A DNA stretch of 63,297 nucleotides, the filler included, from Lenisia limosa (lineage: Eukaryota > Protista > Breviatea), in assembly GCA_001655205.1 (NCBI GenBank). It is 13 parts of 13 records of this genome, joined end to end, with 100 filler letters (N's around TTAATTAATTAA, not from the genome) between each part and the next. Parts side by side here need not be neighbours in the genome. Positions count along the whole stretch, not along the records: positions 38,312 to 44,979 come from LPNZ01005039.1; 12 more parts are not named here. One strand, given 5' to 3'. A model generated the notes under the pieces. The model did not search any database and had not been told where the DNA came from. It worked only from the letters and a program-made list of their open reading frames with translations. The position numbers and the translations under genes were made by a program. Shown piece by piece: positions 1 to 63,297 of the stretch (position 1 is its first letter; the number at the start of each line of letters is the position of its first letter).

Positions 1-84
1 GTTTTCAGCCAACAGAGTTGATTTTGGGCTTTTTTGTTTCATAAATTTTCCAATTTTACTTTCCCCCCCCCCTCCCCTTGACAG
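1..84 (+). mobile_element. Family C intron-acceptor repeat (introner-like), 3' part
   Basis: tcagccaacagagttgattttgggcttttttgtttcataaattttccaattttact-C-run, ending at the ACAG acceptor of exon 85-186. Confidence 0.75.
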
Positions 85-3000
85 ACTGGTCAGAGCCGTT
101 TCATAGAGTCTGACCGAGACCTACACTCCACATCCGGTTACCAGGCTGGCCTCCTTCCGCCTCGACTAAATCGGATATGTTTCCCTGTAAGTGGCTAAGT
201 GGACAAAATCGGATAAGTTTCCCTGAAGGGGGGGGGGGGGGNNNNNNNNNNNNNNNNNNNNNNNNNNNNNNNNNNNNNNNNNNNNNNNNNNNNNNNNNNN
301 NNNNNNNNNNNNNNNNNNNNNNNNNNNNNNNNNNNNNNNNNNNNNNNNNNNNNCTGTAAGGATTTAAATGTCTCAAAGCCAAGTAAAGTGACGTAGAGAG
401 TATTGGGCCATACTAATCAAATCCGGCCCATTTTGTGGTGTTTTACTGTCAAATATGGACAAAATGGTGAAAATATGCCCTAAAAACAACCATTTTATTC
501 CACTGGCTATTGAGGTTTTGCAACTGATAACGTGTTGTTAGTTCAAAACATTGATTTTGAAACATGTTGTGTGTCTTGTATGAAAGTTTAAGAGATGGAT
601 TATTTTATTTCTCTGTTGAAACCTATCACCTTCCTTTCTTCTTCGACTATGATAGTGTAAGGATATTGAGATCGGTATATTGAAAGCCAGGATTGCAGTG
701 TCAGGAGGACAACCATGTTGAACGATTGTGTATAGGGTTAAAACCCATAACACCTACCCCTCATGGAGCCCTATTGTGTATTGATTGAAGAAACTGTAAA
801 AGAGCCTAGTTTAGGAGAATAACCTGGGATGAGGAGGGTGGCTCAAAAATATTTCAAAAGAGGAATTGTTATTCATATTTTTTGTTTAATCTCAGATGAA
901 CTGAAATAGTCTCTTAACATATTTACGATATTACAATTGTGCGATTAATGTAATCTGTTGTTGCTATCATTGTTTACATCCCTCTTACCTGAAATAAAAC
1001 TAAGACTATTTTATGACATTCTTTGATTTTTAGGGTAGATATTCACCATTTTATCCAAATTTGACAAAAAACAGCGCAAGAATATCGGCGTAAAGGTACT
1101 AATCACGAACCGAATAAGTAAATTGAATCGGGTTCCATTTTCAGGCTGTTGAAGTGATACGTCATGACGGACTGACCGTTTTTTGTTTTTGTTTTTGTTT
1201 TCAAAAGCCAAATTATTTCGCTCCCTTAGTTAACCCCGTTGATTTTGGGCCTTTTTTGTGATATANNNNNNNNNNNNNNNNNNNNNNNNNNNNNNNNNNN
1301 NNNCAGGCCCGATTGATGGAGGCCGCTGATCCCGCGCAATGGAGCGTCGGCGTAACTGAAGCGGCTAGTCAGCTGGCTGAAGCTTCGTGTGCAGTGTTCA
1401 AACGTGTCAGTCACGTGCTGAAGTGAGGAGGGGTATGATCTAACGTGTCAGTGGATTAGGTGATATGGTGTCATACCTGGTACATTATATGCGCAATTCG
1501 TTGGGGGGAGGGGGGTTCTTGACACATATGAAAGCAGGTCTTCCAGTATTACCCCCCCCCCNNNNNNNNNNNNNNNNNNNNNNNNNNNNNNNNNNNNNNN
1601 NNNNNNNNNNNNNNNNNNNNNNNNNNNNNNNNNNNNNNNNNNNNNNNNNNNNNNNNNNNNNNNNNNNNNNNNNNNNNNNNNNNNNNNNNNNNNNNNNNNN
1701 NNNNNNNNNNNNNNNNNNNNNNNNNNNNNNNNNNNNNNNNNNNNNNNNNNNNNNNNNNNNNNNNNNNNNNNNNNNNNNNNNNNNNNNNNNNNNNNNNNNN
1801 NNNTGGCCGGAATTGCAATGGGACTCAACAGCAGTATTCACGACACGTTCCAGGTAGGAGCTGTGTTGTGGTCCTATTGGGATTTCATTGTGAGAATATT
1901 GATATTTATCTATACATTCAGTCATTTTTGGGACCGTAGGGAAGCTTAGTTGTGGTAATATTGGGACTCAAACGGTGCGAAAAAGGATATTTTTCGATAA
2001 ATATCAATGTTTTACCGGTCTTTTTCGGATGAATAGCAATCCCCTGGCTGTGCCAAGCCGTTTTTTTTTTTAGAGACAGCCGTCTTCTTGTATTCTAATA
2101 GGAAGCCTCTTCCTCTGGTAAAAATTTGACATTGCAGGTCCACGCGCTTTGGTCTCATGAAATGCATAGGGAGTTTGTTGACCCGTGCAAACTGCCTCAA
2201 AATGCCGCAATCGCCTCCAGTGTAGGGTAACAATGACATTTATTATCCATATCATACCACATGTATGACTAAAACAAAACTTCTTTCTAACTTTTGAACA
2301 AATATTAGTGTGAGTAAACGTGTGGACAGTTTTGTCCAAACTCTCCCGTTCTTCAGCTCATCGCTTTCAGATCATAGCAGATGTGAGTTTGAGTATTCTC
2401 AATACCACGGATCAAACCAGGGCTGTGGCCTTTGCCGCTCTTCCACTGCCTGAAGCGGGTAAGCTACTCTCTTAGAAAAAGCTCTTACCTCTTTCATGTT
2501 TTTTTTTTTTGTTTTTTTTTACAAATATGATATACTATTACTATTTTACACCTCTCGCCCCCTTATTGTTTACACCACCCCCCCTCGCCCCCTTATTGTG
2601 TTGTCAGCCAGCAGAGTTATTTTTGGGCTTATTTTTTTTCATAAATTTTCTAATTTTACTTCCTCCCTCGCAGCAGAAAGTACCGCATCCGGTGTCGCAG
2701 TCTACTCAGAAGTGAACACCGCTGAGGCTCAAAGAATGGTTGCAGATATCATGGTAGAGGGGAGGAGGGCGGCATTGTTGTTGGGTTGAGTAATGGGATG
2801 CGGTGCTGCAGAAGCGNNNNNNNNNNNNNNNNNNNNNNNNNNNNNNNNNNNNNNNNNNNNNNNNNNNNNNNNNNNNNNNNNNNNNNNNNNNNNNNNNNNN
2901 NNNNNNNNNNNNNNNNNNNNNNNNNNNNNNNNNNNNNNNNNNNNNNNNNNNNNNNNNNNNNNNNNCGTGTTACATTGCAGGTTGAACATGACCATGTGAG

Positions 3001-6000
3001 TCCGGAGGTATTTGACCAGGCCCTTACTCCCACCGTAAGCCCTAATATGTGATCACTAGATACTATAGATACTATAGTGGTGTGTCTTGATGACACCGTT
3101 TATGTTTATGGCCATAGTTCCCCTTTTTAGTGTGAATAAGGCCATATTTATCATTTTCATCTGTGATTAGGCCGTGTTTCATTTTTTTCAGTTGGACTAA
3201 GGCCAAATTTTCATAATTTTTGTTGTCAGTCCACATTCTCACCTTTTCAGGTATGGCGCCTTCTCCTCGCAGCCCTTCGCGTGATTAACATCCCGGGTGC
3301 TGGACTGTCCTTGATAGGTAATGGGGATATAAATATACCTTTGGGAAACCCTAGATATAGGTGTTATCTATTGAATAATAATACTTATTGATAACATATA
3401 TGTCTGCTTTCCCCTTTATGTTTGCTTCCACGAGAATTACATTTTAGGGGGACTTGGCACTGGAAAACGGACGACCGTGCGTTTAGCAGCACACCTGTCC
3501 TCTGCAGTGTTCGTAGCAATTCACGTCACCTCCGCATATCAATACGAAGACTGGCTCTCTGACATTCGCAAAGTGGGAGGGGGGTCTTGATGAAGTTGAG
3601 GGTAGATATCAGTTGTAATAAGGGGTAGGGAGGAGTGTTGATGAAAAGGGACTAGTATGTACTGGGCCTCGGGACAAACCCTCGTGTTATCTTCGTTCTT
3701 CACTTCGACTCGAAAGTGGTCATTTGATCAATCACTATAGAATAATAGTAATAATCATAATATACGAGGAAAGGCCACAGAGGAAACTTAACATCTTTAG
3801 GTCATCATGTCTGTCAGCCCCGACTCTATCAAGCAATTTGCCCTGTACGTTCCGGATGCGATTCACAGCATACCCGGCTGCACTGAGGACCTCGTGCGGT
3901 TCGTACGCGTTCGTGGGGCTGTGTTGTGTTTGCTGCTTTTTATAGTGACGGAGATAAGTCTTGACCTATTTTCCTTGGGAAATCACATAGCTTATCGGTC
4001 AAGACTTATCCCAGTTACTGTATATATATCATATTATTGTTGTTGTTATTTCTTATTGTTATTGTTATTACTCTTATTAGTGTATTAGTGTCGTTTTTAT
4101 TGTTATTGTTATTACTGTTATTGTGTTATTATTTCTTATTGTCGTTGTTATTGTTATTAGTGTTTAATATTTTATTGTCTTGAGAGATGGAATCCGTATG
4201 GAGTGTTTGCTATTACTTGAGATTATTACTTCATTGCTCATTCGAAACTCACTGCTTAGACCGGCATGCTACCTAGAGCCCTCTCAAACGAGGATATGTC
4301 CCTCATATCAGCGCTCATCAGAGGGGCGAGACCTGGTACAGTGAGGGGGCTTGCTTATTTCCCTTCTCGCGTCATAACCGTCGTATATAGAATTGTCATC
4401 ATCATCAACATCACCATTATTATTATCACCGTCACCATCATCATCATCATCAGGCGATGGAAACGTTTTCGCAGTTGGTTCATTCGAGGGTACACGTCTT
4501 CATGAATATTGCCGCTGCTGACTTGGAGTTTTCATCTCATGAAGCTGGGCCTTGTATGCAAATGGGTGGCGGTGAATTTGTACCAAATTTGTCCTATTTG
4601 TGAGCCGAATCTTCAGTGTTTCTGAATTGCTCCAAGACTGAATTCCAAACTCGATAATTATTGATGCTTTCACAGCTAAGTCTCAATAAATCGACCTTAG
4701 TGAAGCGCTCACCCCCTCCAGTAGCCCCCATGAGTGTTTCAAAGGTGTCATCTACCTCCTCCCTCAATAGGCACTCTCCGGTCCCCGCTGCAGCCAGCGA
4801 TTTGGTGGGTTCATTGAGGGCTTTCACAGGTCTTATTGAGGTGTCACGAGGGTTGTTTATCCAGTGTTTGTCGTTTTTTTTTGAGATTTTGGTCATTTTT
4901 TGGGATCGGGGGGGGGGGGTGNNNNNNNNNNNNNNNNNNNNNNNNNNNNNNNNNNNNNNNNNNNNNNNNNNNNNNNNNNNNNNNNNNNNNNNNNNNNNNN
5001 NNNNNNNNNNNNNNNCACCTCCAACGTTTCGTCCGTCTCCCTGCAGCACTTGTTCTCCACATACCCCTCGCTGTCACCTCGTTTGCCCTGTCTTTGGCTT
5101 GACCAGGGTTCTGGAGCCAATGCCGTCAATATCGTTTCTGTGGGCAATGGGGATGATGTGATATGACATGTATGATGATAGACATGTCTGATGATATTCA
5201 TGAGAAAAGCTTATTTTGATCTTGTGTGGCTATTCACCGTTTTGGATCGCTTGGAAGAAAATAGAGTTGAATATTTTGGAATATGATGATCAATATGTCA
5301 TCAAATGGTATTATATTTGTGATTCTTTTGGTGTATAATGCAAGTCTTTACAAGATTTTAAGGTAATCTTACAAGATATAGAGGCAATCTAACAAGATAT
5401 AGAGGGGGCTAAATCGGATCCAAAAGGAGCTCGGACCGGAGCTATCCACTACTGCGCAGTATCTTGTCCTTTGCCACAATACTGGTGGGCGGTGGTAATG
5501 TTTTTTTGGGGAGATGGGGTACTTGTTCTTATCACCCTGCGGTTAACATCCTCTAGCTATTGAAGCGTTTAACATCTTCAACAAGCACACAGACTGTTCG
5601 ATCCGCATCACAGCCGCGCATTTATCGACTCTCACGTCGCTGTTTGCGGCAGGGTTGCAGAAAGCTCGGCTCAGCGTTCACAATGAAAGCGCTATGATAA
5701 GTAAAGGTGAGAGGGAACAATAGTTCTGAAAATAATCGATTGCTTAATGATATCATGTCGACTGTTTAAGCAGCATGACTTAATATCCTTATAATGATAA
5801 CGTTAACGTCAGACTGAAACCAATACCCCCTTTTCCTTCCAACAAATTATGCTTGTGTTGATCTAGTTTGGTTTGTCTTTGCTTGTGGTTTATACAGTGA
5901 CAAGGATATGTCGTGACTGATTTGCTGCATGATTTCCCAAGGAAAATCGGTCAAGACTTCTCCCGGTCACTTTATGTATTGACATGTGATATGTACATGT

Positions 6001-7332
6001 ATGTGTGTCCGCAGTTCTGCAATTACAAGCTTCCCGACATGAATAACCCCTCAGCCCTGGACAACCTGCTCACTGCCGCTATTTCGGCCTCGGAAGCTGA
6101 CTTGGGTTTGCGGGTGGACGTTAAGCAACCATAGATAGAGATGAGAAATTATAAAAAGTTGTATCTGGCCGAAGCCGTCACACCATCACGCTATAAAAGA
6201 TATTGGATTATAGGATATTATAAATAATAATTCACCCATCGTTTGCCTTACAACTCCGTTGAACTTGAATTAATCCAAACTAAACACATTTTTGTTCCTT
6301 TCATTGGGACATATTACCTATCGAATGCTTGAGTGAAACCAACATCCAAATTAATCCCAATTATGTAATAACTATTTTATTAACCAATTGTAGCGTCGAG
6401 TGGAATAGTACCTCTCCTCAAGGAGGCACAGGAACTTGAGACCGAAGCAAAAACATCTCTTTCAAGTGGGGGGTGGATAGCTTCTTAATAACTTTCTGAG
6501 TAATATTGTGCTCTCACTGCTGAATTGATGGGATGCGTGGTACTGACCTGGGATTTTGTTTTGTTGTTTTCAACCTTGATTGTTTCAAGCCAATAGAGTT
6601 GAATCATTACTGGGAGAGGTGGGAGAGGTGGGAAGCTCTATCTTCCCTTATCTTTGTCAACTTCAATGCATATACGTTGCACAACATTTACTACACTTTG
6701 ATGCCATGATATTTATTAACTTCACCTCTATGTCCCTTTCCTGCCTTAACCCCTTTACAGCTGAAGAAGAAACAGCAAACAAACTGGAGGAGGAGCTCAA
6801 AACCTTGGAAGAAGTGGGGACTGGGAGGAGGAGCTCGATTGGGCAAAACAACTTAGCTAATTATAACATATTTTTTACTCATTATTTTTCCATTTCGTTG
6901 ACGGTTTAGCTAACAGAGTTGATTGGGGGTGGGTCATAAGTTTTTTTTTTTGTTTGTTTATTTCTCTTCATAAATTTTCCATTTTCACGACCCACCTCCA
7001 GAAAGCCCACACGGCCGCGGTCTCCACAAAGGAGCAGGCTGATGCAGCAAAGCAAGACCTTGACTTATGTCTCCCCCAACTCGAGGCTGCTACTGCCAAT
7101 CTCAAACACGTGACTAAGAAGGATATGGGTGGGGTGATTGGAATTCATCTTTTCGCTATTTTGACTTATTCACATCCCCCCTCTCCGACGCTCGCTAGAG
7201 TAATGGATACAGTGCTGCTGCTGGCCTGGGCTTTGTTTTAGCCAATAGAGTTTATTTTGGGTAATGCTGGTTTGCTAATGTTGCTGGTTTGCTAATGTTA
7301 CTGGTTTGTTTATTTTGTTAGTTTGTTCATTC

Positions 7333-7367
<35 letters not shown>

Positions 7368-10300
7368 NNNNNNNNNNNNNNNNNNNNNNNNNNNNNNNNN
7401 NNNNNNNNNNNNNNNNNNNNNNNNNNNNNNNNNNNNNNNNNNNNNNNNNNNNNNNNNNNNNNNNNNNNNNNNNNNNNNNNNNNNNNNNNNNNNNNNNNNN
7501 NNNNNNNNNNNNNNNNNNNNNNNNNNNNNNNNNNNNNNNNNNNNNNNNNNNNNNNNNNNNNNNNNNNNNNNNNNNNNNNNNNNNNNNNNNNNNNNNNNNN
7601 NNNNNNNNNNNNNNNNNNNNNNNNNNNNNNNNNNNNNNNNNNNNNNNNNNNNNNNGCATCGAGTAAGCCGCACCCGTTGATTGCACAAACTATGGAAGCA
7701 GTGTGCATTCTGAGGGAAATCACTCCAAGGTGGGGAGAGGGGTCTACAAGGTGGCTCTTGTTTGTTGTTTGTATTTTGCTTCTACAAGGCTCTTTTTTGT
7801 TGTTTGTACATTTTGCTGCCATCTTTGTTTGTTACCGCCCCCCTCCAGGAACGCATCAGCAAACACCCACCTCGACTACTGGCCAGAAGCGAGAATACTG
7901 CTCTTGGTGGGAGGTCACATCACAATCACAAATAACTCATTTTTTATATTGAATCCAATGAGTAAGAAAAAGAAACCGTCCTAAAAGAACTGAAAGACCA
8001 CACAAACAGATTTCTGACACTTTAGGACCGTAAGCTGCCTCGTCACCTTGCCAAGTTTGACAGAGACTCTATCACCGCCAATATGTTCGCTAAATTGGAG
8101 CCTATTGTGACGCAACCGTCCTTCACTGTCGAGGCTGTGGCTAAGGTAAGGGTGTTCAGGGGTGGCTGATGAGGGGGCTTTCATTATTTCCTAGGACTCA
8201 AACTATTAATTTTTTGAAGATATTAATTGACAAAGATTGAAATTAAAGTGTCTAAAATGGAGTTCCCATGGCTGTTTTCAGCCAAAATAGTTTATTTTGA
8301 GCTCTCTTTTTTTCATAAATTTTCCAATTTTACCGCCTCCCCCAGATCTCAAAGCCGTCCAAGTACTTTGCAGCTTGGGCAATTTCCCTCTTCGACTATC
8401 ACCGTGTCTTCCGCGACCTCCTTCCTAGAAGGGAAAAGCTGGTGGCGGCTCAGGGTCTGCACGGGGGGGTTATACGGTTATCCGATATGAATCTGGGAGG
8501 GGGGTAGTGGACTCGGGTCTGAGACGTGAAATGATCTATGACGTCAAAATAGGCCTGCAAAGCCTGTCAAGGTGGGCTGAGATGGGGTCCAAGAAGATGG
8601 CTTTTTTTCTTCTAATGTTTGACTGTGATTGCAGGTATAGCTATTGGGTATAAGTTGAGAAATTGTAACATACTGTGCTCCAAACTCCTTTCAAGACATA
8701 ACACTGATTTTCAAACAAGTAAAAGGACAGAGTTCCAAGTTTATTACGTAAAATTCCTCCGATGATGAGCAAACAGAAGTGACAGAGGGTTGAGAACAAG
8801 AAATTTCTGAAAATGAAATCGCAGTTTAGATAAAGTGATTCTTGATAAGACTGAACGGAAGTCATTCTAACCTCTGGCAGAGGAAGTGGAGCTTCTCAAC
8901 TCTGAGCTGATTGTCAAAACCGCTGAGCTCAAAGAACAAACTCGCAAGGTCAGTTTTTGGTGGTCTTTTCTTTTCTTCGGACAGGGTAGCATGTTTTTGT
9001 TGAGTACGCCTCCCCTCCTTCATTATTCATTATCAATAATACTCCCTATGCAATAAATACGTACGCTGGAGTGATGGGATGCGGTGCTGNNNNNNNNNNN
9101 NNNNNNNNNNNNNNNNNNNNNNNNNNNNNNNNNNNNNNNNNNNNNNNNNNNNNNNNNNNNNNNNNNNNNNNNNNNNNNNNNNNNNNNNNNNNNNNNNNNN
9201 NNNNNNNNNNNNNNNNNNNNNNNNNNNNNNNNNNNNNNNNNNNNNNNNNNNNNNNNNNNNNNNAGTGACCGGGAAGTGTTCAGCAGCCAACTTGACGAGT
9301 GAGACAACACACAGTATCAATACACTGTTCTGAAATTAGATGATGCGTGATACTAAGATTGTATTGTAAAGTAGGGCTTCCCTATGGTCTGAAAAAACAG
9401 CAGAGAAGCCTTTAAGTGAAGACTATGATGGTGAAGTAATTTTATTTAAGTTGTTTTCGATTGTCGTGTTCTTCCGTTCATCCACATTCGCTCCTCCATT
9501 TTCGGGAACAAACAACAGGGAAATGAGAGTCCCGTTCCCTCGACCCCCACCAACCTGTTTAGTTCGAAGCAGCGCCAGAACGACACGACCGTTCTCATGT
9601 CCATGTTGACTGAGGTGAGCTCGAAACGATAATTCATTTCCAGATGCTTCAGAAGACAGAGATAAATCTATTTTTATTTTTTGAACAAGAGAATAGAAAT
9701 CTAAGGAGACAACTAAATACATAGGGATAAAAATAATCTTAAATGCAGCAGTGTGTTTAATGATAGTTTTATTTCAGGTAAAGAGGGATGTAAACAATGA
9801 TAGCAGAAACATAATCACACAATTTTAATATCATAAATATGTTCAGAGACTATTCAGTGTTCATCTGAGATTTTATCACAAAATTTGAATAATAATTCCT
9901 CTTTTGAAATATTTTTGAGTCCAGCCTCCTCATCCCAGGTTATACTCCTAAACTAGGCTCTATATATGTTTCTTCAATCAATACACAATAGGGCTCCATG
10001 AAGGGTAGGTGTTATGGGTTTTAACCCTATACACAATCGTCCAACATGGTTGTCCTCCTGACACTGCAATCCAGCTTTCAATACCGATCTCAATATCTTT
10101 ACACTATCATAGTAGAGTAAGAAAAGGAAGTGATTGGTTTTGAAATAAACAATCCATCTAGTGAGAGATGATCACAAGTTTCAAATAATCAATTTTTTTG
10201 AACTAACAACACGCTATCAGTTGCAGAACCTTATAACTAGTGGAATAAATATCAACCTTTGGATCGGTTTGTTTTCCATTTCACCCTCCAGGACCGTGAG

Positions 10301-10405
10301 AACTGGGACAAACGACTCAATGAACTGCAAAGCCGCTTCACCAACATCATCTCGGACGTCAGTGTCGCCGCGGCCGATATCGTTTACGGATCTTGCCTCT
10401 CGACT
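85..10405 (+). CDS. Divergent dynein heavy chain, multi-exon fragment (AAA3 end, AAA4, stalk CC1-MTBD-CC2); open at both ends
   Basis: GT-AG exons in dynein order: 1307-1422 EASCAVFKRVSHVLK; 3251-3317 LAALRVINIPGAGLSLI; 3448-3572 GGLGTGKRTTVRLAAHL...YQYEDWLSDIRK (AAA4 Walker A); 4261-4345 TGMLPRALSNED; 4453-4552 VHSRVHVFMNI; ~5047-5107 TYPSLSPRLPCLWLD; 7002-7127 AKQDLDLCLPQLEAA; 7849-7906 DYWPEARILL; 8346-8441 KYFAAWAISLFDYHRVFRDLLPRREKL; 10292-10405 ENWDKRLNELQSRFTNIISDVSVAAADIVY. Some exons are hidden in N gaps and not all phases are resolved. Confidence 0.85.
591..1002 (+). repeat. ~410-bp dispersed repeat, copy 1 (inverted relative to 9764-10159)
   Basis: Colinear reverse-complement match, e.g. 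gcagtgtcaggaggacaaccatgttg here vs caacatggttgtcctcctgacactgc at ~10040. Confidence 0.9.
2596..2673 (+). mobile_element. Family C repeat ending at a dynein intron acceptor
   Basis: gtgttgtcagccagcagagttatttttgggc...ttcataaattttctaattttacttcctccctcgcag, then a coding exon. Confidence 0.75.
3943..4020. mobile_element. Family B MITE (Tc1/mariner-type ends), 78 bp
   Basis: ~24-bp imperfect TIRs (consensus CAGTGACYGGGATAAGTCTTGACC), TA on both flanks. Confidence 0.8.
5895..5972. mobile_element. Family B MITE, 78 bp
   Basis: TA|cagtgac...ggtcaagacttctcccggtcactt|TA; same length and core as 3943-4020, opposite orientation. Confidence 0.75.
6158..6260 (+). repeat. Family E dispersed intronic repeat
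   Basis: gtatctggccgaagccgtcacaccatcacgc...gatattggatta...ttcaccc...tttgccttacaactc; also at ~17420, 20272, 22705, 26256 and reversed at 54355, 60640. Confidence 0.8.
6903..7001 (+). mobile_element. Family C repeat ending at a dynein intron acceptor
   Basis: ttagctaacagagttgatt...ttcataaattttccattttcacgacccacctccag, directly before exon KAHTAAVST. Confidence 0.7.
7336..7367. repeat. (TC)n microsatellite running into a gap
   Basis: 16 TC units seen directly. Confidence 0.95.
8272..8345 (+). mobile_element. Family C repeat ending at a dynein intron acceptor
   Basis: ttttcagccaaaatagtttattttgagc...ttcataaattttccaattttaccgcctcccccag, then exon ISKPSKYF. Confidence 0.75.
9764..10159 (-). repeat. 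~400-bp dispersed repeat, copy 2 (inverted relative to 591-1002)
   Basis: Reverse complement of 591-1002 with scattered substitutions and small indels. Confidence 0.9.
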
Positions 10406-10546
10406 GTGGGGAGGGAGAGGAATTTTGGGTTACAGTCCAGTATGGGGGGAGGAGAGGAATTTTGGGTTACAGTCCAGTATGGGGGGAGGAGAGGAATTTT
10501 GGNNNNNNNNNNNNNNNNNNNNNNNNNNNNNNNNNNNNNNNNNNNN

Positions 10547-10558
10547 TTAATTAATTAA
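10547..10558. other. Artificial scaffold-join spacer TTAATTAATTAA flanked by 44 N each side (first of 12)
   Basis: Identical spacers at 10547, 13738, 22493, 25090, 26925, 38256, 45024, 46757, 50544, 55058, 59567, 61644; the 12-mer gives stops in all six frames. Confidence 0.97.
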
Positions 10559-10736
10559 NNNNNNNNNNNNNNNNNNNNNNNNNNNNNNNNNNNNNNNNNN
10601 NNGGTTTTTTTTTTTGATTAGTATATTATTATTTCATACATTTTCCATTTTTACTCCCCCAGTGTACCACAGTCCTCGAAAAACCTTGATAAATCCTTGA
10701 TAAATCCCCAATATTCTTCTGTTTAAATCTAACCAG

Positions 10737-10846
10737 ATCCCCCAGCACTTCAATCCCCAAAAAGTATCTAGCGGCTACGAAAACTCGCAGAATGCCCCCA
10801 GGCCCCGGGCCACCCACAGTCGAAGGGAGAACAAAAGTGTGATTCT
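10737..10846 (+). CDS. Isolated putative exon, unknown protein
   Basis: AG...GT-bounded GC-richer block, open in two frames; frame not determined. Confidence 0.3.
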
Positions 10847-11520
10847 CCCCTCACACCATGCCGCCGGCGACCCTGTTGCCCAAATTGTGTTGTTTTAGCT
10901 TTAGTTTTGTATTTCTTTCCTTTTTTAGCCTCTCGTTTCTTCCCCCCGTGTTGTATTTCTATAGTGTTAAGTCCCCCCCCCCGTTTACCCCCCCATGTTT
11001 GTATTTTATACAATGTATCTTTTTGCAGCAAAGTTTTTTTTTAGTTCTTTNNNNNNNNNNNNNNNNNNNNNNNNNNNNNNNNNNNNNNNNNNNNNNNNNN
11101 NNNNNNNNNNNNNNNNNNNNNNNNNNNNNNNNNNNNNNNNNNNGGGAAAACAAGAAAAGAAGAGCTCAGGCCAGTCGCATAAAACGAAAATAAATGATGA
11201 ATAATGACGTGAAGGTACTAATTGCGAACCGAACTGAAACCACAAATAAAAACAAGCAAAAACTCCCAGCAGAACGACAAAAACAAAGCGACAAAATCGA
11301 ACAAAATATTTGAATCGTGAAGAGAAAACTAACACATCCATCCTCTTTTGGACCAAAGTGAAACCCTAGTAGAACCACCCATGGCAATCATTAAGAACAA
11401 GAAACAGAAATTCTCCATCAACAGAAATTCTTAAAAACAATATTACAACAAATCTATGACTCGTATTTTGAGTTCTCATCTTTTTGAAGACGGAGTCTTC
11501 CCACCGTTTCGCCACCAAAG

Positions 11521-13249
11521 TTAGAACATCATCGTTTCCCTATCACGAGTTCGGTGTAAGGAGCCGTTTTTGCTCACACCCCGCACCCGCTGTGTTGTTG
11601 TTGAAACTTCCTGGCCCTTGGAAATGAGAATAATCGAGGGCTGAGGGAGTAAAACGAAGGAAATTTCGACGAAGAATATTGGCGTAAAGGTACTAATCGT
11701 ACGTGGGGGGGGGGGGGGGNNNNNNNNNNNNNNNNNNNNNNNNNNNNNNNNNNNNNNNNNNNNNNNNNNNNNNNNNNNNNNNNNNNNNNNNNNNNNNNNN
11801 NTAAGATACCCCCTGAAAGATCCCCAATACCATTGCAGAAGTACAAGCAATACAGTAATTCCCCCACAACCACCACTTGGAAGCGGAAAATACCCCAACC
11901 ACCCGTACACCTCAAGAACGGTAAAAAGCATGTGAGCTGTGGAGTGGAAACAGAAGTTAGCTTAAAAACCTCAAATGGTTTTAAATTGTCTCCCCCTACT
12001 GGTAGAGGCGGAAAAGACGATCTGGTCGATGCTAGAAGTCTCCTTCGCTCCTCACCAACAACGTGAGCGACAGCGTGGAACTCAACCTCTCCTAGAGGGA
12101 TGTAAAATACTGTTTTTGAATCAAGAGACAAAAGAGATAGACAAAACCCTTAGACAACACAGCATATCAAAGAGACTACGAATCCGTGATGGAACCTTTA
12201 AGATGAGGTGGGTAAGCCCTATTGAGAATTTTGAATTGTGAAAGCGGGTGGGCTTTGCAATTGGAACAAAATTGGACAATTTATGAAACAAATTTTTTTT
12301 TTTTTTTTTTNNNNNNNNNNNNNNNNNNNNNNNNNNNNNNNNNNNNNNNNNNNNNNNNNNNNNNNNNNNNNNNNNNATTTTACTCCATTTTTAAACAAAA
12401 ATCAACTCTTTTGGCAAGCAACACACTTGGATTAAGAACAATAAAACAAACAACGCCCAGGCCAGTCACTTGTGTGAGGTGGAACTCAACCTCTCCAGTA
12501 GAGGGGTTGTTAGTAGGGCTTCCCTACAGTCGAAAAAGACCGTCAAAATATTATCGAGGATATAACGAGAAATTCGGTCTTTTTCGGACTGTATGGAAGC
12601 CCTAGCTATTAGAATTTTAAAATTTAAGCAAAAGGTGTAGGTCAGCTTAATATTTTGACACGCTTAAAAAATGTAGTAACAATAAGGATCCACTTCGGTT
12701 CGAGAAAATATCGATAGTTTTCAAAGATGTATCGAGAAATTCAGTCTTTTATTCGAACTGAAGTGAAGCCCTAGTAATAGCCTACCAAAGTCGTCGATAC
12801 CGGCCTGCTGAAGTAGTGTCAGTATCTCGTCTTCAGTCATACTGTCCAATTTACTGGACACACCCGATTGCTGAGAACGTCATTTGAATATATGAACGAC
12901 TTCGAGTCAAAATGATATTGATAAGTCCTGACACGGATATTGAGCTTTAACTTTAGTAAATCGTGTCAGGACATCTACTTGTGATATGAACATATAGTTC
13001 GACTTTCGAGTCGAAATGATGACCCAAATCCAAGAGTGGGTGGGGTAGTAAAAATGGAAAAAATATATTACCAAAAAATCCCAGGGGGGAGGGGGTAAAA
13101 TTGGAAAATTTATGAAATAATAACAAAAAACCCAAATCAACTCTGTTGGCTGACAACACAAGGGTTGAGGGGGATCCCAAAAAACAGACCTGGGCTCGCA
13201 TGAGAACCTCCTCCTGTTCTGCCAGGGTCAATGTTTGGTGCTTGGACGC
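11521..13249 (-). CDS. Multi-exon gene fragment, unknown protein
   Basis: Exons ASKHQTLTLAEQEEVLMRAQ (13249-13190), QSGVSSKLDSMTEDEILTLLQQAGIDDF (~12875-12787) and less certain exons near 12070-11970 and 11640-11521; no family recognised. Confidence 0.55.
12514..12604. mobile_element. Family A MITE (hAT-type TAGGG ends), 91 bp
   Basis: TIRs tagggcttccctacagtcgaaaaagacc / ggtctttttcggactgtatggaagcccta; flanks gttgttag / gctattag (6/8 match, decayed 8-bp TSD). Confidence 0.85.
12683..12773. mobile_element. Family A MITE, degenerate left end
   Basis: ccacttcggttcga...atcgagaaattcagtcttt...cgaactgaagtgaagcccta. Confidence 0.75.
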
Positions 13250-13862
13250 CTGTGCAATTGATAGAATGATTTATTGCAATATTTGAAGGAGACATATTAT
13301 AAGGTGATATCCATTTCAGACTCTTCAATTTCAGATTTTGTCAATTTCTCCAAAAACAATTATGTAAACTCCTAAAAAACACGAGTTTTCGGTGTCAAAA
13401 AGTATTTTCTCGATAAATCCTCGAACATCGATACTTTAAAACACCCACATACCGAATGGGACTCAATGACAAGTTTCCTTCCTTCCTCCCTTATGAGATT
13501 TGTTACTACTGGGTCTGATGCGACTTCCTTCCCCCCAGGTCCTGTAGTAATAAGAAAAAGGACAACAGTCTGCAGATCCTATAATCTAACTTTTTCCTCT
13601 TAAAACAAAGAGTATTACTATGATATAATTTAGCATATATTATCAGTATATAGTAATACCACTACTAATTTCGTACATAGGATGCGTGTGGGGNNNNNNN
13701 NNNNNNNNNNNNNNNNNNNNNNNNNNNNNNNNNNNNNTTAATTAATTAANNNNNNNNNNNNNNNNNNNNNNNNNNNNNNNNNNNNNNNNNNNNCCTATTT
13801 TTATGTATAATGCCATTTTGTCGTTGTGTCAAAAAGGAAGACCATTATTTGACCTACTTCAG

Positions 13863-16499
13863 GAGCCTCCATTGCCACCACCATCGCCATCGGTCTTCAG
13901 AACATCCCAGGTTGGCAGCAAATTGCAATTGCTGAATAATTATATCACATGAGAAAATATTATTAATCAAAATAATTACACAATAATATTTTCTCTGATA
14001 TGATATGATATGATATGATATAAGAGACTTGAAGAACGTAGTCACAGTAAAACTGAATAATGTATCCTTATTTCTTATTTCTTACCCTTCTTCTACCCTT
14101 ACGTTGCGTAGAAGGTGCAGCTATATCCTTGCCGCTCCGACATGAAGGTTTTGAGGGCTGAAGGTAGTATTTCAAAAAGCATAATAACTACTTGCTGGAA
14201 TGTGACGATTTCAGTGAACGTATTTGAACATTCATAACAAATCACGCACATCAACAGAGAACTAATGCGTTTTAAGACTATGTTATGTCATATCGGTAAA
14301 ACTAAACACTTTTCAGAGATATCTAAACGTTTGGCTCAATACCTCATATACTTTATGACGTTAGACGGCTTTGGATGTCCATTTTTGCATTTTTGACCTG
14401 TGTTAGGGGTTTCTCCAATGCGAAGTTTCTTTTGGGGTCAGCTTTCTGGGAGCCTTGAAGTTCTTGGAGGAGTCCTGGGAGTTGTACTTGGAACCTTCAC
14501 CGAGGTACATTGAAAATACTATTTCGCTTCACAAAATTGATTACATGAGTACCTCTTTTCATGGTGAAATTTGTCTATGATCTTTTTTTTTTTCTTTTTT
14601 TTTTTTCTTTTTTNNNNNNNNNNNNNNNNNNNNNNNNNNNNNNNNNNNNNNNNNNNNNNNNNNNNNNNNNNNNNNNNNNNNAATAAACATTGTGTTTGAC
14701 AGACGAGTCGAGACCCAACAAGCAACAATGTCGCTGCAGTTATCAGGGTGTATATTGTGTGCGTATGAAATAGCGCATGATGTATGATGAAGTATGGAAG
14801 AGGAAATCCAAGAAGGGGAAACAATAGCAGGCAGGTAACTACTTCATGAATCTTCAAAATATGAGACGGGCACATGGTTAGCCGAGTTTTGGCCAGACTA
14901 CTGATGACTCGCATTGGAAGTCAGTTGAAAATACGCCGATACTCTAAACATGTGGATTACATGTCCACATACAAAAGAAGGAAAATATAATAACAAAAAA
15001 CCCAGTGCAAGGTGAAGTCATTGGCACGTCTGCCAAGCGGGTAAGCGCCAACGCTTCAGGTGCTTTGCCACTGTTTTTGAAGTCAGATTAACAAAAACAA
15101 AGCTTTTGCTTTAGTGACAGTGGAACGTCATACTTCTGATGGTTCGCGACATTTTCCGCTGCTTAAATGGTTCAGCATCGGCCCCCCTCCACCACGGAGT
15201 GCACAATGAGTAAACTAAGAAATGGAAAGTAATGTCTATTTTCATATTTGTAATGGCACAGCGTATCAATTCAACCATAAAACCAAATCCCTGCAGACGA
15301 CAAAGATGTCAGGGAGCTTGCCGGAAGCAGATACGACCATCTTATTGCGGATGAGATTAGAGCAGCTTGCAGACGAGATTAGAGGCGCCTAGAAAACTCA
15401 AACGAAACCTTAGTCTCCTTTTGGGTCGGGTTCATTCCTCTTTTATAATGCTATTCTTGTTTTTTTATTGTTTAATCATTTAATTCTCATATATTTTCAT
15501 TTAGTTTTCTTTTGTTGTTGATTTTCATGCCACCCCCAGCTAACCTATTTCAGATTCTGCTTCCCTATGTTTTAAGCTTCGCAGCAGGTGCAATGGTAAG
15601 CCAAAGTCGAGTGATCTTTTNNNNNNNNNNNNNNNNNNNNNNNNNNNNNNNNNNNNNNNNNNNNNNNNNNNNNNNNNNNNNNNNNNNNNNNNNNNNNNNN
15701 TTGACATTTTGGGGACTCTCCTTGCTTTCTTTTTGGCGTTCTTTACTGAAATGGAAAAAGTAGACAGTGACTGGGTCTTGAACGAATTTCCTTGGGAAAT
15801 CACATAGCAAATCAATTAAAGCCTTACTCCTTGTTCCGGTTCCGGCTACACCGCTCATCCCCCCAGGTTCCTGAACACATAGGTACTAATTCTTGGATAC
15901 ATATTAGGGATACTGCCCCCCCCCCCCCCNNNNNNNNNNNNNNNNNNNNNNNNNNNNNNNNNNNNNNNNNNNNNNNNNNNNNNNNNNNNNNNNNNNNNNN
16001 NNNNNNNNNNNNNNNNNNNNNNNNNNNNNNNNNNNNNNNNNNNNNNNNNNNNNNNNNNNNNNNNNNNNNNNNNNNNNNNNNNNNNNNNNNNNNNNNNNNN
16101 NNNNNNNNNNNNNNGGACTTGGCCCCTGAATCTCAACGAAGTAACCACAAAAACCTTGTTGCTACGGTAGGAGAAAACTGGATTACTTTTTTGTTAAATG
16201 GTGTCCATTTTCTTGACATCTTTTATCGCGTGATGTGGACGACTTGGGTTCCTAGTCGAATTGTGGGAAAATCTTCATCTTAAGCTACATACTGACCAGA
16301 GCCAGAGGCACCTTTTTCAAAATAATTCTCATCAGTAATGTTTTGATCATCACATAGTGTATATTTTTATGATATAGTACATACATAGTACATTAAAACA
16401 TCATCATCCATACTTTAACCTAACGCACCTTTACTCCTCCCACAGGGCACAATGCTCGGCTTTGTAGCCATGATGATTCTCGATACCAAGCTTGGCTAG
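13863..16499 (+). CDS. ZIP-family (ZIP11/GufA-like) zinc transporter, C-terminal half
   Basis: Exons ASIATTIAIGLQNIP (13863-13910), EGAAISLPLRHE (14112-), GFSNAKFLWGQLSGSLEVLGG...E (14407-14501), ILLPYVLSFAAGAM (15553-15596), DLAPESQRSNHKNLVAT (~16116-16167), GTMLGFVAMMILDTKLG* (16446-16499); colinear with the SLC39A11 C-terminus. One junction is off by 1 nt (see findings). Confidence 0.9.
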
Positions 16500-16639
16500 G
16501 ACGTCCTCGAGTTTTCCGAGTGGTGAAATGCGCTTCAGGCCTCTTTTCTGATCTAATAATGTTTCCTTTTAATGTATTCTTCTGATTTCATACCAGAGTC
16601 CCCCATGTGTAATTAAAGTGGAAAGATAAAGATTCATAC

Positions 16640-17375
16640 CTAGCGTAGGAATTTCCAGTTGGAGAATATAAATTTCTTGATTTCTGAAAAGAGGATGATA
16701 GCCAAAGTCGATTGGCTAGCACTTCGGTGCATCGAAAGATTACCCAGTTGAAACCACATAGATCCATGGATGCGAATTCCAACTTGTTCCGAAGAATCCC
16801 AAGTTTGTGCGTAGTTGGTAACTCTCCCCAAGTTTGGTCTCAACAACATATAGAGGCGTCTAACGTGTGTATGTCACAAGTGATGATGCATCAATGACCT
16901 GTTAAATATTAATACGAATCGTAGGAAGCCTCTCACCACAGCGCATCGGTGGGATCCTTGATTTATTTAAAAATACCATAAATTTCTTCGAACAAAAATT
17001 CCATGTAAAATATGGGAATTCCAACGTTTTCACAAGAAAACCAAGTCGATGCGCGGTAGTGTTGGGGGATCAGATGACTAGACGATCAAGTAAAAAGTTT
17101 ATTCCCAATCAATATGGCTTGTCTAAAATTGGGGTGTCTGTAGTACCCCCTCCGCGTTAAGTAACAAATAAAATAGTACATCCATAATTAAACAATAAAG
17201 TGACCGAAAAATGGGGTACCTAATAACTTGAAATTTGACTTTCCATAAAAGGAAGTCGAAGTGGGCAAAATGGATTCAGTCGTCTTTCAAGGCATCTCGG
17301 ATTTTGATAACTTCCGCAGCTAAATTGGCCAGGCCTTCTTTGACTGACACGTCTGTTTCGGAATCTAGGAAATAA
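16640..17375 (-). CDS. Putative exons of an unknown gene
   Basis: Exon-like blocks at ~17375-17276 (DSETDVSVKEGLANLAAEVIKIRDALKDD*) and ~16860-16640; connectivity and frame uncertain. Confidence 0.3.
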
Positions 17376-17893
17376 TGACAATGAATTATATATATTAGTA
17401 ATGAGACAAAATAGACACGGTTTTTTCTGGCCGAAGCCATCCACTCCATCACGCTTATATATAAGAGATATTGGATGATATTATAATATATTCACCCAAT
17501 CATTTGCCAAACAACTCTGTGCACACAACTATCTGCGTCCTATATTGTGCATTCATTGTCTGATAAATTGTATTATGATGATTTGATGGCTGTTTTAGGG
17601 GGGTCTTTCGAAGGAAATTGGCAAAGAGAGGCAGGCGCGGGGGGGGATCATATTTTCCTCCATATTTTACAGAGAATAAATATTATATATTTTATAAAGT
17701 AAACAATATATAATGTTTGNNNNNNNNNNNNNNNNNNNNNNNNNNNNNNNNNNNNNNNNNNNNNNNNNNNNNNNNNNNNNNNNNNNNNNNNNNNNNNNNN
17801 NNNNNNNNNNNNNNNNNNNNNNNNNNNNNNNNNNNNNNNCAGAATCTATAAAGGTGAGCCTTAACTTGAACAATCTCATTTTTTGCCAGTGGT

Positions 17894-18655
17894 TACAGAC
17901 AGATTGCTCATTTCATCAGGATCGCAATCGCCACACACCTATCAGAATGTTTCAACTCTTCTTATTTTTTCTTAGACCCCTTCCCTCTCCAAAATCATCT
18001 GGTTATTATTTTTATTTTGGCCAAAACAACCACCACTCCCCAAACTTTTTAATCCCTAGCCTCCCCCTCCTCCCTACGGTCCGAAAAAGACCGCTTAAAT
18101 ATCGATATTAGAGGATTTATCAAGGAATTACAGTACTTTTTGGAAACATAGGTGCCCCTCTCTTCACAATCTTTCTCTTCTACCATTCTCCTAAAAGAGC
18201 CTTTAGCTTGAAACTTTCAATAAAACAGTTGCTAAAGGATCGATAGACCATGCTTTCACAGTTTGTGAAAATCAAAATCAAGTGAGCTTTTGCCCTTTGA
18301 CTCCACTTCCCCCGTAACCTGTACTGGGAAGGCTGAGGCCACTTGGAAAGCGCAAAACAGCACTGCTTCCCGCACATTACCATGGTGGTGATCCCTGGGG
18401 GGGGGGGGGNNNNNNNNNNNNNNNNNNNNNNNNNNNNNNNNNNNNNNNNNNNNNNNNNNNNNNNNNNNNNNNNNNNNNNNNNNNNNNNNNNNNNNNNNNN
18501 NNNTATACAGCTTACTTGGACTTCCCAAATCCCCTTGTGGCCAACTTGGACCAACTTGGACTTCCCTAATCCCCATGCAGCTTACTTGAACTTCCAGACA
18601 TCATCCATCAGCATTCGACACAGATCTTTGGACGCCAATGACGGTACTGCCGCGG
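17894..18655 (+). CDS. Putative exons of an unknown gene
   Basis: AG/GT-bounded blocks such as LETFNKTVAKGSIDHAFTVCENQNQ (~18210-18281); interrupted by gaps. Confidence 0.3.
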
Positions 18656-19760
18656 TTAGATGGGGGATGGGGGGGGGGGGGGGNNNNNNNNNNNNNNNNN
18701 NNNNNNNNNNNNNNNNNNNNNNNNNNNNNNNNNNNNNNNNNNNNNNNNNNNNNNNNNNNNNNNNNNNNNNNNNNNNNNNNNNNNNNNNNNNNNNNNNNNN
18801 NNNNNNNNNNNNNNNNNNNNNNNNNNNNNNNNNNNNNNNNNNNNNNNNNNNNNNNNNNNNAACAATGGAACTGAAGGGACGTTAAAAGAACACTGAATGA
18901 AAAGGGAGTTACAATACCAATGAATGGAAAAGGACGTTAAAACACCAAAGGAAGAAAGGGACATAATGTCAATGGATCAAAAGGTCATAAAAGTACCAAT
19001 GAACGAAAAAATTATAAATTAAAACACCAATGGAAAAACGGAGTGAACAAGCACCTTTAGAAAACAACCCTGTTATATCCCCATCTCCAATAACTCTACC
19101 CAGATACATACCGAGATATAGAGATGAGAAAACAAGTGGCCGAAGCCGTCCACATCCCTCTCGGCATTTATCCCCACCCCCACACCCCCTCTTACGGTTC
19201 CTCAAGAGCTTTGACCAGGCTGTTGTAGTAAATTCCACCCTCAAAAGTAAAAAGAGAGCGTATTTTCGAAACGCATAGCACAATATCATTCACATTATAC
19301 CTGTCTTGTATTAGTAATATGATACTGTAATCCAATNNNNNNNNNNNNNNNNNNNNNNNNNNNNNNNNNNNNNNNNNNNNNNNNNNNNNNNNNNNNNNNN
19401 NNNNNNNNNNNNNNNNNNNNNNNNNNNNNNNNNNNNNNNNNNNNNNNNNNNNNNNNNNNNNNNNNNNNNNNNNNNNNNNNNNNNNNNNNNNNNNNNNNNN
19501 NNNNNATACAACTAGTCCACACCACCCCTCACTAGTCCTTGCCCAATGTCGGTAGAGACTCCACTAAATTCCGCAATCTATAAGGGTAAATACGCCATTA
19601 GAAAATCAAATGAGTGTTTATCAAAAGAACATGTATAATAAAAAGAGAATATGATACATCATGCTGTTATACTACATAGTATATTATATGTACTATATTA
19701 AGGTATCCTCTTATGCATTATTCTGAACCCCGAGATTCTATTCAATGAATGTATTAACTT

Positions 19761-19857
19761 TAGGGATTCATTTCGGTTTGACGCGACCGCAAAAATATCG
19801 ATAGTTTTCGAGGATTTATCGAAAAATCCAGTCTATTCGAACCGAAGTGAAGCTCTA
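19761..19857. mobile_element. Family A MITE
   Basis: tagggattcatttcggtttga...ttcgaaccgaagtgaagctcta. Confidence 0.75.
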
Positions 19858-19917
19858 TCCCAACAAACCCTCTCCAAGCCCAAGCCCCCATACCCGTGGT
19901 ACCGCATCCATCTCAAC

Positions 19918-22062
19918 CAAGGCCCCGGGCATGACTCTTTTGCCCCATCGTCGGGTCTGTGCCTCTAATTTCGGGGGGAGGGCTTCAACCACTCGAACCT
20001 TGGGACTTGCCTATAAAGGAAGGTAAATGTTAAAACAGTAAGGACTTGCCTAAAAAGGAAGGTACAATAAATACAGCAACATTCACTTTGGTACTAGCCG
20101 AAAAAGGATGGAAAAACGTCACTCATATTGTTCAAATTGTCGAGCGAATAACTAATATGTTTGATTTGATCAGCAATAAAATCACTCAAGGATGATTCAA
20201 CCCCCCCACATACATAGTAATACTTCAATTCACATACAAACATATCATAGATATAGCCGAGAAATAAATACACGGTGGTATCTGGCCGAAGCTGTCCACA
20301 CCATCACGCTTATAAGATATATTGAATATAACATCNNNNNNNNNNNNNNNNNNNNNNNNNNNNNNNNNNNNNNNNNNNNNNNNNNNNNNNNNNNNNNNNN
20401 NNNNNNNNNNNNNNNNNNNNNNNNNNNNNNNNNNNNNNNNNNNNNNNNTGAGGGGAGGGAGTAAAATTTGAAAATTTATGAAATAAAAAGAGCCCAAATC
20501 AGATAAGATGGAATTTTATGGGTCATACATACTCCTGTAATACAAATAATAAACAATCTATAAAATAAAGACACACCTCCCCTCCCTACTGATTAATCAT
20601 TTTAGATTGGGCATACGTAATGTGTTTGGTATTCTAATTAGGGCTTCACCCCGGTTCGAAAAAGTCCAGTATAATATCGATAGTTTTCGACTTATCGAGA
20701 AATTCAGTGTTTTTTTGAACCGAAGTGAAGCCCTAATCCATGTGTGGTGTGGATACGGTGATACAGATTCCTGCAAAGCAATTACACCCCCCCTTACGGT
20801 GCAACATTAAGTGGGTGGACCACTATGAGGGTCGCGATACAAGCCAATCGACGGGTGTGGAAATCTGACAGGCTAGCGTGGTTGACTGGGAAAATAAGAG
20901 GAGTAAAGCAAAGGGCTGGTAAAATGTGAAAATTTATGAAACAAAAAAAGCAAATCAACTCTGTTAGCTGATAGTACACACGGTTGATAACAATAAAACA
21001 ACAAAGCCCAGGCCAGTCGCTTCTGCAGAACCGGTGGGGGAATACTCCCACTGCATACCCATATGAATAAGCGAAGACGCGAGGCGAACCGAAACTTCAT
21101 CTATACATGGTAAGTGGGACGTCGCTCCGGATAATTCATCTGTCACCTAATAACGATATGTCTGTAATATATCATGTAGTCCTTCTCTCTGGTATGAAAA
21201 AAGCTGAGCTTGTAAACACAAAATCATCTGGTGTATGTGAAGTATATTAACCAGACAATCTGTGATACATTTAAACACTATGACATAATGTTGTTATATC
21301 GATATGTATAGTATGTCATATACGGTGACTGGGAGAGTTTTGACCGATTTATGATTGAATTCCCCAAGAAAATTTATCAAGACTTATCAATACTAAATTC
21401 TAAAAACTAAAATATTCGATATAATACTACTTTAACATATATGTATGTAGGTACCCCTCCACCAAGATCAGGAGGCTTCAATCTGAGATGAGCTGGAAGG
21501 TAGTTGAGTGCCAAATTGACGCGGTCAGGCTCCATTGTGTCGGGACTGGCTTGGAAGATGTCGATATAATGGTCCAGTTGCCTGAGGGAGTAAATTGGAA
21601 AGTTTATGAAACAAAAAAACAAAGAAGCCCAAAATTCACTATGTTGGCTGACACACGAGTAGGGAGAGAGGGGTAAAGATATATTTAGGAACCGGAGGGG
21701 GATTAAATCTGTTTTATTCATGACATTATTGAAAAAAAAAAGGGGGGGGGGGNNNNNNNNNNNNNNNNNNNNNNNNNNNNNNNNNNNNNNNNNNNNNNNN
21801 NNNNNNNNNNNNNNNNNNNNNNNNNNNNNNNNNNNNNNNNNNNNNNNNNNNNNNNNCAGGTGTTCAGAATAAATAACTAACAGACCAATTTAATTGGGCG
21901 GTTAAATTCGGATCAATAGAACATTAGATACCCCGGATAACAAACTTTCCAGAACGGGTTCAGTTCACTTGCTATAAAAGTTAAGAAAATAATTGAATTC
22001 CCCTCAAATTTGACATAAGAAATTTCACCCACCCACCACCACCTTTGCAGCACAGAATTGGA
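19918..22062 (-). CDS. Multi-exon gene fragment, unknown protein (possible C2-like segment)
   Basis: Phase-consistent exons QLDHYIDIFQASPDTMEPDRVNLALNYLPAHL (21581-21455), VTDELSGATSHLPCIDEVSVRLASSLIHM (~21146-21059), VNHASLSDFHTRRLACIATL (20885-20798), ASPKVRVVEALPPKLEAQTRRWGKRVMPGAL (20010-19918). Upstream AFIRVQF...ELNPFWK only weakly recalls a C2 domain. Confidence 0.6.
20639..20735. mobile_element. Family A MITE, 97 bp
   Basis: tagggcttcaccccggttcgaaaaa / tttttgaaccgaagtgaagcccta TIRs. Confidence 0.85.
20886..21058 (-). mobile_element. Full-length family C element coextensive with one 173-nt intron
   Basis: Minus strand: GTatgcagtggg...tgcagaagcgactggcctgggctttgttgttttattgttatcaacc...cagctaacagagttgatttg...ttcataaattttcacattttac...ttttcccAG; flanking exons join in frame. 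Confidence 0.75.
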
Positions 22063-23922
22063 CACGGATAAACGCTTCTGTTAATCCACTAACCTGAGAG
22101 GAATTCGTTCCTATATCTTGTCAACGCAAACCCTTCATTTGATCAACCAACCCATAGGTCATAGTGAACTAGAATCCAGCCTAAATGTCAATTGGGGAAG
22201 AAAGGGAGGATGAGAAGGAGGAGTAAGCAGTAGGGTGACGAAGAATAATGTCGAGAAGGATAAAACGAAGGAAATTTCGATGAAGAATGTTGGCGTATAC
22301 TCATCACGAATTGAATAATCTGAAACTCCAAACAAACAAAAAAACAAGCAAACAAACAGGGGGAGTGGGGGTAAATTGGACAATTTTGTAACACTCAAAA
22401 ATCAACTCAGTTGGCTGAAAACACACGAGGGTTGATAACAACAAAACANNNNNNNNNNNNNNNNNNNNNNNNNNNNNNNNNNNNNNNNNNNNTTAATTAA
22501 TTAANNNNNNNNNNNNNNNNNNNNNNNNNNNNNNNNNNNNNNNNNNNNTGTTTTGTGGTATTCTAGTATTAGTATTGTACAAAAATATAGATATATATTA
22601 TACACATAGTTTTGTGGTATCCTAGTTTTAGTATTGTACAAATATATAAATGTATTATATACACAGAGCTCTTTAAAAGAGAAAGAACGTTGAAATACAA
22701 TACGTCGAAGCAGTATCTGCTCACACCGTCACGCTTATTAGCGGATTTATAGTACGTAGACCGGGTGTTTCCTTTGTCTCCGTGCAATCGGTTTGTGCAT
22801 AGTATATACTATCAGAAAACAAAAAATAGTATATTATACTATTATATGATACTGTATGATATTATGATATAATGCATAAAAGTGTGGTGGACGATTTGTT
22901 TTATTTATAGTATATTACTAAGTCACCCAATCATTTGCCTTGTACCTCCAATTTGTAATCAGAACACACCTTTTCAGGAGGCGGACAGGAGCGGATCGTT
23001 GCCAAGTCAAATGGCTCAGATCCCATCACTGCCTCTGCTACGCCCTCTTTCGCAATGTCTACACTGCCATACCTTGAACAGTCAAAATGTCATGCATCGC
23101 CGAAAAAAGTACGTGATAAATTGATGTTTTTCGAAGGTTATCGATATTTCAGTTCTTTATTTGACCACAAGTTGCTCAAATACTTATGACGTAAGGATTA
23201 TGATTATAAAGACAACCAAACCAATTCTTCAAAAAAAAAAATGAAATCANNNNNNNNNNNNNNNNNNNNNNNNNNNNNNNNNNNNNNNNNNNNNNNNNNN
23301 NNNNNNNNNNNNNNNNNNNNNNNNNNNNNNNNNNNNNNNNNNNNNNNNNNNNNNNNNNNNNNNNNNNNNNNNNNNNNNNNNNNNNNNNNNNNNNNNNNNN
23401 NNNNNNNNNNNNNNNNNNNNNNNNNNNNNNNNNNNNNNNNNNNNNNNNNNNNNNNNNNNNNNNNNAGGGGCTGGGAGGAGTGGAACGGCCTAATTCGGTA
23501 AGCAGGTCGCTAAATCGACTTTTTTCAGTTTTTTTTTCTTCTTTTCTTGGGCTTTTTTTCTGGGGTCTCGCAATTTATATATCGATATACCATCCAAAAA
23601 CACTTGTATACTGTACACCACTATCTGTACAACCTAACCAAATCCTTTTTTGTTAAAAAAATGGAGGGGGGGGGGGCAGAATGAAACCTCGGAGTGTAAG
23701 ATTTTTCCATGGATTTGGTGACAGATTTTGGCAATTTTTGACCAATATCAAATTTATGGATTCAAGGCTCAGTTAAGATTATATTGAATCTGGTTTAGAG
23801 ACTAGCTTTAAGGCAGATTGATTATACGTAATCGAAAAGTATGGAATTATTAATTCGTCTGGCAATATAGTGGAAAGAATATCAAATTTTCGAGGATTTA
23901 TGAGGTTTATCAAACTTACCAC

Positions 23923-24020
23923 TAGGGTTTCCCTGCGGTCCGAAAAAGACCGTAAAATATGATATTTATCGAGGATTTATCCAGAAATTCAGTCTTTTTT
24001 GGGATCTAAGGGAAGCCCTA
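23923..24020. mobile_element. Family A MITE, 98 bp
   Basis: tagggtttccctgcggtccgaaaaagac / gtcttttttgggatctaagggaagcccta. Confidence 0.8.
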
Positions 24021-24035
24021 TCAATGACATCACAA

Positions 24036-24911
24036 CTAACCTGGGGGCGGAGAGGGGGATGGTTTAGCAACCTGGGGTACCGGACTTGTTTTTGTCAAAT
24101 TGGGTACGGGAGCATCATTATTGGGGAGCGGACTTGCCTTATTTGGAGGCGACCTTGCCTTATTGGGAGGAGGAATTGCTTTATTGGGGGGAGGACTTGC
24201 CTTATTTGGAGGAAGAGTTGCCTTATTTGGAAGGGAAGGCACTTGAGTAGCAGTAACTGTAGCCATAGGCAAAGAACGTTTTGATGATGGAGGGTCGGAG
24301 GAAGTGATCGGAAGGGTCTTCGGGGGAATTGCGGCTGTTTTTGGACTGGGTCGAGCAGCACTTGCCGTTTTTGGTAAGTTCTGTGTACCGACGGCCTGAG
24401 GCTTGGCGACTTTTTTCACGAGGGGCTTGACAGTGGAGCCCAGGGGTTTACCCGGGGCTTTTGTGACCGTTTTGGCCGGGGGAGGATTGGTACCTAGGGC
24501 CTTCAGGGGTGCTTTCTTCAGCTGTGTCGGTGCGGGTTTAGCCATACCCGGGGATGGAACCTGGGGTTTGACCATCGGCTTGACTCTTGGGGCTGTACCA
24601 GTAGCAACTGGAGGNNNNNNNNNNNNNNNNNNNNNNNNNNNNNNNNNNNNNNNNNNNNNNNNNNNNNNNNNNNNNNNNNNNNNNNNNNNNNNNNNNNNNN
24701 NNNNNNNNNNNNNNNNNGCGCGATTGACAGCCGCAGGAATCACGGGTTTTCGCTGGGCACCCGTGGGAATGCCCGGTTTTGGCCCTTTTGGAGTAGCCGA
24801 AAGTTGCGTGATTTGTTGGACAGCAGCACGGGGGATAAACGGCTGGGAATTGGCGTTGAGTTTGCGCGGTGCAGGGGTGCGAACTGGTTTTACACCAGGG
24901 GTAGCAGCGGC
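24036..24911 (-). CDS. Large exon of a Pro/Lys/Ala-rich disordered protein with one PAM2-like motif and 7-aa PPNKA repeats
   Basis: Frame open on both sides of the gap from acceptor cag|GCC at 24911; RKLNANSQPFIPR at ~24830-24866; 21-bp tandem repeats at ~24110-24235. Confidence 0.7.
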   Translation of the reverse strand, partial: AAATPGVKPVRTPAPRKLNANSQPFIPRAAVQQITQLSATPKGPKPGIPTGAQRKPVIPAAVNRXXXXXXXXXXXXXXXXXXXXXXXXXXXXXXXXXXXPPVATGTAPRVKPMVKPQVPSPGMAKPAPTQLKKAPLKALGTNPPPAKTVTKAPGKPLGSTVKPLVKKVAKPQAVGTQNLPKTASAARPSPKTAAIPPKTLPITSSDPPSSKRSLPMATVTATQVPSLPNKATLPPNKASPPPNKAIPPPNKARSPPNKASPLPNNDAPVPNLTKTSPVPQVAKPSPSPPPG

Positions 24912-26042
24912 CTGACTGTGTTAATCTGGGTGACTTCACTTTCGAAAAAAATGAAATTATAATATCATTATCATATAATAAAAAAAAATCCAAAATCAAC
25001 CCTATTGACAAAATAACTGTGTGAGTGTGTGGAGGGGGGGGGGGGNNNNNNNNNNNNNNNNNNNNNNNNNNNNNNNNNNNNNNNNNNNNTTAATTAATTA
25101 ANNNNNNNNNNNNNNNNNNNNNNNNNNNNNNNNNNNNNNNNNNNNCAAACAAAGCCTAGGCTAGTCTGCAGCACCGCACCCCATCACTCCAAGAGGGGGT
25201 AATGAACAACGCTAATACACAATGTTATAAAAAACGTCCCTACCAGAGTCAGTGGATTTATAGTTGAGGTAATAAGTCTGGGCAGAGAGCATGGAATTGG
25301 TTTGATTCGCGGAAAATACCTGTGAAAAGTAAGTTATCAATGTATGTAAGGCACAAGTTTTAATTTGTCCCCCCTTCCAGCCAAGGAGGGGAGAATTGGA
25401 TAACATCACTTTTGGACACGTCTGACTGTCCTTTTCCACGCAGTGAAATGATACATCATATCATACAGTGATAATTGACTGATAAGTCTCAATGGCACTC
25501 CAGTCCCACCCAGGTTAACACAATACATCATGTAGGGTTCCGGACACTGTATATCACACAGCAAATCGGTCAAGACTTATCCCGGTCACTGCATACACCC
25601 CTACCTGGACATACGCCTCACTCATTTGGTCAACTTTAACTTTCATTTTAGTGGTGGCAGCGTCCCAAGAAAAGGTCAAGGAGAATGTCTATGATGGTGA
25701 AGGCATGGTAATGTGTAGGTTTCTAATGTATATATTATTTCTCTTGTTCAACAAAAAAGAATATCAAGGAGAGTGTCTGTGGTGGTGAAGGTCAGGGAGA
25801 ATGTCAATGGTTGCAAAACGCGGACTCGGCGTGGTCTCCCTGTACCCCTCCAAGTGAATCATCTTCAGTATTGTTGCTCATATTGATCACTTTTAGCTGT
25901 TATATTGACAACGTGAAATTGAATTGTTGGTGAAGGTCGTTATTATTACGTCGACAAACACATACAATAACATGAACATACATACCATAGAGCAGATTAA
26001 TTATATAGTTGTATCTCGACATACATCTTACATAATTACATA

Positions 26043-26102
26043 CAGAGAACGGGATAAGTCTTGACCGCCTCAGAGAATTGATCAAGACTTATCCCGTCGG
26101 TG
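26043..26102. mobile_element. Family B MITE, internally deleted 60-bp hairpin form
   Basis: TA|cagagaacgggataagtcttgacc-loop-gatcaagacttatcccgtcggtg|TA. Confidence 0.7.
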
Positions 26103-26389
26103 TATGTATGTATGCATGTCATAAGATACCAAATACTCATGTAAAGGAAAGAGAGAATGTCTATGATGGTGAACTGTGAAGGTCATAGACTTGCACGTAC
26201 ATATTACGTGATTTACTAACAGTTATTATACTATTATATTGATGCAAAAATGAGATGGTTGTATCTGGCTGAAGCCAATCGAAATCATCACGCCTAGATA
26301 AGATATTGGATTATAGTATAATATTAATCCATCCAATTATTTGCCTTACACCTCAGACCCCAACTTACATCAATAATAGTTTGCTTTGT

Positions 26390-26618
26390 TACGATGTGCG
26401 AGATTACTGATTCTTTCACCCGAAAAACGTGGTACTACAATAATGATTAAGATTCATGTTTTAATGATGTTGGAAAAATCAGGACCCGACACTTTGACTT
26501 GCGGCATTATCGACGTGGTACTTTTTTTTTTAGCAAAAACGTCCCGGTCACTATACCCCACCCCCCGTGACTCACCCGGGTCCAGTCAGAGCCCATGCTT
26601 CTAAATACCACGGTCAGT
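26390..26618 (-). CDS. Putative short exons of an unknown gene
   Basis: Exon 26618-26576 (LTVVFRSMGSDWTR) with cag acceptor and GTGAGT donor; next exon uncertain. Confidence 0.3.
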
Positions 26619-26664
26619 CTGCGGGGGTTATACGGGCGAGTAGAATTGGAAATTTATGAGAAAA

Positions 26665-26880
26665 AAAGCCCAAAATCAACTCTGTTGGCTGACAACAAAC
26701 GAGGTAAACAAAGCCCAAAATCAACTCAGTTGGCTGACAACAAATGAGGCAAACACAGCCCAAAATCAACTCAGTTGGCTGACAACAAATGAGGCAAACA
26801 AAGCCCAAAATCAACTCAGTTGGCTGACAACAAATGAGGCAAACAAAACCCAAAATCAACTCAGTTGGCTGACAACAAAT
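26665..26880 (-). repeat. 45-bp tandem array (about 5 units) derived from the family C core
   Basis: Unit aaagcccaaaatcaactcagttggctgacaacaaatgaggcaaac starts at 26665, 26710, 26755, 26800, 26845; runs into the scaffold end. Confidence 0.9.
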
Positions 26881-26999
26881 NNNNNNNNNNNNNNNNNNNN
26901 NNNNNNNNNNNNNNNNNNNNNNNNTTAATTAATTAANNNNNNNNNNNNNNNNNNNNNNNNNNNNNNNNNNNNNNNNNNNNAAAAAAAAAAGAATAGCCC

Positions 27000-28068
27000 A
27001 GTAGCAAACACCTGGCATACCCTCATGAAGTCAATACTGTCCACAATGTCATCCATTTCAGGAAGAAGTCCATCATGGGATATAACCTGAATAGGGTGTA
27101 AAGTTGAATGAAGCCAAAACAAGTTGTAGACTCTCAATGTAACCCCTCCAACAAGTTCAGTTTCGGAGATGTCGTGAACTCTCTCCAACCCTTCAATTAC
27201 TTTCTATAGCATAAGGGGGGGGGGGGGAGATACAATGANNNNNNNNNNNNNNNNNNNNNNNNNNNNNNNNNNNNNNNNNNNNNNNNNNNNNNNNNNNNNN
27301 CTCAAAGACACTAATTACTTGAAATAGATCCGGTCTTAGCGCACAAACCCAAGGGTAACGCACCTTAAAGTAGGCTGGGCGCTGGAAGACGTATAAAACA
27401 ATTGGAACAAATCCTGCCTGACAATGTTAAGGGAGAAAAGAATGAACATAGCCTGTACGAACCACGACAAAAACAATGAAAAAAAAAATATTCAACGCTA
27501 AAAGAGAAGAAGAAATAAATATACGCATATCAATCAGCCCATAGTCATGGTAATTGCGCACCTTTGGGGGAGGGAACTTGTCCCCGTTTATCACAGACTT
27601 CGCTGCTACCCTGTTGATGTGTCTTTGCAAAACCTTAATTGTTAATTAAATGTTTAAGTTAAAAGAGTATTTAAAGAGAAAGGAACGCGAGAGAAACAAA
27701 ACGCACTTGGACATCCTCGGCGTCAGGCGTGACTTCTGCTTCATCCTAAAGAAGATCATTGTCGGAACTGTCGCACCGACACCATCAAAAAAGCCGTTTG
27801 TGAAGCTTACAGGAGGAGCACCTTTAGGCGGCTGGAATGAGTCGCTGCCAAAACGGTCCTGGTAATCCACTGCCGAAGTCGCAGATGACGGCATTGCTTC
27901 ATGGGCAACATTGACATAGGGGGCTTTGGGGCTGGATTCAGGCGACTGAATGTGAACTTGCCATAACGTGAACATGCAGAGCACAGCAAGACCGAAGGTG
28001 AGTACAAGCAACCGACGTTGGTTCATGGCCCGCAGTAGCACGACAATAAACGACTGTATATCATCCAT
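27000..28068 (-). CDS. MGAT2: GT16 beta-1,2-N-acetylglucosaminyltransferase II (MGAT2/GnT-II)-like, 5' portion
   Basis: Type II membrane anchor RRLLVLTFGLAVLCMFTLW, a stem, then spliced FVPIVLYVFQRPAYFK|KVIEGLERVHDISETEL|VISHDGLLPEMDDIVDSIDFMRVCQVF, matching the GnT-II pattern IVLYVHNRPxYL...ISETLLIVSHDG...IVESIKFCQVKQIF. Truncated by the scaffold end. Confidence 0.8.
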
Positions 28069-28671
28069 CGCTCAAACAAAATTAGTGATGGAACAATGGA
28101 ACTATAGCAAAGCAAAAGCAAAAGAGCAAAAGGCTTGGCCGCACACACACCACCACTCGAAGACTCGACGAAGAATGGGAAGGAAGAGGAGGTGAAGGGA
28201 GGCAAAGCAAAGGCAAAAAGCAAAAAGGCGCAGCAAAAAGGAAACCGCTAAAAACGACCCGCCGCCGTGCTACAATATTTTTTTTCCTGATTTGATGACT
28301 CTGGGCTGAACCCCCCAAAATCTCCCCTTGAGTCACACCAGGAGCTTCGCATCGCTCGGAACCCCTGGAGGGTACAGGGTGATTATTCCCTTTTGCTGCT
28401 ATCCCCTCCATCCACATATATACTGCTATAAAAGTTTCAGCGGCCAATCGAATGGAAGACGCTCAGCAGCCACGCGACTGTAATTCCCTATTCCCTCTAA
28501 ATCCCCTCCCCCCTTGGGTACAAGGTACTATGGCAGAGGCTTTTAATACCCAATGCCAAAAATGGGCAAAGAGCTGATAAAACAACTTGCAATACATGAA
28601 CTTATGAACTAATGTACAATATAAGAAACAAAGAAACAGTTAAAGAGGTACGCTTGGCGGTGCGAGAGCGT

Positions 28672-31600
28672 TCAGGGGGGCTTCAGGGGAGAGCACGGGG
28701 GCTGAGGCAGTCTGAGGTGACTCCGACTTGATGGTGGGGATGGAGGCAATTGATGATGAGGCTAAATTCACGTCAACAACATGAAACTAAATGACAATGC
28801 GCAAATTAAATACGTAAATACGTAAAGATGAACTGAACACGTATCATACGAATGGCGGAGCGAATGCTTGGAGGAGCACTAGGGGGAATGGCAGTTGTGG
28901 CTACTGCAGGGAAGGGCGCTGCTGGGATGGGTGCTGGCTGAAGAGTTAGCTGGCTATTCTTCTAACAAGACATCAACTCAAACTTGAGCAAATTGAAGTG
29001 AGATTGGACAAAACGGCCTACAATGGTTGGTGTGGCGGCTGCACTACTGGCAGGAACGGCCCTGGAGAACAGTTAAAGATAAACCACCATAAACATACGG
29101 TTTGGGGGCGACTGGCGACGCGGAGGGATGTGAGGGTGGTGCGTTGCCAATGTTTGTTCCAGCGGCAATGAGAGGGCTGGCAGCACCCTGGAGGCCCGGA
29201 GCAAGGGGTGTCGGGCCGGGGGGGCTGCGATATGAGAATAGCTTTTCAGGGGAGGCACAGATCAGATTCAACAAACCTTTGTTTTGCGGGGGGCGCTGTG
29301 GCAACTTCAGTCTACAGTATATACCAATTAAACTAAAATACAAAGAAATTGAGCCGGAATAGGGCGCAGTAAATAAGAAAGGTAGCAAAACACCCCAGCA
29401 TCTAAGACCAAACCTGAAGGTTGGCGGCATGGTGATGAGCCTGAAGAAATCAGAGAATGTAAGAAAGAATAGAAATAAAAAAAAAGAATGATATTCAGTC
29501 TGTAATACTGTTTCATCCAGTCATAACAATCATATCATATATTACGGTGAAATATTTTGGCAAAAAAAGTAGAACTTTCCAATCCTATCAACTCCAACCT
29601 GCTGCGCCTGAATGACAGCGAGACGTTCTTGGTTCACGCCCTTGGCCTTCTGCATTTCCAAGTAGGTTTGATGCAGAGTCTGGCGCTTGTGCTCCAACTC
29701 CCGTTCTTCCTGCTGGATCTGGAAAATTGAGCATAGATTCAAAAACCCTAGCAGAATCAATGAACCATAACATCAAACAAATCATACGATAACACACTCA
29801 CCTTGAGCCTCTGATGGTTGAGGGCAACACGTTCTTGCTGTAGTTCCGCCCGCACGCGATCGTGCTGTTAGTAACAAATGAGATGGGGGAAACGATAAGA
29901 AAGTGGATGATAACGAAGTAAACGCAGTCTTACCATTTCACGCTCTTTTCTGAGGTTATCTTCATAGGCCTCAAGCTCTAAAACCTGGAAGGAAAGTCAG
30001 GTGGATCCAGGAAGCGGAGAATAGTTGCTACAAAATACCTTCGTGTCAATTCTCTCGAGCTGCTTGGTGATGAGCTGCTTCACGGCCGCATCAATCTCAG
30101 AGTCAAGAGCACCCTCCATTAACTGAAATGTCACATTGCGAAGCCATGAGGTTACAGATTGCTTGGAGAAAACGAAGAGAGAAAAAGAGGAGGATAAAGA
30201 ATCGCACCTTAGCGTGGGTGGAGGCAGCGGCAAATGCCATGGCGGCGGCAGCCTGGTTTCCTGCATGTTTCGGCTTCGTTTTGCCGTCCTTCAACTTGGA
30301 GGGCGAGGCTGCATCGATGCCTGCATAGTTACTGCCAAAAGAGAACCAAGCCTTTTCACCAAAAGAAAGAAATAAAAAAAATTATCTGGATGCAAGGAGT
30401 AACCAAAAAAAAAGAAGCAAACCTTCACGAAGCGCTTTCTCTACTTTAGATAACTCTTCCACTCCATTTGACGCCTATATTATCAGTGACACAGAGCAAA
30501 CGGATACCCTCAAAGACTTACCTCCAATTGATTACTGTTGTTCTCCTGGGCTCTTTGGCGGTCCAGTTCTTCTGAGCAGAATAAAAAGTCGTCAGACACA
30601 TCACAATCCTATCATTCGTTTTCAATCCCCTTCAGCCCCGCCCAACCCACCCAAAGCGGCCTTAGCAGCGGCGGCCGCCACCTCCGGCGCCACACTCGAT
30701 GATAAGTACGATATCATGGCCATTGTGGGGTTAGCAGCATCGTTGAACATCGGCTCGAGCTCACNNNNNNNNNNNNNNNNNNNNNTGAGCCTGTGCGCCA
30801 TCAACATATACCCAACAAAGGTGGATTACAATCATATTATCAACACAAACGCAAAAACAAACAAAATTGCTTTTGTGATGATGAATGATAGGATATATAT
30901 GTTTGAGCGCATACATGCCCCTCAAGATATGGGTCTTCAATTGGGAGTTTCACGAAATGAAGGACACACTCATCCTTTGAACGGGTTCGAACGTGGTCAG
31001 CAACCTGAAGAGGTCAAGGATTGGAAATAACAAAAAGTAGAAGCTGTTAACAGGAACCATTGGACAATGAGTTTGTTGCCCTTGATATAGTAATATATAC
31101 TATAATCAAGAAAAAAAACAGCTTATTTAATATTACTAGATAATTCATATTAGTATACATATCGATATGATTTATTACAGCAATTACGAAGGATAGTGCT
31201 GACCCCTCTCACCTGATCCCATTGTTCACCAAACATTTCCAGTCCTTCGAGAAGCAACAGACTTTCAGCCTCAGTCCAGGGTCCTGGGTGAGGTTGAATT
31301 GCAAATGATATACAGTGACAGTGGTAAGCCTTCACTGATAATCAAATTTACCTTCAGATACACGGTCAGTATAAGTGGTAATATACTAGCAAGTAGAAAA
31401 ATCATAAAATACTATAATGTGGCAACACATTAAGAATGACCACTGAAGAACATACCAGAGTTCTTAGGAGGATCTGATGACTCGAGATAATCGTCTTTTG
31501 TCACACCTTCGGCAAAACTAAACAGTCAAAAAACGACTTATTAAAACCCTCTCACTTATCAGCTTTGAAGCATTTGTCGCAGACGTCAAGGTCCGGCAGA

Positions 31601-34600
31601 CGGGAGCAAGCCCACCACGAACCAACGAGGTCGGCTTTACAGGTGCTGCAAGAGGGCGTCGGCTCAATGAGGCCACTGGTGAAGACTAGGTTGTGAGTTC
31701 GGAATGTGGTGATAATAGGAAAGAAATACTGGTTTAATTATGTACATATCCATTTTAATCTGTCTTTTGGGTATTCAATTTTAACACTCCTTGAACACTA
31801 CCCTCACAGTTACCTACGTTTGTCGTACTGAATCTTTGAATTAGCTAAATGAGGGCGGAAGTCTGCCGGATCTTTGAAAGGAGGGTTTGCAAGGTGAATC
31901 AGATTGGACAGTGTTTGAGACTCGGAGGTCACTCTGTGACTATGACACCAAACAAGAAAGTGCCTACCCTGCTTGTCCCGGCATTGCTGGTCCGTTTTTC
32001 AAGTCTGCTGTCACGTACTGCAAAAATTACAACAAAATGAATATGTACAGGTATGAATATGTCAACATATATATAATCATATGTAGTCACCTGAATATCC
32101 ATCTTTCCGGCATTATTGGGACCAGGGAGAATTGGCGCTGTTTCGGGCCGCGAGTTGTAGTTCACAAGTCCCCAACGCTCAAGGAATGCATGCACTCTAA
32201 CAAAGTTATCTGGGGTTTATCATTGTTGTGTTAACAAGAAGAGTGGGTTGGCGCAGACCTCATGATGCAGCACACATCACCAGCAAGACTCCTTCTCACT
32301 GCAGTACGTGTAAGATAAACGTCAGGCTGTTGCCTCCACACTTCAATCATGAAGTTTCGCATCTCTTGGTAGCTGAAGTATAAGTATGAGTTCAACTGCT
32401 ATCACTGGAAGTCGTCCACTCCATCACATTTTGAATAATGAAACCATAGTAAGTCGCAATATTTTTCAGAAATTAGTGAGAAATTCAGTCTAATAACCGA
32501 AGCAATGCCCTACTTACACTTCTGGTGTTTTGGAAGGGCTTGTTTTCGAGAAAAATTCAGGGAGCGCTCTCTGTTCGATTGGATGGATTTTGTCAAAAGA
32601 AAACCACGCCGCTTGGCTACAAGGTCAAAGACATATCGCACATACGATGCCAGCTCAGCTCAAAACGCATCCCTACCTTGGTACATAAATGGTATGCGTG
32701 ACCGCCATTTGCCTAGCCGCCTCAGCCGCTTGAGCCACAGTCGTTGTATGGACTGAGCCATCAGAAGACTCTAATTTGACCAGCTTGTCAGCATTGGAAT
32801 AAAGGTCTACTGGTGTGGGGTCTACATTTGTTAACCCAGAAACACAAAATGTAATGACATAAGCATGTGTCCATTTACCAGCAGCGTCTTCCACGGGTAC
32901 AGAAACATCAGGATATTCAAAGTCTTTGCGTTGCCTTTTTTGAGGAGGTGGACTAACTCCTGATTCACTCTAGGGAATAAAGATCAAGAACATTTCATAC
33001 TACAGCAGCTTGGTCTTCAATTTCATCACGCGATATAAACTGGCTTCGATCTATATGTGGTCAAATATGTACACATATCAGGTCATTTCAAAACACAGCC
33101 TTACGGTTGACAACGAAGTCTTCAATGTTACACCATTCGTTAAAACGCAGAGAGTCTAGAAGAAAACGTCCATACTGAACCATTAATTGCTGCAGAGTTC
33201 CAATTTCAGTTATCGGATAGTTCACTGTCCCACCACTCGTAAGGGCTTGGCCTTGTAGTTGAGGGGAGGAGGCTTGAACTCCGGGAGGTCAGCCGAAGGC
33301 ATCAGCTGGTCGTAGCTGTTTCAACCGTTAAATAGTGAACCTGAGGATATTCCAATATATTCAGGAGCAAGAAAAAATTTTCAAAGGAAGACCCTTCATC
33401 CAAACCTTGCTGGAGTTCCCCAGAAGTGGACCAAAGTGCTGTCCGTACCAACTGCTTGGACAGGTCGAATGAGACTGAAGTTGTCCTTTCTATTGGCAAC
33501 TGTTGCAGTAAGAAACAATTGTATTTGTAATACTAATATACTATTTAAGTTCCATTTACCTTCAGGGTGATCATTGATCAAAATAATATCACAGTTCTTT
33601 TCTGTTGTTAGCTCGGCTCCAATGAGTTCAACAGCCTAAAAACGTCAAAAACAGAAACATTTTACATTAACTTTCTCATATTCCTAAATATTCTAATTGC
33701 AAATGTGGAGGGTTGAAACAGGGAGAAAGAAATGGGTTTTTAAAAAAATTCAATTCCACTCTTAAACGCTTGAAACAATGATGATCATGAGCCAAATAAA
33801 CGTTACTCAATAAAACCTATATCATATATGATGTATATATCGATATATAATATATACATACGATATATATATATGTGTGTGTGTATATACTATTAGATAT
33901 ATATATATAATAGTACATAATATACATATATTCTTTATGTAAGTCATATCTACACACATATATATCATATATATATATATATAGGTAAGTTTGAAGTTTA
34001 TCTTTTATTCAGTATATGCGGCCGTTCAAAATTTACATAGGTTATCTGAGAAAGGAACCTTTCGAAGCCATATCAGTCGTGAAGATGAGCTTTTTAGGAG
34101 CTCTACAGGCTTGCAGTACTATTGGTCCAAACAATCCAACATCACATCTTGATTGCTTAATGGCTAAACTTGACCAGATAACACGCAGAGATAACGTGCT
34201 CTAGTCAACATTTTTTATGGAAGTTTTAGACAAACGGACATTGGATGATCAAAATTTGATGTCCCTATTCCTAATCTATACTCTTCCTAAGTTTCCATTC
34301 ACCTCTTTCAATTCTGCCTTTCGGTCGGGTTTGTTACGACTATCAACGGCAATCTGATGGTCAAGAAAAAGCAAGGAAATTCACCAAAGAGAGAAACCCA
34401 CCTTGTATTTCTTGAGTGAACAAACTTGGTCAACTGCAAGGCTGACAAGATTTCTCAACGACTCTGAAGGGGCACTCCATTTGAAAGATGTGAGGCCTTG
34501 CTCAATTCTCAGCTACAATATGAGCTGATAGATTTTTTTGTTTTTTTATTGGGGGAGGGGGTCCAACCAATTTCTCACACAAAATCACCTTATTAAGTAC

Positions 34601-34938
34601 AGTCAGAAATTCCACAGTTGATTCTTCATTAGTGAACGTTGAGGCAGGGGGTTTTAGGAAAGGACGAAGATCGAGATGGATCTGGGGAATGAAAACGTAT
34701 CTGATTGTGAAACCCTACATGATGGCCTGCAATATCATCAAGGAAACATCTGAGACGGTAGAGCTCCTGAGCAACTTGCTGGGATGTAAAGAAAGTGACA
34801 GCAAAAGAAACAAACCTCTGCAGAAAAGTTTGAATTCAAATTCTGAGATAATTTCTGAGCAACTGCGGCATAGCGTTGGATCTCATCTCCAATAAAGAGT
34901 TCATGAGGAGGTTTACCTAAAAGGCGTAATCTGCCCAT
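28672..34938 (-). CDS. SMARCC: SWI/SNF subunit SWI3/SMARCC-like, apparently complete multi-exon gene
   Basis: [11 protein letters not shown]|YDQLMP and [17 protein letters not shown] (N-terminal chromo-like module); [38 protein letters not shown]|[13 protein letters not shown] (SWIRM); [28 protein letters not shown] (ZZ finger); [25 protein letters not shown] (SANT); [27 protein letters not shown]; coiled coil; Pro-rich tail ending VLSPEAP*. Confidence 0.92.
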
Positions 34939-35266
34939 GATTTCTGGCGCACGTTAACAAAACACACACAAGACAGCTGGACTCTCTGATATATATATAA
35001 CGTTAGAGCAGGTATTTTGTTTTTGGATTTGATAGAAATGGCTCCCTAATTTCGAAATTTTAAATTCACGGACATTGCATTACGGCGGCGTGCTTTAAAA
35101 CTAATTATTTTTTTCCAAACAATTAATCACTAGAAACTAGAAGAAAACTCTAAGGCGAAGTGAGTCGATTCCACCTGTAATAACCGGGTTATTAGGGGGA
35201 ACAAATTAGATATTTGAAGACTTGTTTGTTTCTTTTTGGCCTTGGCCTTTGTTTTAGAATTGAACA

Positions 35267-37830
35267 ATGGGCTGTAGTCAGGTATGTTATACTAAATGAT
35301 AATTGATGAGAGATTCTATCTAATTATAGTTCATTTTTTAATCATGGTAGTCAAAAGAAGAGCCTCCACCACCTCCAGCCCCTGAAATCAGATGGAAGTC
35401 TGACCGCCAGGCTAAAGTCATCCAAGCTTTGCATTCAATTCATCAAGAGCGAGAGACTAGGTTTGCGTTGAAGAGGATTGAAAACATTTACTCGGTGATT
35501 ATTAATATTTTTAGACTTGTTATGAAGATTAAAAACGGTAAAGCCTACGGAAAGAAAGATTTTTCCATGGTCTCCTGGTATGGACGCCCCATCACTGAAA
35601 CTGGTGATGAAAATGCGAAGGTATGTGATTTATAAATCAAACTAAAATAGCCCTTCGGTTGAAATCTCCAACACCCTTTCAATATTTGGGAAAGAACACA
35701 CTCGTTCAGCTTTTTTCGCAATAAAGTCCGGGTCTCTGATAATTCTCTTTTTGAAGAGTGGTTTGAAATTTGAATGCCTTTTTAGTGTGGCAGTAATAAC
35801 TTAGAATGATGGAGTTTTCAAAACCCACAAGAGGCTTATGAAGACAAAGGGAAATGGCCGATTTGATCAGCGTGTTCCATATGGCCACAGCCAGATTCAT
35901 CTCGAGCTCAAGGTATAGGCATTGGTATCTTGTTCAAATGGGTTGGGTTTTATTGCGGTACCCACCCCCCTCCTTTTTTTTTTTTAATATAATCTCTTAG
36001 GAGGACATTGAGAGTATCGGGCTTGACGCAGTCTTCATCAAATGGTTCAAACCTGGGTGAGTGGATGTCTCATTTATTGTTGGAATCAGGAGGGGTGTCA
36101 CCTTCCAGAACGTGGATTGATGAATTCCGAGTAGACCTCGACCTGAAATCTTTCAAATGCAATTGGACCCTTCCCAACAAAAACACCACTCCAGCGAAGA
36201 AGGGAGGAAGAGCATCAAATACTGAAGATGTGAGTAGACTTTGGACTTTTTTTCTTGAAGGATTCTGAATACACAAATCTAAGTTGAGTTTTATCTTTCC
36301 AGACCAAAGTCGGTTTCACATATCCTCCCGATTTTAATCCTGTTTCCTTCAAGGTCAGTGATGGTTAAGAGACTCACTATCCTTTTGTTAACCTTTCACC
36401 TTTATTTTCAAGGTGTCCTTTGATGGTGAGACTACGGAGTACCACATGGAGAAGACCAAAAAGGAGTACAAGTTTTTCTACGGAAATATCCAGGTGTGTT
36501 TTCTGATATTCACTATGTTTTCTTTTGTTTACTGGAATGAAAAGAAAAGAAAATACATTTTTCGAAGGATCATAAATATATTGACATATCGTCTTGTAAA
36601 ATATTAATTCTCTTCTTTGCGTTGCGTTACCTTTAAAGCAGTTGAAAGTATTTCATGTGTAACTCTTTTGAGAGTTTTGCATTATGTGGAATAGAATGTG
36701 GTATACCACAGAATCGAAAAATCTGATCTGATTTCGCTGTTTTAAAAAAAACCCCGCCTTAATGTCTTGGTTAGAGATTGTTTTTATTGACCCCCCTAGT
36801 TTCGTGTATTTCCATTTTCCATCCACCCTCCCCAGCCCCACCAGCTCACTCACCTTTTAGCCCATCCGCCCCGGTCTTCTTCTGTTCACGGTGGTGACCG
36901 AGCATCTTCTTGGACCCGAGGACGACAGAGTGGATATTGAAGACTTCCCCATTAAGGTAGGCTCTTCATCCTATATATTTTGATATTCTCTTAGCTTTTT
37001 TACCATCAAAAGGAAGGTCATTCAAATGAGTAGTAACCGTTTAGATCCAAATTGACCTGAAGCCGCCGCCCTCAGTGGTGGAGGATGGCAGCAATGTGGA
37101 CCGTACCAAAAGGCCCCCTCGCGGCCGGGACACGGTGGCAGGGGATGCGGGTCAATGGCTGTTTTTTTTTGGGGGGAGGGGGGTACTTTGGAGTCTTTTC
37201 TGACGCTCACAGGTTCTTGAGACCAAGAATTTTAGATCTTTAATTGATTGGCAGAGGCCCCTTCCCAGGTCGTTCATTCCTGACGCGAAGGTAAGAATTA
37301 TTTATCATAGCATTTTCATCTTTTGCCTGTTTACCCTCTGACCTTTAGCCCTACACACTGATACGTTTGGAGGTCGCTCGTTCTCTCACGTGCAAACGTG
37401 GAGTTTGGGAGATCAAGAATGTTCCTGAGATCAAGGAAGACCCTTCAAGGTTTGTAGCAGAGAATAATACCTAGATCTCTAATGTTTGCTCAACCATTGT
37501 AGGTGCATTATTGAAGTGGCAAAGCCCTAGGTTGGGTGTGTTTTGAGAATTAGTCTAAGTCTATTATGTAATTACTTTCTTAACGGAAGGGTGAGTCAGT
37601 TGGAGATCATCTTGTCCACTTCAACCCTTTTTCTGATCTCTGAATTCCCTTGAACCTTTTACTGATATTATTCCTGGGTCTCCAGGAGGACCAGACATTG
37701 GAACAGAGAAGAAGCGTCCGTCACCTTCTCGATTAGTTACAATTATATTGGCTGGTTGCCGTTGCCTGCCAGTGGCTTGTGTGACTCAAGTGTGGCGTGC
37801 GTTTCATTGATTTTAAAGTACAAAAGTTGA
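35267..37830 (+). CDS. Multi-exon protein of unknown function with N-terminal MGC acylation motif
   Basis: About 11 short phase-consistent exons: MGCSQ|SKEEPPPPPAPEIRWK...|RLVMKIKNGKAYGKKDFSMVSWYG...|IHLELK|EDIESIGLDAVFIKWFKPG|TWIDEFRVDL...; 3' end uncertain. Confidence 0.7.
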
Positions 37831-38171
37831 CAAGTTGACAAACACGTTTATTGTGTATTGCGTCCGGACGTTTGGTGGCTGGACGAACCACCCTGGGCCA
37901 AGTGGTGATTCAATTCCGATGAAAAAAAATATACGAAATTAGGCTTTGCCACCCCCCCTATGACCAGGCTGTGCGCTGTGCGAATGAAAGGAGTAGAAGA
38001 GTTTGAAAGAAGAAGAATGAACACAAGAAGAATGAAGTTCATCATAGTTAACCTGCTTCTACTCTGCTTTGGTACCTCTCTCTCGCACAACCCGTAAGGT
38101 GGACTTTTGTTTCGGTAATTGTCCACGCATTTTCTTTATGAATCAATCAAAATAACTGGCGGTGCACTACT

Positions 38172-38177
38172 CTAAGA

Positions 38178-38211
<34 letters not shown>

Positions 38212-38212
38212 N
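38172..38212. repeat. (AT)n microsatellite at a scaffold end
   Basis: About 20 AT units seen directly. Confidence 0.9.
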
Positions 38213-38398
38213 NNNNNNNNNNNNNNNNNNNNNNNNNNNNNNNNNNNNNNNNNNNTTAATTAATTAANNNNNNNNNNNNNNNNNNNNNNNNNNNNNNNNN
38301 NNNNNNNNNNNAAAAAAAAAAAAGATGGATATCATATGTGATGTTTATGAATGAAAAATTGAAAAGAGAGTCATTTAGTAGATTCTAGGGGGTTTCTG

Positions 38399-41300
38399 TC
38401 AGAGATCAAACCACATTTTTCCCCACACCCACGTTTTCTTGCCTCTCTTTGGTGTTCTCTTGCCTGCGCCAGCTTCACCCCACTTAGGTCCTTCCCACTC
38501 CTCAGAACTGACACTACTGACGTCGCTACAGTGTGAGTGACAAGGTGAAGGTAAATTGAACACAACAACAAAAAACCTTTCAACTTACAACGAGTAAAGC
38601 AATAAAACAAAATAGAATACAAAACAGAATTGATTCCCTCAGTTGGTAACCTTACCTAATCCAGTCCTCATCAAACTCTTCATTCGCGATCTTCATTTCT
38701 TCAAGCTTCTTTTCGAGTTTCATTTCCTTCAAATCTTCCGAAGATCCCCATCCGCCTGTTGACCAACTACCCTTGGCTACCTCCTTCTTCTCTTCATCCT
38801 TCTTGCTGAGCATTTCCTTCTTCTTTTCTTCAATTTTCTTTTCCTTCTTCATTTCCTTTAGATCCTCAGAAGAGCCCCATCCTCCGGTAGACCAGCTACC
38901 CTTAGCAACCACAGGCTTCTTCGCTTCTTTCATCGTCTTCTTTTCATCTTCTAATTTCTTCTTTTCTTCCTCAAGCTTCTTTTCCTTCAATTTTTCTTCT
39001 CTCTTCTTTTCCTTCTTCATTTCCTTTAGATCCTCAGAAGAGCCCCATCCTCCGGTAGACCAGCTACCCTTAGCAACCACAGGCTTCTTCGCTTCTTTCA
39101 TCGTCTTCTTTTCATCTTCTAATTTCTTCTTTTCTTCCTCAAGCTTCTTTTCCTTCAATTTTTCTTCTCTCTTCTTTTCCTTCTTCATTTCCTTGAGATC
39201 CTCAGAAGAGCCCCATCCCCCAGTAGACCAACTGCCTTGAGCAACAACAGGCTTCTTCGCTTCTTCTACCTTTATCGTTTCTTCTGCCTTCTTGGCTATT
39301 TCAAACTTCTTGACCTGCTTTAACTGTTCAAACTGATGGATCTCATTCTGCTTTTGCATTTCAAGCATCTTTTCTTTCCTCCTCTCTTCTCTCTTCTTTT
39401 CCTTCTTCATAACCTTTAGATCCTCAGAAGAACCCCATCCTCCGGTAGACCAGCTACCTTTAGCAACTGCAGGCTTCTTCGCTTCTTCTGCTTTCCTCTT
39501 CTCCTCTTCCCTTTTCTTTTCCTCTTCCAACTTCTTTTTCTCTTCTAGTTTCTTCTTTTCCTCCTCAGCCCTTTTCTGCTCTTCAAGCATCTTCATTCTT
39601 TCATCTGCCTTCTTCTTAACTTCTTGCAGCTTCTTTGCTTTCTCTTCCTCCTCCTGTTTCTTCTGCTTCTCTTTTAGTTTGCGCTTTGCTTCAATCACGT
39701 TTCTTTTGATTTCCACAGCCCTTCTTTCCTCTGCATGATTTACTTCCTTTCTTAGAAGAAGTTCCTTATTCTGGAGCGCCTTTCGCATCTCCTTCTTTTC
39801 GGCAATTCTTCTCTCCTCAGCAAGTCTCTGTTCTTCGGCAAACCTTATCTCTTCAGCAATTCTCCTTTCTTCAGCGTTTTTCTCTTTAGCTATCCTATTT
39901 TCTTCTTTTTTAAACATTCTTTCTTGGTATAAGAGTTGGTTCCTTGTTAGATTCTTCTCTCTTTCTTTTTCTGCATTTGCTTCTGCCAGCATCCTTTTTC
40001 TCTCTTCCTTCGCCATTCTTTTCTTTTCCCTCGCAACCATGTGCTCGGCCTTCATCTTCGCAATATCAGTTAGCATGTCTTCCTTTTCTTTCTCCACTTT
40101 GGCAATAGACGCCGCTGCTGTCTGTTCTTTTCGCTTTTCTACCTCACCAGACTTCCGCTCCACAGAAAGGGCCACTTTTTCTTCCTTAATCCTGAGCTCC
40201 TTCTTCATAAGGGCGATTTTGGCCTCAATAAGCTCCAACTTCACGGCTGTTGTTGTTGTGTCCTTTGGAACTGGAACCTTCTGAAGGGTGATTATCATTA
40301 TCACACCTACAAAANNNNNNNNNNNNNNNNNNNNNNNNNNNNNNNNNNNNNNNNNNNNNNNNNNNNNNNNNNNNNNNNNNNNNNNNNNNNNNNNNNNNAC
40401 AAAGTGTTGTATAATATAAGATATATTTGTGGGTCGATAAATTTTGAAGGAATACTAACCTTGGGAGTTTCGATGGGCATTGTAAGAGCCTAAATGATCG
40501 ATCACGAAGGGAAACATTATCCTGGAACTACCAAAAAAAAACATCCGAATGTTAACACCAAGTCTTAAAAATAGTTGACAGCATACCTGGGCCAAAAGGG
40601 AAGGGAAGAGAGGTGCGGAAAATTCAGGAATAACCACTACGGGAGCCGGGTCAGAACTATAAACAGCGGCTTCCATCAGACTTTCCACAAGCTCCTGACT
40701 GTCTTCAAGATCGTCCACCTTCATCGCCAATTCGAGGAGCAACGCCTTTTCATCAGCTTCAGGTTCTTCTTCATGGAGCACAGAAAGACTCTCAGAGACA
40801 AGAACAGACACAGGTTTCAGAGGAGGCAACTCCTTCGCCTTCTTTGACTTGATCGCAACCGGTGTTGATTTCCGTTGTGTTGGGGACGGGGCTGAGGGCT
40901 GCTGAGTGGCGACAGGGAAAACAGGCACCATAACACTTTCGGGCATTATGAACACGGGGGATGGTACGACTCGAGCCATCGAGGGAGATACTTCAAAATA
41001 CTTCTTTGGGGATTTGCCATTGGCCATAGGCTGTACACACGTGGGTTTCTGCTGGAGCTTCGGGAATTTCTTTCCAACAGTCTTGATACGAATGGACACT
41101 TTCGGTGTGGGTGAGAAATCTTTCGAAGAAGTTGACATAACAGTCTCGGTCTTCTCCGAAATGAATCCATCGGAGGTACTAATGGACTTCTTTGTGGACG
41201 TGATTGGCTTTAAGGGCTCTGCAGAGGCGGAGAGCTTTGGCTCAGTGATCTCGCTACTTGGCTCTTTGGATTCCGATGGCTTGAAGGGTTCCGATGAGGT

Positions 41301-44300
41301 TGAGAGTTTCTTGGATTCCAATGTCTCATCATTGCCGGAGTCTGACTTCGGGACAAAGGGGACTGCAGACACGGACGGCTTGAACGACTCTGATGACGTT
41401 GATAGTTTGGATTCCACTGTACCAGCAGGTTGGCTTGATTCAGCTTCTGAAGGTTGAACCGCAGCCTCCTCTACTGGTTTGCGTTGAATAGTGACACCAT
41501 GCTTGGATAAGGGCGATTCCGCGGGCTTGAAGGATTCAGAAGAGATTGAAAGCTTGGAAGCAGGGGACGCTGACGTGGCTCCAGCTGGTTTGAAGGGCTT
41601 GGAGGTGACTGACATTTTTGTTTCGTCTTCAATCTTCGCTTCTGGCTTTGGAATGAAAACCGTTGACGTTACTGAGAGCTTCTTAGAATTCGAAGGCGCT
41701 GACACAGTCTTATGGAAAGGCTTTGCTGTGACGGAAATGGTTTGGCCGCTTGAGGTTGTGATGGACAGCTTCTCCGGGGACTTAACTGAAGTCTTTTTCT
41801 CGAAGACGAAGGGCTTCGAAGAGACCGAGAGGGTTTTGGCAGGGCTGTGCTGGGGGGGAATATGCTTACTGGGTGAGCGAATAACTAGAGGGCTCTCATT
41901 ATTGTCACTACTTTCTCCACCGTGCTCTTCCCTTTCTTGGATGATCTCTTTGCCAACCTTTTCACTTTTCTTCTGGTCTTGATTCTCTTCAGATGGTTCA
42001 GAATTATCAGAAATAAGGGAGAGTTTGGCCATTTTCTCCTCGAGTGCAACATTGGATTCGGAAATTTCAGGTGTTGAAGTGGTACAGCTGGAAAGCTGTT
42101 CTTGAATCTTCGTCTCATCGGTCTTCACATCTTCTTTTTCTTCTTCCACAATCTCTTCGTTCTTTTCCTCCATAACCTCATCTTCGTTCTTTTCTTCAGT
42201 GATCTCATTGCTCTTATCAACAGTGTCTCCTTCCCTTCCTTCTTCTTCGGCTTCTTCCCTCTTTTCTTCAGTAATTTCTTTCTTATTTTTTTTTTCAACC
42301 TCTTCATCCTTCTCTTCAACTGTTAGCTTCCCTTCCTCCTCATCAATTCCTTCCTTCCTTTCTTCTTCAACTTCTTCCTTCCTTTCTTCTTCAACTTCTT
42401 CCTTCTTTTCTTCAACTTCCTCTTCCTTCTTTTCTTCAGCTTCTTCTTCCTTCTTTTCTTTTTCAACAACTTCTTCCTTCTTTTCCTCTAAAGAATTCGC
42501 TGTGGTCACAAGTGTTTTCTTTGGACTGTGAGGGGAGAAGGGGACGATTCTGGTCTGAGGAACAGAAGTGTGAGGCGATTCATGCTCCTTGTGAACAGCG
42601 TGGAGCTTATCAAGCTTTTTCGGAACCAAAACGGGCTTTTTGGTGGAATTGTGTTCGTTGACTCCTTCATCTCTCGTGTCCACATTTGTCTTCTTAGGTA
42701 CAGCGTCAACATGAGAAAAAGGCCGTTTGTACACCTTCTGGCTTCCAATGATGGTTTCAGTCTTGGGAAAAGCTTTGGTGATGGAGAAAGGCACAATGGA
42801 GGGCTTCTTGACCGTGGCCTCGTCGTCCTTTGCAACCGGAACCATGGGCTTGTCACTTGGTGGACCCTGGTGTTTCGAAGGTGATTTGTAGAACTTGGCT
42901 TTTCCGGTTGGTGTTCGAGGTGCAGCCAAGGTGTCAGCTTTCGGTTTAACTGAAAAAATAAAAATAAAATAAAAATTATAATAATAAAACAATGTGTAAA
43001 AACAGAAGTTTTTTTTTATTAACTGCAGCAAATCTTCATAAACTGAGAAGAAATGCCTACTTATTCCAGGAGAAGTGTCGTCATCTGAGCCCGAAAGTAG
43101 AATGGAACTATCACTATCCGAACCTTCTGGTTTCTTGATTTTTGGAGTGGGTACCAACTTTGCATTCTTCTTCTTGTCTTCTTCCTCCATCCTTTTCTTT
43201 TCTTCTGCCTTCTTTTTCACCTCTTCTTCCTTCTTCTTTTTTTTCAACTCCTCCTCTTCCCTCTTCTTGTTTTCAAGAATTTTTTTCTCGAGTTCTGCAA
43301 TTTTCTTCTCCTTTTTCTTCTTTTCTTCTTTCTTCTGTTTATCAATTTCCCTTTTCCTCTTTTCTTCCTCAATCCTTTTCTTCTTTTCTTCAATTCTTTT
43401 CCTCTCTGCTTCCTTCTTCTTTTCCTCTTTCTCAAACTTCAACCGCTCAGCCTCTTGCTCAATTATGTTCTTCTCGGCTTCTATCAATTTCTTCTCCTCA
43501 ATAATAGCGCGCTGTTCTTCAAGGCGGTTTTGTTCTTCCTCCAGGCGTTGGTGCTCGTCAGCGATGCGCTTCCTCTCTTCGTACCCCTCGTCCATTGGGG
43601 ACGGCACTCTGATGATGGGTGATGGTGACACGGAGAGTTCAGAAAGTTCTGGGGTAGACACCACAAAAGGGGAGTCGTCGCAATTGATACCGTCCAAACA
43701 GGGAACTGGATCTGGAGGGTAAGAAGGAAGCTGAAGTCAATTCAATCTTAAAAATGACGCCAACTCCTTTGATACACTATGAAAGAGTATATGACACATT
43801 AAAAAAAATGCCTGTCAAATTAGACTGATCCGAAGAACAAAGCAATATCACAAAACTATATAAATGACAAGAAAAAACAATATCACCTGCATACGTTTGA
43901 TAGGCGCAGAGAAGTCAAAGCCGGAAAGCGACTTATGGACAGCCTGGTCGTAAGACATGCTCACAGCCCTGAGGTTCTGCTGGATGTTTTCCGGGTCAAT
44001 ATTCTCGAGGCTTCGGCGGTCAATTAGTTTCCTTGATTTGATTTCTTCCTTGGTCATGATGAAGCCGTTGATGAGCACGTGTTTGCCCTTGAGAGTCATA
44101 AAGAGGCCTTCACTTCGGCTCGCAAAAAAAAGTGAATTTCTCAATAAATCCTCGAAAACTTTCGATATAATTTATTGTCATAAATTTAGTTATCAGGTGG
44201 TAAGATTGTATGCATGCCGTTACTCGCATGTTGTGGTGCTGTAAATGATGTAAAATAAGCCTTCTGAAATAGTTTTCCAACCCAAGTTACAAAATTTTAC

Positions 44301-44650
44301 CGCCTGGTTCTCAAAAAATCCTTCAAACCTGCATAAGACACACCGCGATATCCATATCCGATGCAACAGACAGAATCTGTGAATGATAATAAACCAAAAA
44401 AAGTGAGCTATTTTATAACTATTTTATTATGTGTAGGGCTCCACTTCGGTTGGAAAAAAAGACAAAATTTGTCAATAAATCCTCGAAAACTATCCATTTT
44501 TCCCAGGGTTTTTCGAACCGAAGTGCAGCCCTAATTATGTGCCCCCGCCCCTTGCAACCTTCGCTTTGTTGAGATAGCTTCGGTTTTCAGCTGATTTGGC
44601 TTGAAGAGCGTCGGAACGCAGCGCCTCTCTCTGTTCGGGGTGCATATCTA
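38399..44650 (-). CDS. ~1,700-aa largely disordered/coiled-coil protein with a tandem PAM2-like array, five SWSTGGWG repeats and a Trp-rich tail
   Basis: Exons joined in phase: ~44087-43886, 43732-43061, 42949-40587, 40280-38656, 38525-38399 (SDVSSVSSEEWEGPKWGEAG...KKTWVWGKMWFDL*), plus likely upstream exons near 44380-44330 and 44650-44560. The two long ORFs in the track are exons of this gene. An 84-N gap lies in intron 40586-40281. Confidence 0.75.
38730..39465 (-). repeat. Coding tandem repeat; 168-bp (56-aa) period for three units, five GSWSTGGWGSSEDLK cores
   Basis: Cores at ~38746, 38875, 39043, 39211, 39433. Confidence 0.9.
44434..44533. mobile_element. Family A MITE, 100 bp, with a perfect 8-bp target-site duplication
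   Basis: attatgtg|tagggctccacttcggttggaaaaa...tttttcgaaccgaagtgcagcccta|attatgtg; 23/25 TIR match. Confidence 0.92.
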
Positions 44651-45079
44651 GCAGGTAAAACTTGATTGTTCCTTTTAAAATACACAATAAATATAGTATC
44701 TGCTGCTCCGCATCAACCTTGTGATTAATTAAAAACCTTGTGATTAATTAAATTTGGGTCTTTTTGCCTGTAAAACAGTGTATAAATTGCTTGATTTTAT
44801 CTTTAATACTGTTAAAGTGATAGATTTTAACTTTAGTTACTGGTCCCTCATAGAGTAAGTGAAACCTGCTGCCAAAAAGAAGAAAAAAGAAAAAAAAAGA
44901 AAAGAAAAAAAGAAAAAGAAAAAAAAAAGAGCCCCCGGGGTACCGGTACCCCGGACTATTTAATTGTGTTTTTTATTTTNNNNNNNNNNNNNNNNNNNNN
45001 NNNNNNNNNNNNNNNNNNNNNNNTTAATTAATTAANNNNNNNNNNNNNNNNNNNNNNNNNNNNNNNNNNNNNNNNNNNN

Positions 45080-46480
45080 CCGATAACTCCGACGTCGACC
45101 TCTTTGCAACTTCAAGCGACGATGACAACGCCATTGTAGACGAGCCCTCTGCCGCGCCGGCCGCCCCTCCACTTCCCAATTTAGAAACACCGGCCGCCGT
45201 AGACACCTCTGCCGACATTGACCCAAACACCGACTCGGTCGCTAACGTCATTCGCGACCACCGTGACCCGAACGTTGAGCCCACACCATGCCCGTCGATG
45301 CCGTCGCACCCGCGTCCGCCGCCAGCTGCCCCAACCTCGCCTCTCCGCCAGCGTAACCTCTTTGCCGGCCCAAAGGACGACTACCACGCCGAGGCCGGCC
45401 GGAGGGGTCTTCTCACGACTATCANNNNNNNNNNNNNNNNNNNNNNNNNNNNNNNNNNNNNNNNNNNNNNNNNNNNNNNNNNNNNNNNNNNNNNNNNNNN
45501 NNNNNNNNNNNNNNNNNNNNNNNNNNNNNNNNNNNCCCGGCCTTCATGACGTTAACGTCACCACGTACTTCAACAAGAGCCCTTTCTACAGCGCGTTTTA
45601 CGGACTGCCGACTGCCAACGACGCCGTCTCCCTTTCCGGCGCGGTAGAAGGCATCTTTGTCGCTGGCCGACAACGAAATTATATGATTAAATTCAGCCAG
45701 TATACAGGACGCCCCCGCGTGAGTGACCCTGACGGCATAATGGCCGAAGTCCCCTCCTGCCCGTTGTGTCTGTGGACCCTTTGCCCCCGACCTTGGAACA
45801 CCTGGCCGAACTGGACATGTGCGCATTGCAATCCCGGAGAATCCCTCGCCAGCGCTCGTGCCGTGAAGGCCCCCGTCTGGCCTAACTTACCCCCACCTGA
45901 CCATGGCCTTGCCCTCGCAAAGAAGTTTCAAGCCTCCGCCAATCTTCGTGGCCTTGCTCTCGCCGCCGTTCGCCGCCACCTCGCTGCGAACACCAAAGGC
46001 TCCGTAGCAAACGTTGCCGCAATGGCCGCCACCGCTAACCGACTTAAACGGAAGTCGCCTGACAGCCCGTCCCGCCGACCTTCCTTGTCCCCAGTATGCC
46101 CCCCCCCCCTTTTTACTTGCTGGCTTTGTGTTATTTACTTTGTTGTTCCTTGTGCGTTGTCTTCTAACCAAAATGCAGCCAGTATCAGCCACAACGCCTG
46201 ACTCCTCCGACGCATTCGACGACGACGATGACAACGACTTTGTACTGCCGGTATGGCAACCCCCCTACATCCAGTTCCTAGCCACTTCTTTCGGCAAAAA
46301 GGTACAACGCTTAACTCCCCCCCCCTAGTCATCCCCCATGGAGACGACTCTCGCGACCACGCCACCTTCCTGCACCCAGGAGGACAGCAGTAACAAGGTA
46401 TTGACTCAAAACCCAAAGGATATCGTCATCTAACAACGCCCAGCAAAGCCGAATGTATTCTTCACAACTCGAAGCGTAAT
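45080..46480 (+). CDS. GC-rich gene fragment with a Cys cluster, unknown function
   Basis: Long first exon (open frames 45080-45424 and 45537-46093, gap between) with CPLCLWTLC...WTCAHC, then small exons PVSATTPDSSDAFDDDDDNDFVLP and SSPMETTLATTPPSCTQEDSSNK. Confidence 0.55.
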
Positions 46481-46843
46481 CCGTCCTCCCACCCCGCCAT
46501 CCCTAAGCTTCCTCTTCCCATGTTCTAGGTCTATAATAAATCTTATTAGTTTTCATTTTGGTTCAACGCAACAAGGGCTAACAAAACTACTGTAATTATC
46601 ATCAAGAACATAACCTTCATCTGCAGCAGCAACAAACCACTTAGAGATATTGTCAACGAAGTCATGACGTCACCATATCCCTCTGCCAGTGCTGCCAGTG
46701 CTGCCAGTGACTNNNNNNNNNNNNNNNNNNNNNNNNNNNNNNNNNNNNNNNNNNNNTTAATTAATTAANNNNNNNNNNNNNNNNNNNNNNNNNNNNNNNN
46801 NNNNNNNNNNNNAAGAGAAAGTGCATTGCTACACATTCTGCAG

Positions 46844-47036
46844 ATCATTGGACTGAAGTATTATTGGAAAATTGGAAGAAAGAAATGGCAAGAATCAAGA
46901 AAGCTAATGTCGAAGAAAAGAAGAGAAGGTTTGTAATTATTGTGCAAAATTGGAATGACTTTTCAGGAAACGGGTAGGCCAAGGCTACAAAAAAGCGCCC
47001 TGTGAAGAAAAATAGGAAATGGAAGTTTGTCATTTA
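46844..47036 (+). CDS. Probable last exons of a Lys-rich protein
   Basis: cag|...WTEVLLENWKKEMARIKKANVEEKKR|gt, then a short terminal exon; frame of the last exon uncertain. Confidence 0.3.
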
Positions 47037-47688
47037 GTTTTATGTCTTACTTTTAGAAAAAAATCTCATTCTGAGTGTCTACATTTTTCCATTGCTTTTT
47101 ATGAGCTTTGATGTTTGTAATATAAAAACCTTTCTGAAAAATAAAGCTTGTGATATTTGATACACTGAGAGTTACTGCTTTCCCCTTCGCAACAATTTTT
47201 ATTGAATTAGTGTTGACAATACTATGCTATATTATAAAAATACCGCTAATATTCTTGATCTGGAACGGAGTCGTCTTCAGCCTACAGGAAGAGATTGCCG
47301 AAGAAAGGTTAGGATATAATGGAATACTACTTACACATATTAAATGTAATATATATCATATATCATTACTCTGTTAATTTTGAATGTTATTATCAATAGT
47401 CACATATATAGCTATATGATTTAGGCTTCCTATTGGTCTCTAAAATGACTGTATTTTTCGATAAATAGTCGAAAGTTACACTATATTGAGATTATAATAA
47501 TCTACTTATTTCCGGACCATAGGAAAAAACTAATTATAATAAATATTATAGATCCAATTTGACTTTGGGTTTGTCGTTTTTTGTTTTGTTTTGAGTAACA
47601 TGATAAATAGACATTGTCTTAAGTCTTTTACAAAGGTTGAATTTGCCCAAAAGATAGATTAATCATCTGCTGTATTTATGATCCTTAG

Positions 47689-50100
47689 GTTCGAAATTGT
47701 GTCAAATAATGCACTGGAAGCATTTAAAAGTGGGCACGAGAGCTTGTCTGTGTTGCCACCACTGCAACTCGCGTGTTACTCGGTGGTAATGGTCACACCG
47801 AGGTAACAGTGGCTGAAACGGACTCTGGAGTCCCCCAGTTTTCAGGCATGGAGGTTTGGAGTTATATTTTGTCATTCTCATGTTATAATTTCCAACGATT
47901 ACGCTCTATGTTGACCAGGGCAACTACGCTCTGTTATATATGAAGAAGGTTTTTGGGCAATACTCTATTGAATTCTGAACACTTTCCATGCTTTTAGTTT
48001 GGGATAGGCAATGGATCTTCTATTATTATCAATTTTTGGAATGGAAACAGAGAACACATGAGCGCCGCAGGTTTTGTCGGTTTGGTTGATACTGTTGCTG
48101 ACTATTTGGGATTCAAGAGGTGAATCAGAATGAGCAGTAAGTTTTTTGTCATCAGCGAATATTTTTTTTTTCAAATAGGTCACCACCAACCACTTGCCAA
48201 GGCGTTTCTAGGCACTGTTGAAGCATATCCAAGCCTGGTATCCCTCGCAGCTGCTGTAAGTAGTGTATCAATTATTAAAGTATTAGGTTTCTTCTCCAGA
48301 CCCGGATGTTATCACTCCGTTGGTATCCCTTACCAATCCCCTATAGGATATGGTAAGCTACACAGTCATTATTTATTCTTTTAATTAATATTAGGTACTC
48401 CAGAAAGCAGTTGGTCGTACCAGGAACTTATATACCCAAAAAATGATCAATACGAATACAGTAAGAAATTAAGGCAATATATTGTATGCTGATTGACAGT
48501 TCGCTACTTGGAGAAGTCAGCTCTGCTACTGCTACAGTGCCATGTTTGTGCTGCGTGTTCTTCTTCTTGAGAGCATCATCCAGGGTAAGTAGATGCAAAC
48601 TATGCTGTCATACTGAGTCGCATTGCATGATGGCCACGTTGGAAATGAAATTAATCTATTTTTGCCTAGTTACTGGTCCAATTCTCTCCGCTATTGCCTG
48701 GGAAAAGCAAGACTGGTCTGCCCTCCATCGGGAATATCATTTTAGCAACTTACGACCACTGCCGGGATTTGGCTTCTCTTTTGTTTTTCGAAGAAAGTGG
48801 AAAGAGGAATTCAAATGAAAGTTTGAAAGGAATTGCCCAGTTTTAATATTCACAGAGGTGGTTCACAACGAAAATCCGACTCCGAACTGGTTATGAAATG
48901 TGCAATCAGACAGTCTACCGAAATAGCCGAAGTGCTTTCACCAAGAAGACGAACACTTTGCCCTGAAGGCCGCATCTGTTTCCAGCAGTAAGAAGAAAAT
49001 GGATAACGTTGGCCTTGTCACTATGGATGGCGCTAGAATTCACGTTTCAACTGAGGTACGGTATTCTTTTATTTCCATTTTCATCAATTATTATATGCTG
49101 TCGCACATAAATTGTGACGGTTATAATTAATTGTGACGGTTATGAAATAGGCCTGTTTTCGTGGTTACTAGGCCATAAATTGGCTTAATATGTATGAATT
49201 TTATCCTAATAAACAGCAAATTACACATTGAAGCCATTTTCAAAAGTTATTTTTTAAAAAAATTCACGGATTTTTGAACTGAACTGAACTCAACTCTATT
49301 TGTCTATTTAAGTAGCTTCCCTTTTGCTTAGACTTCCTCTTTGTACCCCAAAAGTCTTGGAAGGTCTGGCCCAGTGGCTATACGCACGACTTGAACGGCA
49401 GAAAGNNNNNNNNNNNNNNNNNNNNNNNNNNNNNNNNNNNNNNNNNNNNNNNNNNNNNNNNNNNNNNNNNNNNNNNNNNNNNNNNNNNNNNNNNNNNNNN
49501 NNNNNNNNNNNNNNNNNNNNTGAGAGGTATGTTTCTGTGGTGGAAGCTTCTGTAAAATCCGGGGAAACAAATGGTCTCTTTGATTTAATTGATTTGAAAA
49601 AAAGGAAGAAAAGGGATTCTAAAAGAAACAAGTTGTGGATGTTGCAAAAGGATTGAAAAAGGTATGAAACTTGCTCTTTGTGATATTTTACTCTTTAGCA
49701 TGGTATGAAAACTCATGTTTCCTCCCTATTGGTAGACAATTGAAGGAAAGTGAAGAAGATGGAAGAAGAAGTGCGACCATTGTAAGACAACAGCTGAAGG
49801 ATCTTGTTGAATCTTCAAATTTAGTCAAATGGCTACCCAGATATGCTTCATTTTTGATATTCACCCAATTTTTAGCCTGAGAATTGTATTCCTTGTGCAA
49901 GAACTTGGAATTCTGGAAATAGACTGATGCGATCAATACTATTTCACGTGGAACAGATGAAAACAGCGGACATCACAAAGAAAAACAAGGAAGCAGTTCG
50001 TCGTTATGTGGTTGAAATGAAAAAAGAGGCCATTATTTTGAGAATCCTAAATATCTACCGAAATTTGGCCGATAATCAGCTTGAGCTTGGTAAGTAAAAG
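47689..50100 (+). CDS. Multi-exon gene with a probable BTB/POZ-like segment
   Basis: DNVGLVTMDGARIHVSTE (~49000-49055) and LRLPLCTPKVLEGLAQWLY (~49325-49385) resemble the start and end of a BTB fold; many further exons, phases only partly resolved. Confidence 0.45.
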
Positions 50101-50989
50101 TGTCTCTCACTATTTCCAGCAAAATCAGCATTTGATACCTCAATTGACTCGCTTTATACTACTTTCATCACCACTGCCAATCGGGAGCTTAGAATTAAGC
50201 CATCTTTTGAGACTGCTTTAAAAGAGGTTAGATCTATTTTTTTGCTATAATAATCATCATATTTTCAGCTTTTAAACAAACCTTTGAATGCAGTTCAGGC
50301 AAATAAACTTATCAAACAATCTGTCGACCATTTATCCGAGTCAGTTCCTGATTTCGTCATTGATAACAATGTTCGACAAAATTGCATTTATGTCTGGTAA
50401 ATGGGAAGGTGTCAGGAATAAACCCCTAGTGTCAGAAGTGTCAAGTTGTCGGTTCCCCCATTATCATCGGAGGAGATTACTGCCTCTCAAAGGCTGAAAN
50501 NNNNNNNNNNNNNNNNNNNNNNNNNNNNNNNNNNNNNNNNNNNTTAATTAATTAANNNNNNNNNNNNNNNNNNNNNNNNNNNNNNNNNNNNNNNNNNNNG
50601 TTGCTCTCAATCTCAACCAGCTGTATTGATTAAATCGGACCTAAAGAGTCTGATACTGAGTTCCGGTCATAGTCACTTCAAAATACAAAACAAATCTCTC
50701 GGATAAAATAATTACAAGCAGTCGACAAAGCTCAAAAATCATATATCTGTTATAATTCGAGAAGACCCTCGCAAAAGCAGTCTGATACAGATGTCCAAGA
50801 AAAAGATGGAGTTCCAACTAATAATTTACGTTTTTAACAAAGCATCAATCAGAACTAGGGGACAAATATATAACCCTAGATCAGATACTCTCTGCATGCC
50901 TCCCTCCCAACCTCAAATTCCTTGTCCTCCGCCTCAACAGGGACGGGGGTGGAAACCTTCTCGCTACTCATCCTAAAGCTGATTAAACA

Positions 50990-51554
50990 ATTATATCACA
51001 AAATATATTCTTAAATGTTGCTAAAGGTAGCTACATACGGTTGACTGAAGGCGAACTTGCAAGCAAGTGATCGATATGCCAAAAACAATGTGGCCTCAAG
51101 GGTGAAGTGAGGAGAGTGCAAGTAAGATGAGTTGAGGAAGGCAGCGTATTATGTGTCTAATGAACATAGATTAGAGCCTAATGGAAGCAACAGAAGGGTG
51201 ATGAACAAAATTTGGAATCAGTACAGTCAGCTAGTGAATGATATAGGTGCCTATTGAGAGCAGGAAAAACTCTAAAAGATAGATACTCAGAAACAAAACA
51301 GATATAGAGGTTAAGATAGGCCGACTAAGCGGATAAATCCGCATAAACAGCATCCTATATCGGACAAATTTTGGTTCTTGGATTGCCAAAAAACATACTC
51401 TGGAATTGAGAAAATCGGCGCTATCAGTAAATGAAATGACTCTATCCGCTTCTTCTTCTTGAAATAAGTTTTGTCTCTTTTTGCTTATGTTCTTAGAGGA
51501 AATGAGAGCGAAATATTTCGGTTTTTTTATTTTTGGTTTTCCTATTTCCAACAC
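50990..51554 (-). CDS. Possible membrane-protein exons
   Basis: ORF 51231-51554 ends in a hydrophobic stretch PILTSISVLFLSIYLLEFFLLSIG; further hydrophobic exon-like blocks downstream; model unresolved. Confidence 0.25.
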
Positions 51555-52506
51555 GGTCGCGTAACTATCGGAAGGCCTATCTCCGAGACAACAACCCGTT
51601 TAGCGGTGAATTTAGACGCTCCCTCATCCTCTTCCCCTCCCCTCCTCCTCCCCTTCACCACCCCAGCAGACAGGAAATAAGGGACTAAAGATATCATAAC
51701 ACAAAGCTGCTTGATATTAGGAATGCGACAAATCTGACCACTAACCTTCTCTACCCATCAGGAATCAAGCATCATCACGCATCCTCCTTAGTGTCTGAAG
51801 ACTTATTTTTGCATCACATTGTACGAGGATAGTTTCAGCAGGTCAGGAAGGACATCCCTCATCCACACCTGATGATCGGTTATTTCCCTTTCCTTTCTTC
51901 CATCATTGGCCTACTTACTCTCCATAAACGATTTGCCGTAGCAAGTTTTGCAATAATGTATCAAACCCCTTGTCATACTTTTTAAGGGATAGATATGGGA
52001 TAGCTGTAGTGAAAACCAGCAGTTTTAAGCAGCTTTGTTATTTGGCCCTTGGCCCTATTCTTTTATGTGGCGGGTCTGATGATGTTGGCTCTGTACGAAT
52101 ACGTTCGCTTAATACCGGTTGTACAGTTGGTTTTAGCTTAATTGTTTTGATTTCATTTCCTCCTTATCTTTCAAGGTCAAAGATGCTCTTCCCTCATATT
52201 ACGAAACTATTGAAGGTTGGAATTGGGCTTTTTTTTTGTAATATTCTATCAATGCATTGACTTTGGAACCAGCTCTTGTCTGGTCGAACATTAATGTTGA
52301 TAAAAATAGGACAACAGCATACATCCATATAAAATGATAAAACAATTGTTCCTTTTACCTTCTTCTTCCCAAGATTACAGCTGGGTTGAATTTCTCAAAG
52401 AATATTTTATATGTAGGCGTGAAGTAAATATTTTGTTGAAATTGGTAAAGGCCATCTTTGCAAGACCCGTCTTTGGTACTGAAAATCCCCATTTATTGTC
52501 ATTTAG

Positions 52507-55013
52507 AAAGGCCGCAAGCAAGCATTGAGCCAGTCTGATCTTGACCCCCTGCCCGACGAATGGTTATCAAAGAGGCTTCTGGTGGGTTATATCCGGTACC
52601 ACCCTTCGATTACAATATATCCACGCTCTCAACATGTCTTGGAGTGTAGTTTGTTATGATTTTTTAGGGCAATTTTCAGCAAAGAAGCACAAAATTTGGT
52701 AACAATCCAACGTGAGTGTTTGGAAATACTACAATATTACAACACAAAATAGAGAATTAAAACAATGAATAAAGCTAACATAACAACATGATTTTGTTTA
52801 AGGTATAATATTGGGTGAATTATTAGTACTGTATCATAGCTCTTATAAAATTGAGTAAAAATCAAGGTAGCGATGTGTTACTAATTTGTTATTTCTCATA
52901 TCTTCCTTTTAGATGGTGGACTCTCTACAAGACTCTCATAAATTCCTCGAAGACCTTCTATATCTTGGTTGGCTGATGATTGCGGAGGGGGGGGTGCTTG
53001 TCTTCCTGACCCCATACATCCCGTGCCTAAGTGGCTCTGAACTCTTGATAAAACCATTTTTCAGTTCTAAAAATCCCTTTGAAAACAATATTATATTATG
53101 GCCCAATAAAAACCCGAGATAAGACTTGATAAGACAACTAAAGAGTGTCAAAATAGAGAGCCAATCATGACATGATGATGAACGGTTGTTGAATTGAGTC
53201 AAGCAGCAATATATAGCATGTTGTCATTTAAATGAGGAATCTAACCCCGCAGACGATGGCATTCTTTTTCGTGGCGTCTTTCATCATCTTCCTCAACCCC
53301 GTCCTTGTCTCCAAGATGGCCGATTACTTCCAAGGAACCTCCGATGTAGGGTTCTTTTGGATTAGAAAGCTGCTCGGGGGGAGGGTCATGATGTATGATG
53401 AGGGTGGAAGGGGGGACATAGTGATGGTGAAGTGAAGTCTCTGAGGGTTATTATAGTGGTGGTGAAGTCTCTGAGGGTTACTATAGTGGTGGTGAAGTAA
53501 CTTATTCAATTGGGGTGACGTATGCCATCTGAAATTAAAACAAGATGACCACTTAAGGACACTTCTTTCTCATACGGCCTGTTGCTGTCCTTTGGGCTTT
53601 TCATGGTGTCACTGATCGCCTTCCAATCCCGAGTGTTTGGCCAAGTCTTTTTAGATCAGTGGATCATTAAAGTAGGCTCTGTTTCAAAACACTTCCATTT
53701 CCAAAAACTGAACTCCTATTTTTTCCCCCGTAAGTTTTTTTGTTTCTCAAATAGCATGTGACACTGTATCGCACATATTTGTCATATCTACCTTGGTATC
53801 AAGGTAATCATTAACTCAACCTCTAGAGTCAAAGTGTGCTGATGCAGCTGATTGTGGCTAAAACGCTTGAGTTGGATCACTCCGGTCGCGCACAGGTCAA
53901 ATGTCTGCTGGTTGTAAGATCTTCATGATCCATTTACTGCAAAAATGTTGTAGTCACTCTCAACTCCCCCACCCATGGCTTCGAATATGCAACGGGGTCT
54001 TATGGGGGTTCAGAGTGGTTGTATTTTACAGAAGCATACACTATGTTTTCTCCGCTCCAAAAAAGAACAGTATAATATCGATAGTTTTCGAGAATCAGTC
54101 ATTTAGGACCAAAGTGAAACCTTGAATATTGTTTTACCCTGTCAGTCTCTGAATAGACAATAAATAGGATTGTCCCCGGATGACAGCAAATGCCAAAATC
54201 AGAATTTATTTTCGTAATGTTATTTTTAAATTCTGATTACTCCGTCTGTGACAGTTGTAGTGGGCACACTTCTGACGATAATCGGCCAGGACTTGGATCT
54301 GGTTTGTGGGTTAATTTTACCACCAATGTATTGCTCATCACTACATATTACCTGGGTAGGCACGCAGAAAGTTGTGTGCACAGAGTTGTAAATGATGGGA
54401 TGAATTAGAATTATTAAAATTAATTGTCTCCTATAAACGTGACGGTCGGCCAGGTACCACCTAGTTTTATTACTATTTTTTATCAGCAAAAATCACCTGA
54501 AGCTTGTGTATTTTTTCTGAAGGTCTCAATTGGCAGAGCTTCAGTTAATGACTTTTAAACAAACAAAAACAGGGATTGGGTTTATGTTTGTGTAAGATTT
54601 CTTGATAAGAAATATCCACGACAAATATATTTCCTCAATCAAATCCTCGATCAATATGACGCACGTTTTTTTGGGAAACAATATGTTGCAGCTTTTACCG
54701 TTCAGCTTGCTCAATGTGGTTCTTTCCCCGATCTGATCTACTCGCCTTTGATGTTCATTGGTGCGCTTGGGAAGTATCAACAATTTTTCTTGGTTTCTGC
54801 ATTTCTTCTAATAATATTTGGGGATGTATCCTTGATTCAACCAGAACATTCTTGGATAACATATTTATGAATAATCCGAGCAATAATATCTTGACATGCT
54901 TTATTGTCCCCTTCCTCCAGTGGCCACGGTTTGGCTCTACACGATTCTGGGGTGGCCAGGCCTTGTAGGTGCTTTCGTCAATCTCCTCATTCTGCTGGTG
55001 ATGATGCCGATTA
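52507..55013 (+). CDS. ABCC (MRP-like) transporter, TMD1 fragment
   Basis: In order: KGRKQALSQSDLDPLP; FIIFLNPVLVSKMADYF; YGLLLSFGLFMVSLI; SVLMQLIVAKTLELDHSGR; VGTLLTIIGQDL; FPDLIYSPLMFIGAL; VWLYTILGWPGLVGAFVNLLILLVMMPI. This follows the ABCC lasso-TM1-TM4 pattern; cut by the scaffold end. Confidence 0.8.
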
Positions 55014-55114
55014 NNNNNNNNNNNNNNNNNNNNNNNNNNNNNNNNNNNNNNNNNNNNTTAATTAATTAANNNNNNNNNNNNNNNNNNNNNNNNNNNNNNN
55101 NNNNNNNNNNNNNT

Positions 55115-57025
55115 CTTAAAGATCCTCTTTACTGCGAAACAAACAAACATAAAAAGCCCAACCACCAACCCCATGAAAAAGCCGCCCCTGCCACGGCCAC
55201 GACCTCGGTGCATGAAAGACTTCCAGAAACTTCGATTGTCTGTAGCTGAGCAGCACTCCTGTTCACAACACTGTTGACGTTTGTGCTGGGGGGGGGGCAA
55301 TTAAAGCTATTTATACGGTAATATTTAACAAGGAAGATCAATTAAAATGTATACGGGGGTGCGGGGTTAAAGCTGTTTATATCAGATATCAACTAAAAAA
55401 ATATCATATTATGGGCGGGGGGGAATAAAATTGAAAAATTTATGAAACAAAAAAAAAGCCCAAAATCAACTCTGTTGGCTCGAAACACAGTGTAAGTTCA
55501 TAAGGGTACTTACTTAAGTATAAGGATATTATATATGCAGAATAATGAAAGCTATGACTACCGATAAATATCAATATTTCTCCCTTTGTTTCCAGATACG
55601 TCCTGCCTACCACTCTCTTGGCCGCCCTGAAGTACTGTTTTTGACTCCTTGATGGGAGCTAAAGAATGAGCAATTTGGTTGCCCTTGCTTTGTTGGCACC
55701 TGGTTATTTCCTGTTGTATTTTTAATCATACATGTACCTCATTTAATGAACTATACTGTAAGAAAACAACAGATCTAACAAATGGCACACAGGGAAATCA
55801 CATAGTGGTAAATATATCATATGTATGAATCCCCATTCCCCTCGTCATGAAGCCCAAATATATCATATGTATGAATCCCCATTCCCCTCGTCATGAAGCC
55901 CAAAAAGGCATTATCGAGGAAGGGTTTACAAAGTTCATAGACCAGCAAATGGAAAAGAGAAAAAAGAACCAAAAGACATATCCGCCCACCTTCTTCCAAA
56001 GAGCTTCGTAGTTTTCGGCTTCATGTGGCGACTCTGAGGGGTTAATACCCAGGTGTGCTGAATTCTCTAACACCACCATTTCATCTAAACTTCACCCATC
56101 CCCCCTTCCACCTTGCCATATTTTAGGACTGTCCCAAAAATGCTGAATTTCTCGATAAATCCAAGATAAATATCATATTTTCACGGTCTTTTTCGGACTG
56201 CAGCGAACTCATACCCCCCCNNNNNNNNNNNNNNNNNNNNNNNNNNNNNNNNNNNNNNNNNNNNNNNNNNNNNNNNNNNNNNNNNNNNNNNNNNNNNNNN
56301 NNNNNNNNNNNNNNNNNNNNNNNNNNNNNNCACGTCATCGTCATGAGGCTCAGAGCCACAGTCGCAGTTTTCATTTGTGCAGTCACAAGAGCGCGATGGC
56401 TCTGACATTCTCCTAAGAAAACCATGAGTTGCTTTGAGAGCCCATTTTTCCCAAACCAGTTTTTCCTTGTCATGTGGGTGGCGGTGATAACCCCTCAAAG
56501 ATATATAAGTGTTATGTTTATGCACAAAGAGAAGAAAATCAGATAACATTATTTGCAACTACCACCGTTTTCAAATACCCCAATTACCAGCCGGTTGCGA
56601 AATCACCCAAACCCAAACCAGACAGAAACAAAAAAAAACAGAACCGAAACAATCAAACCAATGAGGGTATACAGTGATCGTGGTGGTAAGTATTGGCCAA
56701 TAGAAGCAGAAATCATAGATAGTGACTGTGATAAGACTTTTTGAACCTAGAGGCCCAGCATATTCGAATATGCCGCAAAATGAGAAAAGAATTGAGTATA
56801 TTCATTTGTCTATAATAATCACATTCAACAGTAGAAAAATGGGTGCATCATTGTTCAAAAGAAAAACCTTATGCCTTGGATAATAACATAATCAATGAAG
56901 AGTAATACTTTATAAAATGAACACTCAGGCCAAGGCAAAGGTCCCCGTGAACACCAAATAAGATACACTCCTCCCATCAGCATTTGAAGAAACATTGTAA
57001 CAATAAAAGCAAAAGAACTCACCTG
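55115..57025 (-). CDS. Multi-exon gene fragment, unknown (Cys-rich and RG-rich segments)
   Basis: Exon-like blocks EKLVWEKWALKATHGFLRRMSEPSRSCDCTNENCDCG, MVVLENSAHLGINP...YEALWKK, CQQSKGNQIAHSLAPIKESK, HKRQQCCEQECC...RGRGRGRGGFF; no family recognised. Confidence 0.4.
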
Positions 57026-57374
57026 TTCAAAGGATCGCTTAGACTTGAATTGGGGGGGGGGNNNNNNNNNNNNNNNNNNNNNNNNNNNNNNNNNNNNNNN
57101 NNNNNNNNNNNNNNNNNNNNNNNNNNNNNNNNNNNNNNNNNNNNNNNNNNNNNNTATCTTTAATTTGCAATAAGCTGTTGTTTTGACCATGAAAGGTGCG
57201 CAATAAAATCAAACTGCATTTTTGACAAAAAAACAATGCTCGATAATAAATATCGTTTTATTTCGAAAATTCCGTTGTTTGTTGTGTGTATTTTCTTCCA
57301 CTCTACTACCTCTCTAACGCTAATAGAAGCCTAATAAAGTTTTATACTGAAACTAAACAAGAAGTTGGGAGACA

Positions 57375-59354
57375 ATGGTTTCCTTCCCTTTTTTCACAGG
57401 GATGATACTCATTGCCCTCTTCATTGCAGCTGCCTTGGGCCACCACCCCAGTCTATATGTGACAACACATGGGTCGTCAAAGTCTCAGGCCAACATTAGC
57501 AGGTTCAGTCTTTCAGGTGCCGAGGAAAAGGTTCGAATCTTTATCAAATTTGTTTGTTGTAGATCTTTGAAACGATTTCATTAAGATTCCATATTTGCTG
57601 TTGCCGTTTAGATTTTGACCCTCACACAAAAAATAATAATAAAAAAAAGCCTCATTTATCTTACTACATACTAAAATACTATTGAAGTCCTTCTTCAAGT
57701 GTTTTTTTTTCGAATGAAGAATACTGTCAAAATTTGAAGTGAAACGTTTGAAACAGAACTCCATTTCATCATTCATTGACTGATCTTTAGCCCGCACTGC
57801 ACAATGAACCTGGTGTCTCCCTTCGACTTTTGAGGTGGGTGGTAGATCACATTTTAGAAAGGAAATACCTTGAGTATAATCCAAGGATGCAGGGATATGA
57901 TGTTGCTTCGTTTCTTACACGAATATAATATCCTATCATATTGTTGGGTGCATCCTATCATATTTGATAGAGGAGTATTATCTTCAGAGTTGTACGTGAT
58001 TGTCCTAACGTTCCTTTAGAACCATGACATCGACCCCTGATGGGCAACTTCTGGTTGCTAACGCCTGGAAAGAAGACAGCAAATTGGTTGTTTTGTCAGA
58101 GTGCAAAAATGGTTGCAGGGATGGGGCTAGAAACGTTTCATCAATATCGATACATATAATTAATAAGCTTAAATAGTGGAGTTATTGGTGGAATGGTGAT
58201 AATACTATTTTTTTCTCAGTTTCATTTGACCCTCCAGGCACGCATTACCGGGATTTTGTCCGAACCCTGACAGAGGCGTCCGACTACCTTGCACACCCCT
58301 ACGGTGTGGCATTCAATGACTCCGTGTTGTATGTTTCTAACCAGGTGGGAGGGGCTGCATGCTTCTAACCAGGTGGGAGGGGCTGCATGCTTCTAACCAG
58401 GTGGGAGGGGCTGCATGGTCTGGCAAAGACTGTGGAAACTTCGATATTTATCGAGGATTGATAGAGGATGTCACTCGTTTTTGGGGCGAAGGGAAGCCCT
58501 GGTTTTGTAACTTGTTGACATTAGGGCGACACTTTGATCCTGGACGAATGAATTCTTGACACATCGTAAGATTTAATTTGGTTTCAATCTCAACAATATC
58601 GATATTTATCGAGAATTCACTCTTTTGGAAGTGAGGCCCTATTAAAAGTTCTATCTGTTGTGTCGAATATTATCATATCATATCATATTACCAAAACATA
58701 AGTTACAAGGGCCATTTTGAAATGGGTCCCTTGTAGACCTTACAATCTCACAATAACCACTATTTTAACGTAAAAGGATTGGCACGACGTAAAAGGCGTC
58801 TACGCCATCAGCAGGTTTGAGTATCCTTCAGGTTGGTTGCGCAGGTATTTTGAGGGCTGTTTAGTGTGGAATATGTAGTGTGTACCGTAGTAATCAAGTC
58901 AGACATTATCATACTGTATCTCTTAGCAGTAAACTCGTTTCAACCCGGCTTTTTAGTTGCTATGTCTGAAAGTTGCATCAAGCGTGTCTGATGTCTTCCT
59001 AACTGATAAGGAAAGCCCATGCCAGCAATCAAAAGCAATCACGGACCCTCTTTCTTCACAAACGCCGTTAGTAGCCCAAGGGGTATCGCCATTGCCTCGG
59101 ATGGTGGGTTCAGATCGAAAGATCGTGGGCTTCAGGGATATGATGATGAGAATCTTGCCGTAATATAATCTCATTTGACCTGCATCACTGGACTTACGGG
59201 CCACATGTTGAAAAACTCCAAAAATACGAAAAACTGAAGTATCCGTTTTACTCATTTCTTCCAGGTTTACTCTACACTGGTTCGAGTGGGCATAATGACT
59301 CTGTCAAAGCCTTTGACGCTCTCGGTAACCTTGTCAAGACAATTCCATCCTATG
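57375..59354 (+). CDS. Secreted NHL-repeat / beta-propeller protein, 5' portion
   Basis: Signal-like MILIALFIAAALG; MTSTPDGQLLVANAW; YLAHPYGVAFNDSVLYVSNQ (ends 58344); SSPRGIAIASD|GLLYTGSSG; truncated by the scaffold end. Confidence 0.7.
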
Positions 59355-59768
59355 GTTGGGGGCAAGTTTAAAATTACGTTCTGTTTCTGGGGTGAAAGTT
59401 GTTACAGAAGTCTAAGTAATGATGTTGTTGTATCATAGGTATTAGTATTCCTAAATTTCCAGGAGTTACTGGGGTGACATTCTCCCACGCTAATGGGGGA
59501 ATTCTTTTGTTCTCAAGTAAAGNNNNNNNNNNNNNNNNNNNNNNNNNNNNNNNNNNNNNNNNNNNNTTAATTAATTAANNNNNNNNNNNNNNNNNNNNNN
59601 NNNNNNNNNNNNNNNNNNNNNNTCGACCGCACGGATGCCGAACCGTCAGTCGAAGATGCTGAACTCTTCGCCTCGGCCCAGGTCGATTCGAGACTTACGG
59701 GAGAATCCCGTTGGGGGGTATATTATACTATTAATGTATTATATGATATGTGCTAGTAATATATTATA

Positions 59769-59843
59769 CAGTGACCGGGATAGTCCTGACCTATTTTCCT
59801 TGAAATCTCACAACAAATTAGCCAAGACTTATCCCAGTCAGTG
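59769..59843. mobile_element. Family B MITE, 75 bp
   Basis: TA|cagtgaccgggatagtcctgacc...gccaagacttatcccagtcagtg|TA. Confidence 0.75.
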
Positions 59844-60041
59844 TATATATCGATAATCAAGGTGTACAAGCATATATGATATAATATATTTAGTATAGGG
59901 GTCTTGTGTGTTTGGGGGAAGTATTTGCCGGTATTATTGTACCTCTATATTTTGTTTTAAATAGTTTTCAGTTGTAATATTTGGGCTTTGTGGGGGGAAA
60001 GATGAAATGATGTTAGCAAAGCAACTTTTTGACTGTTGCAG

Positions 60042-60125
60042 AAAAGGTGGAAGTCGGCAAATGCCCACTTTGCTTCAAGAAAATGCCCCTAGAAGAGCTT
60101 GTTGTCCATTCTGAGACCTGCGAAG
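60042..60125 (+). CDS. 84-nt exon encoding a UBZ4 (Rad18-type C2HC) zinc finger
   Basis: ttgcag|...KVEVGKCPLCFKKMPLEELVVHSETCE|gtttgg; C-x2-C-x11-H-x3-C spacing; phase 1-1. Confidence 0.65.
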
Positions 60126-60145
60126 GTTTGGGAGGGTGGGGTAAT

Positions 60146-60244
60146 TAGGGCTTCACTCCGGTTCGAAAAAGACTGATAAAATAGCGGTATTTATCGAAGA
60201 TTTATCGAGAAATTCAGTCTTTTTTGAACCGAAATGAAGCCCTT
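60146..60244. mobile_element. Family A MITE, 99 bp
   Basis: tagggcttcactccggttcgaaaaagact / agtcttttttgaaccgaaatgaagccctt; flanks ggggtaat / ggtataat (6/8). Confidence 0.85.
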
Positions 60245-60305
60245 GGTATAATCAAGATGATATGAGTGTGTATTATATGATTGTGTGGGTGTGGGTGTGT
60301 ATAAT

Positions 60306-60366
60306 TAGGGCTTCCCTATGGTCCCAAAAAAGTCCAAATCTCTTTTCGGACCGTAGGGAAGGCCTA
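60306..60366. mobile_element. Family A MITE, minimal 61-bp form
   Basis: tagggcttccctatggtcccaaaa / ttttcggaccgtagggaaggccta; almost pure TIR. Confidence 0.8.
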
Positions 60367-60547
60367 GATTATTTTTCTTCCTCTTCCGTTCCATACCCAG
60401 TACCCCTCATACTTACGCAATAGTACCTGGCCTNNNNNNNNNNNNNNNNNNNNNNNNNNNNNNNNNNNNNNNNNNNNNNNCAGTCAGCAGAGTTGATTTG
60501 GGCTTTTTTTTTTGTTTCATAAATTTTCCAATCCCCCCCCTCCATAG

Positions 60548-61445
60548 ACTGCGTAACCCCCTCAGGCGAAGTTGACGAAGATGCACCGAGTACGGGTGGC
60601 ACCTCCCCCCTGGACCTCTTTATTGCCAGCCTGCCTTCGGATTGTACAAAGTTGGTGGTGTGTACAGAATTGTAAGGCAAATTATTGGGTGAATTAATAT
60701 TATACGATAATCCAATATCTCCTATAAGCGTGATGGTGAAGATGGCTTCAGCCAGATACAACCTTCTTTTTTATTTCCCACTGCTGATAGTATATAAGTA
60801 TTATGTGGGGTAGTTGGGCTATGGGGCTATGGAGAGTGGGGGTAATTGTGTGTAAACAATCTATTCATTGCCCTTACTTTACCAGGATTTTGATTGACCA
60901 AGCGGCGATCAATTTCATGTACCTCAACACTAGGAATGCCCGGAACCGTCTCACTATCGCTCTCTTTAAGGTCGGGCAGGGCTTTGGCTTGTTACGCTTT
61001 AGTATCGGTTTACGGTTTGAAAGAATCACCCATTTTCATTACCCAATAGTTGACAACCCACCGCGCACACATAATATATGATAGGCATTATAGGATGTAC
61101 TCATATGATATAAATATAGAAAACTCTAGTACATGTAGCTATATATCATAAGCTTATCATATGATATACCATAAGTAGGCAAAACCTGGTGTACGTCCAC
61201 CCAAAACTCTCTTGTACCCTAGCGGATTAGCCGACAGAGTTGATAATACACCCCAAGTCGCTTTATCTCACCCTGGCTCTCTCACTGGTTCGTAGCAGTT
61301 TGATACTTTGTGTTATCTCAGGGTTTTGTTTCTCTCTTTTGTCTATTGACTCAGAAACAGTACCCCCCATATGACCCCGCAGGTGCCACGTCAGACCCCG
61401 CACGTTATTCGCTACTACGCCCGTCTCGTGGCCGTATTGAACAAT
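60548..61445 (+). CDS. UPF2: Nonsense-mediated decay factor UPF2, MIF4G-2 region (fragment)
   Basis: Exons 60548-60650, 60886-60970, 61383-61445 give EDAPSTGGTSPLDLFIASLPSDCTK|ILIDQAAINFMYLNTRNARNRLTIALFK|VPRQTPHVIRYYARLVAVLNN, aligning to UPF2 LIDKAAMDFCMNMNTKANRKKLVRALFIVPRQRLDLLPFYARLVATL. Confidence 0.88.
60640..60765 (-). repeat. Family E repeat (reverse) starting at the UPF2 exon/intron boundary
   Basis: gtgtacagaattgtaaggcaaattattgggtgaa...ccaatatctcctataagcgtgatggtg...gcttcagccagatacaac. Confidence 0.8.
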
Positions 61446-61700
61446 GTAAGGGGAGGAGGAAATTCGCTGAGTATTGGAGGGAGGGACAAGGCTTAGATTT
61501 TAGGGCTCAGTACAATTCACTGAAAACTATTGAATTATGAAGTGTAACATGTTGTAACAAGTGTTTTATCGAACTGAGTTTGACTAATATTATCAATACN
61601 NNNNNNNNNNNNNNNNNNNNNNNNNNNNNNNNNNNNNNNNNNNTTAATTAATTAANNNNNNNNNNNNNNNNNNNNNNNNNNNNNNNNNNNNNNNNNNNNT

Positions 61701-63297
61701 TCTGAATTTTGACCTTCTCATGGAGACGAGCCACCTGTTCCGAGGTGTTCTCCATCTTGGCAAGACCTACAGTCAGGCGGTCTCTGTTGCTGCCAATGCG
61801 CTCCGTCTCCTTCGCTAGCAGCTTCTTGTACAGGTCGATAAGCTCCAGGAAACTGGAGTGAATTATTCAAGGGGGGTTAAAGCGAAGGAGAGATTTGTGT
61901 GTATATGTGTGTGCGTGCGTTTCTCTCTCTCTCTCTTTCTATCAGTGGAAGAGTCAGATCAAAGCATCTCAGGTTCAAAAATGATCGGTTGACTTGAAAT
62001 ATATTGAATATTCAGATTGGTCACGATCAACTGACTACCTCCCAGGACTATGACACCCCCCACCTCTTTGGGGTGGTGTAGTTGTAGCGCCCTTCGGTTT
62101 GACGATACTCAATACTGACGTCATTGACACCTGGGAATGTCAGCTGCTTAGTGGATTCGAAGGTCATGTGGTTTTCGAGGGGAAGTACATGTGTGAGCAA
62201 CCCCCCCCCCAAAAAAAAAAAGAANNNNNNNNNNNNNNNNNNNNNNNNNNNNNNNNNNNNNNNNNNNNNNNNNNNNNNNNNNNNNNNNNNNNNNNNNNNN
62301 NNNNNTTCCGACTCAAACGAAACTGTCGAAAGGAATCGTGAGGAGACGGACAAAAGAGCTTCCTGCGGCCAGGGCTGGAACCAGTCGATTTGAGTGCAGT
62401 TTACGAGGGCTGGGAACATTCGAGCGCGTTTCCTGAAGGTCTCGCCAACCGGGCTGAAGCAGAGGACTACGTGGAGGTTGGAACGGACCTGGGGGGGGGG
62501 GTAAAACGAAGGAAATTTATTAAACAAAAAAAGCCCAAATCAACTCTGAAAAATGAAAGAAATTTCAATAAAGAATATTGGCGTGTAAAATTGGACAATT
62601 TATGAAACAACAAACAACGCCCAAAAATCAACACTGTCGAACAGTACGGGTAATTAATTACGGAAAATGGGGGCGCGATAAGCTTAAGCTATTGAATAAG
62701 GTAAGATGATGGGTAAGAAGCACCGACTAGCTAGCATCCCCCCAACTTGTTCAATAAAGTACTCCCAGCAGTTTTCTTTGGTGTCAATGAGACCTGCTTG
62801 TTTGGCTGCAGATCTAGGGGAGTAAAATTGGAAAATTTTTGAAACAAAAAAAAACCCCCCAAATNNNNNNNNNNNNNNNNNNNNNNNNNNNNNNNNNNNN
62901 NNNNNNNNNNNNNNNNNNNNNNNNNNNNNNNNNNNNNNNNNNNNNNNNNNNNNNNNNNNNNNNNNNNNNNNNNNNNNNNNNNNNNNNNNNNNNNNNNNNN
63001 NNNNNNNNNNNNNNNNNNNNNNNNNNNNNNNNNNNNNNNNNNNNNNNNNNNNNNNNNNNNNNNNNNNNNNNNNNNNNNNNNNNNNNNNNNNNNNNNNNNN
63101 NNNNNNNNNNNNNNNNNNNNNNNNNNNNNNNNNNNNNNNNNNNNNNNNNNNNNNNNNNNNNTTACGTTTCACTGACCCCTCCCATTTACCAAGTAAGTTA
63201 TCTATGAGAACGAGGAACCGTTCATCCGCGATATGAGAGTCGGCCACAAGCCACATAACACCAGTATTCTTAACACCAGCCTTGCGGTAGAGAGCCT
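61701..63297 (-). CDS. Axonemal outer-arm-type dynein heavy chain (DNAH9/11/17-like), AAA4 to start of stalk
   Basis: [34 protein letters not shown]; [18 protein letters not shown]|[53 protein letters not shown]; [10 protein letters not shown]|[12 protein letters not shown]...RLTVGLAKM. Confidence 0.92.

Follow-up and report, generated by a model that had tools for sequence, protein, structure and literature searches.

A spliced minus-strand gene

The window, the whole stretch of 63,297 nt of Lenisia limosa DNA that was analysed, contains a genuine minus-strand gene in the region of positions 38399-44650. Two ORFs, of 1080 and 550 aa, are exons of one spliced mRNA and are joined in frame by RNA contigs, with a single RNA contig of 1,642 nt spanning 41085 to 39165, across the junction of both ORFs. 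The product encoded within this piece has at least 1,583 residues and the gene is incomplete at both ends. Two independent assemblies, the window and ENA contig NODE_3075, are concordant at the locus, and DNA contigs of 3,164 nt and 1,788 nt match it with no more than one mismatch. The four introns are all canonical GT..AG; three are seen as RNA joints, and the fourth was deduced from where a contig ends and from depth. The Ser- and Phe-rich ORFs of the plus strand mirror the K/E-coding strand and were disregarded. All features described below are on the minus strand.

A candidate 5′ coding exon (43895..44099; MTLKGKHV...SAPIK), read from the sequence and located outside the RNA contigs, would end at the phase-1 donor AAC|GTATGC, compatible with the phase-1 acceptor at 43712/43711; searches of Pfam and of ESM Atlas features with this candidate exon gave no match. 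Exon A (43061..43711) is covered over 43061-43651 by an RNA contig, record 7, that begins exactly at the exon donor, and RNA contigs reach upstream to 43651 and no farther. The earliest in-frame ATG of exon A is at 43595 and, by composition, the exon encodes a short non-repetitive N-terminal part, an E/K/R-rich helix of ~150 aa and a Ser/Asp stretch. The first-pass annotation treated the 1080-aa ORF as an exon, and this ORF is indeed transcribed and spliced onward, but it reads through an in-frame 111-nt intron (42950..43060; GTAGGC..TTTCAG) that is placed by the start of record 7 at 43061 and by depth figures that fit resumption at 42949. Exon B (40587..42949) is then an open frame of 787 codons with RNA contigs over 42227-42715, 41311-41494 and 40586-41085. 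It encodes a K/P/S-rich disordered region, an acidic E/K block, a PAM2-type array, more disorder and two short acidic helices.

The two ORFs had been predicted to join directly from 40587 to 40280. In-frame splicing from the donor CAG|GTATGC at 40587/40586 is confirmed, but a micro-exon had been missed and the RNA joints place the resumption at 40277. An intron of 97 nt (40490..40586; GTATGC..TTTAG), seen as an RNA joint with its splice sites checked, is followed by a phase-0 micro-exon of 30 nt encoding ALTMPIETPK (40460..40489), positioned between two RNA joints of one contig, and by an intron (40278..40459; GTTAGT..CAGAAG) documented by an RNA joint and a DNA contig. This second intron holds the assembly gap (N's at 40315-40398), whose closure the first-pass annotation had called for. 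The DNA contig spans the gap with 27 fewer letters, and ENA contig L001 supplies the gap sequence, 57 nt with 13 C in a row at its end. The RNA makes no use of an alternative acceptor, TAG|GT at 40307, which in phase 0 meets a TGA, and this site was rejected on both counts.

Exon D (38656..40277, ~540 codons) is represented by RNA contigs over 39165-40274, 39004-39194 and 38656-38865, and encodes a charged helical region of ~260 aa followed by five tryptophan units parted by charged helices. As proposed earlier, the stop codon of the second ORF is bypassed from a GTAAGG donor, AG|GTAAGG at 38656/38655, and the resulting intron of 130 nt (38526..38655; GTAAGG..CTGTAG) is present as an RNA joint with checked splice sites. 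Exon E (38433..38525), which encodes SDVSSVSSEEWEGPKWGEAGAGKRTPKRGKKT, ends at a GTGGGT donor. Of one RNA contig, record 1, 93 nt fall in this exon; the contig then departs from the genome at 38433|GTGGGT and continues for 145 more nt that are absent from the window, with the ORF running on as ..KRGKKT|CGWKKQEGG.. across this point. Because record 1 diverges at 38433 and RNA depth over 38320-38432 computes to zero, the tail WVWGKMWFDL and stop codon (38399..38432), formerly taken as the end of the last exon, is probably an intron or retained-intron reading, and the true C-terminus is probably off the piece.

RNA contigs are almost absent over 41086-42226, a region that includes the PAM2-like array, with one contig at a depth of 3.8 as opposed to 29-39 in the flanks. 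Depth is ~0 over 41092-41289 and 41686-42081, and 3.4 over 41290-41487. RNA contigs prove presence, not absence, and coverage holes carry no proof. The claim that the PAM2 array and the GW/WG-type repeats belong to one product is borne out by the contig that joins the ORFs and by the uninterrupted 787-codon exon frame, which provides the link from the array to the tryptophan units, but not by an RNA contig bridging the array.

Two arrays of short motifs in an orphan protein

Alignment, a codon table and a shuffle test identified nine PAM2-like repeats (41109..41831) that conform to [LIM]-S-[VITA]-[ST]-[SA]-x-x-F-x-P and are spaced 20-49 aa apart. A tenth motif, FKPSVSAVPFVP, is part of an overlapping pair, LSTSSESFKP / FKPSVSAVPFVP (41349..41405), and is a fully canonical PAM2 that satisfies the strict definition, with P3, S4, V5, A7, F10 and P12; the earlier count of about ten PAM2-like motifs therefore holds. 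The relaxed PAM2 pattern occurs 7 times, versus 0.002-0.011 expected from shuffles, and the strict pattern once, versus 0.003 expected per protein.

PAM2 is defined as --Phi-(P/V)-A--F-P with N or S at position 4; position 3 is hydrophobic, Leu as a rule and at times Pro or Phe, position 4 is Asn or, less often, Ser, position 5 is Pro, Val or Thr, Ala7 and Phe10 are invariant and Pro12 is usual (PMC2854688). The repeats agree with PAM2 at positions 3, 4, 5, 10 and 12, which are PAM2 contact positions. Position 3 is L, I or M in all nine repeats and Pro in FKPSVSAVPFVP; position 4 is Ser in all nine, and position 5 is V in four, T in three, I in one and A in one, with S and V at these positions in FKPSVSAVPFVP. 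Phe occupies position 10 in eight of nine (Leu in one) and Pro position 12 in seven of nine, and FKPSVSAVPFVP has both. Position 7 is substituted, with Ser in seven repeats and Ala in two, so that the invariant Ala accompanies a complete motif only in FKPSVSAVPFVP; the two repeats that carry Ala7 are without Pro12 or Phe10. The side chain at position 7 of PAM2 faces the MLLE surface, where a bulkier residue would be unfavourable. Pfam PF07145 (PAM2) did not match peptides of 21-32 residues, FKPSVSAVPFVP included, at E<=10, which is weak evidence given how short this model is. Codons vary synonymously at the conserved repeat positions and the linkers have diverged beyond alignment, and because of this pattern the PAM2-like motifs look selected. 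Readings of the repeats as SxIP, RVxF, B56 LxxIxE, ABBA or LIR motifs were discarded by inspection only, as the residue spacing does not fit.

The five tryptophan repeats reported earlier were located as five identical GSWSTGGWGSSEDL units within 38730..39458 (39417-39458, 39195-39236, 39027-39068, 38859-38900 and 38730-38771), spaced 74, 56, 56 and 43 aa apart. Residues 1-1,289 of the product have no Trp at all. Units 2-4 are within a 168-nt tandem repeat (95% identity). The GSWSTGGWGSSEDL core of unit 1 differs from that of unit 5 by 10 synonymous and no non-synonymous codon changes, as opposed to 1 and 8, respectively, in the adjoining flank. Across all units synonymous changes reach 10 and non-synonymous ones stay at 0, and on this basis the peptide appears to be under selection. 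The Trp pair inside each unit is W-x4-W, 5 positions apart, and successive units are separated by 43-74 residues across predicted helices. S-W-S and G-W-G among Gly and Ser are the usual context of ligands of tryptophan pockets. A GWW motif was not found in the spliced product.

In a single-sequence AlphaFold2 model (pTM 0.26), helices of 33-58 residues (pLDDT 80-95) are interrupted exactly at the tryptophan units, which are thus predicted to be loops between long charged helices. A coiled coil has a hydrophobic a/d heptad, whereas a single alpha-helix has few hydrophobic residues. In the helical regions E+K+R make up 54-71% and hydrophobic residues 14-26%, with a best a/d heptad occupancy of 0.21-0.50, and E or K account for 36% of residues. 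What were first described as K/E coiled coils may, from this composition, instead be single charged helices. The same type of model predicts, at low confidence, two short acidic amphipathic helices (ADEKALLLELAMKVDDLEDSQELVESLMEAAVY; 40659..40757) that are a possible further binding element.

Word-index protein searches with the PAM2 region, the GW region and residues 251-403 returned nothing beyond the window's own ORF, and an exhaustive phmmer search of 1.84 billion representatives returned no homologue, in keeping with the earlier statement that there is no sequence similarity to GW182 or Upa2. JGI metagenomes, scanned with the protein and with the 30-nt RNA continuation, gave no relative. 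Pfam searches with the exons and with single motif peptides found no domain, RNA-binding domains included, and a PDB sequence search with the motif peptides returned a chance match to a fibre protein alone (E=1). Scores in the ESM Atlas feature search did not exceed 0.81; the one notable lead, a PAM2-carrying USP10 cluster, ranked second, with a score of 0.64 that is too weak to count. By these searches the protein is an orphan without known relatives.

A candidate mRNP scaffold and its alternatives

The reading that we prefer, tentatively and as one that is quite possibly correct, is that of a lineage-restricted eukaryotic gene with a very long, mainly non-globular product that would act through its two motif arrays as a multivalent scaffold of mRNPs, its partners and its mRNP role being inferred. 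The ten PAM2-type peptides in the central disorder would bind the MLLE domain of poly(A)-binding protein (PABP), or of a UBR5-type ligase, and so many copies could hold several PABP molecules simultaneously, on one or several poly(A) tails. In the C-terminal half, long charged helices would be broken every 43-74 residues by flexible loops of 16-17 residues with S-W-S and G-W-G, and a second partner might receive these loops in tryptophan pockets like those on CNOT9, PAN3 or Argonaute PIWI. Weighing against the scaffold are Ser7 in seven of nine repeats, the loss of Pro12 or Phe10 from the two with Ala7, the lack of a PF07145 match, the lack of homologues in all searches, the closeness of the W-x4-W pair and the scant RNA over the array, which might be missing from the major isoform. 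A more specific version, that this is an independently evolved GW182-type adaptor in which the array clamps the PABPs of a poly(A) tail, five rigidly spaced double-Trp loops recruit Argonaute or CCR4-NOT/PAN3 and Ser7 serves as a phosphorylation switch on PABP binding, we consider unlikely.

It is also possible, if rather doubtful, that the likeness to PAM2 and GW motifs arose by chance and that this is a fast-evolving structural or cytoskeleton-associated protein, composed of charged helices and disorder, whose two repeated peptides bind other partners, for example vesicle-coat or motor adaptors. Short motifs based on Trp and Phe also serve as ligands of coat and motor adaptors, and such a protein would be consistent with the Ser that most copies have at the position of the invariant Ala7, with the empty Pfam PAM2 search and lack of RNA-binding or other domains, with a W-x4-W spacing unlike that of TNRC6 sites and with an E/K content of 36%. 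Coincidence does not, however, readily account for conserved columns that correspond one-to-one with the PAM2 contact positions, for one fully canonical copy in an eRF3-type overlap (chance 0.003) or for S-W-S and G-W-G in the Gly/Ser surroundings generally typical of W-pocket ligands. The drop in RNA depth within the array region, to between ~0 and 3.4 from 29-39 in the flanks, together with the end of contig record 3 at 41085, could mean that alternative splicing, an exitron at ~41086-42226 or isoforms remove the PAM2 array from the abundant mRNA and that the two arrays are mostly on different proteins. This is decidedly improbable, as no joint across 41086-42226 was reported, an RNA contig (41311-41494) lies inside the region, the 787-codon frame is unbroken with constrained motif codons, and holes between contigs prove nothing. 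Several contigs in low-complexity K/E-coding stretches do have loose ends or chimeric joints (e.g. 42158, 42470, 38795>43220), and the 168-nt repeat breaks contigs. An artefact of assembly or annotation, for instance a chimera of contigs in low-complexity K/E sequence, is nevertheless extremely improbable: the window and NODE_3075 agree, DNA contigs of 3,164 and 1,788 nt match, and the four GT..AG introns are canonical (three RNA joints, one inferred).

The multi-PAM2/tryptophan scaffold is for now a good hypothesis and not a discovery, the evidence being at the level of motifs, from one organism, and the gene ends being incomplete. If the Lenisia protein binds PABP, we know of no MLLE ligand that is more multivalent, and the combination of PAM2 and tryptophan motifs would have arisen without detectable ancestry common to GW182 or Upa2. 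Ser for Ala at position 7 is a direct probe of how strict that position is, and the display of short motifs at set spacings, on loops flanked by rigid charged helices, would be unusual. Were the GW182-type adaptor real, it would show that short motifs by themselves suffice for a lineage-specific orphan protein to recreate the logic of small-RNA or deadenylation scaffolds.

Comparison with known PAM2 and GW proteins

As in GW182/TNRC6, a PAM2-type peptide and tryptophans flanked by Gly, Ser or Thr are present within disordered protein; CCR4-NOT and PAN2-PAN3 are recruited by tryptophans of this kind in GW182, where Argonaute is the partner of those in the N-terminal domain. There is, however, no sequence similarity, and UBA, Q-rich and RRM regions were not found in the Lenisia protein by Pfam. 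GW182 has one PAM2 motif as opposed to ten PAM2-type motifs, and dispersed GW repeats at least 10 residues apart where the Lenisia protein has five identical W-x4-W units between long helices. TNRC6 contacts Argonaute through flexible sequence in which each site has a pair of Trp separated by no fewer than 10 residues (PMC9262622).

Upa2 of Ustilago maydis, a scaffold in endosomal mRNA transport, resembles the Lenisia protein in its great size, its largely disordered sequence, its several PAM2 motifs and its helical C-terminal region. Proteins that carry more than two PAM2 motifs are rare, and the four of Upa2 were termed exceptional by the Upa2 authors (bioRxiv 10.1101/455378). The Lenisia protein has ten and no sequence similarity to Upa2, and on sequence grounds it is in neither the GW182 nor the Upa2 family. 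Endosomal targeting of Upa2 requires GWW at the extreme C-terminus, whereas the spliced Lenisia product is without GWW and its true C-terminus is outside the piece; the analogy formerly based on a GWW-like tail, TWVWGKMW, falls away with that tail, which is probably intronic. As the PAM2 motifs are dispensable for Upa2 function, caution is appropriate in inferring function from motifs.

The closest parallels to individual motifs are in known PABP ligands. In eRF3 (GSPT1), PAM2-N and PAM2-C overlap (PMC2854688), and LSTSSESFKPSVSAVPFVP mirrors this arrangement, the F-x-P of the first motif forming positions 1-3 of the second, with Pro at position 3; the Lenisia protein differs from eRF3 in having no GTPase domain, no homology and Ser7 in the first motif of the pair. 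The PAM2 of PAIP1 is LMSKLSVNAPEFYPSGYS (PMC12102759), and its KLSVNAPEFYP aligns with Lenisia KLSVTSTVFIP and KLSTSSEPFKP in a common register, K-L-S-V-x-[A/S]-x-x-F-x-P. The PAM2-like motif of Unkempt deviates at one position and still binds PABPC (bioRxiv 10.1101/2023.09.20.558714). PAIP1, PAIP2, ataxin-2, USP10 and Unkempt each have one motif beside folded domains, whereas the Lenisia protein has an array of ten motifs with no recognisable domain.

Gene structure and splicing

One minus-strand, intron-containing eukaryotic gene occupies the 38312-44979 piece. Two public runs were aligned to 38320-44250: X1, with contigs from poly(A) RNA, and X2, which has the behaviour of DNA from the same organism, with an even depth of ~32 and contigs that continue through introns. 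The RNA contigs have canonical GT..AG joints at introns 40586..40490, 40459..40278 and 38655..38526 (all minus strand); a 30-nt micro-exon (40489..40460, minus strand) encoding ALTMPIETPK separates the first two, and the next exon begins at 40277. A single 1,642-nt RNA contig spans 41085 to 39165 and crosses both joints flanking the micro-exon, which makes the two ORFs of 1080 and 550 aa in-frame exons of one mRNA, as the first-pass annotation proposed. Its 40587>40280 junction correctly joined the ORFs but missed the micro-exon and set the acceptor 3 nt early, with an effect on the predicted protein of only ten residues. Skipping of the micro-exon would also preserve the frame (joining ..LLAQ to VPVPK..) and both forms could coexist; the micro-exon form is the only one observed in RNA contigs over 40277-40587. 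The predicted stop-bypassing donor at 38655 is used in the RNA. The 1080-aa ORF is not, however, uninterrupted as first drawn, as it runs through an in-frame 111-nt intron (43060..42950, minus strand, GTAGGC..TTTCAG), located by a contig end and depth figures: RNA contig record 7 starts exactly at 43061, and the depths of the next two bins have the value expected if its other 84 nt resume at 42949. The original observation is thus partly confirmed, being right in substance with four gene-model corrections.

The N run at 40315-40398 falls within intron 40459..40278. An X2 DNA contig spans it with 27 letters fewer, the N run being 27 nt too long. The true gap sequence (L001:4489-4545) comes from L001, a contig of an independent ENA assembly reached via ORF call P0001 of the window: 57 nt, all intronic. 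The last 13 are C, a run that probably caused the Ns in the scaffold. No exon is concealed in the gap, as the RNA contig skips it.

Of RNA contig record 1, 210 nt align to 38656-38865, 93 nt align to 38433-38525 and the last 145 nt have no counterpart in the window; the genome at the divergence point is GT (AAAAC/GTGGGT). Bin 38320-38517 has a mean RNA depth of 10.9, precisely 25.4 x 85/198, which leaves 38320-38432 without any RNA contig. Given this and the divergence at a genomic GT, the end of the proposed last exon, WVWGKMWFDL and a stop, is probably intron; this is the Trp-rich C-terminal tail that had suggested a GWW motif. The frame goes on, with KRGKKT followed by CGWKKQEGG, into an exon beyond the 38312-44979 piece. 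At the incomplete 5′-end, a strong phase-1 acceptor at 43712/43711 fits the phase of a candidate upstream exon (44099-43895, minus strand), and the X1 library has no RNA contig upstream of 43651. At least 1,583 residues are thus encoded in the window, as part of a longer protein.

Directly upstream of the candidate first exon there is a ~100-nt hairpin element (44434-44533) with 25-nt inverted arms (92% complementary) and, 331 nt away, a partial copy that is 81% identical (44104-44166). DNA contig depth is ~7,700 in bin 44062-44250 versus ~32 elsewhere, and the element has the look of a MITE-like repeat with a very high copy number. Close to the upstream edge of the piece are a perfect 19-nt tandem duplication (AACCTTGTGATTAATTAAA x2, 44715-44752) and a long A/G-rich homopolymer-like tract (44874-44930).

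The PAM2-type array

Exon B (40587-42949) contains, at 41109-41831, nine repeats of [LIM]-S-[VITA]-[ST]-[SA]-x-x-F-x-P, 20-49 residues apart and usually with Lys in front. PAM2, which binds the MLLE domain of poly(A)-binding protein (PABP), is defined as --Phi-(P/V)-A--F-P with Asn or Ser at position 4, invariant Ala at position 7, invariant Phe at position 10 and usually Pro at position 12 (PMC2854688). Position 3 is hydrophobic and position 4 is Ser in 9/9 repeats, position 10 is Phe in eight (Leu in the remaining one) and position 12 is Pro in seven; position 5 (Pro/Val/Thr) is V in four, T in three, I in one and A in one. Position 7 is Ser in seven and Ala in two, a real caveat because the Ala side chain faces the MLLE surface, where a larger residue would be unfavourable (PMC7356810). 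Repeat KLSVTSTVFIP aligns residue-for-residue with PAIP1 LMSKLSVNAPEFYPSGYS (PMC12102759), and in Unkempt the recruitment of PABPC survives one departure of a PAM2-like peptide from the canonical pattern. The Pfam PAM2 model scores none of the motif peptides, a weak negative for so short a model. Against the Ser7 caveat stand a tenth motif and the codon usage of the copies. The tenth motif, FKPSVSAVPFVP, fits the strict definition (P3, S4, V5, A7, F10, P12), for which shuffles give 0.003 expected matches per protein. Its start lies within the repeat before it (LSTSSESFKPSVSAVPFVP), the F-x-P of the first forming positions 1-3 of the second, the same arrangement as in the overlapping PAM2-N and PAM2-C of eRF3. 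Conserved residues occupy varying synonymous codons between copies (Ser4 TCA/TCC/TCG, Leu3 CTC/CTT/CTA, Pro12 CCA/CCC/CCG) and the linkers have no similarity left; the copies are old and have retained their motif residues.

RNA contigs are nearly absent over 41086-42226, inside this single long exon and including the array; the sole contig (41311-41494) has a depth of 3.8 versus 29-39 on both flanks. This weakens the link between the PAM2-type array and the tryptophan units. No joint skipping the region is reported in the RNA contigs, the 787-codon frame across it is unbroken, and contigs can show the presence, never the absence, of a sequence; even so, an isoform that lacks the array may exist. 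Possible causes of the low coverage are few local reads, divergent alleles that fall under the 95% cut-off, or an alternatively spliced exitron. At 40906, the RNA contig has A (29/29) where the genome and DNA run have G (A in 0/32.6), C>U on the coding strand, changing ACT (Thr) to ATT (Ile). RNA editing is possible; as the RNA and DNA are from different samples, this is most likely an allele.

Tryptophan units and charged helices

Exon D (38656-40277) encodes the peptide GSWSTGGWGSSEDL five times without change, at intervals of 43-74 residues, at 38730-39458. The 168-nt tandem repeat that holds units 2-4 is young (95% identity), whereas units 1 and 5 are old. Between units 1 and 5, the 17 core codons have 10 synonymous and 0 non-synonymous differences versus 1 and 8, respectively, in the ten codons on the left, a clear sign of purifying selection on the peptide. 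This within-protein comparison stands in for ortholog conservation as a test of short motifs. The spliced product has no tryptophan in residues 1-1,289, and every one present falls in the five units or in the short stretch that follows (DEDW, EEWEG, PKWGE).

For the C-terminal 291 residues encoded by exon D, a single-sequence AlphaFold2 model predicts helices of 33-58 residues (pLDDT 80-95), and the low-confidence 16-17-residue loops between them are exactly the tryptophan units. With a pTM of 0.26, the modelled region is predicted to have no globular packing. The helices (E+K+R 54-71%, hydrophobic 14-26%) may pair as coiled coils or stand as single charged helices. Disorder is predicted for the end of exon B, apart from two acidic amphipathic helices, both short.

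Relatives and possible partners

Neither word-index searches of 5.8 billion proteins nor an exhaustive phmmer search against 1.84 billion representatives yielded anything beyond the ORF call from the window itself, a JGI metagenome scan had zero matches and Pfam found zero domains. Consistent with the first-pass annotation, these searches revealed no similarity to GW182 or Upa2 and, at current search sensitivity, the protein is an orphan. Atlas feature searches gave scores of at most 0.81; the sole informative lead, a PAM2-carrying USP10 cluster ranked second, scored 0.64, too weak to count.

The best reading of the protein, at slightly less than even confidence, is a multivalent mRNP scaffold. 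The PAM2-type array would bind PABP MLLE domains by avidity and the inter-helix loops would offer tryptophans to a W-pocket partner. The main alternative, somewhat less probable, is a misleading resemblance in peptides that bind different partners; Upa2 provides a warning, as none of its four genuine PAM2 motifs is needed for its function (bioRxiv 10.1101/455378). The interpretation proposed initially is partly supported, the combined PAM2 and tryptophan motif logic being present and under selection, with the partners putative. Without homology, defining domains or GWW, the protein belongs to neither the GW182 nor the Upa2 family. In GW182, W-motifs serve CNOT9, NOT1 and PAN3, and N-terminal GW repeats serve Argonaute. 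Argonaute is the less likely partner for the tryptophan loops here, as the paired Trp of TNRC6 sites are separated by 10 residues or more (PMC9262622) whereas the present unit is W-x4-W.
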